Assembly (NCBI GenBank): GCA_965112155.1
Contig: OZ218104.1
Source: Podarcis liolepis
Taxonomy: Eukaryota
Reading direction: 5' to 3' (one strand)
DNA length: 64,000 bases
Positions 1-64,000 of the stretch are shown here, piece by piece. The notes beneath the pieces are model-generated. The model saw only the letters and a list, made by a program, of their open reading frames with translations. It was not told the origin of the DNA and ran no database searches. The translations under genes and the position numbers were made by a program. The number at the start of each line of letters is the position of its first letter. Positions within the stretch are counted from its first letter, which is position 1.

Positions 1-317
1 GGTGAAGGACTGATCAAATTCTGTCAAATAATCAGATATACTTCAGGAATTAACTTTATAAATTTAACTTTAGAATTCGAAGCACAGTGACTGCAATCTT
101 ATGCATAAACCAGCTCAATATTTGACTGTGGTCAAATAAGATACAGTCAGTGCATAATATCAGACTAGTCAACTGACCACTGTACCAATGCCATTTGTGC
201 CAGTGTGCCAATGCCACAATTAAGACTAAAAGCGAACTTTAAAAAATGAAAATTTAGAACAATTGGGGACAGAAGGGATTGCAAACATTGATTTTGGATA
301 ACCAGAAGAGCACTTAC

Positions 318-333
318 CAATGCTGTCTTCCAT
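318..333 (-). CDS. PHACTR4: PHACTR4 first coding exon (exon 2 = 364..318, 47 nt; CDS ATG GAA GAC AGC ATT G = MEDSI + phase-1 G); the rest of the gene lies beyond the window start
   Basis: Minus strand: polypyrimidine tract ...tttctcttttcttttgcaag| at 365, ATG at 333-331 (gaaATGG context), donor G|GTAAGT at 318/317. The 16 coding nt match the recalled human PHACTR4 exon-2 layout (MEDPF+G). Position downstream of SESN2-MED18 fits synteny. Confidence 0.8.
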
Positions 334-1286
334 TTCCTGTGACATGCCTGGTTTTTTAGCAAATCTTGCAAAAGAAAAGAGAAATTAGAAATTATATTAA
401 ATCATGGATCTGTTGAACACCAGAAGCTTTGACATCCAAGCAAAAGAAAAACATCTCCAGTCAAAAACACAAACTCATATACAATATGGTCAAAGAGTGT
501 TCCTAGGAACTTTAGGATTTCCTTCTTACATGCAAAGTTCAAACTTAACGAGAAGGTTGGTGGTTCAAGCACACCCAGGAACAGCTGTGGGAAGGATTCC
601 TGCATTGCAGAGGGTTGGACTACATGACCAACACACTACAAAACTCCATTGAACATAATGGGACTTACTTCCAAATAAAAATTGTGTTGAAGAACAAGAT
701 CAGGGTTCTGGTGACAACACATTATGTCGCTACCAATGCCAGACAAAATGCGTGGACCCCAAATTACATTTAAACTTTAAAATCATATTATTTTCACTCT
801 GTAGGACAAATCTTTAACCCAGATCAAAACAGAACTTCTGCACATCAGTAATAACCCTAATAACACATCAGTCCATTTCTCTCTGGGGTCATTCCACGTC
901 AGTTCAATGCGGTCATGCCACCCACTGTCTCAAATTTTGATGAAACTTGGTGTACACCCTTCCCTTATGGTTGAAAGAAACCCCCTTTCTTGGAGGAAAA
1001 AAATAAAATGTACACAAGGCCGAGGATCTCAAGAGGGACAGAAACGCAGATTTCATGAAACTTTGGAGTGCTATAAAATCAAAACCGTTTGTGATAGAGG
1101 GGGAAAAAATTTAAGGGGGTTTCTTTCAACCAAAGGCAAATCAGTCACATGAGCACCAAACTGCAGTCTGAAGTGGTACTTCCTAAAAGAGAGGTTAACA
1201 TTTAATTACCCAAGTTTGGGAAACCCTGTCTTATTGCAACATTTGATTTTCTAGATAGGTTATGATTTCATGTGTACCCTTAAGAA

Positions 1287-1589
1287 CAGGCGTCGGCAAC
1301 CTGTGGCCCATGGGGGCCATTTAACTGGCCCATGGACCCCGCCGCCCACTTGGTCAGCTTCCGTGCACTGTGCTGAACCGGTGTGGAGCAGACAGGGGAC
1401 CACCTTCTGCGACGCTGGCCAGCTTCCCATTGGCTGCAGGAAGCTCCTGCAGCCAATGGGAAGCTGTGCACGTCTCCTCCGTGTCGGAAGGTGTATCGAA
1501 AATAGCATTTGTGCATGCGTGCGCCCGCCCACTCCGGCGTCTGTGGGACCATGAACCGGCCCAAGCCACAAAAACCTTGCCGACCCCTG
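1287..1589. mobile_element. Non-autonomous hAT (Charlie-type) DNA transposon
   Basis: TIRs CAGGCGTCGGCAA.../...TTGCCGACCCCTG; perfect 8-bp TSD CTTAAGAA (1279-1286, 1590-1597); internal 21-bp inverted repeat at 1420-1466. Confidence 0.85.
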
Positions 1590-3074
1590 CTTAAGAACCA
1601 TTCACAAATGAAGTTGCATATTAAGCTATTTTTAACCTGGTCTGCAGCATCATTTTCTATGCTTCCAGTTTAGCTCTACAGTACTGACAAACCAAGTGGG
1701 TGGAAGTTTTAAGTAGAAATGTATCCTTTGGGCGAAACAAGAGAGGCTACTCATCTAGCTCTTCCTTGACCTGAAGGAAAGGCAGCAGAAAGGAAAGGAG
1801 GCTTGTAGAAATCACACTGGGCTATAGGTTTATTGCTAGTCTCAAGGTGTGTGGGTGAGATGACAAAGAAGTAGCAATCCTCTGAAAACCAAAGGTTTGG
1901 TCTCCAGCAGCATTAACACACAAACTGTAATGCAATTAGACAGTGAAAAGTTTTCATCTCCTAAGAAATAGCTCTCATGTTGGGAAGTGATACTAGGTAG
2001 GGCATTCTCTCTTATTTATATCCAGTCCTTCCACAAAGGAGTTCGGGAAAGCATGCCTAGTTTGTTTCCCACATTTAATCCTCACAACAACCTTGTGGGG
2101 TAGATTAGCCAGAGAGCGACTGGCTTCACAGATGAGAAGGAATTTGGCATGCACACATAAATTTGCATACATGGGGGGGGGAGCTCTTTCAGTCTATTCA
2201 AGATTGAGGACTACCCAATTTTAAGAAATTAAGATGATCTGGAAGTGACCTTCTGTAGAAAACTACTGCCAAATCCCCTACAGGTTGCCACTTGTTCAGA
2301 ATAAATGTGCCATGAATCAGCCACATTCTTTCAAGTTTATGCTTCAAAAAATTGATCGATAGTAGACCTAATTTATATGGACACCACGTTGGATTTTAGT
2401 TTCTTTCACAATAAGCTTCACCAGAAAGGTCAGTTTGCACACAAACAAGCGGTTACCAACTCCCCTAACACAGTCACAAGACAGGCCGATACGCATGCTT
2501 CTAAATTAAACAAGGAAAAACCACCCACTTCATGAAAGAAAATACTGTAGTATGAAAGCTTACAACTTCCAAAACGGAGGCTTTCCTCACAATAGGGAAC
2601 ATCTGAGCTGCTACTAGTGCTAAATTTCAAAGGTAGTCAGAGTTACAGCTAAAGTAACAAAGTATTTGCAACATCATCAAAACCAAACAAATGTACCACA
2701 ACGTTCTCATGGCACTTTTTCTCTAGGCTGTGCACACCTGTGTATACCACAGGAAAGCAGCATGTAAGCAACAGTTTATCAGCTATTAGACAACTCAAGA
2801 AAGCATGAATCCTCCGGACAATATGCATAGTACTATTACATTAGCCATATTACTATTACATAGTTTTAATACACTCATGTGTTTAAGCAGTATGGCTGGA
2901 ATCAGGTCTTATTTGAGAAGGCCCCCAGATTTTCATGGATATGCCAGTCAACTCCCAAATTTAGTTCATGTCACAGCTACTCCCTAAAGAAGTTCCCCCT
3001 GCATTCCCTGATAACTATGATTGTGAAGGCTATGACTACCCATAGTCAGCTCCATCTATTCATGTTAACTCTTT

Positions 3075-3606
3075 TCAAGCTGCACTGGCTCCCGGTGGAG
3101 TACAGGGTCAGATTTAAGGTGCTGCTTTTGACCTTTAAAGCCCTTCACGGCCTAGGACCCTCGTACCTACGGGACCGCCTCACCTGGTATGCCCCACGGA
3201 GAGCCTCAAGGTCCATAAATAACAACACCCTAGTGGTCCCAGGCCCTAAGGAAGTTAGATTGGCTTCAACCAGAGCCAGGGCCTTTTCAGCACTGGCCCC
3301 AACTTGGTGGAACGCTCTGTCTCATGAGACCAGGGCCCTGCAGGATCTGATTTCTTTCCGCAGGGCCTGTAAGACAGAGTTGTTCCGCCTGGCCTTTGGA
3401 TTGGAGCCAATTTGATTCCCTCCCCCCCTTTTCTTTTTTCTTTTCCTTCTCCTGCAATGAGGCTTCATTTTAATATTTTAATGTTCCATTATTTTAATGT
3501 TGTATTTTATTTTTGTTTTTAAGTTGTAATCACTCATCTTGTTTTTATTATTGCTTGTAAGCCGCTCTGAGCCCGGCCTTGGCTGGGGAGGGCGGGGTAT
3601 AAATAA

Positions 3607-3656
<50 letters not shown>
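3075..3656 (+). mobile_element. 5'-truncated L2-clade LINE 3' end (RT C-terminus, 3' UTR, (TTA)n tail)
   Basis: Translation LHWLPVEYRVRFKVLLLTFKALHGLGPSYLRDRL...WNAL...FRRACKTELF is the typical L2 ORF2 C-terminus; ends in (TTA)n at 3608-3656. Confidence 0.85.
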
Positions 3657-3657
<1 letters not shown>

Positions 3658-4428
3658 CAAGATGAAGCCATTTGTTGTGAACAGTTGAACCAGCTAGGTA
3701 GCATCAAAGGTTAAGCATTCACACGAAATATCTTTGTTTTGTAATGTAAATTAGCAGGGATGGAGACCCATCACTGGGGGCCAAATACAGCCCTCCAAGT
3801 CTCACCATCCAGCCCATAAGAATGTTCTCAAGCCACACTTCCTCTCCCTATGTCACAACCCCCACTGCCCCTCCTTAAATATTTTTGACTGGCTGGAATG
3901 TGTCCTCTTGGTTGCCTAGATGGCAACATGGTTGTACGGTATTCATCAATCCAGGATTCACAGGAACTCTTCAATGAACTCAGTGAAGTGAATGTATAAC
4001 AAGGAACCAAGCTGGCCAACAGCTTATTGTTCACCAAGAACAATAAGTGGCTTCCTAGCAAGTGGGACTCAACATGTCTTGCAAAATGGGTCATTTGCAC
4101 CATTTGCTAGGCCTTTTGAGCTAGTCAACTAGTTAATGCCTCTACCTAAATGACGAAACTGTACCCTAGAATCCCAGATTCCCCATTTTTCAAAACAAGA
4201 AATGTTGTGAATAAGCACACAAGTGACTGCAATTCTACCTAACAGTGTGATTCTACACTCATGATTTCAGGTCCTGATAAGTGCCAATAACTAATGTTCA
4301 CATCAAAGCAGCTTGGTACTTGGAACTCTGACAGTTTTATTTAGTGATACCGTATTTTTCGCCCCATAAGACGCACTTTTTCCCCTCCAAAAATGAAGGG
4401 GAAATCGGGGTGCGTCTTATGGGGCGAA

Positions 4429-4850
4429 TGCCTGCAAGCCTCGCGCGCCCGGCAGGAGGTCCCACCGGGTGCGCGAGGCTTGGGGCAGCAGCCTGTCGCC
4501 CGAAGCACGGGGAGCCCTCCGGAGGGCTTCCCCTGCTTCGGGCGAGTGTCTGCAAGCCTCGCGCACCCGGCAGGAGGTCCCACCGGGTGCGCGAGGCTTG
4601 GGGCGGCAGCCTGTCGCCCGAAGCACGGGGAGCCCTTGGGAGGGTTCCCCCTGCTTCGGGCGAGTGTCTGCAAGCCTCGCGCACCCGGCAGGAGGTCCCA
4701 CCGGGTGCACGAGGCTTGGGGCGGCAGCCTGTCGCCCGAAGCACGGGGAGCCCTCGGGAGGGCTCCCCCTGCTTCGGGCGAGTGTCTGCAAGCCTCGCGC
4801 ACCCAGCAGGAGGTCCCACCGGGTGCGCGAGGCTTGGGGCGGCAGCCTGT
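4429..4850. repeat. Minisatellite array A, 118-bp unit x ~3.6, two hairpins per unit
   Basis: CTGCAAGCC recurs at 4432, 4550, 4668, 4786; stems AAGCCTCGCGCACCCGG/CCGGGTGCGCGAGGCTT and TCGCCCGAAGCA/TGCTTCGGGCGA. Confidence 0.95.
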
Positions 4851-5587
4851 GCTTCTAGGTCCGCGCAAGCAGTCCGCTAGCCTTGGGAGAGCCGCGCGGC
4901 TCTCCCAGGGCTAGCGGACTGCTTGCGCGCACGCAGAAGCTTGGGGCGCGCTGAGCTCGGCACGCCCCAAGCTTCTGGTGTAGCGCAGGGGTCTGCTAGC
5001 CCTGGGAGAGCCCCGTGGCTCTCCCAAGGCTAGCGGACTGCTTGCGCGCACCTAGAAGCTTGGGGCGCGCTGAGCTCAGCACGCCCCAAGCTCCTGGTGT
5101 AGCGCAGCGATCCGCTAGCCCTGGGAGAGCCCCGTGGCTCTCCCAAGGCTAGCGGACTGCTTGCGCGCACCTAGAAGCTTGGGGCGCGCTGAGCTCAGCA
5201 CGCCCCAAGCTCCTGGTGTAGCGCAGCGATCCGCTAGCCCTGGGAGAGTCCCGTGGCTCTCCCAAGGCTAGCTGACTGCTTGCGCGCACCTAGAAGCTTG
5301 GGGCGCGCTGAGCTCAGCACGCCCCAAGCTCCTGGTGTAGCGCAGCGATCCGCTAGCCCTGGGAGAGCCCCGCGGCTCTCCCAAGGCTAGCGGACTGCTT
5401 GCGCGCACGCAGAAGCTTGGGGCGCGCTGAGCTCGGCACGCCCCAAGCTTCTGGTGTAGCGCAGGGGTCCGCTAGCCCTGGGAGAGCCCCGCGGCTCTCC
5501 CAGGGCTAGCGGACTGCTTGCCGGCACGCAGAAGCTTGGAGCGCGCTGAGCTCCGCACGCCCCAAGCTCCTGGTGTAGCGCAGCGCA
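4851..5587. repeat. Minisatellite array B, 119-bp unit x ~6, two hairpins per unit
   Basis: GCTTG(C) recurs at 4921, 5040, 5159, 5278, 5397, 5516; hairpins CCGCTAGCC..GGGAGAGCC/GGCTCTCCC..GGCTAGCGG and AGCTTGGGGCG-GAGCTC-CGCCCCAAGCT. Confidence 0.95.
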
Positions 5588-5894
5588 CCTGGGGGGGGAA
5601 ATAAAATTTTTTTCCTTTATTTCCCCCCAAAAAAACTAGGTGCGTCTTATGGGCCGGTGCATCTTATGGGGCGAAAAATACGGTACTTCCATAAACCTAA
5701 AGCCACAAGACATGCAATAGCCATTTCAGAAGACCAGCCCTCATGGTTTGGTGAAAGACATCAATGCTTTGCAGATTCACCTGAACCCAAAAGATTGTGG
5801 AGCTCAGAAACCAAAAGGCAAAGGTTTGAAAATCCCAACAAGCTACCTAGCAGTGGCAGAGAACAAATAGCCAAAATAAATAAGTACATGTTGT

Positions 5895-6088
5895 AATAAA
5901 TTAAAAAAAAAAATTGTCCAGTAGCACCTTAGAGACCAACAAAGTTTGTTCTGGGTATAAGCTTCAGTGTGTATAATGCGCACAAAAGCTTATACCCAGA
6001 ACAAACTTAGTTGGTCTCTAAGGTGCTACTGGACAATTTTTTAATTTATTTCAACTGCGTCAGACCAACATGGCTACCTACCTGAATC
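5895..6088. mobile_element. Penelope-like retroelement remnant with a long inverted repeat
   Basis: ~57-bp arms (5908-5964 / 5986-6042, one mismatch) containing TCCAGTAGCACCTTAGAGACCAAC, recalled from reptile Penelope-derived repeats; 14-bp direct repeat TAAGTACATGTTGT at 5881-5894 and 6089-6102. Confidence 0.7.
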
Positions 6089-6466
6089 TAAGTACATGTT
6101 GTGTTACTCACATAAACAGTTTTATATGCAAAGTGTCAAGAGAAATAATTTCTTGAGAAAGTTTCCATTTCTGATTTCCATACATGGAAACTGCTTTTGT
6201 GAGATATTGCTTAACACTCTCTCCACAGGATACTGAACATAAGTGACTAAAGTAGTTATCAATATACCCAAAGAATGCCAACAAACCTCTTGCTACAAAA
6301 TGGGACCAAATTTATCAAACAAGAAATGCTTCAATTTGTTGCTGGCTAGTTCTTAAACCATCATGACTTAAAAAGGAATGATGCTCATGTATCTGGAATA
6401 ATTTACTTGGGTGTACACTCACCTGTGAGCCAATTCAGAAGAGTCATCAAGCTAGAGGGAATAAAA

Positions 6467-6656
6467 GAATCATAAACATGTACAGTTAGAAGGGACCCCA
6501 AGGGTCATCTAGCCCAAACCCCTTGTAATGCAGGAATCTCAGCTAAAGCATCCATGAGAGATGGTCATCCAACCTCTGCTTAAAAACCTCCATGGAAGGA
6601 GAGTCCACAACCTCCCAAGGGAGACTGTTCCACTGTCAAACAGCTCTTACTGTCAG
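6467..6656 (-). mobile_element. CR1 LINE 3' fragment
   Basis: Reverse of the CR1 3' end (agaatcat...gaagggacccc aagggtcatctag...ttccactgtcaaacagctcttactgtcag). Confidence 0.7.
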
Positions 6657-7558
6657 ATACGGTACTTTTTCCAAACCTCAATATCCAAAAAGGCCAAATC
6701 TGAGAAACGGGTCAAGATCCCACTAGTAAAACTTAAGATTCAGAATTTATTCTAATCATAGATTGGGAGGAGTGTTTAATGCACGTATGTATGTACATAC
6801 ACTTCTGCACATCAGGAAAGAGAGATTATTCAATTTCAAACATAAATGTTTCAGATTAACATTTTAGCTTTATTGGTGCTATAGCTTAGCAGGGCAACAA
6901 TATATTTCATTTTAATAGAAGAAAAAGAACCAAGCTTAAAAAAGAGCCGCCTCGACTCCATTTTGCAACCTGCTCTACCCTGCACTTGTCTGATCCACAG
7001 CAGGACCCACTGCAGTGAATGCACTGCCTCCTCTGTCCTTTCTCCTGCCTTTGCAGCTGGGCACCTGTATGCCTCAACACACTCAATCATTTTGAAGAGA
7101 GCAAACAAAAGCAAAGAAGCCGTTGAATCTGGCTAGGTCACCCTCCCCAAACACATTGGGTTAATTCAGAGTAGCAGCTGTGGCAGAAGCATTCTACGTG
7201 TAGCTGCCTGATAATCCCTTCAGTTCTGCTCTCAATTCCATCCATCCAAATGAGGTCAGGTCAAAATCACTGTAAACAGCAAAATTAGGCAACCACCCCA
7301 AACTCCAGCTAAGAACAGGAGCTGGAGAAGTACAGGTAAGACACCAGATGATTCTGTCCTAAATAGCCACTTACAGTGATCAAAATCAGAGCTTCTGAGC
7401 ATCCTACACATTCCAAAGGAATCTCCATTTTTTCCAGGACATGCAACATGCATGTATGTAGGTGAAAGGAAGCCCAGAACATCTTTGGCATGGAAAAGGC
7501 AACAGATTCCATTTATTCCATAACACCACAACACAGCTCTTTAATAGATGCTTTAGAG

Positions 7559-7694
7559 AAGGAATAGGCAAACTCAGCCCTCCAGATGTTTTGGGACTAC
7601 AACTCCCATCATCCCTAGCTAACAGGACCAGTGGTCAGGGGTGATGGGAGTTGTAGTCCCAAAACATCTGGAGGGCCGAGTTTGCCTATGCCTA
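7559..7694. mobile_element. Palindromic hAT-type MITE (ACTACAACTCCC family)
   Basis: Whole element is an imperfect palindrome; perfect 8-bp TSD CTTTAGAG (7551-7558, 7695-7702). Confidence 0.85.
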
Positions 7695-7851
7695 CTTTAG
7701 AGTGTTGTGTCCCTTGGCTTATGACATTTTCATCCAATAACATCACCACTGGTGGCTGCAACCACACTCAAATTTCACAGCTATAGCATCCAAGCACAAC
7801 AAAGCAATAGCACTTCGCTACAGTTTGTTGAACATGCAGCATCAATAGTTA

Positions 7852-8797
7852 CCGTATTTTTCGTCCTATAGGACGCACTTTTTCTCCTCCAAAAAATGAA
7901 GGGGAAATCTGGGTGCGTCCTATGGGGCGAATGCAGGCTTTCGCTGAAACTTGGAGAGCGAGAGGGGTCGGTGCGCACCGACCCCTCTCGCTCTCCAGGC
8001 TTCAGGAAGACATCCGCAGCCTAGGTAGCCCTGCGGGAGTTACCCGCAGGGCTTCCCACGCTGCGGATAGCAGCCTGCCGCCCGGTGGGCGGGGCGCCCT
8101 GAAGCAGAACGCCCCGCGCGCCGGACAGACATCCACAGCGTGGGGAGCCCTGCAGGAGTTCCCCGCAGGGCTCCCCACGCTGCGGATAGCAGCCTGCTGC
8201 CCGGCGGGCGGGGCGCCCTGGAGCAGAGCTCCCCTCGCACCGGGCATACATCCGCAGCGTGGGGAGCCCTGCAGGAGTTCCCCGCAGGGCTCCCCACGCT
8301 GCGGATAGCAGCCTGCTGCCTGGCGGGCGGGGCGCCCTGGAGCAGAGCTCCCCTCGCACCGGGCATACATCCGCAGCGTGGGGAGCCCTGCAGGAGTTCC
8401 CCGCAGGGCTCCCCACGCTGCGGATAGCAGCCTGCTGCCCGGCGGGCGGGGCGCCCTGGAGCAGAGCTCCCCTCGCACCGGGCATACATCCGCAGCGTGG
8501 GGAGCCCTGCAGGAGTTCCCCGCAGGGCTCCCCACGCTGCGGATAGCAGCCTGCCGCCCAGCGGGCGGGGCGCCCTGAAGCAGGGCGCCCCTCGCGCCGG
8601 GCAGACATCGGCCAGCCCCACAAGCTCAGGGGACAGCAGGGAGGCGCAGCGCCACCATCCCGCTGTTCCTCGACCTGGTTCGGTTTCCCCGACCTGCTTT
8701 TGGGGGGGAAATAAAGGAATTTCCCCCCCTTAATTTCCCCCCAAAAAAACTAGCTGCGTCCTATGGGACGGAGCGTCCTATGGGACGAAAAATACGG
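7852..8797. mobile_element. Second non-autonomous Tc2/Kanga-like DNA transposon carrying a GC-rich minisatellite
   Basis: TIRs CCGTATTTTTCGTCC.../...GGACGAAAAATACGG; TA at 7850-51 and 8798-99; subterminal TAGGACGC-type repeats x4; terminal segments homologous to the 4350-5683 element. Confidence 0.85.
8011..8605. repeat. Minisatellite array C, 119-bp unit x 5, two hairpins per unit
   Basis: CATCC recurs at 8011, 8130, 8249, 8368, 8487; 23-bp stem ATCCGCAGCGTGGGGAGCCCTGC/GCAGGGCTCCCCACGCTGCGGAT. Confidence 0.95.
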
Positions 8798-11295
8798 TAC
8801 TTCCTATTTCCCTTTAAACACTGCACACAACTTCTCTCAGGTTGTCTTCTGGCCTAGTGTTTGAGGCATTAGCAAAACAGACAAGAACATTGGGGTATTA
8901 ACAAGACTGGTGATGCAATAGTGAGACCCACGAGAAATGAATGTCCAAAGTCTAACCAGCTGGGCAAGCAGTTTTTCTTTTGTTTTGGCTTTTTGCGAAG
9001 GTGCAGTATTTTCATTTACACTGTCAAGTCATAATGCACAGCACTGCCAAGGAGCTGCCTGCACTGCAGTCAAACCCTTTCTGAACAAGTAAACCAAAGA
9101 AGCAAGCTACCAGTGTGAATGAGCCATGAAGGTAATTAGCAATGGCGGAATTCAGCTCTTTAAACAATAGACTTTTGGACAGCATGTTAATTATTTTAGC
9201 ATGATTCCACCATGCAACCATCCCTCCTTTAATTCCCACGCAAACATTGACCAATCACAACAGGCACACTTTGAACTAAGCACAGCGTAGTCCTCCCAAA
9301 AACACACCATCTAATAAATGATCCTGAACACATGAACACACACATTTAAAAGGTGTGGTCTATGAACAACTGTTACAGAAATTTAAAGCAAAGGTTGTCA
9401 AAGTTTAGCCCAGTTAGTTTTCCTAGTTCCAAATAAACAAAATAACAGGTAACTAGATCCAACAGGTCAGCTTTGGCTGCAAGCAACACAAGCAGTGGTC
9501 TGCATCCTAACAGCTGAGCCCCAGCCGGATGTTTGATCATGGGGAAACCCCTCTGCATATGGCTTTGTAAAAGGGAAGAACCCATTAAGGCTCAGCTGTA
9601 AACCTGCTTGTGGATGAGAGTGCCAGGTCTGGAAGCTGCACGTGTCAGGCAGGATGTCCCCAGGAGACAATGATAATAAGGGCATTAGCATCAATCAATA
9701 AAGGGTATCAATCAGTTGCCAATAAATCAAAAAAGGCATATTTTAAAATTCTAGTCATCCTGAGCCCAGAACCCCTTTGGCAAAGTCCTGATTTCCTCAC
9801 ATGTTGGTTTTGAATTTTAAAACTATTAATAACTTGGGACCAGGTACATGAAGGATCGTCAGTCTCCACATTTACATACCTGGACCTTAAATTTTTCTTC
9901 TGTGGCTCTTCTTTGGATGTTTCCATTGGGGAAGGTGCAGTGAGTGGCTATTAGGTAAAGGTACTTATGAGTGGTGGTACCTCTACTACAGAAGGTCCTC
10001 CCCAAGAAAAGCACGTCTGTTGTCTACCTTTGACAGCATATCAGCACCAGGCAAAGGCCTTTTTACTTTCCCAGGCTTTTTAATCTGCTCCAGGTCTTAC
10101 GTCAGTTAGTTTTGTCTTTGCCATTTTTTATGCACCATTGCCATTTCATATGTGCTATTGTTGACCTATTTTACAGTATGCATTGTAACTTGCTTTTATT
10201 CTTCTTGTAAGCATCCCTGAGGACATTTATAATGTTTAAAATTAAGAAAGAAAAAAGGTTGTGCGTGTTTACACCAGTTTCTGCAGATCCTACTGGTAGC
10301 AAATTTGCTGTGTAAGCAAACTAAAATGGTATTTACTTCCCCTTTCTGCACATAAGAATGCAATTCATACCCTGTGTCCTTAGCAGTTGTGCCAGTGCAA
10401 GTTTGATTCCCAGCACTGCCACAAAGGCACTAGTTGTGCTTTCAAGCTGGTCTTCTAATCCCAATTATTGATGTACTTGAAGTACTTCAGGAAATAATAA
10501 GATACTCAGCAAGAAATTAGTTATTGACTATGCAGTCTGGAAAGGCAGAACATGGTCCAGAAAACAACTTCCTGTCTGCAGCCCAGGTTCATTGTGCGAA
10601 ATCTATTAGAACTGTTACATTTTATGACAAGGGAGGGAAAAGCTGATCATTGACCTCCAAGGCCAGCAATACTAATAGTGATCATTTTTTAAAATGCCAC
10701 TGATTTTTAAACAGGCTACAAAAGTTCCCCAAAAATGTGCACACCCAAATTCTGCATGCAGAGCTATGACAAAATAAAATGCTGTGGGTGGATTCAACAG
10801 GAGCGCAGCTTAGTAGACGTCACCTTTCCTGTACTTCCTGCAGCTTTCTAAGAAAGGTTCTACAGTGGGCTGATAAAGTCCATATTAGAACATCTGTTAA
10901 CAGTTTTAACTGCATTAGCTCCTGGTCCATTTCTGGCCCAATTCAAGGTGCTGGTCATGACCTTAAATGGCTCTGAACCATATACCTCAAGGGCAAACCA
11001 CATTATACAAACATTGGCCCAGGTGTTAACCTCCTTTTGCTGTTAGAAGATGCTGGGATCGGTGGGCAGCTGCTCCATGTCATGAGCCACTGAACTGCAG
11101 GCAGCAACTTTTGGGTGAAGTGCCCTCAGGCTCTGGACTTACTCTGCCCACCCAAGTTGGCCATTGGCTCCTTTGGGACAGGAAAGAGTTTAAGAGGGCT
11201 TTCTGCTGCAGTTGCTTAGGCAACAAAGTGCTCTGAGCTCTGGTATATGCTTTGGCAGTTCTTCAGTTGGCATGCTGCTAAATCTTGCCTCATTT

Positions 11296-11825
11296 CATAG
11301 AACTGTAGAGGGGGAAGGGTCCCCAAGGGTTATCTAGTCCAACTCCCTGCAATACAGCTAAGAGGCCCTGGAAGATGGCCATCTAACATGTTTAAAAACC
11401 TCAAATAAAAGAGAGCCCAGCACCTCTTGAGGTAGTCTGTTCCACTGTTGAATAGCTATTACCATCAGAAAATTCTCCGTAATATTTAGTCATAGGCTCT
11501 TTTTTTGTTATTTGAATCTATTTGGTCAGGTCCTATGCTGTGGAGCAGCATAAAACAACCTTGCTCCATCATCCATGTGACACCTCTTCAGATATCTGAA
11601 GATGGTTATCCTATCACCTCTCAGTCTTCTCTACTCCCAATTCCCTCATTAGGCTAGCTATCCTTCTTAAGCTGTGGTACCCAGAATTAGACAGAGTATT
11701 CCAGGTGGGGTCTAACCAAGGCAGAAAAGAGTGGTACTATTAGTTCCCTTGGTCTGGACACTATGCATGATGTTGATGCTGCCTAGAATTGAATTAGGGT
11801 TTTTGCTGTTGAATCACACTGCTTA
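11296..11825 (-). mobile_element. Degraded CR1 LINE 3' fragment
   Basis: catagaactgtagag...caagggttatctagtccaac... followed by CR1 RT-like sequence (gtggtacccagaattagacagagtattccaggtggggtctaacc). Confidence 0.65.
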
Positions 11826-14800
11826 CCTGCTGGTTCCAACTACTGATTTTATCTCATACCTCCTGCTCCAGGAACCAGCCCCAAAACTCATCATCTAAGG
11901 TGCGGTAGGGTCATCTCAGTTATAACACCCTATCCTTGGAATACATTCCCCAGGGAGGCTGACCAGATGCAGACTATCTTTTTGGCACTGTCCAGGTTTT
12001 AACACATTTTAGTGAGAAGAATGGCTTTATTCAGCCTTTGCATTCCCTCCATTGTAATATAGGATGGTTTAAATTTTTATTTTTTTTTAGTTTTTAGGTG
12101 GACAGCTTTGTAAAGTTTTTCTTAACCTAAAAGGCAATGTATACCAACCTCAAAATAGCTGTTTGAATCCAGGTGCCTCTAATAAAAAATTACATCCTGT
12201 ATCCTCTCACACAAGTGAAATGGACCAAAAAAATTTGAGCAAGTTGATACTTCCTTGGCAAAGTTCTTTGAGAACAAATGAAAGTGTTTCATCATTCTAC
12301 TGACTTTTACTGATTATTCGTACTTTAAAAGCAGAACTTGCTTTGCTATGAAACATTATACACACCTGCACTTCCTAGGGAAACTCCCAGAGCCATTAGC
12401 TTGAAAGAATTGCTAGCAGTCAGGAAAAAGGAAATGAAAACATCTGAAAGTCACCAATATGGTTAAAATATCCACATCGTGTTGCAGTAGTGATGGTGAG
12501 TTCAAGTATGTTTTTAGCAGAAAATTCCTTACCAGAATTAAGTATAAAACCATATGTACACTCTTCAAACCAGGTTGCAGTGAACTATGGACCCCACCCT
12601 CTTGGTAAATTTTCAGCTGCTACAGAAACAACAGACGGTTGTGTAGCACCATGAAATGAGTCAGCTACCTGGAACTGAGGTGCACCTGATTGGGCAGCAG
12701 CTAAAGAGCAGCCAGTGCCAAGGAAACTCCCCTCACTGTTGGCACCAATGCTCTGTCATGAAAAAGCAGTAACGTCAATATTGCTCAAACAGTTTCTTCC
12801 CGCTTTCCCTATTAAATAAACAAATGCATCTGATACTCAGAGGCCACATCATTCCCTTCTATTTCCAGTGTCTAGGTTAGGTGTGCCATTGCTTATATTT
12901 AGCCAAAATGGTACAAGTCAGGTACCATCAGAAAACCTGGAGGTGCCCCAATGTTTTAAGAAGTATTTAAACAATATTTAGAAAAACTGCTAAGGGGTGA
13001 GAGGATGGAGCATGATCAGTGGCCGAACAGTGCTGATTGACTGTTTGGAGGGCAGGTAAAACGGAGTTTCTGAAAACTTGGACAGGAAAACTTCACATTT
13101 TGTTGCAGGTCCAAATTGTGCCACTAAATATCAGCCCCTGAAGAGCAAGATCGAGGGATAAGCTCCTGCCTTCATATCCTATTGATGGGTTTCCTATCTC
13201 CAGTGTAGGGCGTAGGATGCTAGATTAGATGAACATTTACACTCTGAGGATAAAGGTAGGCTACAAACCTAAATTAAGGAAACACCCTCAAATGGTATTA
13301 TAATCCCCTTGAAAAGGGTTGGCTGATGCCCTGTGCACAATTACAGGAGAATGATTCGGAGCCAAAGCATTTTTCAAAGGCATATGATGCAACAACCTTG
13401 TTGAAGCTTAGGGGGTTGATGCCTAGATGGAAGAATGTTTGGGGACCCTATGTATGGTGCTGAGTTCCATGTAGGAAGGAAGGAAGAATTATAAAATGTA
13501 ACATATAAAGGACTAGAAATTCATTTTATCACATTACCAGAGTTTTTTCTATAGTACAATATGGTCCTGAACAAAAATAAGGTGATGATCAGATTTCTCA
13601 CAGGAAACATATCCTGAGCTTATCAGCTACTTTGCATATATTCAATTAAGATAAATTAGTTTTGAATATACATGTAGTTCTGCACCTGCAATAAACTGGC
13701 ACATGTCAACTACTGTTGGTTGTTATCTTACATTGAAGTAAACCTGAAAGGTATAGTGCTTTACGTTCAACCTTAAAGAGGGAGGGAGGGATATACTGAT
13801 ACTGCAGACATAGCATGGAAGTTGAAAACCAGGAGTTTCTTTTTGTCTTCCTCATTTCTGTTCCTCTGGTGTTACTGCTGTCATATTTTCAATGCACACA
13901 CTGCATTTAAAGGAACAGAACTGTTTTTAGGTTTTGTTAAGGCTCCAATAAATGGTTATAGACCACCCTCGAAAGCTTCTTTCCCACATAATGCTTCTGT
14001 GTATTCAACATGCATTGTCTGTCCAGTTGTTACCTCCCTCCTCCGAACAACCTTTTGTGCCTAAGAGTGAAACCACCTTTAGTACAGTCATCACACAGAA
14101 TGCTTCCAGTCAGGCAGACAGGGAAATCTCACCACAGGTTTGCAGCCTGGAGGCTCAAATGCAGCAAAGTGGATTTCAAGAATGGTTTTTATTTCTCCAT
14201 CACTAATGCTGCCAAATCAGAATAAATCCTTCACAGAGAGGAGATAATCTAACTTATGTGCTAACTGGAAATGTAAGCATCTCCAAAGCTTTCAAGCCAT
14301 CCTACCTGCCTACTTAAGGGAATTAGTATTATTTGTTTATTTATTTTTACAAAGAAAGGGTGAAAATGGTTTTTTTTTTAGAGACAAATTAAGTTTAATT
14401 TTTCAAAGCACGATGCTAAAACATAAAGGGCAAATCCTAGCCCTTCTGCATCCTAATAGAACCACATTTATCGAAAAAGGCTTTGTGGTATTTATATCAT
14501 TCAGTTCAAGGTAGGGGAACCTGTGTCCCTTTCAGATGTTACTGGACTGCAACACGCAACATCCCGAGGCAGCATGACCAATGGTCAGGGATGCTTAGCT
14601 GCAGCCTGTTTCCATGACAAATTTCCAATGCGGACTAAGGCAAGCATTAGATATACTGGGCACTAGTTATTCCCCACAGGAAACTTAATGTGATTTATCC
14701 AATGTTCTGCTGATCTCACAAGGCATCAGCTTCATTTGGCATTTTTTAAAAATGCACTTCTACAATTAATTGGCCTCAGGCACAATAGCCAGCTCATAAT

Positions 14801-15402
14801 AGATGAGAGCAGGATGGGTTAGAGAGGAAATTGCATCTAAACACTATAATTTGGTCTACATCTCAATAAAAATGAGATGCAAGGAACTCAAAAGGCACAC
14901 AGTATTTCACACCCACTGGAATTTTTATTGTATTAAGTAGTCAATACGGCCATAGCAGATGCTTCTCCATGCTTTGTTTCCATTTTTATATCTCCAACCA
15001 CCACAATGAACAGCTGCCTCCCTCTACTTAAAAAGAACATAAATGCACAGGCAGGTACAAGTTGCTCAGCTAAAGCCAGCTGATTAACTTAAAGCCATCA
15101 TCATCCGGTTAAGAAGACCCACAAACATACAGACATCACATCTAAAATGCAAAGCAGGTCACACATTGACACTCCTACGCTTGAGCAGTAGATGCTTTCT
15201 GACTTCCTCCTGGCTCTGATTACAATTTTAGTCAGCTAGGGGATTTCAGCACACAACTAAAGCAAAATGGAATACATCCATCTTAAGGGTCACATTGTGG
15301 GTTAATTTACCTGACATCTGGAATATCCTGTTTTACACAGCAGGTATATGGATCAGGAGCCGCAGCATGGACCCACAGCATAATGCATTTGTTGTAAAAT
15401 AC

Positions 15403-15765
15403 ACACGGGTGGCGCTGTGGTCTAAACCACAGAGCCTAGGACTTACCAATCAGAAGATTGGCAGTTCAAATCCCCTCAACGGGGCGAGCTCCTGTTGTTC
15501 GGTCCCAGCTTCTGCCCACCTAGCAGTTCGAAAGCATGACAAAGTGCAAGTAGATAAATAGGTACCGCTCTGGGGGGAATGTAAATGGTGTTTCTGTGCA
15601 CTGCTCTGGTTCGCCAGAAGTGGCTTAGTAATGCTGGCCACATGACCCGGAAAAACTGTCTGTGGACAAACGCCGGCTCCCTCAGCCAGGAAAGCGAGAT
15701 GAGCGCGCAACCCCAGAGTCGTCCGCGACTGGACCTAACAATCAGGGGGTACCTTTACCTTTTAC
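15403..15765 (+). mobile_element. Sauria SINE (Squam1), near full length
   Basis: GGGTGGCGCTGTGGTCTAAACCAC head, CAGTTCGAAAGC core, GCTGGCCACATGACCCGG, and ACCTTTACCTTT tail typical of Sauria SINE. Confidence 0.9.
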
Positions 15766-16605
15766 ACTTTGTCCCTACTAGTTGCAGGTGTTAATTTCCA
15801 AGCCAGAGAGGAAAAAAGGAAAAGAACAGTTCACTCTTTGAATGTATTTTCATTCCTGAAGAAAGACACTCTCTGTTGTTACTGATTTCAAATATTTATA
15901 TAAGCTACTACTGCATGAATTTTATTGTTGTAAGAGGCTTTGAGACATCTTGGTAGAAAATAACAAATAAACTCAAATAATTTATAAAATCAGCTGGAAT
16001 AGTACCTAAAGCAAGTGTCAGACTCATCCTCTGAATGTGTTTTCTTTCCTGGGTCCAAATGTACCCTATTTATGATGAGAACTGCCTTTCATAAACACAT
16101 ATGGCTTCCTCTAAGAAGATTCACATGTGGCAGAACTTGTTGCTGCTTCCCCTGAATCACATGTAGTCTCAAGGCCCTGCAATCTGCAGCTATGCCATAC
16201 CTGCATGAGCCTCACCCAGGATATGATTAAGGTTGAAAGCTAGCACAAGGACTGACATAGTCCAGAATGGGCTGAGTTTAGCAAAAAGAAGGGGGGGCTG
16301 CAGCTAGTTCAGTGGATTCTTTCCACTGACTAGTGAATGGCATGGTTATCCTTCTTTCCACAGCTTTCTTTCAGTTTTGCTGGTAAAACTCCAAATAGGC
16401 CCTGCTCTACTACGAGACAGACACTATTCCAGTTTTTTCGCATGTAGCTATGTAATTTGATTTGATCTTGCCTACACAAACCCCTCTGCCTATAATGGTT
16501 TATGGTTGGAAACTAATCACCCAGAGTACTAGGCTCTCCATAGCTGACCTCCATCCCTGGATACCCTGCATTGCTTCCTGACTTCCAGGAAGACATGCTC
16601 AATTA

Positions 16606-16969
16606 CCGTATTTTTTGCACCATAACACTCACTTTTTTCCTCCTAAAAAGTAAGGGGAAATGTCTGTGCGTGTTATGGAGCGAGTGCCTGCGGGTGGCGG
16701 GGGGGATCTGCTGCAGTCGTGAGCAGAGGATCCATGGTTCCCCTTCCTTCCCTCCTCCGTGGTTACAAAACATGGATCCACATGGATCCTCAGGATTTTT
16801 GCATTGGGCTACTCCAAACTCACTGTCAGATCACATGTCTGTGGCCACAGCATGAACCACAAAAATCATATATCCACTATTTCGTTTAGAATATTTTTTT
16901 CTTGTTTTCCTCCTCTAAAAACTACGTGTGTGTTATGGTCTGGTGCGTGTTATAGAGCGAAAAATACGG
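16606..16969. mobile_element. Third, short Tc2/Kanga-like non-autonomous DNA transposon (no array)
   Basis: CCGTATTTTTT.../...GAAAAATACGG termini; TA at 16604-05 and 16970-71; subterminal TAACAC(G/T/A)CAC-type repeats x4. Confidence 0.8.
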
Positions 16970-17020
16970 TAACTAATAATGGCTGGGGAAACCCAGCCAG
17001 CTGGGCAGGGTAGAAATAAT

Positions 17021-17068
17021 TTCTTCTTCTTCTTCTTCTTCTTCTTCTTCTTCTTCTTCTTCTTCTTC
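17021..17068. repeat. (TTC)16 microsatellite
   Basis: Direct reading. Confidence 0.95.
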
Positions 17069-17082
17069 GGCTAGACAGCATG

Positions 17083-17459
17083 TTGCTGTTGTTGTTTAGT
17101 CATTTCCGACTCTTCGTGACCCCATGGACCAGAGCACGCCAGGCACTTCTGTCTTCCACTGCCTCCCGCAGTTTTGTCAAACTCATGCTGGTAGCTTCGA
17201 GAACACTGTCCAACCATCTCATCCTCTGCCGTCCCCTTCTCCTTTTGCCTTCCATCTTTCCCAACATCAGGGTCTTTTCCAGGGAATCTTCTCTTCCCAT
17301 GGTGGCCAAAGTATTGGAGCCTCAGCTTCAGGATCTGTCCTTCCAGGGAGCACTCAGGGCTGATTTCCTTAAGAATGGATAGGTTTGATCTTCTTGCAGT
17401 CCATGGGACTCTCAAGAGTCTCCTTCAGCACCATAATTCAAAAGCATCAATTCTTTGGT
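17083..17459 (-). mobile_element. 5'-truncated RTE-BovB LINE
   Basis: Encodes RVPWTARRSNLSILKEISPECSLEG..LKLRLQYFGH and REDSLEKTLMLGK..GRQRMRWLD; (CAA)n tail; 14-bp TSD GGCTAGACAGCATG at 17069-17082 and 17460-17473. Confidence 0.92.
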
Positions 17460-19394
17460 GGCTAGACAGCATGCCCAGTCTTAATTAAGCAATTGCAAAT
17501 TGCATTTCATAATACACATACCACTGGCACAAAAACAACAGAATAACATCATTTGCAAAAAGTGCTTTATCAGAGCTTTCCTGCCTTTCCCACATAAAAT
17601 ATCAGAAGCAGTGCAACAGCCTCCCATCTGCCTAAAACCAATGGGAGTCTGTAAAGGCCTGTTACTTTACCAAGTACTGCACTAGTGCAAGCTAGGAACA
17701 ACTGTACAGTGCCAAGGATCCATTGGCACAGTACAGCCAGGAGAAGCAGGCAACTTTGAGCCACTATTTTAATTGACCACAGTGACCCAAAGTGATATGT
17801 CAGAGGCATTACTGGAAATTATAATGCTGCTCCTAGCCACCAAATGTAGGAGGTTAAGGCAGGTTTTGACACTGCAGCTCCAGGAACTACCCAAAGATGC
17901 ATCATGCCAACACCAAGCCTGGGGAAAGCTACTCTGCATTCACTTTTCTTTTTGCAGTATCAGATGTTTACAAGTGAGGGCAAGGGTTGTGGATAGAGTA
18001 AAAGTGTCTCCTCTAAGAGTTTTCTGGGGAAAGAAGAGAAGGAAGAGAGGTGCAACACGATACAGACATCATAAGAGGGAATTAAAAGATATAAAGGGCA
18101 TCACTGAAAATGAGCAGAGTCAATGAAGTTACTATAGTGTCCTGTGCATTTGGCGAGAATTGATATTAAAACCGTACCCTCAAGAAAAGAGTCATCCCTG
18201 GAATAAATTTCATTTCTAGCACATGACTTTTCTCCCCTTCTGACCCCTCTTTTTTCTTTGCCTTAAGAGATCAGGGGATGGCCACACTTTTAAAAAAGTG
18301 AAAGTCACAGACAGGGATAATAAGGGCCGGAAAAGGGCTGAATGTTATTGCTCTGGTGGACAGGGTTGCACCTAATACTACCCTCTCCTCCATTGTGTCC
18401 CATTCTGCCTTGCTAGACAACTGGTATCATACAATGCCTCCTATACAAGGCTACTTCATATGTTCACAGATGCAGTCTGGCTCATGCCACCAGGAGAATA
18501 TTTTGGGAAAGCATGGTTTCCTCCCGCCCCCTCCCCAAAGCATTGTATGAAAGAGCTTTGGTGACAGTTATTAGGAAATGAAGACAATTCAAAGATTAGT
18601 ATGTCAATAAGGATTTAGCAAGGTCTCTGGGCAGAGATCAGTTAGATAGGCATGCCAGGCTAAAGTAAAGTCCATAGCCACGAGTTTTCTTTCATTTTTG
18701 AATCTGTGATAGGATATGGGGGAAAGCGCAGATTTTTGTTTACAACAAAGCACAACACTTGATTTCTAAAAATCAATTTCTAAAAAATGGGAGAGGGGGT
18801 GTTCTTTATGACCTTGAGAGGGGCAGGGGAAGTTGTCTTCTCTTTAACAGCTCTAATCTACATTTAATGGAGGGAAACTATAAATCAGCTGATCAACATA
18901 CATACACACACTTGAGATCAGAGTATATTTTTACAACAATCACTTTGATTAAACATTGTGACCCTCAACTATTTACCCTATGGTAACAAATCTCAAGGGT
19001 GTATAAATGCTCTACAGTTACTACAGGAAACAACCTAAACTGTGAAACATTGTTTTACTAGGGCAAGGCTAGTTACCAAGCAGTAAGCAAATGAGATATG
19101 ATCCAGAGACGGAATTTATAGCTACTCTGCTGGAAGCATACACAAGGTTTATAGCATCAAAAGCTGTTATTCAGAAACAAACCTTTAATGGAATTTAATT
19201 GTCAGAGCTTCTCACTAAATTAGAGTGCTGGGCCACTTTTCATTAAAAAATAACAACCCCAGAAACTGCATCAGAAACAAGCAGTTAACTACCCATATGT
19301 AGCTTAACTATTCAGTGACTACCCCACCCACCACACTTAATTAAAAGATGGATTTTGCATCACTATTCCTAATGCTTGGAAGAAACTGATTACA

Positions 19395-20040
19395 TAGCTC
19401 CATTCCAGTCTGGCTTCAGGCCCAGCATAGCACTGAAACCATCTTGGTTGCCTGTTGGGTGACATTTGTTAAGAGCGAAATAAGAGGAGTGCAGCTCTGC
19501 TTTTTCTCCTTCATCTCTTGGTGGCTTCTGATATTGCCGACCACAGTATCCTTCTTGGGGGAAGTGCGGATTGGGGGGGCTGTACTTCAGTGGTCCCACT
19601 CCTACCTCTAGGGTTGTTTCTAGAAAGTAGTTATGGAAGGCTACTGCTCAGCATCATGGAAGTTCTCCTGTGGTATCCTGTGGGGGTCCCCTGTGCTATT
19701 TAATATCCATATGAAACTGCTGGGGATCTGTCATTAGGAGATTTGAAGTGAGGCAACACCCATATGCAGACAATGCCCACTGATATCTCTCTGTTCATTC
19801 TGAATCAGAAAAAGCGATCCAGGTGCTAGACCAGTGCCTGGAGATGGTGAAGGACTGAGATGGGGCAATAAATTGAAGCTGAGTCCTGAAAAGAAAGAGG
19901 TGTTAAATGCCCTAAATTCTTAAGTCCAGGAGGTGAGGAAGTGGTCTGTCCTGGATCGGGTTGCAGACCCCTGGAAGGGGCAGGTCCATAGTCTGTGGGT
20001 GCTCTTGGATTCAACACTGTCACTGAAGTTCTCAGGTAGC
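19395..20040 (+). mobile_element. Degraded L2-clade LINE RT fragment
   Basis: Frameshifted RT motifs: QSGFRP..STE, DHSILL, YAD(N), L..CL. Confidence 0.7.
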
Positions 20041-23000
20041 ATAATAGAAACTTAACTGGCCTGATCCACACCTTCTGGACAAACGTGTGGATCAGATCAT
20101 AATAAACATTCTAACTGCAATCGTTATCATATATGATCAGATCAACACGTGTGCAGGAGGTGTGGCTCATGCCACTTAAGTTTCTGTTAGAATTCACAGA
20201 AACTGAATTCCACAAGCATCCCTATTGATTGTACCAAAGCCTTTAGCAACCTTGTAAATACAACCACAAAAGTCACTAGCCCCCAAAACTTTTTACTAAT
20301 CTGCTGCGTGTTAGCAGAGGAGTAATGTGCAGCTCTTGTCCCTCTTGTAGAAACCTGCTGCATCTCTGTACTGGAAACCAAAGCAGGGGCTTTCTTCCTC
20401 TGGCAGCTTGATTAGTTTCTATGCTGAACACAGAGGAGGGAGAAAGTTTTCAGTCCCTCATATGCCTACACATAGCTCACTTACCTGCACCCAAGTCCAT
20501 TTTCAATTATGGCTCCCAGGCTAGTGCTCAAATGCAAGACTGCCAGTGCCTACAGATACCCTTCTAGAAAGAAAAAAATACTAAGATGTTTTGAAAGCAC
20601 TTTACAGGGTGGGGTGGTGGGCAATGATCTTGATACTGAGAACTGGAAAACAGAGAAAAGATTGAAGGAAGCAAAACACAACTATTACCGGTAAGTTGCT
20701 TCCCTGCATCCCATAATGATTGCTACCAGTAGCCAAGGGTGGCTTCCTAGCAATTCCTTCCACATGCAAATGCCTGCCATTTTGCAAGCTGCTCTCTGGC
20801 TTTTGACCCACCCCACTTTCTCCAGACACTTTATAAAAGTTAAAGCCTTTGGCTTTCTAAGTGCAGTGTTCAGAGTTATTATCTGAGCAAACATCTGGTC
20901 AAAAATGAAGGGAAGTTCTTTCAGTGGCTTTTTAAAAATACCGCAATAAGTCTTTGGGAATAGAGGAAGCCAAACACTTGAAATTAAATAAATAAATGAG
21001 GCTCACCACTTAAGTCATTCATAACAGCAGCACCGCTACTGACATACAGCAACACCCAAAAACAACCCTTATCCCAAAGGAGTCGGGGAGCACTGCTAAT
21101 TAACAGCTAAAAATAAACGTTAGGAAAAGCAAGTTCTTTACTCAAAGGCAAGCTTTGATTGTCCCAGAACATTCTACCTCTCGTGTGCTTTAAAATAAAT
21201 GCAACAAAAGAGTGATATACACTTAACAAAGGGAGTACTGATCTGAGAGACATATTCAATAATGGAGCTATAAAACTTTGATGACACAACCCAGTCACAG
21301 TTGAACTCTTTGAAGTCCCAAGGTGCCAGGAGTGCCTCTTCCCCTGAAAATTAAGCATGTGCTAAGATATATCCCCCTGAAGTTGGGACTTTAGTTGGGA
21401 CATCTCTTTTGCATGTATATATCTCTATCTCACCTTTCTTTCATGGAGCTCAGGGTGACACATATTCACTTTTCTTTCCTCCATCCCAATTTCATTCTCA
21501 CAACCACCCTATGAGGTAAGTTAGGCTGAAAGAGTGTGACTAGCCTAAGGTCTTATGATTGAGATGCACAGCTGGGATAGGGAGATTTGAACCCATGCTA
21601 CCCAGCCTAGCCCAATGCTCTAACCATGACATTAACTTCTTTTCTAAGTATTCATTACTTCCTGCAGACTTAAAAGGGAAACTCTGTGACTTACTGATTA
21701 AAGCCCTTACTTTTGCACTTCCTAGTTCATAAATTTTGAGCTCCTTGCAAAGTATATCCCTTCTGTTTGGCATGCATTTCACTGTCAATAACAAACTAGC
21801 TTTAGTTAACTCCTCATGTTTCCTTTATAAAGGTTGGATTTTCTCAAGTTTATGCCAAAATAAATCTCTTTTTAAAAACATTTTGCTTTTGAGGCAACAC
21901 ATATCCCTCTAGAATTTATATATCAAGTTAACAGCAATTGTCACCTAATACCATTTTATTAATACCTCAACATCACCAATCTCAGTGACTACCATCAAGA
22001 ACAGCCGCACATGACCAAGATACAGACCTATTTTGCTCGGTAGAAGTGATTTGCTTCCCAAGATTATCAAATTAAACTAGAGATTAAGTTAACTGGTGGT
22101 TGAATGAAGTAGAAAGTCTGCATAATCACATACTTCTAATCCGAAAGCACAGAAACAAAAATGCAATCACAGTCTAGATCAGCTCCTCAGCAGCAATTTA
22201 TATTCCCACTCAGATCTTCTAATGGAAGCTCTATCTTCTTACTATCTATGACTAGCTAAAACTAAAAAAATCTCAATTTACAACTGGAGAATCACAACCA
22301 TTATTTTCCAGTCTTCATTTTCAGAAAACAGTAGCCGGCTGTGTGTTGATTTGACCTATTTAACATGCATTCCCTCCATTTTGTGGAAAAGCATTACTTC
22401 CTGCTCCATGAGGCTGTAAGAGTTAACACATTAAGCATTTGCACACCTCTGTCTTACTTCCCATATTTGGGGTTAGGGAAGTACATTCTTGAACGTGATA
22501 ACTGAGATACAGAAAAAGGGACCTGAAACAATTATTTCATCCTTACCGACAACCCAAACTTTTGCACACTGCACAAGTATGACATACCCCAGTTAATCCC
22601 AACCTGAGGTTGGCACAACACAATCCAAGGTACTCAAAAGGCTTTAATAATCCCATTGGAAGAAAACAGTAAAAAGATAGCATGTTTAGTGCACAGCAAC
22701 AATATGTTTACATGAGACATGTGAATAAAAAGACTTGATTAAAGACACACCACATGAAAAAGACAAAAGATACCCCAGGAAACCAACATTGAAGTGCCTA
22801 AATAAGTGACCCCCTTTTTGAAAAATGTAGAATAGTCATCTCCCAATTCAGTATTCTGAGAACAAGGACACTTCCCTAAGTAGGTAAAAATATGTTAAGA
22901 ATCTAATCTTAGAGACAGATGCCTAGAAGCACAGATCCTCCACTGCAATGTAAAGGATAGGAATTTCCATATCATGGGCCAGCATCCATTTAATTAGGTC

Positions 23001-24411
23001 CAAATGGGATGGTGGGCAGCACAGTACGTACATCTAAAGGTTGGTACACTCTGGATGAGGGAAGAATTGACTAAAACATTCACTTTTTACCGGGGGGGGG
23101 GGGGGCAGATTAAGATGTAGTTTGAATACGCCCACTTTTGCAAATGTAAATATTTAATTTTTAAAAATAAATACGGTATGCTGCCTCTCCTGAGGCTTAA
23201 TGCAGCTAGACACATTAAACAATTAGGGTGGCTTCCTTTTCTTAGTGTAAAACAGAGGAAGATACCAGCATCCCAAAAGTTTACTGTCTGTCTCACACAG
23301 ATTCCTCCGCTTAAGTTCAAGCAAGCCACTTCTATTCTTCCCAATAAATCTCATAATTTGTTTACAAGTTAACAAACATGCTCAGATCGGTTCATGAGGG
23401 TAAAAAGAGAATACAAAGACAAATCTCACTTTCTGAACTACAAAACAATCACAAATCAACCAGCCACCCTTCAAATTGGTCTTTTGAGGCATTCAACATA
23501 TACAGCAATATATGTTCACCTTCTACTGGCAGATACATATTGAGACAGAGACACAGACACACACACACTTCCAAAAGTAAATCCAGGACATCACTCTTGA
23601 TTTAGTTTTTTGTAACACACTGAAAACTCAAGAGGAGAGTTCCCTTTTGGCATGAGTGGGGAGAAAGAGCCAATATACTTGATAAAACACAACAGTCAAA
23701 GTCAGGGAGGGGGCAGAGAAGACGAGCAATGAGTGAGGGGGTCATGCAAGTCACTCAGAATGCATTTGGGGGGGCAAAAGGGAGGTCACCTAGTGACAGG
23801 ATGGCACTGACAGATAAACTACCACCTAATATTAGAAGAGGTGGGTTAATACCAGAGGCAGAGAGCGAGAGAGAGAGAAATAATGAGAAACTCCCCATTT
23901 TTTTAATGATGGGTGCAAGATACTGTGAGGGCTGAGGGAGCTGAGAGAATTCAGGAAAAGGACAGTGAATTTGGACGGGCAGATGCATTCATTTGTTTAA
24001 AAGAGTTATATCCCGCCTTTCAGAAGTCTCTTTACAAAACCAGCCACAATACTTATCATGTTAACCGAGTGAAAATGAGCGATTAACAACACGGGGAAAG
24101 CAGATATGTTGATGCATTAAAAAAAAAAAAGCAGCAGCAGCTCGGAAGGATTAAGAAGGAGCAGGAAGCAAAGACCCTTGCAGCGTCTGAAAGGGAGGTT
24201 GGCAAATTAGAAAAGCGGGATGTGGTGGGAAGTTGGCTGTAGGGATAAAAGAAAGCAAATGCCCCACCCACCCCTCACAGAAAACTAAAGTAGCGAAAAC
24301 AAAACAAAGGAGTATTCGGGGTGGCTGCGAGAGAGACCCCCTCGCTTCTCACTGAGAGCGGGGTGAGAATTAACTGTCGGCTAAACTTGTTCACTTTCCT
24401 CACTCACTCAC

Positions 24412-24800
24412 CTGGAGTCAGATGAGGGGAACCAGCAGCACCTCCTCACCTGCCGAACTCCTGCCTTGACTGCCGGCCGGCCCCTACCCTCACTTCACTC
24501 CAACTCACCTCACCTCGCGCCACCACCGCCGCCGCCGCCGCCGCCTCTTCTTTCTGAGAGTCCCTCAGGGGCTGAAGGTCCCCGTCGCCACCGCCGGAAG
24601 CCCCGCTCCTGGGAAGGGGGGGTGAGGCGCGCGGCATGACGGGACTTGTAGTTTACGGCGAGGCCCCGCCCCCGCCCGCGGGGATCAAGGACGCCGGACA
24701 GGTGAGGTCAAGAAGGAAGGCGGGCCAGGAGGCCGGGTGCTTCGTCGTCTGGTTTCGTGCGGAAAGGAGGCTTGGTGGGGGGCGGGGGATGCTGTCTTGT
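24412..24800 (-). promoter_or_regulatory. PHACTR4: PHACTR4 CpG-island promoter and non-coding exon 1
   Basis: GC/CpG-rich; (GCC)n run ~24525-24545; ETS CCGGAAG 24594-24600; ACTACAAGTCCC (ZNF143/THAP11-type) 24641-24652; GC boxes ~24662-24677 and ~24778-24788; minus-strand donors CAG|GTGAGT at 24412, plus 24450, 24509, 24514. Confidence 0.75.
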
Positions 24801-24868
24801 CACTAGACGGACGGGCTTCTCGGAAGGGAAATAAATTCAAATTATATATATATAGTTCAATAAGTTCA

Positions 24869-24899
24869 ATCTATCTATCTATCTATCTATCTATCTATA
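24869..24899. repeat. (ATCT)n microsatellite
   Basis: Direct reading. Confidence 0.9.
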
Positions 24900-25682
24900 T
24901 AGTGTAGAATACATATTGCAGTTGAGATGAGGATGATGAGTTATAACAGCCGAGGGCTTTGTGGCGCCTTAAAAACTTGGCAAGGGTATGAGATTTCGTA
25001 AACTAGTTCACGAAAGTTTATGCCACTCTACGCCAGTGCGGCACGAGACTCCTTGCAGTTTTTGCTGCAGATGCCCGATATGATTCCTAATAATAACAAC
25101 AGTAGTATTGCAGTTAGGCTAGTATTGCAGTTTTCAGTGCAATCCTGTACATGCCTGCTCAGAAATATGCTTCATTCATTCAGGGAGTTTACTCCCAAGT
25201 AGATAGGATTTGCAGCTTTAGTTGATTAACAAAATAAAGTTAAGCTGGTATCCTAAGAGTTCTGTTTGTTTTTCATGGAAAAATGTTAATAGAGGTGAAA
25301 TACTGACTGACACAATTGCCTTCCCATTTATCTTTAAAATACCTCCCACAATATCATTATCTGACTAACCACAAAAGATAACTTAGCTTGTGCTGCTAAT
25401 AACAGGAACTTAGTTATTAAAAAATTTGCATACTTATAAATGAAAACATACAAATAACACCTCCCTGACTTTGAAGCTACTGCAGACAGAGTTTATAACT
25501 CAGGTTTCAGTCCAGCCTTAAGAACTACCGTAGCTGCAGGTCATCCAAGTTCCACCCACAGTTGCCTCACCTTACAGCGGGAGTGGGTGGAAATCTGCAG
25601 ATGAACTTTCTCCTTCAAATGCTTAGGCATCCCTTCCGGCAAAAGTATGACTCAGGTACCAGGAATGCCCACAGGATTCCTC

Positions 25683-25683
25683 T

Positions 25684-25714
<31 letters not shown>
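25683..25714. repeat. (TTTC)n microsatellite
   Basis: Direct reading. Confidence 0.9.
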
Positions 25715-25715
<1 letters not shown>

Positions 25716-25873
25716 AAATTGACACCTCTTTTAAGGAAGAGCATGTGATGATTTCTTTTTCTCTGTAAAAAAAAAAGAAGTTAGCTAGGATAGCTAAGCA
25801 GTACTTATGACTAGTGCCTTAATGATACTTGGCTCATTGAGTTTGTGCATCAAAGTTGCTAATTCCATAAACC

Positions 25874-26006
25874 CAGTGCTTTTTTTCTAGAAAAATAGGT
25901 GCCTGTACTCACCATGAAGTTGTTACAGTCACTGCCACACATTTTAACCAAAATAGGGAGTGCTGGTACGGCATACCCTTGAGTACCCTCTGAAAAAAGA
26001 GGATTG
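25874..26006. mobile_element. Short hAT-type MITE
   Basis: CAGTGCTTTTTTT.../...GAAAAAAGAGGATTG termini; perfect 8-bp TSD CATAAACC (25866-25873, 26007-26014); related to 43397-43532. Confidence 0.75.
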
Positions 26007-27453
26007 CATAAACCTATGAATGTTTGCTCAAAAGCAAGCTCCATGGAGCTTAATCTGAGGAAAGTATGCATAAGATTTTGGGCTTATGGGCCCCTGCAAC
26101 CTGTTGGGGTGGAGGGTATATTTTGCAATAATAGTGTTTTAGTAGTGGATTTGTGCTGGACTGTCCACACATTGTTTTGCTTTACTTGTAGTTCTGTGAT
26201 GCTTCTGCAATGTTGCTTCATTATTGCTGTCTGGAGGGGCACTCTTGTGCCACAGTGCTACAAAAGCAGGACACCACCACCACCACCTTGGAATGGTCAA
26301 AAACTTACAGAATGCCAGCAGGAATTTTTCAGGACACTCACCAGTTGGAAGTGAAATTGAATGAATGGGTTAACTCCAGTGTAGGGCTAAGTTAAAGTCA
26401 CTTAGCAGTATATTTGTTCCACAGGCAAAATGTCTTCTACAAAAAAACTGTGCAAGAGACTGCAGAAGCAAGTTGCTGGCATCTTCATTGTACCATAGAG
26501 TGAGCAGTCTATTGCACAACACATTTCCACTAGTGCAACGGTTGCATTAGAATCCTCTGTTGTGCAACATTAAAACTTGCCCATCTGCTACCACAAGAGC
26601 CCTTGAGCTAGAAAACAGAGAACATTAGATACAGCCCTATGTCCACCCCAACACTTTTGCAAGTAGGCACAAACAGTATTGAAAGCAGAATCAAATATAA
26701 CCACCCAGATACCATCATATGCACAGATAACCAATGTATCATAAAATAACTTTTGGAGGGACCCAAATAAACAACGATCTGGAAGTTCCCTTTTGCAATT
26801 CTACTTCTGCCATGAACCCACTAGGGACAGCAATCCTGTAAAACTTACAAGGGAGTAAGTCCCATTGAACACTTACTTTTGAGTAAACATGCATATATTT
26901 AGGCTGCATTTGATCTTAAGCAAGCCGTAAGAGCATAAGAAGAGTGCTGATGGATTATTTATTCAAGTTGGCACCCCTGCACTTCCTCACCATAAGGGGA
27001 CTGGTCCAGCCCCATTATCAATCACCTGACTGGAAAGACAGATAGAGCTGGATTAATGACACCCAGCTCCATACAGCTTTATATTAATGTTGAACAATAT
27101 GGAGGACAAAATGGATCTTGGAGGGGCACCATAATGAAAATGTCATGATGCAGAAGTAAGATCTTTATGGAATCCACCCTCCAGGTAGGAGCAGAGCCAC
27201 TTAAAAGAAGGTACCTTCATTCCCCAACCTCAGTGATATAAAATGCTACCAAATGATCCGGTAGAACCAATAGAGTTGAATTTTCCCCTTTTATCTCCTG
27301 GTGTATGGCACCCATCATGGTGGTCAAGCCAGTTTCAGTTACAAATCTGGGCCAGAATCTAGATCAAAAAATGGATCCATCTAATCAGTTTGTGAGCATG
27401 ATCAATCCATCAGTCAAATAAGACTTCTTAAAACTGGGTGACAGTAGTAAATA

Positions 27454-27695
27454 CAGTGGTACCTTGGGTTAAGTACTTAATTCGTTCCGGAGGTCCGTTC
27501 TTAACCTGAAACTGCTCTTAACTTGAAGCACCACTTTAGCTAATGGAGCCTCCTGCTGCCGCCGTGCCGTCAGAGCACGATTTCTGTTTTTATCCTGAAG
27601 CAAAGTTCTTAACCCAAGGTACTATTTCTGGGTTAGCGGAGTCTGCAACCTGAAGCGTCTGTAACCTGAAGCGTATGTAACCCGAGGTACCACTG
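27454..27695. mobile_element. Tigger/pogo-like MITE (copy 1; opposite orientation to copies at 49934 and 52022)
   Basis: TIR CAGTGGTACCTYGGGTTA, TA on both sides, repeated TTCAGGTTA subterminal motifs. Confidence 0.88.
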
Positions 27696-28858
27696 TACTA
27701 GCAACCAACAATATCTTCTCTCATGTCATAAATATCCTGTCATCTTTCCTATACATAAACGTGAGACCGAGCCACTGGGATACCAAAGGTGAACTACATG
27801 AGCAGAGAGGATTCAGGAACTTTCGCTTCAGGACAAAGTCAATCAGTAACTTGCTGCCATTGGCAAAATTAGGAGTCGGGCAAAGCATTTGACCTTGATC
27901 ATGCGGAAGAGAATTCTGTTTACGCGGACAAGAGCAGGCTGTGCAGAGAGACATGCAAAACCACACAATTACTTTTGCCAACAATGCCTGTGCAGAAAAT
28001 CACTATTATTAGTTACATTTATATACTGCCCTTTGTCAAAAGAACACCAATGTCAATACATAACATAATATGTATACAATATGAAAATCAAGACAGTTAT
28101 CTAAATACAATTACAAAAAGATGTAATGCATAACTGGATACAGATTATCATAAAATGCAAATTATTGTAGCAGCAACAGTATAGAAAACAAAGAGGAGAA
28201 AACCAGCAGGAGAGTATCTAAAATATAAAAACAGTGAACCAATAATGAACCTTCCTTCTGTCCAAAGGCAATTCTCTGTGGCTCCCACAGAGAATGACAG
28301 ACCCTTTCCCAGTCTCTTACCCTGAGAGATCTTCAGCTTCCCAACTCTCACTCAAAGTCCTTCTACCATCTAGCTGCCACTTTTATGTGGGTGCGGTACT
28401 TAGTCCCCAGTGGTACCTCAGAAGGGGACGCACCCGAAGGATAATTCTCTGTGGTGTCTCCCCTTCGAGGTGACTTCCACTGGCATTGGCCCACCACTGG
28501 GCTTATCCCCCTGATTGCCAACAACAGAAAAAAGGCAAAGCATGCTACGATGCCTTAGAGGTCATGGATTTTTTTGTGGGATGAGTTTTGAGTTTTCTCA
28601 GGCCACAGATAAATGAAGCACATGGAGGAAATGGGTGGTGCACAGGGTACATAAGCAAAAGAACAAGGAAACTAAATGAGACAGGTAAGACCTGCAACAA
28701 TGCAACAAAAGGTTGGCGGTGTGGAGTGCTCCTGTTCAAGGTTCCAGCCATGAAAAAGGCCAACCATTCCCTTTCCCAGGATATACCATGCCACCCCCTA
28801 GTGGTTTAGCATCGCATTCCCCTCATCAGGTCCTAGGGCTGGGAGAGAGATCCTTCCT

Positions 28859-29421
28859 TGTTGTTGTTTAGTTGTTTAGTCGTGTCCGACTCTTCGTGAC
28901 CCCATGGACCAGAGCACGCCAGGCACTTCTGTCTTCCACTGCCTCCCACAGTTTGGTCAGACTCATGTTTGTAGCTTCGAAGACACTATCCAACCATCTC
29001 GTCCTCTGTCGTCCCCTTCTCCTTGTGCCCTCCATCTTTCCCAACAGCAGGGTCTTTTCCAGGGAGTCTTCTCTTCTCATGAGGTGGCCAAAGTATTGGA
29101 GCCTCAGCTTCAGATCTGTCCTTCCAGTGAGCACTCTGGGCTGATTTCCTTAAGAATGGATAGGTTTGATCTTCTTGCAGTCCATGGGACTCTCAAGAGT
29201 CTCCTCCAGCACCAGAATTCAAAAGCATCAATTCTTTGGTGATCAGCCTTCTTTATGGTCCAGCTCTCACTTCCATACATCACTACTGGGAAAACCATAG
29301 CTTTTACTATACGGACCTTTGTTGGCAAGGTGATGTCTCTACTTTTTAAGATGCTGTCTAGGTTTGTCATTGCTTTCCTCCCAAGAAGCAGGCATCTCTT
29401 AATTTCGTGGCTGCTGTCACC
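28859..29421 (-). mobile_element. 5'-truncated RTE-BovB LINE inserted into an older tRNA-derived SINE
   Basis: Encodes HEIKRCLLLGRKAMTNLDSILKSRDITLPTKVRIVKAMVFPVVMYGSESWTIKKAD...; (CAA)n tail; 11-bp TSD AGATCCTTCCT at 28848-28858 and 29422-29432. Confidence 0.92.
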
Positions 29422-29697
29422 AGATCCTTCCTGGAACCCTGGAAAGCTGCTGCCCATCAGTGTAGACAACACTAGCTGCTCTCATGGTCTGACTATTCAT
29501 TGTTTTCCTACCTGCCAATGCCTTCTTCAGAATCCATGTGACATGGAGACCTCTTTGGCTGTGGTACCCAGGTGTAGAACACAATCCCCAAATAGCCTGG
29601 TACAAAACTAAAACCTTTTGCTTCATCACTCTATTCTGATAAGGGTGGTATATGAACAAGTTAGGCCATTGGTCCATCTAGCTCAGTATTGTGTATA

Positions 29698-29947
29698 GAG
29701 CCAGTGTGGTGTAGTGGTTAAGAGTGGTAGACTTGTAATCTGGGGAACCGGGTTCGCGTCTCCGCTCCTCCACATGCAGCTGCTGAGTGACCTTGGGCTA
29801 GTCACACTTCTCTGAAGTCTCTCAGCCTCACTCACCTCACAGCGTGTTTGTTTTGGGGGAGGAAGGGAAAGGAGAATGTTAGCCTCTTTGAGACTCCTAC
29901 GGGTAGTGATAAAGCGGGATATCAAATCCAAACTCCTCCAAACTCCT
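29698..29947 (+). mobile_element. tRNA-derived MIR/Ther1-related SINE (Squam3-like) nested in a minus-strand SINE
   Basis: Pol III A box TGGTGTAGTGG, B box GGTTCGCGTCT, core GTGACCTTGGGCTAGTCAC, L2-like 3' end AAAGCGGGATATCAAAT. Flanks 29664-29697 and 29948-30073 continue another SINE. Confidence 0.8.
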
Positions 29948-31647
29948 ATACTGACTGGCAGCAGCTCTCCAGGGTTTCAGGTGAGGGTCTCTCCCACCTC
30001 TACCTGGAGAGGTCAGGAATTGAACCTGGGACCTTCTGCATGCAAGGTTGATTATCTAGCAGTGAGCTACGGCCTTACCCCAATAAAATAATGAATACCC
30101 AGGTTCCACTCACCCATTAAACTCACTTGTCTCTCAGTCTGTCTTGTCTCACAGCGTTGTGTGAATAAAATGTGGTGGCATGGGGGAAACCATCTATGCC
30201 TCACTAAGCTTGTAGGAAAGGCAAGATAAAAATGTTAAGTTTTTCGGCTCACAAACCTGAGTGTGGAACAAGAAATAAGGAGAAACAAATTTCTGGTTCC
30301 AGAAATTTGAAACAGAATTCCTTCCCTTTGTCAATCCGGCAGAAGACCCAGAGTGGAATGAGAGGTGCATTTTTGCTGTTTGCTCCTTCCCCTGAAGCTT
30401 CTGATGCCTCCCCACCACAGTGATCTGCAGGGTGCCTCAATCCTCTGCAGCAGTTTGGGGTCAGGGTGCAGGGGGGGGGGAAATTAAAATTGACAAAAAT
30501 TTGCCTTCCTTTCTCTCTGCCCCCACCCTTCTCCAGCATGAGAACTTAATGTTTATGGGATTTCTGGATCCAATACCATAATTATAGTGAGAGAACCACC
30601 CCGAAATCCCTAAAATGCACTATAAATTACAGTTTTGCTCCTGCTGTTGTGACTGGCACCCAAAGGTGGGAAGACTACAAATTCCTCCTTTGGCACATTG
30701 ACTTCCTCCAGGTTCCAGAGCTTCTGCAAAATACAAGTAAAAATAAACACAACTGGGAAAAGAGGAAGAAAGGAAATTCTGGCAGATCAGCAAATCTTTC
30801 AGTGGTAGAGAACTGCTATATATTTATATCCCTAATGACCTTTTAATAAAGTGTAACAAACACAGAGGCATTATTCTGAATCGAGTTGGCAGTGAAACTG
30901 GCTGACTCCGGAATATAGATGACAAATACTCTTTCAGTTTATTATCTGTCTGTTCTAGCAATTTTGAGCTACCATGATAAAAACTGTAACAATGCAAAGC
31001 CCTCTGTTTTGAAATATATATAATCAGAATTGCATTTGAGAGGAGCAGCCTCTTAATCTCTGACCAGCTGAGGCTCCATCTATTTTTTAATGCAGTTTGG
31101 GAGGGCAGGATATGTTGCCATTTTCTTCTCCTTGTGAAAAGGTTCCTGTGCCTGTAAGAGCTGTGTCACAAACAGATATTCAACAGGCATTGTTCTCTAC
31201 ATTTCCACAATGTGAAAACATAATCTGTTGAATATCTGCCTGTCCTGTAAGATGTTAAATGGGAAGGAGTGGGGCAGGAAGACTGACAGCCCTGTTAGGA
31301 GGCCATCACTTTTTAAAGATTCCAAAACCCATCGTAGAACTAAACAGTCACAAAATAGGGAGCAAACCTCAGAGTACGGTACACCAGAAGTCTTCATCAG
31401 CTTGGATGTTGAGCAAAGGACCGGAGGTGGAGAAGAAAAAAGATCTAAGGGCTCCAAAAGATTGCCTGTTTACTCAGCATTAATCCAGATTTGCTTGCAC
31501 AAATCTTACACGGCGGTTAGACTGTGTCTAGTCTTTATTGAGCATTTGTTCTGAATTGCTGATAGAGTAAAAATATATATATATTGCATTCCTGTACCCG
31601 TGAAAATCTACGAAAGCAAATATCTCACACCCGAAGACACCAAAACC

Positions 31648-31650
<3 letters not shown>

Positions 31651-31696
<46 letters not shown>
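31651..31696. repeat. (AT)23 microsatellite
   Basis: Direct reading. Confidence 0.95.
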
Positions 31697-31699
<3 letters not shown>

Positions 31700-33799
31700 C
31701 TTGTGGAGAGTGCGTACATCTTCCCATTCACCATTCATTCATCCCACACTCATTCGGTACAGTTCCCTGCTACTTTCCAAACCACAAAAAAGTCTATTGT
31801 TGTCCTTTTAAAGTGGATTTGTGGTGACAGATCACATTAATCCACTTTAATTGCACAAACCTAAAGTTCCTATAATATATGTACTTGAACACACACACAC
31901 CCTGAAAATTACTGAAAGGAACCCAACTTGATGAGAACTAACCTTGTAATCTAGGGCTTGGTAGGAGTTCACCTTAATCTGTATTGGTCTCAGCCTTAGT
32001 GTAGGAAGAGGTACTACTATGCAGTTTCAGGAGACAAATAGAGAGGCTGGGAAGAAGAAACACACAGCTTTCCCCCATTTTTTAAATAATGAAATCCTGC
32101 CATTTTCTGCCCCTGTCTCTAGCCTTAATCAAAATGCAAGAGGTTATCATAAATAGCAGAAGTAGGAGAAACGTGGCGATTTTTACATTAGCAATACGGG
32201 AGTTTCATTTTAAGTAGTGTACTAAATAAACAAAATCAATGAAAACGAAGCAGATCTCACCCTCTCCCTCGTAGGTCAACTTTGACAGGTGGGCAGGATT
32301 GATAGGTAGGTGAGCTGCTTTGCTTGCAGGGTGGTGGTGGTAAGATAAAGTTCTAATCAGCAGTGCCAAAAAGCTTCCCCACTCCTGACCTAGTGGCTGT
32401 GGAGAATGTAATTTCAAAGAAAAAAAGTCCATGGGATTCAAAACAACTACTTTGGAAAACCAGGGATGAAAATAATAGAGTTTTCTAATCATACTGAAGT
32501 GGTTAAGCACAGTGGTTTAATCATGAGGTCGGGAAATATGCAGCAATAAAGTACCAGCGATGTCCAGAAGGTGGCTCTGTTGAATAAAAAAAAGCCTTAG
32601 TTTTTTTGGTACAGGATTGGATCACCGTACTCTATGTTCCCCGCAGAGAAAACACAATTTTATTAAAGGTACTTTACCAGCAGGACGTTACAAATGGTGA
32701 CAAGGGCAAGGTGTCAAGGAATGCAGTAGATTAGATTTACACAGGGGGTACGAGCTGCAGATTGGACTAGTCAGATGAAGACAGCATGTTTGGGTCAATA
32801 TTCCTCCACTGGTAATCCTTCACCCATCCAATCTTTATCCACCCTGTATAAATGCAGGAGTTTTGTCCTGTGCCCTCTCTAGCAATCAGACACAGCTTCT
32901 CGTGCTTTTAAAGAAAGAAAAAGTGAGCAACTTATGAAATGACTCTTCTCATATTTACTACTATATGGGCCCAACGCTGAACACTAAATGACATATTTTG
33001 CATGCAAACAGTCACAGGGGACAGGAAACTGCTTTTTATTGAATCAGGCTGCTGGTTCATCTTCTTCAGTCCTGTCTGTGTGCATGAGCAGCAGTGTAGT
33101 GGCAGGAGTCTTGCCCATCCCAATTTGGAGACGCTAATAGATGAGGACGGAATCCAGGACTTTCTGCATGTAAAGCAGGGCTGGGGAACCTCCATCCTGT
33201 GGGCCAAATTTAGCTCACCAGGCCTCCCCAAGGGACCCATTTGCCCATTTCAGGCAAGCCATGCCCACCAGCCTGAAGTCATATATGATGTCAGGAGTGG
33301 GGCAGGTAAGGACAGGGTTTGGCCAAAAGGGGCTCTGTACAGAAGTTCCTAAATGTCTGACAGCCATATACTGGGTACTGGGGAAGCACTGGGCAAAGTG
33401 CTTTGCAAATCCAACGCTCTGAATTTCCCATGCTTCTGATGACCAGTTGCTGGAAATCCCAGGATGGGCGAGTGCTCTTGCACTTTGGTCCTGTGTCCAG
33501 GCTTCCCATAGGCACTTGGGTGGCCCATGAGGACAAAATGGCCAGAGTGCTGATCCAGCAGGCTCTTCTTGTGTTCTTACCCTCAACCAAGTATACAAGG
33601 CAATGGGGGGGGGGGTTTCAAGATACAGCAGACCAATACATCTACTGTTCTGTAACACAATTCCTTCCCAACTTTAGGGTGTTATATATAACTATACACA
33701 TACACACAGTTAACCTCCACTGCCTTGCAGCTATAGTCATTCCTGAGAAAGGCTTTGGGAGTAAACCCCTGAGGAAAAATTTGTACCCACTGCCTACGG

Positions 33800-33936
33800 C
33801 AGGCTTCCTCAACCTCGGCCCTCCGGATATTTTTGAGGCTACAATTCTCATCATCCCTGACCACTGGTCCTGCTAGCTAGGGATCATGGGAGTTGTAGGC
33901 CAAAAACCTCTGGAGGGCCGAGGTTGAGGAAGCCTG
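33800..33936. mobile_element. Palindromic hAT-type MITE (ACTACAACTCCC family)
   Basis: TIR CAGGCTTCCTCAACCTCGGCCCTCC / GGAGGGCCGAGGTTGAGGAAGCCTG. Confidence 0.85.
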
Positions 33937-34607
33937 GGTTAAGGAGTAAGCCCTACACATATCCAGAATGGAGTCCCTAAAACGGTTGGATGGCACCTTG
34001 TACACCTCCTTCCAGCAACTTCTGCAGCCAAGTTTGTGCCAAACATATTGCTGTTTTCCTTTGGACCACAGCAGCGAGGCTGAGAGGGGGGTCTTGTCAT
34101 CTGGGCAGTCCAAGATATCAAGCCCCATACACACCACCCACCTTGCATTCTGGGAAGGTCACTTTGGTGCTGCTAATGCATCAGCTTGACTTCACCCCTG
34201 GAGGCACACTGCGTTGTCTGTCAAGACAGAAAGATGCCAACAACAACATCATACACAGTAAGAAGCTTACCAATTCATTCTCAAGAAGCTGGAGCAGGAA
34301 CACATTTTTTCCTCAAGCCGTACAACATGGAAAGAAAGTTTGTTTTGGTTTAATAAAAGACAAACAGAACTATCAGATTTTTAATAAAAATAAAAGCTTC
34401 TTCCAATTGTTCCGAAACTTCAGAGAGAGGGGGGAACACATACCATTAAGCCATGAAAAATAAGAAGGAAACCCAACAGGAAGGAATAAATTTTGATGGA
34501 AAGTGCGTGTGTGTGTTTGATTGACTGGTGCGTGTTGATCACGTATGGGTGTGCTTGAACTGAATGGAACGCTTTTTAAACTGAAGTCAGATTAAGTTGT
34601 GTTTCTT

Positions 34608-34834
34608 GGGCAGAATCCAATGTCCTCATTCTGTTAGCACAAGGATTTGCACTTGCACAAGGAAATTCCCTCTCCCCCCCCCGCACCCTCCTCAAATCTG
34701 CTCCGGAGGATTGGGGTATACCCTAGGATAGATTTAAGAGGGTGCACAGTGGTAGAAGAGGGCAAAGTTCGGTTGCAAAAGCAGAAATCTTTGTGCTGAC
34801 CAACGTCAGTTTGTGCTAATTCAGATATAACTCT
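34608..34834. mobile_element. Degraded long-palindromic MITE (PIF/Harbinger-like)
   Basis: Nested inverted matches: AGCACAAGGATTT/AAATCTTTGTGCT and GCACCCTCCTCAAATCT/AGATTTAAGAGGGTGC. Confidence 0.55.
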
Positions 34835-35645
34835 TAGTTGCTAGGAATTCAATGGGATTACCGTAGTTTAAGTGTATGATTGATTGGGCATACAGTGGTT
34901 GGGAAGAGCAAGCTGATCTCTCTTTTGCATAGCTGTCAGTCATTCTATTTATAGATGCGAAATGCATGGTTTTAATTTGTAGTCTTTTATTTCCTGGTGT
35001 TTAGAATACAGTATGTTTTGTTTGGTTGTTTATATTTTGCAATGTGTAACTGCCCTTGTATTTTGTAACCCATTTATATTTTGATGCTATACAGGATGCT
35101 CTTAGCAGCTAATCGTGTTTTATACTGTGGAGCTTCCCCCATCTTTTATTTAATATGCTTTAACTTGCGCTGTAAATTGCTCTGAGATTTGTTTAAATGT
35201 TAGCATATGTTGTCAAAAGAAGAATGGGGCAACTTCAGGAGGCAGCTGGAGGTGCATAAAATGAGTTGCCTGGTGTATTGGTTTATCCACCTGCAATGTC
35301 ATCAGGATTTATTAAGCCGCTCTTAACTTGTGAGGTGTCAGCTGTGAGTCTGTTTTGACGTTGGATTGACTTGTGACAATGGTTACCAATTATGAAAGTA
35401 GCAGAAAGGCATGTATGACACACCAACAATGTATAACTTATCTATCACAAGAATGAAGAAATGGTGGACAGAAAATGCACACAACTGACACATTCACAAC
35501 ACATTACAGAGAGGACCCCCAATATATATTTTTTCTGTTTATGCAGCATTTTTTTGGTGTAGATTAAGAAATCTATCCCCCTCCCCCCACAAAAAAACCT
35601 GTCTGGCTTTTGAGAATCATAATAACTCTTCTATAACCCATCTCC

Positions 35646-36174
35646 TTTTCTCTTGGGAGAAAAGCAATGTCAAACCTAGACAGCATCTTAAGAAGCAGAG
35701 ACATCACCTTGCCAACAAAGGTCCATATAGTTAAAGCTATGGTTTTCCCAGAAGTGATGTATGGAAGTGAGAGCTGGATCATAAAGAAGGCTGATCGCTG
35801 AAGAATTGATGCTTTTGAATTATGGTGCTGGAGGAGACTCTTGAGAGTCCCATGGACTGCAAGAAGATCAAATCTATCCATTCTGAAGGAAATCAGCCCT
35901 GAGTGCTCACTGGGAGGACAGGTTGTGAAGCTGAGGCTCCAATACTTTGGCCACCTTGTGAGAAGAGAAGACTACCTGGAAAAAACCCTGATGTTGGGAA
36001 AGATGAACAAGGAGAAGGGGACGACAGAGGGCGAGATGGTTGAACAGTGTTCTTGAAGCTACCAGTGTGAGTTTGACCAAACTGCGGGAGACAGTGGAAG
36101 ACAGGAGTGTCTGGCATGGTCTGGTCCATGAGGTCACGAAGAGCCGGGCACAACTAAACGACTAAACAACAACA
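35646..36174 (+). mobile_element. 5'-truncated RTE-BovB LINE
   Basis: BovB RT C-terminus (LGRKAMSNLDSILRSRDITLPTKV...), CGACTAAACAACAAC tail; TSD ATAACCCAT(C/T)TCC at 35633 and 36175. Confidence 0.9.
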
Positions 36175-38315
36175 ATAACCCATTTCCACACATGCCTACC
36201 CATACTGTGAGAATTTCATTAGAAACCCTCCTCTAGGCTCCCTGCCATCTAGTATGGCAAATGGTTTCATCAAGGAAAGGGTGTTTTCAGTGGCTATACC
36301 TTGGTTTTGGAACCCTCTCCCCAAAGAGGACTGCCTGCTGCTCACTTTAATATTTTTCACTAGGTACATTTTTTTTTAATATTTCCTGACTTTTAAACTT
36401 TTGATGATTTTGTGCACGCATGCACAGATCTTACATATTTTACTGGTTTTCTTAAATTGCTGTTTTCTGACTTTCTAAGTTTTGATTATCAGTTGGAGGG
36501 GAAGGTGACTCTATCATGCACGTTTTACTGCTGCTTTTATAAATTTGGTATTTTAAGGACATTTCTATAGATGTTATATTTTACTGTAAGCCACTCTAAT
36601 TGTTTAATTGAAGGGCGGAGTGTAAATCATGAATATAATAGACCCTCAAGAACATGTCTTTGCAAGACAATGCCATACAGCTTTACTGGGAAGCAATTCC
36701 CATTAAGCTCCAGTTTGAAGTATCTGGAAACAGTTAGGAGGAGGATTTTATTTTATTTGGACATGACAAGTGCATTAAACATTTACTACTCACTTAGATA
36801 TTATTATACTAATTATGATTAGTGTTAGCATAATGGAAGCTCTTCAGTGGAGTAATTATGGCCGGTTCTGAAACGATCCAGCTCAGAGAGGATGAGTCTT
36901 ATGCCAATTACATAACAAAAGAGCAGCGTAATTATTCTGTAAGGGACAAAGGATTCTGCAGGCATATTTTAGGTCCTGAGGCAAAGTTACATTCTGTTCC
37001 TATGAAATAATTAAGTGCACCAAGCTGCAGTGCAGGTCTCACCTTGGATAAGCACAGCTGGTGTCATTGGTCATTAAAGTGCCTCTGTGCAACACTTGTG
37101 TCTCAATGGCAGCAGCACCTTAGATGTGACATTCTGCTCATTCTTTAACAATGTACAAGGAGAAAGTGAGAGAAATTCCTGGGGAGAGAAGTCACTCCAT
37201 TCCTCTTCTGAATTCTTGTGCCTTTGCTGGCCAGGTGGCATGATAATCCAGTCTCTCCAAAGTTAATGCAACAGGGGTAACTCATTCTATTATTATCACC
37301 ATAAAAGCATCAATGTGCAATGGCAATGAGACAAGGAAACATCCTGTCCCCTCTACTCCAATTAGTCTACTAAATTCTTATTGTGATATTCATTGTACAA
37401 CAGCCAGCAGCTCAACCCAATATGTTTATACTAAGAGGATGTCCATTCTTCCAACCTTACCTTTTCCCCATATCTTATTCTATGCTCTTAGTTTCAAGTG
37501 GCAGGGAGAGGAGAAAAACATGTTAGAACTGAATAAACTAAAATCCAAAGGACATTCAGTAAGCCCAAAACTTATCAACATTTAACTTGTGTGCATTCAG
37601 CTTTACATGCAAACAAAATTGTAAGATTTTTCAAAAGGGGGTGAAAAGGAGGTGGGCATCTGAGAAAAAAGATTTTGGCAATGCCACCCACATTGAATCC
37701 AATGTGTTTTGACTACACACAATTCTGGCTTTAGGCGTGACTCCTGGAATGTAATCCCTGAGTAACTTGCAAGCTTCCTATACTAAGATTCTGGGAGAAC
37801 TAGTGTGATGTAGCACATAAGGACAAACCTAGGACATGGGAAACTTGCGTTCAAATACCTGCGGAGAGATACTTGGGATCATTCCCTCCCAGTCCAACTT
37901 ATCTCACAGGGCTGTTGTGGGGATAAAATGCTGGTAGCAGGAAATCCATATGCATTCTGACTTAACTGAAACATGGCCAGGACAACATTTTATGCATGAA
38001 TGATGAAGAAAAATCACTTGGCAACGTGGGATGGCACCAGATAAGTAACACTAGGTACATCATTTGTCTTATGATGTGGGGTGTGAACTGAGGAAAGGGA
38101 ACATCATGTGTAGGAAGTTGCCCATTCTTTTGATGTGTGGAGAACCTTGGGCCCTCCAGATGTTGCTGGACTACAACTCCCATCAGTTCTAGCAAGATAT
38201 AGTAGCTGGCTCTGCCCCCATCCTGCCAGAGGAAGATTTGATTTTAAATTACAAAAACTAGATACCCCAACTCCAAAATGCAGTAAGAGAAAGCCAGTTG
38301 CAATACTAGACTAAT

Positions 38316-38321
38316 TTTATT
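38316..38321 (-). terminator. MED18: Candidate MED18 polyadenylation signal (AATAAA)
   Basis: First AATAAA on the minus strand, ~340 nt after the stop codon. Confidence 0.55.
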
Positions 38322-38656
38322 TGGAATCACCAAGTAATATTAATAATAAAATCCATTATTACTTAGTAAGAGACCAACCCAACCTTCTGAATTTTGTTTT
38401 GATTTCAAAGGTCTGAGCAAGATAACTATATCGGTATTGGTTAAAGCAAGAGTGGGGGACCTGTAGCCCTCCTGATGTGGCTGAACAAAAACTTGCATCA
38501 CCCCCAGCAAGCATGATCAATGGTCAGGGATGATGGGAATCATAGTTCAGCAACACCTGAAGAGCCAAAGGCTCTCCACACCTGCGTTAAAGCTTTCTGC
38601 AATTCTTCAGCCTCTGTAACAGGAAAGACTCAAGCTTTAGCTGCTGGCCATCTTGC

Positions 38657-39210
38657 TCACATCAGTCTTTTAGGATCAATTTTCTCTAGGTGAACTAAAG
38701 GCTTTAGCTGCTCAGCAAAACCCCTCATGTCATCAGAAACCACGTCTTGTCCTGCTGGTGCTACAATGCTGAGCTCCACAAGATAAGAGAGGGATAAGGG
38801 CTCAATGTTATCAGTATTTCCTGGAATCAGGATGCGGAAGATCTTGTACACCACAATCTTCATAATGCCCTTGCGGAACACGTGCCCCTTGGCAACAAAC
38901 TCATGGTCCATGCGGAAGCCCATCTCCACCAGGAAGTCCGTCAAGTTCTCAGATGTGGCAATATCAACACAGTTGCGTACCAAGGCATGGCGGCTTTTGT
39001 CGCCCATTTCTGGCTGCCCAAGGTACCGCAAGTGCCAGGGAGTGCCTGCTTTGTCCATGGAGCGCCGAGTGCGGAGAACAAATGGACTGGCCTGCTGCCC
39101 CTTGAGCAGGAACACCATCTCATGATCCAGAAAGGTCTCAGGTTCCATGTTATCACATAGGCCACGGAGTCGATGAAGGAGGCTCTCCAGGCTTTGATCC
39201 AAAACACTCC
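38657..39210 (-). CDS. MED18: Mediator complex subunit 18, last coding exon (joins 39831-39759; total 627 nt, 208 aa)
   Basis: Acceptor ctccctctag|GG at 39210; translation GSVLDQSLESLLHRLRGLCDNMEPETFLDHEMVF...LKPLVHLEKIDPKRLM*; phase matches the upstream exon; length equals that of vertebrate MED18. Confidence 0.97.
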
Positions 39211-39758
39211 CTAGAGGGAGAAAGGAGGGATTAAGACAGCATCACTGAACAGGTAACCATCCTCATTAACAAATGGAAAGCACCCTACTGCCCCGACAGT
39301 CCAGTAGCATCATGCCAACATTTAAAAAACCCCAACACCTATGGCAACTTGCAAACAGTACAATAGCCTTGCTGAATGGAACATGGATCAGAGAACCACA
39401 AAGCTCTCCACAAAAGATACAGCTAGGGGCCCTTTCACACATTTTAAAGTGTATCGGCCAAAGAATAAGGCTCAAATTTGAAACAAGTGTTTGCTAATAA
39501 AGGTATCATGCAGGTACACTCAAGGTCAGCTCATTATCAAGTATATACTCTGTGACCAACTTAGGTTTGTGGTTTTATTTGTGGAAAGACCTTAGAGTTG
39601 TCCACTCACAATCTCAACAGTTGTTCTGTTTCTTTAACTGTCCTGAAGCTATAAAAGAAAAACATCTACATTGCTAAAGAAACATATATTCTTCCAGTAG
39701 CATGTCATCTGGAATGAATCAGATATTACAGTTAAGCCAAGTCTTGCCCGTGGCTTAC

Positions 39759-39831
39759 CTTGAAGTAAATATTCCATCATGTTAATAGTGCCTCCAGTGA
39801 CAGGCATCATGGTGACGGGAGGGGCCTCCAT
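39759..39831 (-). CDS. MED18: Mediator complex subunit 18, first coding exon (exon ~39844-39759)
   Basis: accATGG start; MEAPPVTMMPVTGGTINMMEYLLQ+G; donor AAG|GTAAGC; acceptor gcttgtag| at 39844. Confidence 0.97.
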
Positions 39832-41038
39832 GGTATTTTCTTCTCTACAAGCAGCAGGATCAATAAAGAAAACAAGCTGGTCATTCAAGCTGAACCATGA
39901 GATAAATGTAAAAACATAAGAAAGGCCTAGCAGGATCAGGCCAAAGGCCCATGTATTGCAACATCCTGTTCTCACAGTGGCCAACCACAGCATGGTTATT
40001 TCAGCAAAGCAGAACCATAACGTATCCCCAGTTCAAACACCACAGGTGCCCCTTCTTTACCTTTATTACTGTGTGTGTGTATAATACGGTCCAAATATTA
40101 ATTGGGAGACAATGAATCCAGAGCAGGGGTTCTCAGATTCATGAGCTTCATTCAGGGGGTCCACAGAGTGCCTGTAAAAATACAATTAAAAACCATACAG
40201 CATCAAAGACAGTGCATTATAGCAGCTACAGAAGGCAGAAAAATCATTAAGTGGTCTGCCAAGACCTTCAGCAGAGAAGCGGGGAGAGAATTAGGCTCAG
40301 AAGAAACACTCTCTCGGGGTCATGTTCTTACCTCCCCTGTGTGGAAGATGCATGAATCAAGGCCTAATTCCTCCTACACCAGCTTTCCCCCCTAGCAGCA
40401 GGACAGGGAAGCAACCAACCTTTTCCCAGCTCAAGGATAAAAACACATGGCCTTGCAGATGTTGCTAGATTTCCATCTCCCATTAGCCCCAACCAGCATG
40501 GCCAATGGGAGCTGTCAAGAACATCTGGAGAGCCAACAGCATCCCCATCCCAATCCTAAAATAAGGCAATTTGGTGACAGACAAACTCCATTGTAAAATC
40601 CGATAAGCTCAGACAATTCAGAGGCTCTCCTGGGGTTACTGACATGTATGACCATGCATCTGAAATGAACTTTCCACAAGTTACTCATTGGCCTGACCAA
40701 GAACAATCACAAGTCATACAGATCCATTAGGGTCTACAATACACTAACGGCCCACTCCTAATCAGGCATACTTGGTGGTAACTGTCTTTGATCCAGCGGA
40801 ATTCCCTTTCATTAAGTAAGCATGCTTAGAATTGCAGCCAGCTTCTCCCACCCCCACTAGAAAGTACATATGTAAATATTTAATATTAACAGCTTTATCT
40901 TACATACACATAGTAGTAAGCCCTGTGGGTTTTTGTAGAATACATTGACAAGTAAACATCCAGAGGGATTTTAAATACACTCAGCAAGGTAGCCAGTGTA
41001 AACAGAGAGCTCCTCCACACTTAACAGTAATGCAGAGG

Positions 41039-41226
41039 AGGGGAAGGACCATAGCTCAGTTGCATAGCATCCACTTTGCATGCAGAAAATCCCACTCAAT
41101 CCTCAGCTTCTCCAGGAAGGGTTGGGAATGGCTCCTGGAGAGCCACTGCAAGGAAGAGTAGACAATATTGAGCTAGATGGACCAGTGGTCTGGCTCGATA
41201 TAAAGCATTTTCCTGTGTTCCTTCCT
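41039..41226 (+). mobile_element. tRNA-derived squamate SINE (Squam2-like)
   Basis: ATAGCTCAGT A box, GCATGCAGAA, GAGCTAGATGGACCA, TTCCTRTGTTCC tail. The same family appears at ~43224-43550, 44571-44765 (-), 45297-45600, 54281-54446 and 63838-64000. Confidence 0.75.
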
Positions 41227-41779
41227 AGGAAGGAACTGCTGTAACACCTGCTGAAATTCTCTCTATTAAAGATGTAGAAACCCTATTCACATTTGCATCT
41301 GACCACAGCGGCCATACTCCAGGACCTTCCTTAATTTTTCAGCTTTGTGTTTTTCAGTTGCTCTCTTAACTGACTGATTTATTTTGTTGTTGTTGTTTAT
41401 ACCCCACTTCCCTAGCCACTCTGGGCAGCATATAGCATACCTAAAAACATAATAAAAACATTATGCATTAAAAACCTCCTGATACGAGACTGCCTTCTAA
41501 AAGTTACGTAATTCCTTATCTCCTTGACACCTGAAGGGAGGCCGTTCCACAGAAGGAGCGCCACAACTGAGAAGGCCCTCTGCCTGGAATGTGGAATACA
41601 ACAAAAAGAAGGCTGTAAATGTTCCTTATTTCACAGCAGATCCCCGTAAAAGGATTCCCTTTGTTCCAGAGATACAATCTTCATAGGGATATTTGGGGGG
41701 GGGGGGGTGAGAGAGGAGACACCTCCAGTATCTCCTGAGAAGTCCTACTTTTCTCAACTAAATGCTATCCGAACTAACC

Positions 41780-42360
41780 CTCCGTCTGTAGGCCTCAAAG
41801 CCCCGGTCTCAATTAGTGTCAGCGGCGCAAAAACCTTATCTCCGGCTCGGCTGAACTAGTAACTTCAGGCGGGGGCTGTGCGCACGGCCTAGGAAGAAAA
41901 CTTCAGGTGTTGTACAGGGGGGAGTCTCCAGCAAGGCGGAGAGGCACATTACCTGCAACACTCTTCGCCTCACCGTTTGGAAGCACTCTTCCTTCTCTGC
42001 CCAGCCAGTCAAGCAGCGCATGCGCGTTCTCCTCCCCCTCCCGCGCTGTTCATGGGCATCGCCATCTTTTTCCTTACGTCACCGTACGGCACGTCCTCAT
42101 TCATTCTGTATTCGCTGAAAGAAAACAACAACGACGTCGCGCTTTGCGGTAAGAAAACTCCGCCGCGGGGAAACAGTGACGTTGCCGCATTACGTTGTAT
42201 ATCTGCGCCGCCGAACAGCAAAATACAAACCACGCCGGATCCCTCTTGAATAGTCACTATGCGGTGCCCCTCCCGGGGTTAGGGTGCGTCTCAGGCTATG
42301 AACGATCTAGGACTAGTCTTTAGAAATCCTTCAGGCGACCCAGTTGGGGGGCGGGACTTA
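41780..42360 (-). promoter_or_regulatory. MED18: MED18 CpG-island promoter and non-coding exon 1
   Basis: CpG-rich; NRF1 GCGCATGCGC 42016-42025; YY1 CGCCATCTT 42060-42068; CRE-like TTACGTCA 42074-42081; GC box ~42346; minus-strand donors at 41974 (ACG|GTGAGG) and 41953 (CAG|GTAATG). Confidence 0.75.
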
Positions 42361-43396
42361 CTTTTGAGTAGACCTGTATAGATTTGGGCCTCTCCTCCTC
42401 CTAAAATAATAAGTAGTAGCCCCAATCCAGAACTGTGGTTCAGCATCCGGATAATTTGTCGCATGTTTTGTTCCCCACCACCACGAAATTTTATTTTACT
42501 TCGAAACAAAGTTAATAAAGCAAAAGCAAAAAGTTACCCCGAGGCTGCAATCCTGTCTTATGCTCTTACCCGGGAGTAAGGCCCGTTAAACTCAGTGGTT
42601 TTTACTTCTGAGTAGTCGTGCATAGATGGGATTGTGCTGCAAATGAACGAATAAAATCCCTGATAAGACTTCTTCGCATCATCGTAGGGAGTTACTGTTG
42701 AAACAGCCTGAGGAGAAGTTCAGTTTTGGTTTTTAAAGACCGCAGGTGAAATGCTGAGTTTGGATGTTGAGAAAGACACAGCTTGCAGTGAACTTAAAAA
42801 CAGGAATATGGAGGACAAAGATTGGTGAGGTGCAGAGCAGTACTGGGAAGGCAATGGACTCGGGCCAAAGCCACAAAAATCTATTCTGCGTCATGACATC
42901 CTCTCCAGGCTTGTAAGGCAACTGTATCTATCGCTTAGTTTCTGTCACTGTGCTGATCAAAAACAATTACTATGCCCTGACTATAGTGAATCACCATATT
43001 TTCAGAAGATTGCAAAGCAATTTTTTTCTACAAATAGCAGTGACTCAGAACAGGTGTTTATTTTCTTATTACATAATTTGCACCTTTCTCAGAAGTGTCC
43101 AGACTGGTTTGCATATAGCTTCCATTTAGGCTCTTTAAAAGACTCGTCCAGTTCAGCACCAGCCATATAGGAACATTGTATATCTCTAAGCAAGTGGCAA
43201 AATTCTGTATTTCTGCATTCAGAGGAAGGACTGCAACTCTGGCAGAGCGCATGCTTTGAATGCAGAAGGCTCTAGGTTCAGGCCCCAGCATCTCCATGTA
43301 GGACTGGGAACATCCCCTGTCTGAATACCCAGAGAGACCTTCCAGTTGTAGAATACTGAGCTAGATGGACAAATGGTCTATCTGATTCAGTATAAG

Positions 43397-43532
43397 CAGT
43401 GCTATTTTTCTAGAAAAAGAGGTGCTGGAATTCACTATGAATGTCTCCCTTGTTCTCTTAAAATGGCAATAGCGCCCACCTGAGGGGTGCCAAAACTGAG
43501 TTTTGGTGAGTTCCAGCTGAAAAAAAGCCCTG
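43397..43532. mobile_element. hAT-type MITE inserted into a SINE
   Basis: CAGTGCTATTTTT/AAAAAAAGCCCTG termini; 8-bp TSD AGTATAAG/ATTATAAG; splits the tail of a Squam2-like SINE. Confidence 0.75.
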
Positions 43533-44302
43533 ATTATAAGGCAGCTTCCCACCAAACTGCAGTAAACTGCAATTTACAGTTGTTTACTTGCCTCTCTGTT
43601 GGGTGGCTTGTACTTCAGGTTTTGCTTAAGTAGTCCACTGAGTAGCAACTTCTCCCATCCCTTTGTGATCTTTGGTTTTTACAAAGCAAAAGCATGGAGC
43701 AACTGATGAGTGAATCACAACCTTTCCTATCTCCAGATTTACCTAACTCTCCCCTCCCCAATAGTGTTAAGACACTTCTAAACATATTTTGGAAATTCTC
43801 TTATTTCCTTCGGATTTCTCAACACCCACCTTTGTTCGGCACAATTTTTTAGTCCACATACCCTACTGTGGCAAAGCCTAAGTACATTGTTTTGGATGGA
43901 TGACATCTGTATGTCTCAGGAGACAGTGGAAGATTGATTGATTGATTCATCAATTGATTGATTTTCTATACCGCCCTGTACCTGAAGGTCTCAGGGAGGT
44001 TCACATAAATACCATTTCTCTTCTTCCTGCTGTCTCTTGTGATAGATGTAGATTGTGAGCTCCTCAGGGCAGGGACCTTTTATACTTAGCAAAAGCACCA
44101 TGCACATTGCTGATGTATTTTTATTATTAATGGTGTTGCTATTATTAATGCTCCAATTTCTAATAAAAGCTATAGACAAGTATCCCAGGAGATTACATTC
44201 CTTAATGCTGGTATCATGTTTCTGTCCTGAATCTCCCAAGTAATAGTGTCATTCACAATTTCACAGTAAACCATGGTTCAGTGGTGGTAAACATCCTTCT
44301 CC

Positions 44303-44350
<48 letters not shown>
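44303..44350. repeat. (TGT)16 microsatellite
   Basis: Direct reading. Confidence 0.95.
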
Positions 44351-44570
44351 AGCATCCCTCTCCTGTTGTTGTTTGTTTGTTTGTTTGCTTAATTACCCAC
44401 CCTTACCCCAATGTCACAGCCATCTAAAATAAAACAAACCAGAAAACCAGACTCGGAGCAAACTATAGTATGCCCTGACATGTGAACTGGGCTCTATGTC
44501 CTTAATAATGGAGTCCTGGATTTCATTCTGCTTAAATGGCCAAATAGCTGTTACCATTGCATTGTATCTA

Positions 44571-44765
44571 TTAGGAACATAGGAAGCTGCCTTATTTGAC
44601 GTCAGACCATTGGTCCCTCTAGCTCGGTACTGTGTACACTGTGTACACTGACTGGCAGTAGCTGTCCAGGATTTCAGCCAGTAGATTCCCAGCCCTTCCT
44701 GGAGATGCCAGGGATCGAACCTTGGACCTTCAGCATGTGAAGTGTGTGCTGTACCACTGAGCCCT
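44571..44765 (-). mobile_element. tRNA-derived squamate SINE (Squam2-like)
   Basis: Reverse complement of the SINE at 41039 (taggaacataggaagctgccttat...gggatcgaacc...ccactgagc). Confidence 0.8.
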
Positions 44766-47241
44766 TCTGCATGGACTCCATGGACTTCCACTTTACAGCC
44801 CAGCATGTTAAATTTCTGAACACCTTAAATCACCTGCATTTTTTACTCCCTTTTATTACTCTAAAGAGCAGGTGTCTGTAGAGCAACCATCTGAGTATAT
44901 CTGTTGTTATCACCCCCATGTCTCACTCCTGCTGAATGCAGTTGCAAGAACAAAGTGATTTATAGCTACCTTCGAGGGCACAGAAAGGGCAGTTTGCTGC
45001 CACACAAGCTTCAATCAACTCTGTTACGTTTGGTTGGAAAAAACTAGTTGGGAGAAGATGCTTCTGAGAGCTGTAGGACTGAGTCAGATAACACAAGTCT
45101 ACCTTCCTCCCTGCCAAGGCCTGGCCTGCTGTGCCTGTCACCGTTTTGCTATCTGCTGATGAGATCCTAAATGCACGTGAAAGTCAGAATTAATCTCCCT
45201 TTGCTTTCATAGACAATTGCATAACTGATACAAATACCACCATTGCATAGCCGTGGCAAAAGGTATACTTTGGTTCGCAGTGCAGAGATGTGAAAGGGAA
45301 GGGCTGAAAGCTCAATGGGAGAGCACAGGCTTGTCAGGTTTAATCCCTGGCATCCTCAGGTCAGGATGAAAGCTCAGACTAGGGGTAGCTGAAGCGCTGT
45401 CCTCCTGATGTTGCTGTACTACAATACCCATTATCCCTGATCATTGGCCATGCTGGAATGGATAATGGGTGCTGTAGTCCAACAGCATCTGGAGAGCACC
45501 ACAGGGCTTCTGCTGGTCTACACTTCCATCAGTGTTGATAAGACTGAGCTAGGTGAGCCAGTGGTTTCACTCGGTATAAGGCAGTTTCTTATGTAAAGGC
45601 AGGTGACGAATGGAGATGTGATGTTATAGGTACTAGCATGTACCCAGGGCATCACGAGAGTGTGTGGCATACTTTATTGAAGGGGGCCTGTGCCAGCCTG
45701 ACAAATTGGTAAGGAAGGCTTCCTCAGCTCATCCTACATACTAGCAATAAATAGAGCTCATTTTCTGAGGCTCTACCACCTGTACTACCCATTCAAAGCA
45801 GTATCATATCACTTTAAACTGTTGCTCTTGTTGCATTTTATTACCTGCCCTTCACCTAAGGTCCCAGGGTGGGTTAAAAGAATTAAAACACAATATTATG
45901 CAATATTAAAAGCAGCAATATAAAACTTCACAAATAAGGTGGGTCCTAAAAATGTACCTCACAAGTGTCATCTCAAGTGAGCTTTTGAGGGCGGTGGAAC
46001 CACCAAGTGGGCTCCCTCCACCGATTTTAGCACCTGAGAGGGTCTGTAGGGAAGGAAGTGGTCTTTCCCGTATTTGGGGCCTGAGTTATTTAGGGCTTTA
46101 AACACTGTACTAACATGAGCACCTTGAATTGAGCCTGGAAACAAACTGGAAATCATGGCTCCCCCCCCCCAAAAAGAAACCTGGGAACTGTAGTTTATTA
46201 ACAGTGCAGAGAGTTGTTAGAAGACCTTTGTCCCCCTTACAGATGACAATGTGTTCAATTGATGTATGCTACTGCAAAATCAATAAAAATATTTGGGGAG
46301 AAAAGTATATCTGGTACTATCTGACAAAGAAAGCAAGCTTGTGAAACGGTATATAGTCTCACATGCTGTTTCTTTCTTTGACAGCATCTGTTTCAAAATC
46401 ATTTTCAAATGTTTTTCAAACTGTCTCTTCTGCTTGATGACCTCAGTATAAGACATATGTCACCCACAAGCCATCTGTCACTGGCTTGTGCTCTGCGGTT
46501 AAGATAGAAACTGGCTGTTTTGTTTTACAGCTGGCGATCTTTGCCCGTCTAGGAAGAAAGTGCACGCTTTAACTTATGGACAGGACCTGGTTGCAGGTGG
46601 ACTTAGAACAGCTCACCTCATATATTTGCATGGCCCTAAAAGGAAATACTTTTTTGATGACTGTCAAGAAAAGACTGCAAGTTTCCTTGGGTGGCAGGGA
46701 AGGTGTCCATGATTTCCACCCCTCACTACCTATCAAACAAGAATATTGTCAGCCTGGTGAAGCTGCAAAATAAATCAACCAAAACGATCGAGGGGCTGGA
46801 ACCAGTCCCACACAAGGAAAAGTTACACATATTGGAAGTTCTTTTGGAACAGGTAACTAAGCAGAGTGGGGGAAACACACATAGCAACAAAAGAGGCCTT
46901 GGAATGAAGGTCAATGGAGACTGTGGCATCTTTAGGATATGTGGTTTTATCTACATACATGCAAGCTGAGCACAGGGTGGGAGGACTCACAAGCCAATAG
47001 AGTTTGCCACCCCATTCAGTTTCCAGCCAAAATTTGCACACCACAAATAATGATGAACCGCAGGAGGCAACTCAAGAGAGCTGGCCTTTAAAGCATGGCT
47101 GATGGAATGAGCTCTTTTCCCCACCTCTGTGGGCTCATACACTATTTATTTATCTATCTCACACTTTTGTTATTATTTTCTGTGAATACTGAGACCCCAA
47201 GCTACTATTACCTTGTAAGATGTTTCAAACTGTTCTGAAGA

Positions 47242-47418
47242 CAGTCATACCTCAGGTTACAGATGCTTCAGGTTGCGTTTTTTTAGGTTACAGAGCCACC
47301 GAAACCTGGAAGTACTGGAATGGGTTACTTCCGGGTTTCGGGGGTTGCGCATGCGCCGAAGCGCTAAATTGCGCCATTACAGGTTGTGAACGCTGCGGGT
47401 TGTGAATGTGCATCCCAC
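47242..47418. mobile_element. Tigger-like MITE fragment
   Basis: CAGTCATACCTCAGGTTACAGATGCTTCAGGTT end resembles the 27454/49934/52022 family; internal CGAAACCTGGAAGTA/TACTTCCGGGTTTCG inverted repeat. Confidence 0.65.
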
Positions 47419-49511
47419 ATGTTTACCTATAAAGGGTGGGTGTAAGATAAGATGGTAAGATAAAAAATGTAGGTGTAGCCCTCTCTGCCCGGAATGCCAT
47501 CAGCTGTAGCTATTGTAGGACTGATTCCCACCTCCAGTTAACACAAGGAACCCACTTAAGCCATTGGAATGGCCTTTGTCAGGCAAACGATGGAATCACC
47601 ATGCTCCAGACTTTGTCCTTGGTGAGAGCTGTCTGCCTGTCTCTGACCCAGATGGGACATAATCTCCATCTGCACCTTGGAGCCTGCAATCAGGAGTGAA
47701 TATTATTATTGGCGTTGCAGAGTCCAGAATGCCACACTGTCTGCAGAAACATTCCTGAGGCCCAGAAATTGGTGACTGATGGGACTTTGGCTGGGCCTAC
47801 CCAACAGGATGCCTGTGTTCACTGCACTTTTTAAATGGATTTATTTACATATCCCTTGCTATTCCTTTTACCTTTTTGTATTCCTTTTTGTATCCTGTTT
47901 GTGGCTCATACAGACCATGGGATTTGCATTGGTTTTGTTTAAAAAATATGTACTGCATTTAGTGGTACATTCACCATAACAACCAAACACAGGCTAGTGG
48001 GCATAATAATATTTGTATTTCAGTTACAGCAGTTCTTTTTGAATGTACATGTATATGCTTATAAATTAGCATGCACCCATTTTATGCAAACCTTGGTCGT
48101 TTTGGGAGCAGAACACCACTGCAAAATTCAGAGAAGTGCACATTTTGAAAAACGGCTTTGTTTTGGTTTGCATTTCTGAAATGTGATTCACCTTTAAATG
48201 TGATCTGAATCAAATATCTCCCCCATTCTTACCTTGGACCAGTCGCTATAAGTTCTTATTGTGAAATCAGTACTGCCCATGCAGGCAAAATTCTGTTTTC
48301 CACCCCCTCCAGCATCTACATAATATTACCAGCATCAAAATGCCTGCCCGTGTTTCTCCCCATCCATTCAGTCAGGATTTACCCTTGGTGCAGAAAATCC
48401 AATAAGTTACTTTACAGAAATACAAAACTGGAATAATTTGCAGTGTGAAATCCCCATCTGGAAGCCCCTGATCTCTCACCACCATTTACATCACAGGGTT
48501 GTTGTGAGATTAAACTTGGCAAAAGAAGAAGTGGCATGTGACATTACCCTGCACTCCTTGCAAGAAGAATAAAAATGTTAAACATACAAAAAAATAAAGC
48601 ATTGGGGTGTTTATCTGATATGTCAGGCTGTTTTCCTTGCCCCCTCATTCCCCTTCTGTTTATGGAGAGATATAAGCCTTATGCAGTAATCGCAAGCCAA
48701 GGTTCCCCATGTATTAAGCGGGGGAAATCCACAGATGCAAACGGCAATCCGCACACAACTTGAATGTTGAAATCCTGCTTCGCAAATAGGCCTGATTGCT
48801 CAATGTGTGATCAAGCCATCAACTAAGCCCGCTTGTCTCGTGCTCTCGGAGACTAATGATGATGGGAGTCACGTGCTGCTCAGAGCGATCATGTGGTCCC
48901 CCGGCCATTGGAGACATCCCGCACGTATTGGCTCTGTCAGCAGGAACCGTTTTAAGACGTGCAAACAGTAGCTGTCAACAAGAGGCAAGGCTGCCCTTGT
49001 TTAACTAATCACCGGAAGCAGAGGAGATTTGCAACTGTTACCTCTTGCGTTCATGACAGTGGAGAGGCCGCCATTTGGCCAAGACCACCCAAAGAAGCCT
49101 AAGAGGCAAGCCTCCATCCCAGCTGCCACAAACTATCTCCTCACCCATGGCTAACATCAGAGGTTGGCACCGTCAAGATATTACTGGAGTCCTGACCCAT
49201 TAAGTCCGGGAGGGGGAACTTTTTTCAACTGCCCTGGAAAAACTGGGACATCTTGTTTTTCCCCACAAGAGCACGGTGGCCATTTGGGGCACCTTGCTCT
49301 TGCATGATTTCAGGCCAAGATCTCTCCCTGGGAAAATCTTATGCAGTTCACGTGACTCACACAGGATTTTGGACCCAGATTTTTGGGCCACATCATTTTG
49401 GAGGGTATGAGGCCGTATTCTCTTCTGGGGGGGTTGCATGCCATTGATGGGCATGGCTAGAGGCAAAAGAGGGTGAAACAACAAATGTTGATTTTACCTT
49501 CAAGCTATAGG

Positions 49512-49913
49512 CTTAGCTGTCAACCGTCCCTTATTTGGCGGGAAAGGGAGGGAGGGCGAGGGAGGAGGGAGGCTCCAACTGTGTTGCTTGGTTGCATTGC
49601 TCACCCAATAAGGAGTCTAAGAACGACGGGGTGGAGCTTGCATGCCTTGTGCCAATCAAATCGGCCACGTTGCCTGGGGACTCGCCTTTGCTCAGCGCTT
49701 CCCAGTAGAGAGGTGACGGTGGTTTCCCTTGCTGCATCCCCCTTGCCAGGTTGCTGTGCTGTGGGAACCACCGCTTGAGGCTTCGTTTGGCTGCTGGCTA
49801 GGCTTTTTGCCTTTGGCTTGGAGGGGCTCAGAAGTTGAATATACCTGTGCTTGGAAAATCCCTTATTTTGGCTGCTGATCCCTTATTTTCAAATCTGTAA
49901 CTTGACAGCTATG
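49512..49913. mobile_element. Non-autonomous hAT DNA transposon
   Basis: TIR (CT)TAGCTGTCAA / TTGACAGCTA(TG); perfect 8-bp TSD GCTATAGG (49504-49511, 49914-49921); subterminal TCCCTTATTT repeats. Confidence 0.8.
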
Positions 49914-49933
49914 GCTATAGGCTAGTTTCTATA

Positions 49934-50175
49934 CAGTGGTACCTTGGGTTACATACTCTTCAGGTTACATATGCTTCAGGTTACAGACTTCGCTAACCCA
50001 GAAATATTACCTCAGGTTAAGAACTTTCCTTCAGGATGAGAACAGAAATCGTGCAGCGGCAGCACAGTGCCAGCAGGAGGCCCCATTAGCTAAAGTGGTG
50101 CTTCAGGTTAAGAACAGTTTCAGGTTAAGAACAGACCTCCGGAACGAATTAAGTAATTAACCCGAGGTACCACTG
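49934..50175. mobile_element. Tigger/pogo-like MITE (copy 2)
   Basis: TIR CAGTGGTACCTTGGGTTA/TAACCCGAGGTACCACTG, TA flanks. Confidence 0.88.
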
Positions 50176-50314
50176 TACATGCTCACACACCACATTTATT
50201 TATTTATTTATTTATTTACTTACTTACAGTACTTACAATATCTCTATACGTCCAATAGAAAACATTATCTGAGCAGGTAGCGGTGAATAATAATGGTAAA
50301 ATAATAGCAACCAT

Positions 50315-50460
50315 AAAGTGGGATCCTGCAACCTGGGGCTCTCCAGATGTTGTTGGACTACAACTCCCGTCAACCTTAGTCAGCATGGCTAACAGTCAAG
50401 GATGATGGGAGTTGTAGTCCAACAACATCCGGAGGTTGCTAGGTTGGGGACGGCTGCCTT
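50315..50460. mobile_element. Palindromic hAT-type MITE (ACTACAACTCCC family)
   Basis: CCAGATGTTGTTGGACTACAACTCCC / GGGAGTTGTAGTCCAACAACATCCGG inverted arms. Confidence 0.75.
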
Positions 50461-52021
50461 AAAGTATGGAAATAAAACATATAAACAGGAAAAAGCAGCA
50501 GCAGAATAATACCAAAATAAAATAAAACCAGCAACTGGTGATAACAATAGTGAAAAGGATTTGAAAATCCCTAAATGCTTTTTAAGTCCGACACGCCTGG
50601 CATAGGAAGGTGGTCTTCACTTAATGGGCCTCTCAAAAAGGCTATGAAAATCTCAATAGGATAGCTGTGTTGATTGCATAGGGACTATCCAGGTTTAGGG
50701 AGGAGGAAGTGTGGGACAGCAGTAGGTGGAGAATGAAAATCAAACTCTTCTATGAGCAAATTAATCTGTCCCTTTGGCCCTAGTATCTACTAGTGCACTT
50801 AATAACACAAAGCACTGCTCACATAGTGTAGAATCAATACTCAGGCCAGAGAAGAGCCCTCCCCCCTCACCCCAGCATTTAAGGTGATATATTAATGCTC
50901 CGTCTGCAGTATTTTATCAGTGCTGATTGACACAAAAGTCATTGCTTGATACTGCCATCAGGAACATTCAGGCTATCTGCACCATACCTTTTAGCTCTTA
51001 TCACCTTGGAAACTTGCTTTTTTGTGTGTGTACTGGTTGATTACATCTTAAAAGCATTCAAGGGTTTGTTCATGGAAATTAGGAAAAGCAAAAGATAAGC
51101 TTTGGAAGAGTTGATCTTTTTACTTTAAAGCAATCATTTGCAAGATTTCAGCTCCTGCCATACAATTGTCAAAATGTGTTGTACTTGCAAGCACACAACT
51201 GCAAGATATGTAGAATCAGAAACATGTAAACTCATCTAGCTCAGTAGTTTTCTATGCTGCTGGTAGTGTTGAGACTTCAGGCTTTTTTTAGAAGCCAGAG
51301 AGCCCAGTGCAAAGCAGTGGCTTAGCTGGCTGGACATATGCTAAGAATAAATGGACAGGGTGCCTCTGAGCATGTGCTCATCACAGGAATATTCTATCCA
51401 TGCCAGAAACAAGGTTAAAAAGCTCCATTCCTTGTTTTCTGTTTCAGAAACCTCATTTAGGAGAGTTTTGTGTGCCTTAATAGTAAGTTATGGATATTGT
51501 TAGATAACCCAGAATAGAAACCCTTGCAAATCAGATTCAAAAACCTACCAGTAGCTTCTGAACTACTTTCTGCCCATCTACATACACTGCCTGGAGGCAG
51601 CTCTCCAGGTTTCAAGACAGGTTCCTTTCCCAGTCCAAGCAGGAGAAGCCAGGAACTGAATGGGAGGGCTTCCTTCTACATCAGGGGTGGATAACCACCT
51701 TGGCTCCACAGGTCAGAGCCCTATCAGAGCCAGCCTTGCAATGGGCCGAATGTGACAGGTAGTCAGGAGCCCTGAAGCTTTTGATCTACCCTCCATCAGC
51801 TGATGGGAGGTAGGGTCGAAGTTGGCTTCCCTTTGCCTATGCGTGATCAGGAGCACACTTTAAAGTTCCCAAATGTGCATTTGCAGCCACTAAACTAACT
51901 GGCCCATACCTAACATCAGTTACAGGGCAAATGGAGAAAGCAGCCTCATAGACCAAATTTGAATCCTAGGTTCCCCAGCCCTGTTTGACATTTATTTTAT
52001 TGATGCTAACAAAATTCAATA

Positions 52022-52247
52022 CAGTGGTACCTCGGGTTACATACGCTTCAGGTTACAGACTCCGCTAACCCAGAAATAGTACCTTGGGTTAAGAACTTTG
52101 CTTCAGGATGAAAACAGAAATCATGCTCCGGTGGCGTGGCGGCAGCGGGAGGCCCCATTAGCTAAAGTGGTGCTTCAGGTTAAGAACAGTTTCAGGTTAA
52201 GAATGGACCTCCGGAATGAATTAAGTACTTAACCCGAGGTACCACTG
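52022..52247. mobile_element. Tigger/pogo-like MITE (copy 3)
   Basis: Perfect TIR CAGTGGTACCTCGGGTTA, TA flanks. Confidence 0.9.
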
Positions 52248-52249
52248 TA

Positions 52250-52810
52250 TACCACTCAATTGTAAAACAAACAAACAATCAAACTTCTAAGTGATTTAAA
52301 ATATAAAATAAATCATAAAAACTATCAGTAAAACATAGTTTCAAACAGGTATTTAAAATATGTTTAAAATGATTAAAATCAGCACTAGCTAAAAAAATAA
52401 AATAAACACATGTCTGGATAGGCTTGCCTAAACAAAAATGTTTTCAGCAGGCACCAGAAAGAGTACAACACAGGAGCCTGGCTGGTGTCAATAGGCAGGG
52501 AGTTCCATAGGTGCTGCCACACGGAAAGACTGATTTCTATCAATTGCAGAAGGAAAATTATCTGGCATCTGCAACAGTGCCAGTTCTGCTGAACAAAGTG
52601 GTTGAGGGGGCATATATGTGGTAAGGCGAACCTGCAAGTAAACTAGTCCCAAGCAATTAAGGGCTTTATCTATTAACAGTAACCCATAGGCAACCAGCAG
52701 GTGTTATATGCTGACAGGTTCTCACTGCTGTCAGCAACCATGCTGCAGCGTTCTGTGCTAACTGCAGATCAAGCCCAAGGGCAGCCCCACGTAGAGTGCA
52801 CTGCAGTAAT
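52250..52810 (-). mobile_element. Degraded L2-clade LINE fragment
   Basis: Minus-strand translation LQLAQNAAAWLLT..HITP is an L2 RT motif; an A-rich 3' UTR remnant follows. Confidence 0.65.
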
Positions 52811-54603
52811 CCAGCCTTGAGACACACTTTCTCTCCCTGAGCTACAGGCCTTCCTAAAATATGACCAGCTTTGCACTGGGATGGCTTGCATGTTGCCTTA
52901 TCCAAATGGGAGGCCCATTTTAAGCAGAGCCCCCACAGGGCTGTTACACTTTGGCGGCCAGTCGCATATGAGGTTTGAAATGCCATTGAGCTCTGCTCTT
53001 ATCTACCACTAACCAGATGAGTTTTGCACTCGTAGCAGCACGGAACATTCTCTGCCTTGCTTCATGTCTGCTCACCGCTGATAAAAAGTTTGTTATCCCA
53101 GAAGCTCTTACAAAACTGGTGTTGAGTAACTCCTGCGAACCGAGAGCCTTGGGATGGAAAAATCCTTGGATGCTGGTCCTCAAAGCTACTTCTAGCCCTT
53201 TCGCCCCTCCATCAAACCCAAACATCCATGGCCTGCATCAGGCTGCTGGCCAAAGGAGACCCCAAAGGAATGGCCCATTGTAGGCATGCCCATTGTAGGC
53301 ATCTCAGCCAGGGTTGCAGTTAGGGATAGGAGGCAGGGAGACATTCAACACACATTTAGAGGAGGAGGGGGCTACTATTGGCTACTGGTATCTGAACATC
53401 AGTTGCTGAAAACCACAGTGGGAGCCGGTAAGTGCTCTTGTGTTCAAATCTTGCTCACAGGTTTCCCAAACGAGGCTTCTGATTGGCCACTGAGATAATC
53501 AGAGGTAGGATGAGATGGGCCAGTGGGCTAACCCAGCAGGCTCTTCTTATGTTCTCCACCGTATATTTAATGCATATTCAAAGCATGTGACCCCGGCTGA
53601 AAGCTCGTCCTAACCACCTGAACATGACGAGGAACAACCCATTCACAGATCGCTGATGCTATAATGATAATTCACTTTTAAGGTGCCTTGTTTCAGCAGT
53701 CACAAGAGAGTCTTAGTGACTGCCTTAACAACAAGCCAAACAGGGAGGGCCAAGTGGCTGAGTAGGACTAGGAAGCAGACTGGCTTGTACTGGCGAGGGA
53801 GCAGCTGCAGCAGCTCTGCACAGGCACACCTGGGCCTGAGCTGCAAGCCTAAACTTTTATCTGGCAGGGTTGATATGGGGATAAGATAAGGCACTACTGT
53901 TCAGTCCATCCTGAACTGCTGCTAGGCTACAGCAAGGAAGAAATGGCTTTCAAAGAGGATTGGACAAATTCGTGGCGGATAAGGCTGTCGAGGACAGCTA
54001 CTAGTCACAGGGGTTATGCTCTGCTTTCGATTGTAGAGGCAGTAATGCTTCTGAATGCTGCTATCAGTTGCTGGAAAGCAGAGGGGAGAATGTTCTTGCA
54101 GTCTTCCCACAGGCATCTGTCTGGCCACTGTGAGTAACAGGATGGTGGCCAAGATGGACCATTGACCTGTTCCAGCAGGCTCTTCTTCTGTTCTTAAATG
54201 TGACTGTCAACACACAGAATGATGGGTTCTAGGAGCCTCAGCCTGAACAAGGAAAACAGTCCCCCTGCTCCTGAACGTGAGAGATGTGGCTCAGTAGTTA
54301 AGCACGCTTGCTTTGTATGCTGAGTGTCCCAGGTTTGATCCCTGGCATCTCCAGGTAGGCCTGGACTAAACTCTCTGTCTCAAACCTTGGAAAGCCACTG
54401 CCAGTCAGGGTCTGACTCAGTACAAGGGCAGCTTCCTATGTTCCTAAATCCAGCTTTTCATCTTCTGTTGAAAACCAAGTTTGGTTCCAGAAGTGCACAT
54501 GGGGCCCCAAGTCTTGAAAGAAGCATGCTGTTGTACCCAATACAATAAGTTGGGCTGTTTGCGCGTACTTGTGGTTTCCACAAGTGTTTCTCCCATTCAA
54601 GGA

Positions 54604-54930
54604 TGTAAGAAAAAGCTTGCTGGATCAGGCCAGTGGCCCTTCTAGCAAAGCACCCTGTTCTCAGAGTGGCCAAACAGATGTTTGTGGGGAACCAGAAAGA
54701 TTCAACCCCAAGAGCCCTCTTCCCTCCTGTGGTTTTCACCACCTGGTATCCAGAAGCATTGCTGATTCCACCTGTGGCATCAGAGCACAGCTGTTCAGGC
54801 TAATAGTCCTCTCCTCTGTGAATTTGTCTAATCACTCTTTTAAAGCCATCCAAGTTGGCAGCCATCATTGTCTCCTGTGGGAGCGCATTCCATAGTTTAA
54901 CTATGTGCTGCACGGAGAAGCACTTTCTTT
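54604..54930 (-). mobile_element. CR1-type LINE 3' end
   Basis: Minus translation FSVQHIVKLWNALPQETMMAANLDGFKR; 3' UTR ...ctgatccagcaagc...cttac. The same family occurs at ~53940-54196 (+), 60697-60985 (-) and 62228-62492 (-). Confidence 0.75.
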
Positions 54931-55044
54931 TGCAAATGTGTCCACAGGCTCGAAGACGGTTGGCAACCCCTGGTTTCACTGATGTAGGCAAGAACTCAGT
55001 TTAAAAACAAGCAGGACAGATGTTTGGAAAAACCAAAAGGCAAC

Positions 55045-55050
55045 TTTATT
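55045..55050 (-). terminator. SESN2: Candidate distal SESN2 polyadenylation signal (AATAAA)
   Basis: AATAAA preceded by TGTA motifs and U-rich sequence and followed by T-rich sequence on the minus strand, ~4.5 kb after the stop. Confidence 0.55.
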
Positions 55051-57968
55051 TCTCAAAAAAACAAACAAGAACTGGTAGCAAAGTCACAACACTGGTACAG
55101 TCAAGAGTAAATACATTTTTTTAAACACACACACAACATAACTTATACGGAGCAGAGGTCCCGTCCAGGTTCCAGAGGCATCCAAGTCTGTACTGCTGGA
55201 GGGGTGGGGAAGGGGGAGTGGGAGGGAGCGAGGTCAGGAAGAGAGAGCGATGGTGTGCATGGACTGGGTTTTTGTTTTTTAAAAAAGTATACTTGATGGC
55301 ATGAGATTTGAGAATGGTCATTGCACAAAGACTGGGAGAAATGTGAAAGGTAGTGGCACATTCAGGCTAAAGTCACAGACACAGCCTGCTCTCTCAGGAT
55401 GTTGTGGGACCCTCTCCTCCCCCGCCCCACACTGCACCTCTCAAGGTGGAAACAGACAAAGCTCTCCTAGGAAAGACCCACCTGAAACAGGACACATGAT
55501 AGTCAATCAACAGAACTGCATTTGGATACGGATAGGACCAGGTTTTTCGCTCCTTAAGAAAAAGTGGCGAGTATCTAAATCAGCTCAAAAAACCGGCTTG
55601 GGAAGAAGAGGGGGGTGGCAGGGGGAAGTGAGGAAAAGATCAAAACCAGCTTGAATAAAGAGTCGAGGCCTGCTCAGCTCAGTTTAGTCACAGGCCAAGC
55701 TAGCCTTTGAATTTCACAGTGCATTTGCTGCCTTCATGTGCAATACTGCCGTGGGCAAAGAGAATGAGCCATTATGCTTAATGGGGGCTTTGTTTCTCCA
55801 GGGAAGCTGAGCAGCAGGCTACTCTGGGGAAGCCACTTCAAATGTATTCCCCCTGTGAAAAACGAGGGGGACGACTTAACCTTGAGTCCTTGCAGAGTGT
55901 GGCCTAGAGGTTTAGGTCCTTGCAGAGTCAAGGCCCCACCTTCCGCCTACAAACACCACCACAAGACTTGCTTTGCAGTGCAGGAAGTGTATGAATGTTA
56001 ACACACAGTGACCGTACAGTGTCTGGAAGCAGAGTTAACTAAGCAGCCAAACATAAACCCCAGCCTTTTTGTTTTTCCACCCAGGGAGCAATGTGTTTCA
56101 GTTAGAAGAAAGAATATCCTTTGCAGTCTCTCAAGGCATCTACAGAGTCAGTCTGGAAAGCCATGATCACTAGTATCTTGAGAATTTACAAAAGGGTGGC
56201 TAACCAGTGGTCCTCCAGATGTCGCTAGGAACCAATTCCCATCAGCCCCCAGCCAACATTGCCAAAGGGCCAGGAATGAAAGGAGTTAAAGTCCAAGAGT
56301 GTGTGGAGGACCACATGTTAATCACCCTGCTTTGAAAGTCAGCATATAAACACCAAAATCATTCTGATCTCTACCCAACCAGGTGAAATTTGAGAAATCC
56401 AAGGCTCCATACCAAATCTACTGTATTGGGACGGACGGATGGACTGGGAAGCCATGGGGCAGCCAATGTACCGCCTTCCAGAAGCTATGGACTACAACAC
56501 CCATCAGCCCCAGCCAACATGGCCAATGGTCCTACAATGTCTGTAGGGCACCATGTTGGCTATCTTAAAATACCAATTCATGTGCTGTAAAGCCAGTCAT
56601 ATGAGGTAGGCCCCAGCAAATGAATCCTCCTGTGTACCTTATCTTTGACCAACAAAGGTCGAAATACTGTTTTAGCTTCCCTGCCTATGCCAGCTCTGTG
56701 ATATCTTTACTTTTCCTAGAGCAGGAACTGGGGAACCTGTGGCCTTCCAGGTGTTGCTGGACTACAAATCTCATCATTCTTGAACATTGGCCATGTTGGC
56801 TGGCGGTTGATGGGAGTTGGGAGTCCAGCAACATACAGAGGGGTGCAGGTTCCCCATGCCCCACCTTAAGGCTTATAGAAACAATAAGCATATACTTCCA
56901 AAGTCTGGACTCATCACAGGGAGCTCCTAGGGCATATTTACAACATAACCAACTCAGAGGTAACATAGGCTCTCTCTGACCTGAGCAAACCAGGCCTGGG
57001 AGGCCAAGTCAAAGAGGCAGCACTAGCTTTCAATCAGCTCTGCACCACAACTCCCATCAACCCTAGTCTGCACAGCCTGGTTGGCCGAGGCTGATGGGAA
57101 CTCTACTCCAAAATAATCTGAAAGGCAACAGGTTGGGGAACACTAGGCTAGATTGAGCAACCTCTGCCCATGCCAGTCTTTCATATATTTCAGGAATGCT
57201 CCCTAGAGTCCTGTTCTTCTTACCAGTCAAGCCAACACAGGATTTCCATTACTAAAGTTTAAAAATGGGGGGGGGGGGGGGGAGAGGCACATATATACAG
57301 AACAACCAAAACAATCTTGCGGGCATACTCCAGGGGTTTGGTACACGCAATTTCATGGCAACAATCCAAGAGGTAAAAATTCAAGATTGTGAATATGAAA
57401 GGAGAAAGCGCCAGAACTTGATATGCATCTACACCACCTTTAGGTGTTAAAACCTTTTGAAATTATGGACATTTAGTTCCTTCTTGAAGTGTAAAAAAAC
57501 CACACCCACAAATGGGTTAGCAGTGGGGGGAGGGGGGAAGTAGCTTAAGAAACCCAACAAGAATGTGGTGTTGTTTGAAAAGTTATCTTTAAGGTTTGCT
57601 TTTTCACAGTTTAGTGATCTACTCTCTGACCAGGGAAATCAGTTAAGGCAGATACACAGTGGACACATGAAGAACGTGTGTGTGTGTGTGTGTGTGTTAA
57701 GCATAGGGCCTGAATAGGGTCTTTCTTGGCAGGGGGGAACCCTCCTAACTTGAGAGAGAGATGAAAAGCGCACAATGTAACATTAAGGCATGATGTTTAA
57801 ATGCTCTCCACTCTCCAGTGGTCAGTGCTCTTTAAATACTTCCACATATTCACATTTCTGGAGACTGTTTTGGCAACAGGTGAGGGTCTGCTCTAAACAT
57901 GCAAGAGAATGAGGTGGGAGAATGCAGCACACCACTTCAGCCAGCCAGAGAAGGATCACATTTTTTCC

Positions 57969-58100
57969 NNNNNNNNNNNNNNNNNNNNNNNNNNNNNNNN
58001 NNNNNNNNNNNNNNNNNNNNNNNNNNNNNNNNNNNNNNNNNNNNNNNNNNNNNNNNNNNNNNNNNNNNNNNNNNNNNNNNNNNNNNNNNNNNNNNNNNNN
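57969..58100. other. Assembly gap (132 N)
   Basis: Run of N. Confidence 1.
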
Positions 58101-59583
58101 AAGTAAAGGACTAGTATATCAGAGAGAGGGGGTTTAGTTGAGCCTGCTTCCTTCATGCTAGCTCTTTACCTACAGGGACATCTACTTATTTACTGTAGGA
58201 GAGCATTTAAAAATGGCACCTCACCTGCAATCTAAACTAGGGCAGAGCATTGCATGGTAAGTGTTACCACTTTATTCTATCGCACAAACAGATCAGGCCA
58301 ACCTCTTCTGAAAATGTTTGTTCAGCCCCCAACTCTGGGTCATCTAGGTGGGCCCATTGTTGCCTAATCAAAACACAGAGGAACTTGTGGACAGGGCCAG
58401 GAGGCAGAGAAAATAACAGCTCCATAAATGCCTAACACCCAAGTTCTGGGATCTGTGAGACAGCCTAAATGCATGCACACGCACACACACAAACAAAAGT
58501 TGGGAGATGATGCTTTTTTAAGGGAGGCAAGCACAGTTGGACATCCCTATCTATACCCCGATTTTCACAGGTGCAGCAGCCTTCTGTTCTGGATCTGGTC
58601 CTTAAGAATCTGTGTACTCCAAAACTGGTTTCCTCAGCTGAGAGATCTCTCCATCCCTGGCCAGGAGAGACCCTTGCATTTTGCCCATGTTGACAAGGTG
58701 AAAAGAAAAAGGAAAATCTGGCCAAACTTAATCACAACCTGGTATTCTTTTGCCCCGTGTGACCTCTTTTAAGCCAGTCGCCATATGGAGTGCAGTGATC
58801 TCAGGTAGGAAGCTAAGAAATGTAGTGTAGTCACCAAAATTGCAGTGGGGAAACTGCTTGTTTCATATTATTCTCAGGCCTCCCCCCACCTTCCAAAGCG
58901 TGACCTCCTCGAACATTCACAGTCCTACATTCAAAGTCCTGCAGCAGGTAGAGAAAGGAAAGCCTGACATTGCGGCAGAGAGATCTCTTTGGTTAATCAA
59001 GTCTTTGCCTCAGCTGGTCCAGCAGCGTTGTCGTTGCAAAGGACATGGCCACGAGATCCGACATTCATTGCACTAATCACCTACTGGGTAGGGGTGGGTG
59101 TGTAGGGGGAGGTATCTGAGAGTAGCCACAACAGGAAGCCACCACCAATTTCAACACATGACAGGCCAGCAAAAGGGCATTGGCAAAACGAGCCTTCCAA
59201 GATGGAGGCCGGAAGCCTGGCCATCCAAACATGACCACCCCTTTTCCCTGCTGGTGGCAGAGCCAACAAGCCACACAGCAGGAGGGGGGTGGCTCCCAAG
59301 TCTCAGCCGAGAAAGCCGGGGTTAGGCAAAGTTGGTTTTCACCGCACGTGTAGAGTTTGGTCTCCTGCACCGCCCTCCTTGGCCGGTCGCTTGGCAGGAG
59401 ATGCTCAGAACAGTGTCAGAAACGCCACACACAGCCCTCCAAAAAGTCACAGGGGGAGCAAGGTGACAAAAGTGTCTTTCGCAACGTAGTCCAGAAACAC
59501 GCCTTTGTGTGGAGGGGAAGGCTCCCCTGTCCAAAACAGCTGGCCTGCCCCCCTTAGGGACAGCAAGGGGGAGCAGAGTCCCG

Positions 59584-59670
59584 TCAGGTCATGTAGCGGG
59601 TGATGGCACGCAAGGCGTAGAGCAGGGCAGCCTGCATACGGGCCTCCAGCAGAAGCAGGTTGATATGCAC
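59584..59670 (-). CDS. SESN2: Sestrin-2, final coding exon ([28 protein letters not shown])
   Basis: Acceptor ccttccag| at 59670, TGA at 59586-59584; canonical sestrin C-terminus. Confidence 0.96.
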
Positions 59671-59915
59671 CTGGAAGGTGAGAAGGGATAGGTCAGAATG
59701 GAAAGGGGCAGAGAACAGAGCAAACATGCCAAGGCCCAGCAGGGACTACCGCTGATGCCAGCCTGCGCCCTCCTTTTTAATTTTGTTTCCTTGGCAACTG
59801 GTGCTCCTTTCCCCGAGTTATAATCCCCTGATGTTTCCCTGGGGCATTATGGGAAATTTAAATGGTGACACCCAATGGAGCCTTGGCTCAGAGCTCAGCA
59901 TTGATTAGGAGAGCA

Positions 59916-59917
<2 letters not shown>

Positions 59918-59959
<42 letters not shown>
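59918..59959. repeat. (AT)21 microsatellite
   Basis: Direct reading. Confidence 0.95.
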
Positions 59960-59964
<5 letters not shown>

Positions 59965-60496
59965 AATCCAAGCAATTTCGGAGACAAAAGCTCTTATGAG
60001 AAAAGTATAGGATATACCCAATACTAGTCCTGGCCCACTGAATGGATGTTTTACTAACTTAGGCCCATTCATTTCATGGAAGGAGGGGTGAAATTCAAAC
60101 AGGAAATGAAAATAAATCAGCTCGTTTGAAAGTTTGTGGGACAACTGCTAGTTGTGTCCATTCATTTCAATGGGTCTACACTAGACTAGGAAAAGCCCTG
60201 GATACAACCCACAGTGTACAAGTGTGCAGCCATACCCTATATTGGGACCCTCCCAGTCTTGTTGGACCCAAACCTCATCAGCCCAGCCAGTGCAGCCAAT
60301 GGCCAGTGATGATGGAAATTGCTGTCACACGTCATCACAGAGTGTGTGTTGTGTCCTCGGCTCCCCCATCCCTGCTATCACTCTCTCAGCCATGAGAAAC
60401 TCAGACCAGTCTCTTGAGACCCCAGAAAGAGTGAGAGAGAAACAGACCTCCCTTCTCCTCTCTCTCACCCCCCAAGGAAACACCATGTGGCTTTAC

Positions 60497-60641
60497 CTTT
60501 TCAGAATGTTTGAAATGCCTCCAGAAGTGAGTGTACATGCGCTTGGTGGCTTTCTCTGGATAGCAGGCCACGGTTTTGATGTAGATTTTCAAGCTGCGCT
60601 CCAAGAGCTGGTTCACCTCCCTGTAATCATAGTCGTCGTAC
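60497..60641 (-). CDS. SESN2: Sestrin-2 coding exon, 145 nt ([48 protein letters not shown])
   Basis: ccccag|G acceptor, AAG|GTAAAG donor; frame continuous with neighbouring exons. Confidence 0.96.
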
Positions 60642-62021
60642 CTGGGGGGAAAGTGCAAAGATGTGAACGTTACGGGGCTGCCTTCTATCAAGTCAAAACA
60701 TTAAGAACGCGAGTGGCCCAAGTAGTGCAGCATCCTGTTCTCACAGAGGTCAAGCAGATGCCTAGGGGAAGCCTCCATGCCAGGCCCAAGTGCAAAAGCA
60801 ACTCCCCCCCCCCCCATTTCCAGCAACTGGCGTTCTAAGGCCTCTGGCGTTGGTAGCAGAACACAGCCACAAAGTACATCTAATCCTCTTTGAAAACTAT
60901 CCAAGTTGGTGGCCATCACTACTTCCTGGGGGATTAAATTCCATAATCTAAGCATGCACTCTGTGTAGAGATCCTCTTTCTTTATCCATCTTCCAACAGT
61001 AGAGTCCATTTTGACAGGCAGCAACTCTCTGGCGTCTTCTGCAGAGGAGCCCTTTCCTGGCTCTGCTCAGAAAGGTACTTTAAACTGGACGCGCCAGGGA
61101 CTGAGCCAGTGAAATTCTGCATGCAAGCACATGCCCTGTACCCCTAAGCTATGGCGCTTCCCAGAGAAATCACTTCTTTAGCCACACGCCAACTAACAGC
61201 ACAACTGTCCCTTCCCTCTTCGTTTAAGTCAGGGGGTGAGCCCCTGGCCTAATTTCATTGGGGGGTGGCGAAGAAGGGAAAGAGGGTGGGCAGAAAGAGA
61301 AACCAGCGGTAGGAAAAGGTTAGCTACCCCTGCTCTAGGGAAGCTGTTCCATTCACATGGCAGATCCAGCCGAGGATATGACAGGACAAGTCCTCCCACA
61401 TCCCACAAACGTGCCTAACATCCGACCTCTCTATGAATTAGGTGACTCAGCTCCCTTGAGTCACACCTGTTTGGTGAGATCTGTGCAAGGCTAGTCACAG
61501 AAATCAATCCAGCCAAAACACACAAAACAGTCAATCTCCTCCTTCAGTCCTATACTAAACAAAGCAACCGGTCTGAGAAGGACGATGGATCTCAGTAGAA
61601 CCAGGCTATGGTTTAGCATCACATGACTAAGCTTTGGGCTTGTGTGCTTCCTCCTCTCACCTATGTGCCCTACTTCCTGATTTAAGGCAAACCATAGTTT
61701 ACATGAACCAGCAAACTAGGGTTTATCTGCAAAGTTTCTTACAATTTCTAATCCCACTTTTCAGACATTTGTAGTTTCCCAAACGGGTAAGCAACTAATT
61801 AAGCAAAATCCATGAAGGACTGATGGCGCACCTGAGTACAAGACTCATCCACAAAGTGCCATGCTATGGTTTGGTGCTGCAAGCAACTTGATCCAATGCT
61901 TTCCTTTCTTAGAAGTAATCATTCAGCAAAGTAAAGGTCTGGAAAGGTCTCAGGTTAGCCTTGATGAGACACAATGCAGTGCGGAGGGGAGAGGAGGGGA
62001 GGGGAGAAACCAAAGTCTTAC

Positions 62022-62212
62022 CGAATGCCGAAGACACAGTGCACATAATTCCAGATGGCCCTCCGGAGCATGGATGTGTCCACCCCACTGTGCATGGCTA
62101 TGGTGTTATACGTCAGGTTGTAGACCACCTGGAATTTCTCATCCAGCAATTGCCCCACATCAGGATATAGGCGATTGATGAGTGAGTAGCCATGGTCCTC
62201 CCAGGTGTAATC
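62022..62212 (-). CDS. SESN2: Sestrin-2 coding exon, 191 nt ([64 protein letters not shown])
   Basis: ctacacag| acceptor, CG|GTAAGA donor; sestrin leucine-binding region. Confidence 0.96.
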
Positions 62213-62837
62213 CTGTGTAGAAAATGAAACATAAGGACATAAAGTGAGCCTGTTGGATCAAGCCCATGGCCCATCCAGTCCAACATCCGGTTCTCACAGT
62301 GGCCAAGCAGATGCCTGCAGGCTGGACTGGAGTGCAACAGCAGTCTGCGATTCCCAGCAATTGGTAGTCAGAAGCATGATGCCTCTGGCAATGCAGGTAA
62401 AGCATAGCCAATGTGGTTAGTAGCTGCTTATAGCCTTGGCCGCCATGAATGTGACTTATACTCTTTTAAAGCAATTCAAGTCGGTGGCCACCACCAAACA
62501 GCCTCTGTGCCACAAAGCCTACTGATGCTCTTAAGTGGTTTGCCATTTTGACAGTTCTTGCCCTGCACTCATCTACTTAAAGTAGAACAATATAGCATTG
62601 TAGAATGCACAGGTACTAAGTTCATCTATCTATAAGATTTGAACTCTGGTGTCCAAGGTCACAGCCCAACACTTTTACTGCTACACCACACTGGCAAATA
62701 TTGCATATTACCAATCTGCTGGATTGCTATCAAAGGACAGAACTGGCATTGCGTTTTGAAGAATGAGGGAGTGGGGTTGGGAGAGACTAGGAACCTTCAC
62801 ACACAGCAGGGACCGTGAATGCATGCGGACAAGGTAC

Positions 62838-62953
62838 CTGAGCTCGGAAAGTCGGGGGCGTCTGTTCTCCTCTCCTGGTGAAATCCTTGTATCCAAATTC
62901 TGGGTCCTCCACAAAGCACATCACATTGGGAGGCAGGGAGTGTTCAGCAATGT
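62838..62953 (-). CDS. SESN2: Sestrin-2 coding exon, 116 nt (DIAEHSLPPNVMCFVEDPEFGYKDFTRRGEQTPPTFRAQ)
   Basis: cccactag| acceptor, CAG|GTACCT donor; FVEDP.FGY.DFTRRG..PPTFRAQ motif. Confidence 0.94.
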
Positions 62954-63607
62954 CTAGTGGGAATAAAGCCCCAAGGAAGATTAATGTGAGAGCATCAAAA
63001 ACACCACCCTCTGGACAGTGCTTTCTCTTATACCAGGGCAGGTGCTATGTGCAACTAAGCTGTTCAACTAGAATACACCCTAGAAAAATAAAGGGAGTTT
63101 GGAGCCTAGAATTATTCTTTATTCATTTTGCCAAGACAGGATAGGAATAGCACTATAGTTCCCATCTTGCATGTGTATAATCCTTCTCTCACAAAAGGAA
63201 CTTGCTCTCCTTTTTCCAGCTTCAGTGGCTAAATGCAGAACACATCTGTACTATACATGTAAAGCAGTATCATACCATACCAAACTGTAGTTTGTTTAAG
63301 GGTGATGTGAGTTGTTAGGAGATCCCTATTCCCTGCAGGGAGCCACAATTCCCAGATTTCCCTAGGAAGAGGGACTGATTGTTAAACCGCTCTGGGAACT
63401 GTGGCTGTGTGAGGGGGATTACCTTGTTGCACTAAGTTCCAGTGGAAGAGTCTCTACTTCCCTTTGCACAGTCTGCTTTTGGTTGTTGACAGCACAGACA
63501 CTGGGAGATCCCCCCCCTCAAATCTTTTCCAAGTCTAGCAGGCCATATCACTAGGAAACTCCCCACTGAAATGGCTTGGATCCCATCTGAGAACTTGCCT
63601 GTCTTAC

Positions 63608-63758
63608 CCGAGGGAGTAACGAGCAGACTCTCTCTCTTTTCCATCTCAAAGCGGGTCTCCATCTCCTCCTGGGTGACTGCCTCCTCTTCCAGCTGGCACT
63701 CTTGCAGAAGCTTCATTCTCTCCATCAGCACTTCCACCTCCTCCATAGCATCTGAGCC
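63608..63758 (-). CDS. SESN2: Sestrin-2 coding exon, 151 nt ([50 protein letters not shown]); upstream exons lie outside the window
   Basis: ttctcag| acceptor, G|GTAAGA donor; [25 protein letters not shown] matches SESN2; synteny with MED18 supports SESN2 over SESN1/3. Confidence 0.93.
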
Positions 63759-63837
63759 CTGAGAACATTGGGACAGAAACCAGTCAGTCCTCAGAATGAC
63801 GGCTGGAGAGGGGCACACATTTATAAAGTGCTTAACT

Positions 63838-64000
63838 GGGGAACGGCTGTAGCTCAGTGGTACAGCACCTGCTTTGCAGGCAAAGGGGCCTCCAGTTCAA
63901 TCCCCAGGATCTCCACTTGGGGGTGGGAATGTCCCCCTCTTGAAACCTTGAAGAGCCTGTTGGAGAGCTGTTGCCAGTCAGTGTAGACAACACTGAGCTA
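63838..64000 (+). mobile_element. tRNA-derived squamate SINE (Squam2-like), runs off the window end
   Basis: GTAGCTCAGTGG A box, AGTTCAATCC B box, GGAGAGCTG...GCCAGTCAGTGTAGACAACACTGAGCTA body. Confidence 0.8.

What the first reader, a model, noticed from the sequence alone, without database searches (positions are those of the whole stretch)
4350..8797. Tc2-type DNA transposons acting as carriers of ~119-bp double-hairpin tandem arrays
Seen: two non-autonomous elements 2 kb apart share homologous termini (CCGTA...TACGG, TA duplication, a 5' hairpin and a GGGGGGAAAT/ATTTCCCCCC hairpin). Their interiors are three different GC-rich arrays: A 118 bp x3.6, B 119 bp x6, C 119 bp x5. Every unit folds into two adjacent stem-loops, and the period stays at 118-119 bp although primary sequences diverge strongly. 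Established: CCGTA termini with TA TSD are typical of TcMar-Tc2/Kanga (MER104-like) elements, and MITE-internal tandem repeats can seed satellites. Inference: this looks like a modular TIR-chassis plus structured-repeat cassette in which fold and period, not sequence, are retained. It could be a satellite-generating or structured-RNA-producing system.
Basis: partly seen in the sequence, partly recalled or inferred. Interest (0 to 1): 0.72.

Follow-up and report, generated by a model that had tools for sequence, protein, structure and literature searches.

The report
Accordion hairpin arrays in Passer MITEs
These are short, non-coding copies of a cut-and-paste jumping gene whose insides are chains of DNA hairpins that have been duplicated and flipped many times, likely by the copying enzyme folding back and switching templates, so they offer a natural record of that copying error and show no sign of being a structured-RNA gene.

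Summary
The sequence is as described: two TA-flanked elements (4350-5683, 7852-8797) with 27-bp CCGTA terminal repeats and three GC-rich arrays. They are MITEs of a Passer (pogo, DD35D) transposon: 7,246 exact end-motif hits genome-wide, and a 3,935-bp copy with an intact 425-aa transposase carries a homologous 119-bp array, which explains the shared period by descent. Period is not conserved family-wide: 4 of 21 arrays in a 77-element sample are 118-119 bp (range 61-148). The interiors are hairpin chains. The young 148-bp array is one 74-bp segment in alternating orientation; 46 such copies, with ends nearly identical in the 26 measured, show 17 unit orders, flipped loops and inverted blocks. 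Stems do keep pairing while sequence changes (18 of 47 pairs changed on both sides), but G·T and A·C mismatches are equal (551:518), so no strand-specific RNA signature. Best reading: template switching at hairpins (small inverted triplications, arm copying) plus slippage. No free satellite was found.

The parts
4350..5683 (+). Element 1 (W1), 1,334-bp non-autonomous Passer MITE, TA on both sides (4348-4349, 5684-5685)
   Evidence: empty site with one TA in run X20
4350..4376 (+). Left TIR, 27 bp
   Evidence: 1 mismatch to right TIR
4358..4428 (+). 5' subterminal hairpin (inverted second copy of the TIR motif)
   Evidence: z -8.8
4422..4850 (+). Array A, 118 bp x3.6, hairpins H2 and H1 with centres 62/56 apart
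4851..4940 (.). A/B junction palindrome centred on hairpin H4: 41 of 45 arm positions complementary, against about 23-nt arms for H4 inside array B; a fold-back signature
4873..5585 (+). Array B, 119 bp x6, hairpins H4 and H3 with centres 60/59 apart; the two spacers are decayed reverse complements
   Evidence: 34 of 5000 shuffles
5593..5628 (+). 3' G-run/C-run subterminal hairpin shared with the autonomous copy; weak
5657..5683 (-). Right TIR, 27 bp
7852..8797 (+). Element 2 (W2), 946-bp non-autonomous Passer MITE, TA on both sides
7940..8007 (+). Hairpin H0, shared with the 5' end of autonomous copy L201
   Evidence: 155 of 166 positions over the 5' end
8008..8609 (+). Array C, 119 bp x5.1, 75% identical to the array of the autonomous copy; first hairpin (8010-8069) has a D-type left arm and C-type right arm, later units have matched arms
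16606..16969 (+). Third, 364-bp array-free element of the same superfamily lineage, TA-flanked

Best explanation
These are non-autonomous MITE copies of a Passer (pogo-superfamily, DD35D) DNA transposon whose interior is a chain of GC-rich hairpins, and the arrays were likely built by replication or repair template switching at those hairpins followed by direct slippage. SHOWN: membership, an autonomous copy with an intact transposase and a homologous 119-bp array, alternating orientation of the 74-bp half in the 148-bp arrays, loops and multi-unit blocks in both orientations, palindromic junctions. INFERRED: a polymerase leaving one hairpin arm re-primes on the other arm or strand, copies back to the neighbouring hairpin and returns, giving a small inverted triplication whose period is twice the distance between hairpin centres; the same switching flips loops and overwrites one arm with the other, which keeps stems paired without selection on an RNA; slippage between direct copies then changes copy number; transposase in trans spreads each variant. 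UNTESTED: that this happens during gap repair after excision rather than ordinary replication.
For: [quoted passage not shown] 148-bp units: centres 74/74 in 23 of 23 arrays, self-reverse-complement identity 0.82-0.95 vs 0.42-0.45 shuffled; periods 89 (6 of 7), 120, 113, 68 and 60 also have centres exactly half a period apart. Parents with a single H2-spacer-H3 and unrelated outer flanks exist (L006, L009, L029), while arrays carry the reverse complement of the 30-bp spacer, which direct duplication cannot make. First H2 loop is in one orientation in 33 of 33 elements, both orientations occur in 24 of 33. In 46 elements with a reversed half: 15 have the alternative half reversed, 11 of 37 mix loop orientations inside the array, 17 different unit orders, with termini about 0.2% from consensus in the 26 elements measured. 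In-window palindromic junction 4851-4940. Two-sided stem changes at 18 of 47 pairs, often adjacent, with G·T 551 vs A·C 518, p 0.33. The mechanism has precedent: small inverted triplications (PMC13334657) and hairpin maintenance by template switching (bioRxiv 10.1101/2021.04.15.439925).
Against: For A, C and D the stems fill nearly the whole unit and centres are 62/56 or 63/56 apart, so a mirror origin is not demonstrated; single-unit C elements with short direct repeats at both unit ends (L075, L127) fit plain slippage. Any tandem of two abutting hairpins has centres about half a period apart, so spacing alone is weak. Some arrays have one or no hairpin centre (66, 106, 109; the 112-114 and 92 arrays of other subfamilies). 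Finished sequences cannot separate polymerase switching from recombination between inverted repeats. Many copies inherit a pattern from one master, so 46 elements are not 46 events. The W1-like and 148 sets were chosen by similarity, not at random.
Confidence: 0.72

Rival explanations
1. Flips come from recombination or gene conversion between inverted repeats (within a copy or between dispersed copies) after one or a few founding inverted duplications; arrays otherwise grow by ordinary slippage or unequal exchange.
For: Inverted blocks begin and end at hairpin arms; aRb (123) and its reverse complement bFa (46) dominate the units and occur in runs; direct neighbours differ by 2.0 and inverted neighbours by 5.4 of 57 nt, so most growth is direct.
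Against: Does not by itself create the reversed 30-bp spacer, nor the separate mirror arrays of periods 89, 68, 60, 113 and 120 on other hairpin pairs, nor the 45-bp-arm junction in W1; these need several founding fold-backs.
Confidence: 0.17
2. The hairpin chain is kept by selection on the element itself: as a CpG-rich promoter region of the transposase gene, or as DNA structure that improves excision, repair-copying or insertion.
For: In L201 the array lies between the left TIR and the transposase gene; CpG o/e 0.70-0.76 vs 0.29 in the window; hairpin-rich subfamilies are young and numerous.
Against: Other stop-free autonomous copies (L182, L184, L186) have no such array, and L183/L185 have a non-symmetric one; 56 of 77 sampled MITEs have no array and the commonest short type is about 259 bp; only one autonomous copy with this array was found among 40 scored of 1,162 candidates.
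Confidence: 0.12
3. One reading: a cassette selected to keep a two-hairpin fold and a 118-119 bp period, making structured RNA or seeding satellites.
For: Strong folds; 18 of 47 pairs with two-sided change, 0 of 500 shuffles as high; 118-119 shared by A, B, C and D.
Against: 4 of 21 sampled arrays at 118-119; homology explains the shared period; no G·T excess on the sense strand; loops and blocks flip freely; no Rfam match; 882 exact half-unit motifs genome-wide and no array beyond 13.9 units.
Confidence: 0.06
4. The mixed orientations are long-read or assembly artefacts at palindromes.
For: Palindromes are prone to sequencing fold-back errors (own knowledge).
Against: The same unit orders recur at separate loci (for example bFa..bFb in 5, aFa..aRb in 5); contigs of four other runs hold the modules, and loose ends in three of them show the H2-to-spacer junction that underlies the 148-bp type.
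Confidence: 0.02

Closest known systems
Passer (PS) family, pogo superfamily; PasserC of lizards (PMC7386202, PMC9976928)
   Same: [quoted passage not shown] The Anolis PasserC TIR row is near-identical to this TIR, and the first ~100 nt of the Podarcis muralis row match autonomous copies L182/L187 by eye (not aligned by a tool).
   Different: The window elements have no ORF. The hairpin chain, the L201-type array and the MITE progeny were not seen in the passages read ('MITE' and 'tandem' occur 0 times in the main text of PMC9976928); supplement sequences were seen only as cut cells.
MITEs with internal tandem arrays: DTC84 (PMC3879986), Xenopus miDNA4 and Xstir (as reviewed in PMC12628747)
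   Same: Conserved ends with a variable number of internal repeats; palindromes or stem-loops proposed as hotspots.
   Different: DTC84 repeats all lie in one orientation with a 12-nt palindrome; here the unit is almost wholly two hairpins, half-units alternate, blocks flip, new periods arise from new hairpin neighbours, and no free satellite was found.
Small inverted triplications (PMC13334657) and TRP/INV at palindromes (bioRxiv 10.1101/2025.01.14.632981)
   Same: Direct-inverted-direct structure of about 100-200 bp with palindromic junctions, attributed to template switching or fold-back.
   Different: Those are rare, transient somatic or mutant events; here they are fixed, iterated and multiplied by transposition.
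Template-switch maintenance of hairpins (bioRxiv 10.1101/2021.04.15.439925)
   Same: Multi-base two-sided stem changes and loop inversions.
   Different: Described for functional RNA genes under selection; here in transposon DNA with no strand-specific signature.
Drosophila Foldback4 (PMC2955051)
   Same: Non-autonomous DNA elements with modular, palindromic, variably repeated interiors.
   Different: Foldback palindromes are long terminal arms; here TIRs are short and the symmetry is internal and local.

Membership tests
Passer (pogo superfamily) | TA target-site duplication | tested here: met
   188 of 204 distinct closed elements TA/TA; empty site with one TA
Passer (pogo superfamily) | Short TIR (<30 bp) starting CCGTA | tested here: met
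   27 bp; published rows CCGTA/CCGTA
Passer (pogo superfamily) | DD35D transposase in the autonomous partner | tested here: met
   L201 D172, D279, D315, 35 residues between the last two
Passer (pogo superfamily) | [quoted passage not shown] | tested here: met
   425 aa, 3,935 bp, three Pfam hits over cut-off
Passer (pogo superfamily) | Placement in the Passer clade of a DDE tree | not tested
   No tree built; reference proteins not held
MITE | Non-coding, TIR-bounded, high copy, ends shared with an autonomous element | tested here: met
   7,246 end-motif hits, control 0; end identity to L201
MITE | Short and uniform length | tested here: inconclusive
   Median 461 bp but 235-1,640 bp in the sample, up to 2,358 bp
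TcMar-Tc2 / MER104 / Kanga library entries | Match to a Dfam or Repbase consensus | not testable with these tools
   No such library here; equivalence of the Tc2 label and Passer is recalled, PMC7325037 passages place gecko and snake elements in a TC2-like clade
Satellite DNA | Long arrays free of element ends | tested here: not met
   55 of 60 best array loci closed by both TIRs, 2 more are the autonomous copy, 3 showed one TIR; longest 13.9 units; 882 motif hits in all; only 40 candidates scored per search
Structured non-coding RNA | Two-sided stem covariation | tested here: met
   18 of 47 pairs; structure taken from one member and rows are related
Structured non-coding RNA | Strand-specific tolerance of G·U over A·C | tested here: not met
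   551 vs 518 in 636 distinct hairpins, p 0.33
Structured non-coding RNA | Defined transcript or small RNA | not testable with these tools
   No run on record as RNA was listed
Small inverted triplication | Direct-inverted-direct copy with hairpins at both junctions and an unduplicated parent | tested here: met
   148-bp type: parents L006/L009/L029 vs L174 and longer arrays
Small inverted triplication | Same origin for arrays A, C, D | tested here: inconclusive
   Centres 62/56 and 63/56, short spacers; B spacers mirror at 34 of 5000 shuffles

The most novel reading that the evidence does not exclude
Repair of the gap left by Passer excision works as an in vivo rolling-hairpin (LAMP-like) amplifier: the polymerase shuttles between neighbouring hairpins on both strands, so the transposon interior evolves as a self-symmetrising accordion that invents new repeat units faster than it gains point mutations, and hairpin-rich variants are favoured because they are copied more. 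This would be a transposition-coupled route to palindromic minisatellites and to apparently compensatory stems with no RNA function.
Probability: 0.17. Interest if true: 0.78.

Novelty: new variant of a known kind. Interest (0 to 1): 0.5.

Why it matters
Two-sided stem changes are commonly taken as proof of a selected RNA structure. Here they occur in transposon DNA with no strand preference, next to direct traces of fold-back copying, in hundreds of near-identical young copies. That makes the template-switch account of hairpin origin and upkeep testable on a large, apparently neutral natural series, with parents, intermediates and products all in one genome. It also shows small inverted triplications, otherwise seen as rare transient errors, being fixed, iterated and spread by a transposon, scattering CpG-rich palindromes through a vertebrate genome. 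An intact Passer with matching ends makes a cell assay feasible. The transposon family itself is known.

Tried and rejected
Top DDE_1 hits (L091-L120) were not the partner: where TIR pairs were found (4 of 30) they start CAGTGG, Tigger-like; the partner came from lower-scoring hits. Loop-orientation count (11 of 34) used an ambiguous pattern and was replaced. Alignment A3 had one row reversed by the aligner; that row (L037a) was dropped for A4. Excision footprints: solo TA-CGG-TA looked enriched in the window (12 matches vs 1.3 expected, 6 at element ends) but not in 200 kb of other DNA (6 vs 5, 6, 3 for other CpG triplets): rejected. Expression: no RNA holder listed; contigs of four runs only guessed to be RNA cover the transposase ORF of related copies, show no splice joint and cannot show start or strand, so the idea of a 5' UTR intron and array promoter stays untested. 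Rfam: 0 matches in 4000-9200. ORFs over the arrays are stop-poor GC repeats and were not pursued. Earlier scan notes: nothing by place, words or sequence except an unrelated Penelope stub. No other eukaryote genomes or Dfam/Repbase were available. Structure prediction and protein database searches were not needed.
Full report
Observation. The window holds two TA-flanked elements, 4350-5683 (W1) and 7852-8797 (W2), with 27-bp terminal inverted repeats starting CCGTA. TRF gives arrays A (118 x3.6), B (119 x6.0) and C (119 x5.1) at the stated places. The end motif occurs 6 times against 0.06 expected and reveals a third, array-free 364-bp element at 16606-16969. Single units fold far better than shuffles (z -10.0, -9.4, -6.2), A and B as two clean stems, the tested C copy with only its first stem clean; the 3' G/C-run hairpin is weak, z -1.6. 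A contig of run X20 joins 4349 to 5687 with one letter between, an empty site with a single TA, while run X22 has the element at this site: the insertion is real and differs between organism labels.

Family. A 29-nt end pattern has 7,246 exact matches in the 1.57-Gb genome, control 0. Among lower DDE_1 hits I found autonomous copies with the same ends; a protein search gave 84 matches, 6 of them full-length without stops. L201 is 3,935 bp, TA/TA, with a 425-aa ORF, DD35D spacing and BrkDBD, HTH_Tnp_Tc5 and DDE_1 domains: the definition of Passer in PMC7386202 (passages) and PMC9976928 (passages and one results section). Supplement rows list an Anolis PasserC with a near-identical TIR and a Podarcis muralis element whose start matches L182/L187 by eye (cells were cut, so interiors were not seen). 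The host is therefore likely a lacertid lizard (inference). L201 is the closest autonomous relative found: W2's first 166 nt match at 155 positions, W1's ends at 81/85 and 84/91, and it carries its own 119-bp x12.4 double-hairpin array (D) upstream of the transposase, 75% identical to C and 66% to A. Unit alignment scores link A-C, A-D, C-D, B-C and B-D (52-122 vs 22-27 shuffled) but not A-B directly (30). The shared period is thus common descent.

Period is not conserved. From 90 places taken from the first 100 pattern hits on contig C1 (six re-fetched in 18) I recovered 77 closed elements, including a few incidental neighbours; places without a recognisable second end were dropped. 72 are TA/TA, median 461 bp; 21 have an array, with periods 61-148, and 4 are 118-119. 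Among copies closest to W1 the commonest period is 148.

Anatomy. Interiors are chains of GC-rich hairpin modules. In 23 of 23 arrays of period 148 the two palindromic centres are 74/74 apart and the unit is 82-95% identical to its own reverse complement (shuffles 42-45%); periods 89 (6 of 7), 120, 113, 68 and 60 also show exact half-period spacing, B 60/59, A 62/56, D 63/56; arrays of other subfamilies (112-114, 92) have no symmetry. Spacing alone is weak evidence, since two abutting hairpins give it anyway. The decisive case is 148: elements exist with one H2-spacer-H3 and unrelated outer flanks (L006, L009, L029), whereas arrays insert the reverse complement of the 30-bp spacer after H3, a direct-inverted-direct triplication. 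The first H2 loop has one orientation in 33 of 33 elements, and both orientations occur in 24 of 33. In the pooled set of 204 distinct closed elements (188 TA/TA; enriched by similarity searches), 46 have a reversed half; units are aRb 123, its reverse complement bFa 46, aFa 21, aRa 18, bFb 7 and rarer forms; 11 of 37 multi-unit arrays mix loop orientations; 17 unit orders occur; in the 26 elements found by the 148-array search the termini have median 0 and mean about 0.2% difference from consensus, the three most divergent left out of the mean. In W1 itself the A/B junction is a palindrome with 41 of 45 arm positions paired, against about 23 for the same hairpin inside B, and B's two spacers are decayed mirror images (34 of 5,000 shuffles). 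In W2 the first hairpin has a D-type left arm and a C-type right arm; later units have matched arms.

Fold without RNA signature. On 11 homologous A/C/D-type units, 85% of cells pair and 18 of 47 pairs change on both sides (shuffles mean 7.9, slid controls at most 9; structure taken from D and rows related, so this is not a probability). Yet across 636 distinct hairpins in transposase-sense orientation G·T and A·C mismatches are 551 and 518 (p 0.33); an RNA selected on one strand would be expected to favour G·U (own knowledge), though flipping itself would erode such a bias. Rfam has no match. No satellite: the best array hits are TIR-bounded (55 of 60 loci closed, longest 2,358 bp; 40 candidates scored of 1,162 and of 1,026) and a 34-nt half-unit motif has 882 matches genome-wide.

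Mechanism. Shown: membership, descent of the arrays, mirror structure, flips. Inferred: synthesis leaves one hairpin arm, re-primes on the partner arm or other strand, runs back to the neighbouring hairpin and returns; the period is twice the centre distance; repeated switching flips loops and copies arms; slippage then expands units (direct neighbours differ by 2.0, inverted by 5.4 of 57 nt); transposase spreads variants. All frequent unit types can be read as paths between the two strands of one short master (my reasoning). Recombination between inverted repeats can explain flips but not the several founding inversions. Whether excision-gap repair is the occasion is untested. For A, C and D a mirror origin is not demonstrated.

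Literature. Repeat-bearing MITEs are known: DTC84 with same-orientation repeats (PMC3879986, passages), miDNA4 and Xstir (review PMC12628747, passages), modular Foldback4 (PMC2955051, passages). Small inverted triplications: PMC13334657 (abstract and Discussion) and bioRxiv 10.1101/2025.01.14.632981 (abstract). Template-switch hairpins: bioRxiv 10.1101/2021.04.15.439925 (abstract and opening); PMC10710096 seen as listing only. PMC7325037 passages. Ten searches showed no paper describing alternating hairpin arrays inside Passer or lizard MITEs; the library lacks most subscription papers and Dfam/Repbase were not available. The rolling-hairpin and LAMP analogies are recalled, from no call.

Verdict. 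A known transposon family and a known class of repeat-bearing MITE, with an interior dynamic I could not find described: new variant of a known kind, interest 0.5.

Noticed in passing
window 16606-16969: Third element of the same TIR lineage, 364 bp, no array, ends 83-93% like autonomous L182/L186.
   Followed up: partly
L091-L120 and further hits: A large young Tigger-like family (CAGTGG ends where found) with dozens of stop-free 575-646-aa frames; possibly active.
   Followed up: no
L183, L185, L202 5' regions; L220: Other Passer subfamilies carry non-symmetric direct arrays (112-114 bp, 243-256 bp, 92 bp) upstream of the transposase; the 5' region seems generally repeat-prone.
   Followed up: partly
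L201, between array and ORF: Candidate splice donor and a pyrimidine tract with AG just before the start codon suggest a 5' UTR intron; a short vertebrate MITE-like piece lies inside it.
   Followed up: partly
L192 (G000:C1:4331900-4337000): A 1,290-codon open frame of an LTR-retroelement pol type beside a MITE.
   Followed up: no
window 5899-6051 and 7551-7702: Two other short palindromic elements (76-nt and 66-nt arms, 89-91% complementary), unrelated to the Passer ends.
   Followed up: no
window 3935, 6658, 23172, 25526, 31375, 34859: Solo TACGGTA motifs resembling excision footprints; not enriched in 200 kb elsewhere.
   Followed up: yes
L042_1502, L123_102, L223: Copies with deletions that remove one arm of hairpin H0 or start at its loop, suggesting hairpin-guided deletion as well as duplication.
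   Followed up: no
stems of pooled hairpins: C·C and G·G mismatches (153, 125) outnumber A·G and C·T (113, 92) among distinct hairpins; unexplained, may reflect composition or local flips.
   Followed up: no
window 57969-58100: Run of 132 N.
   Followed up: no
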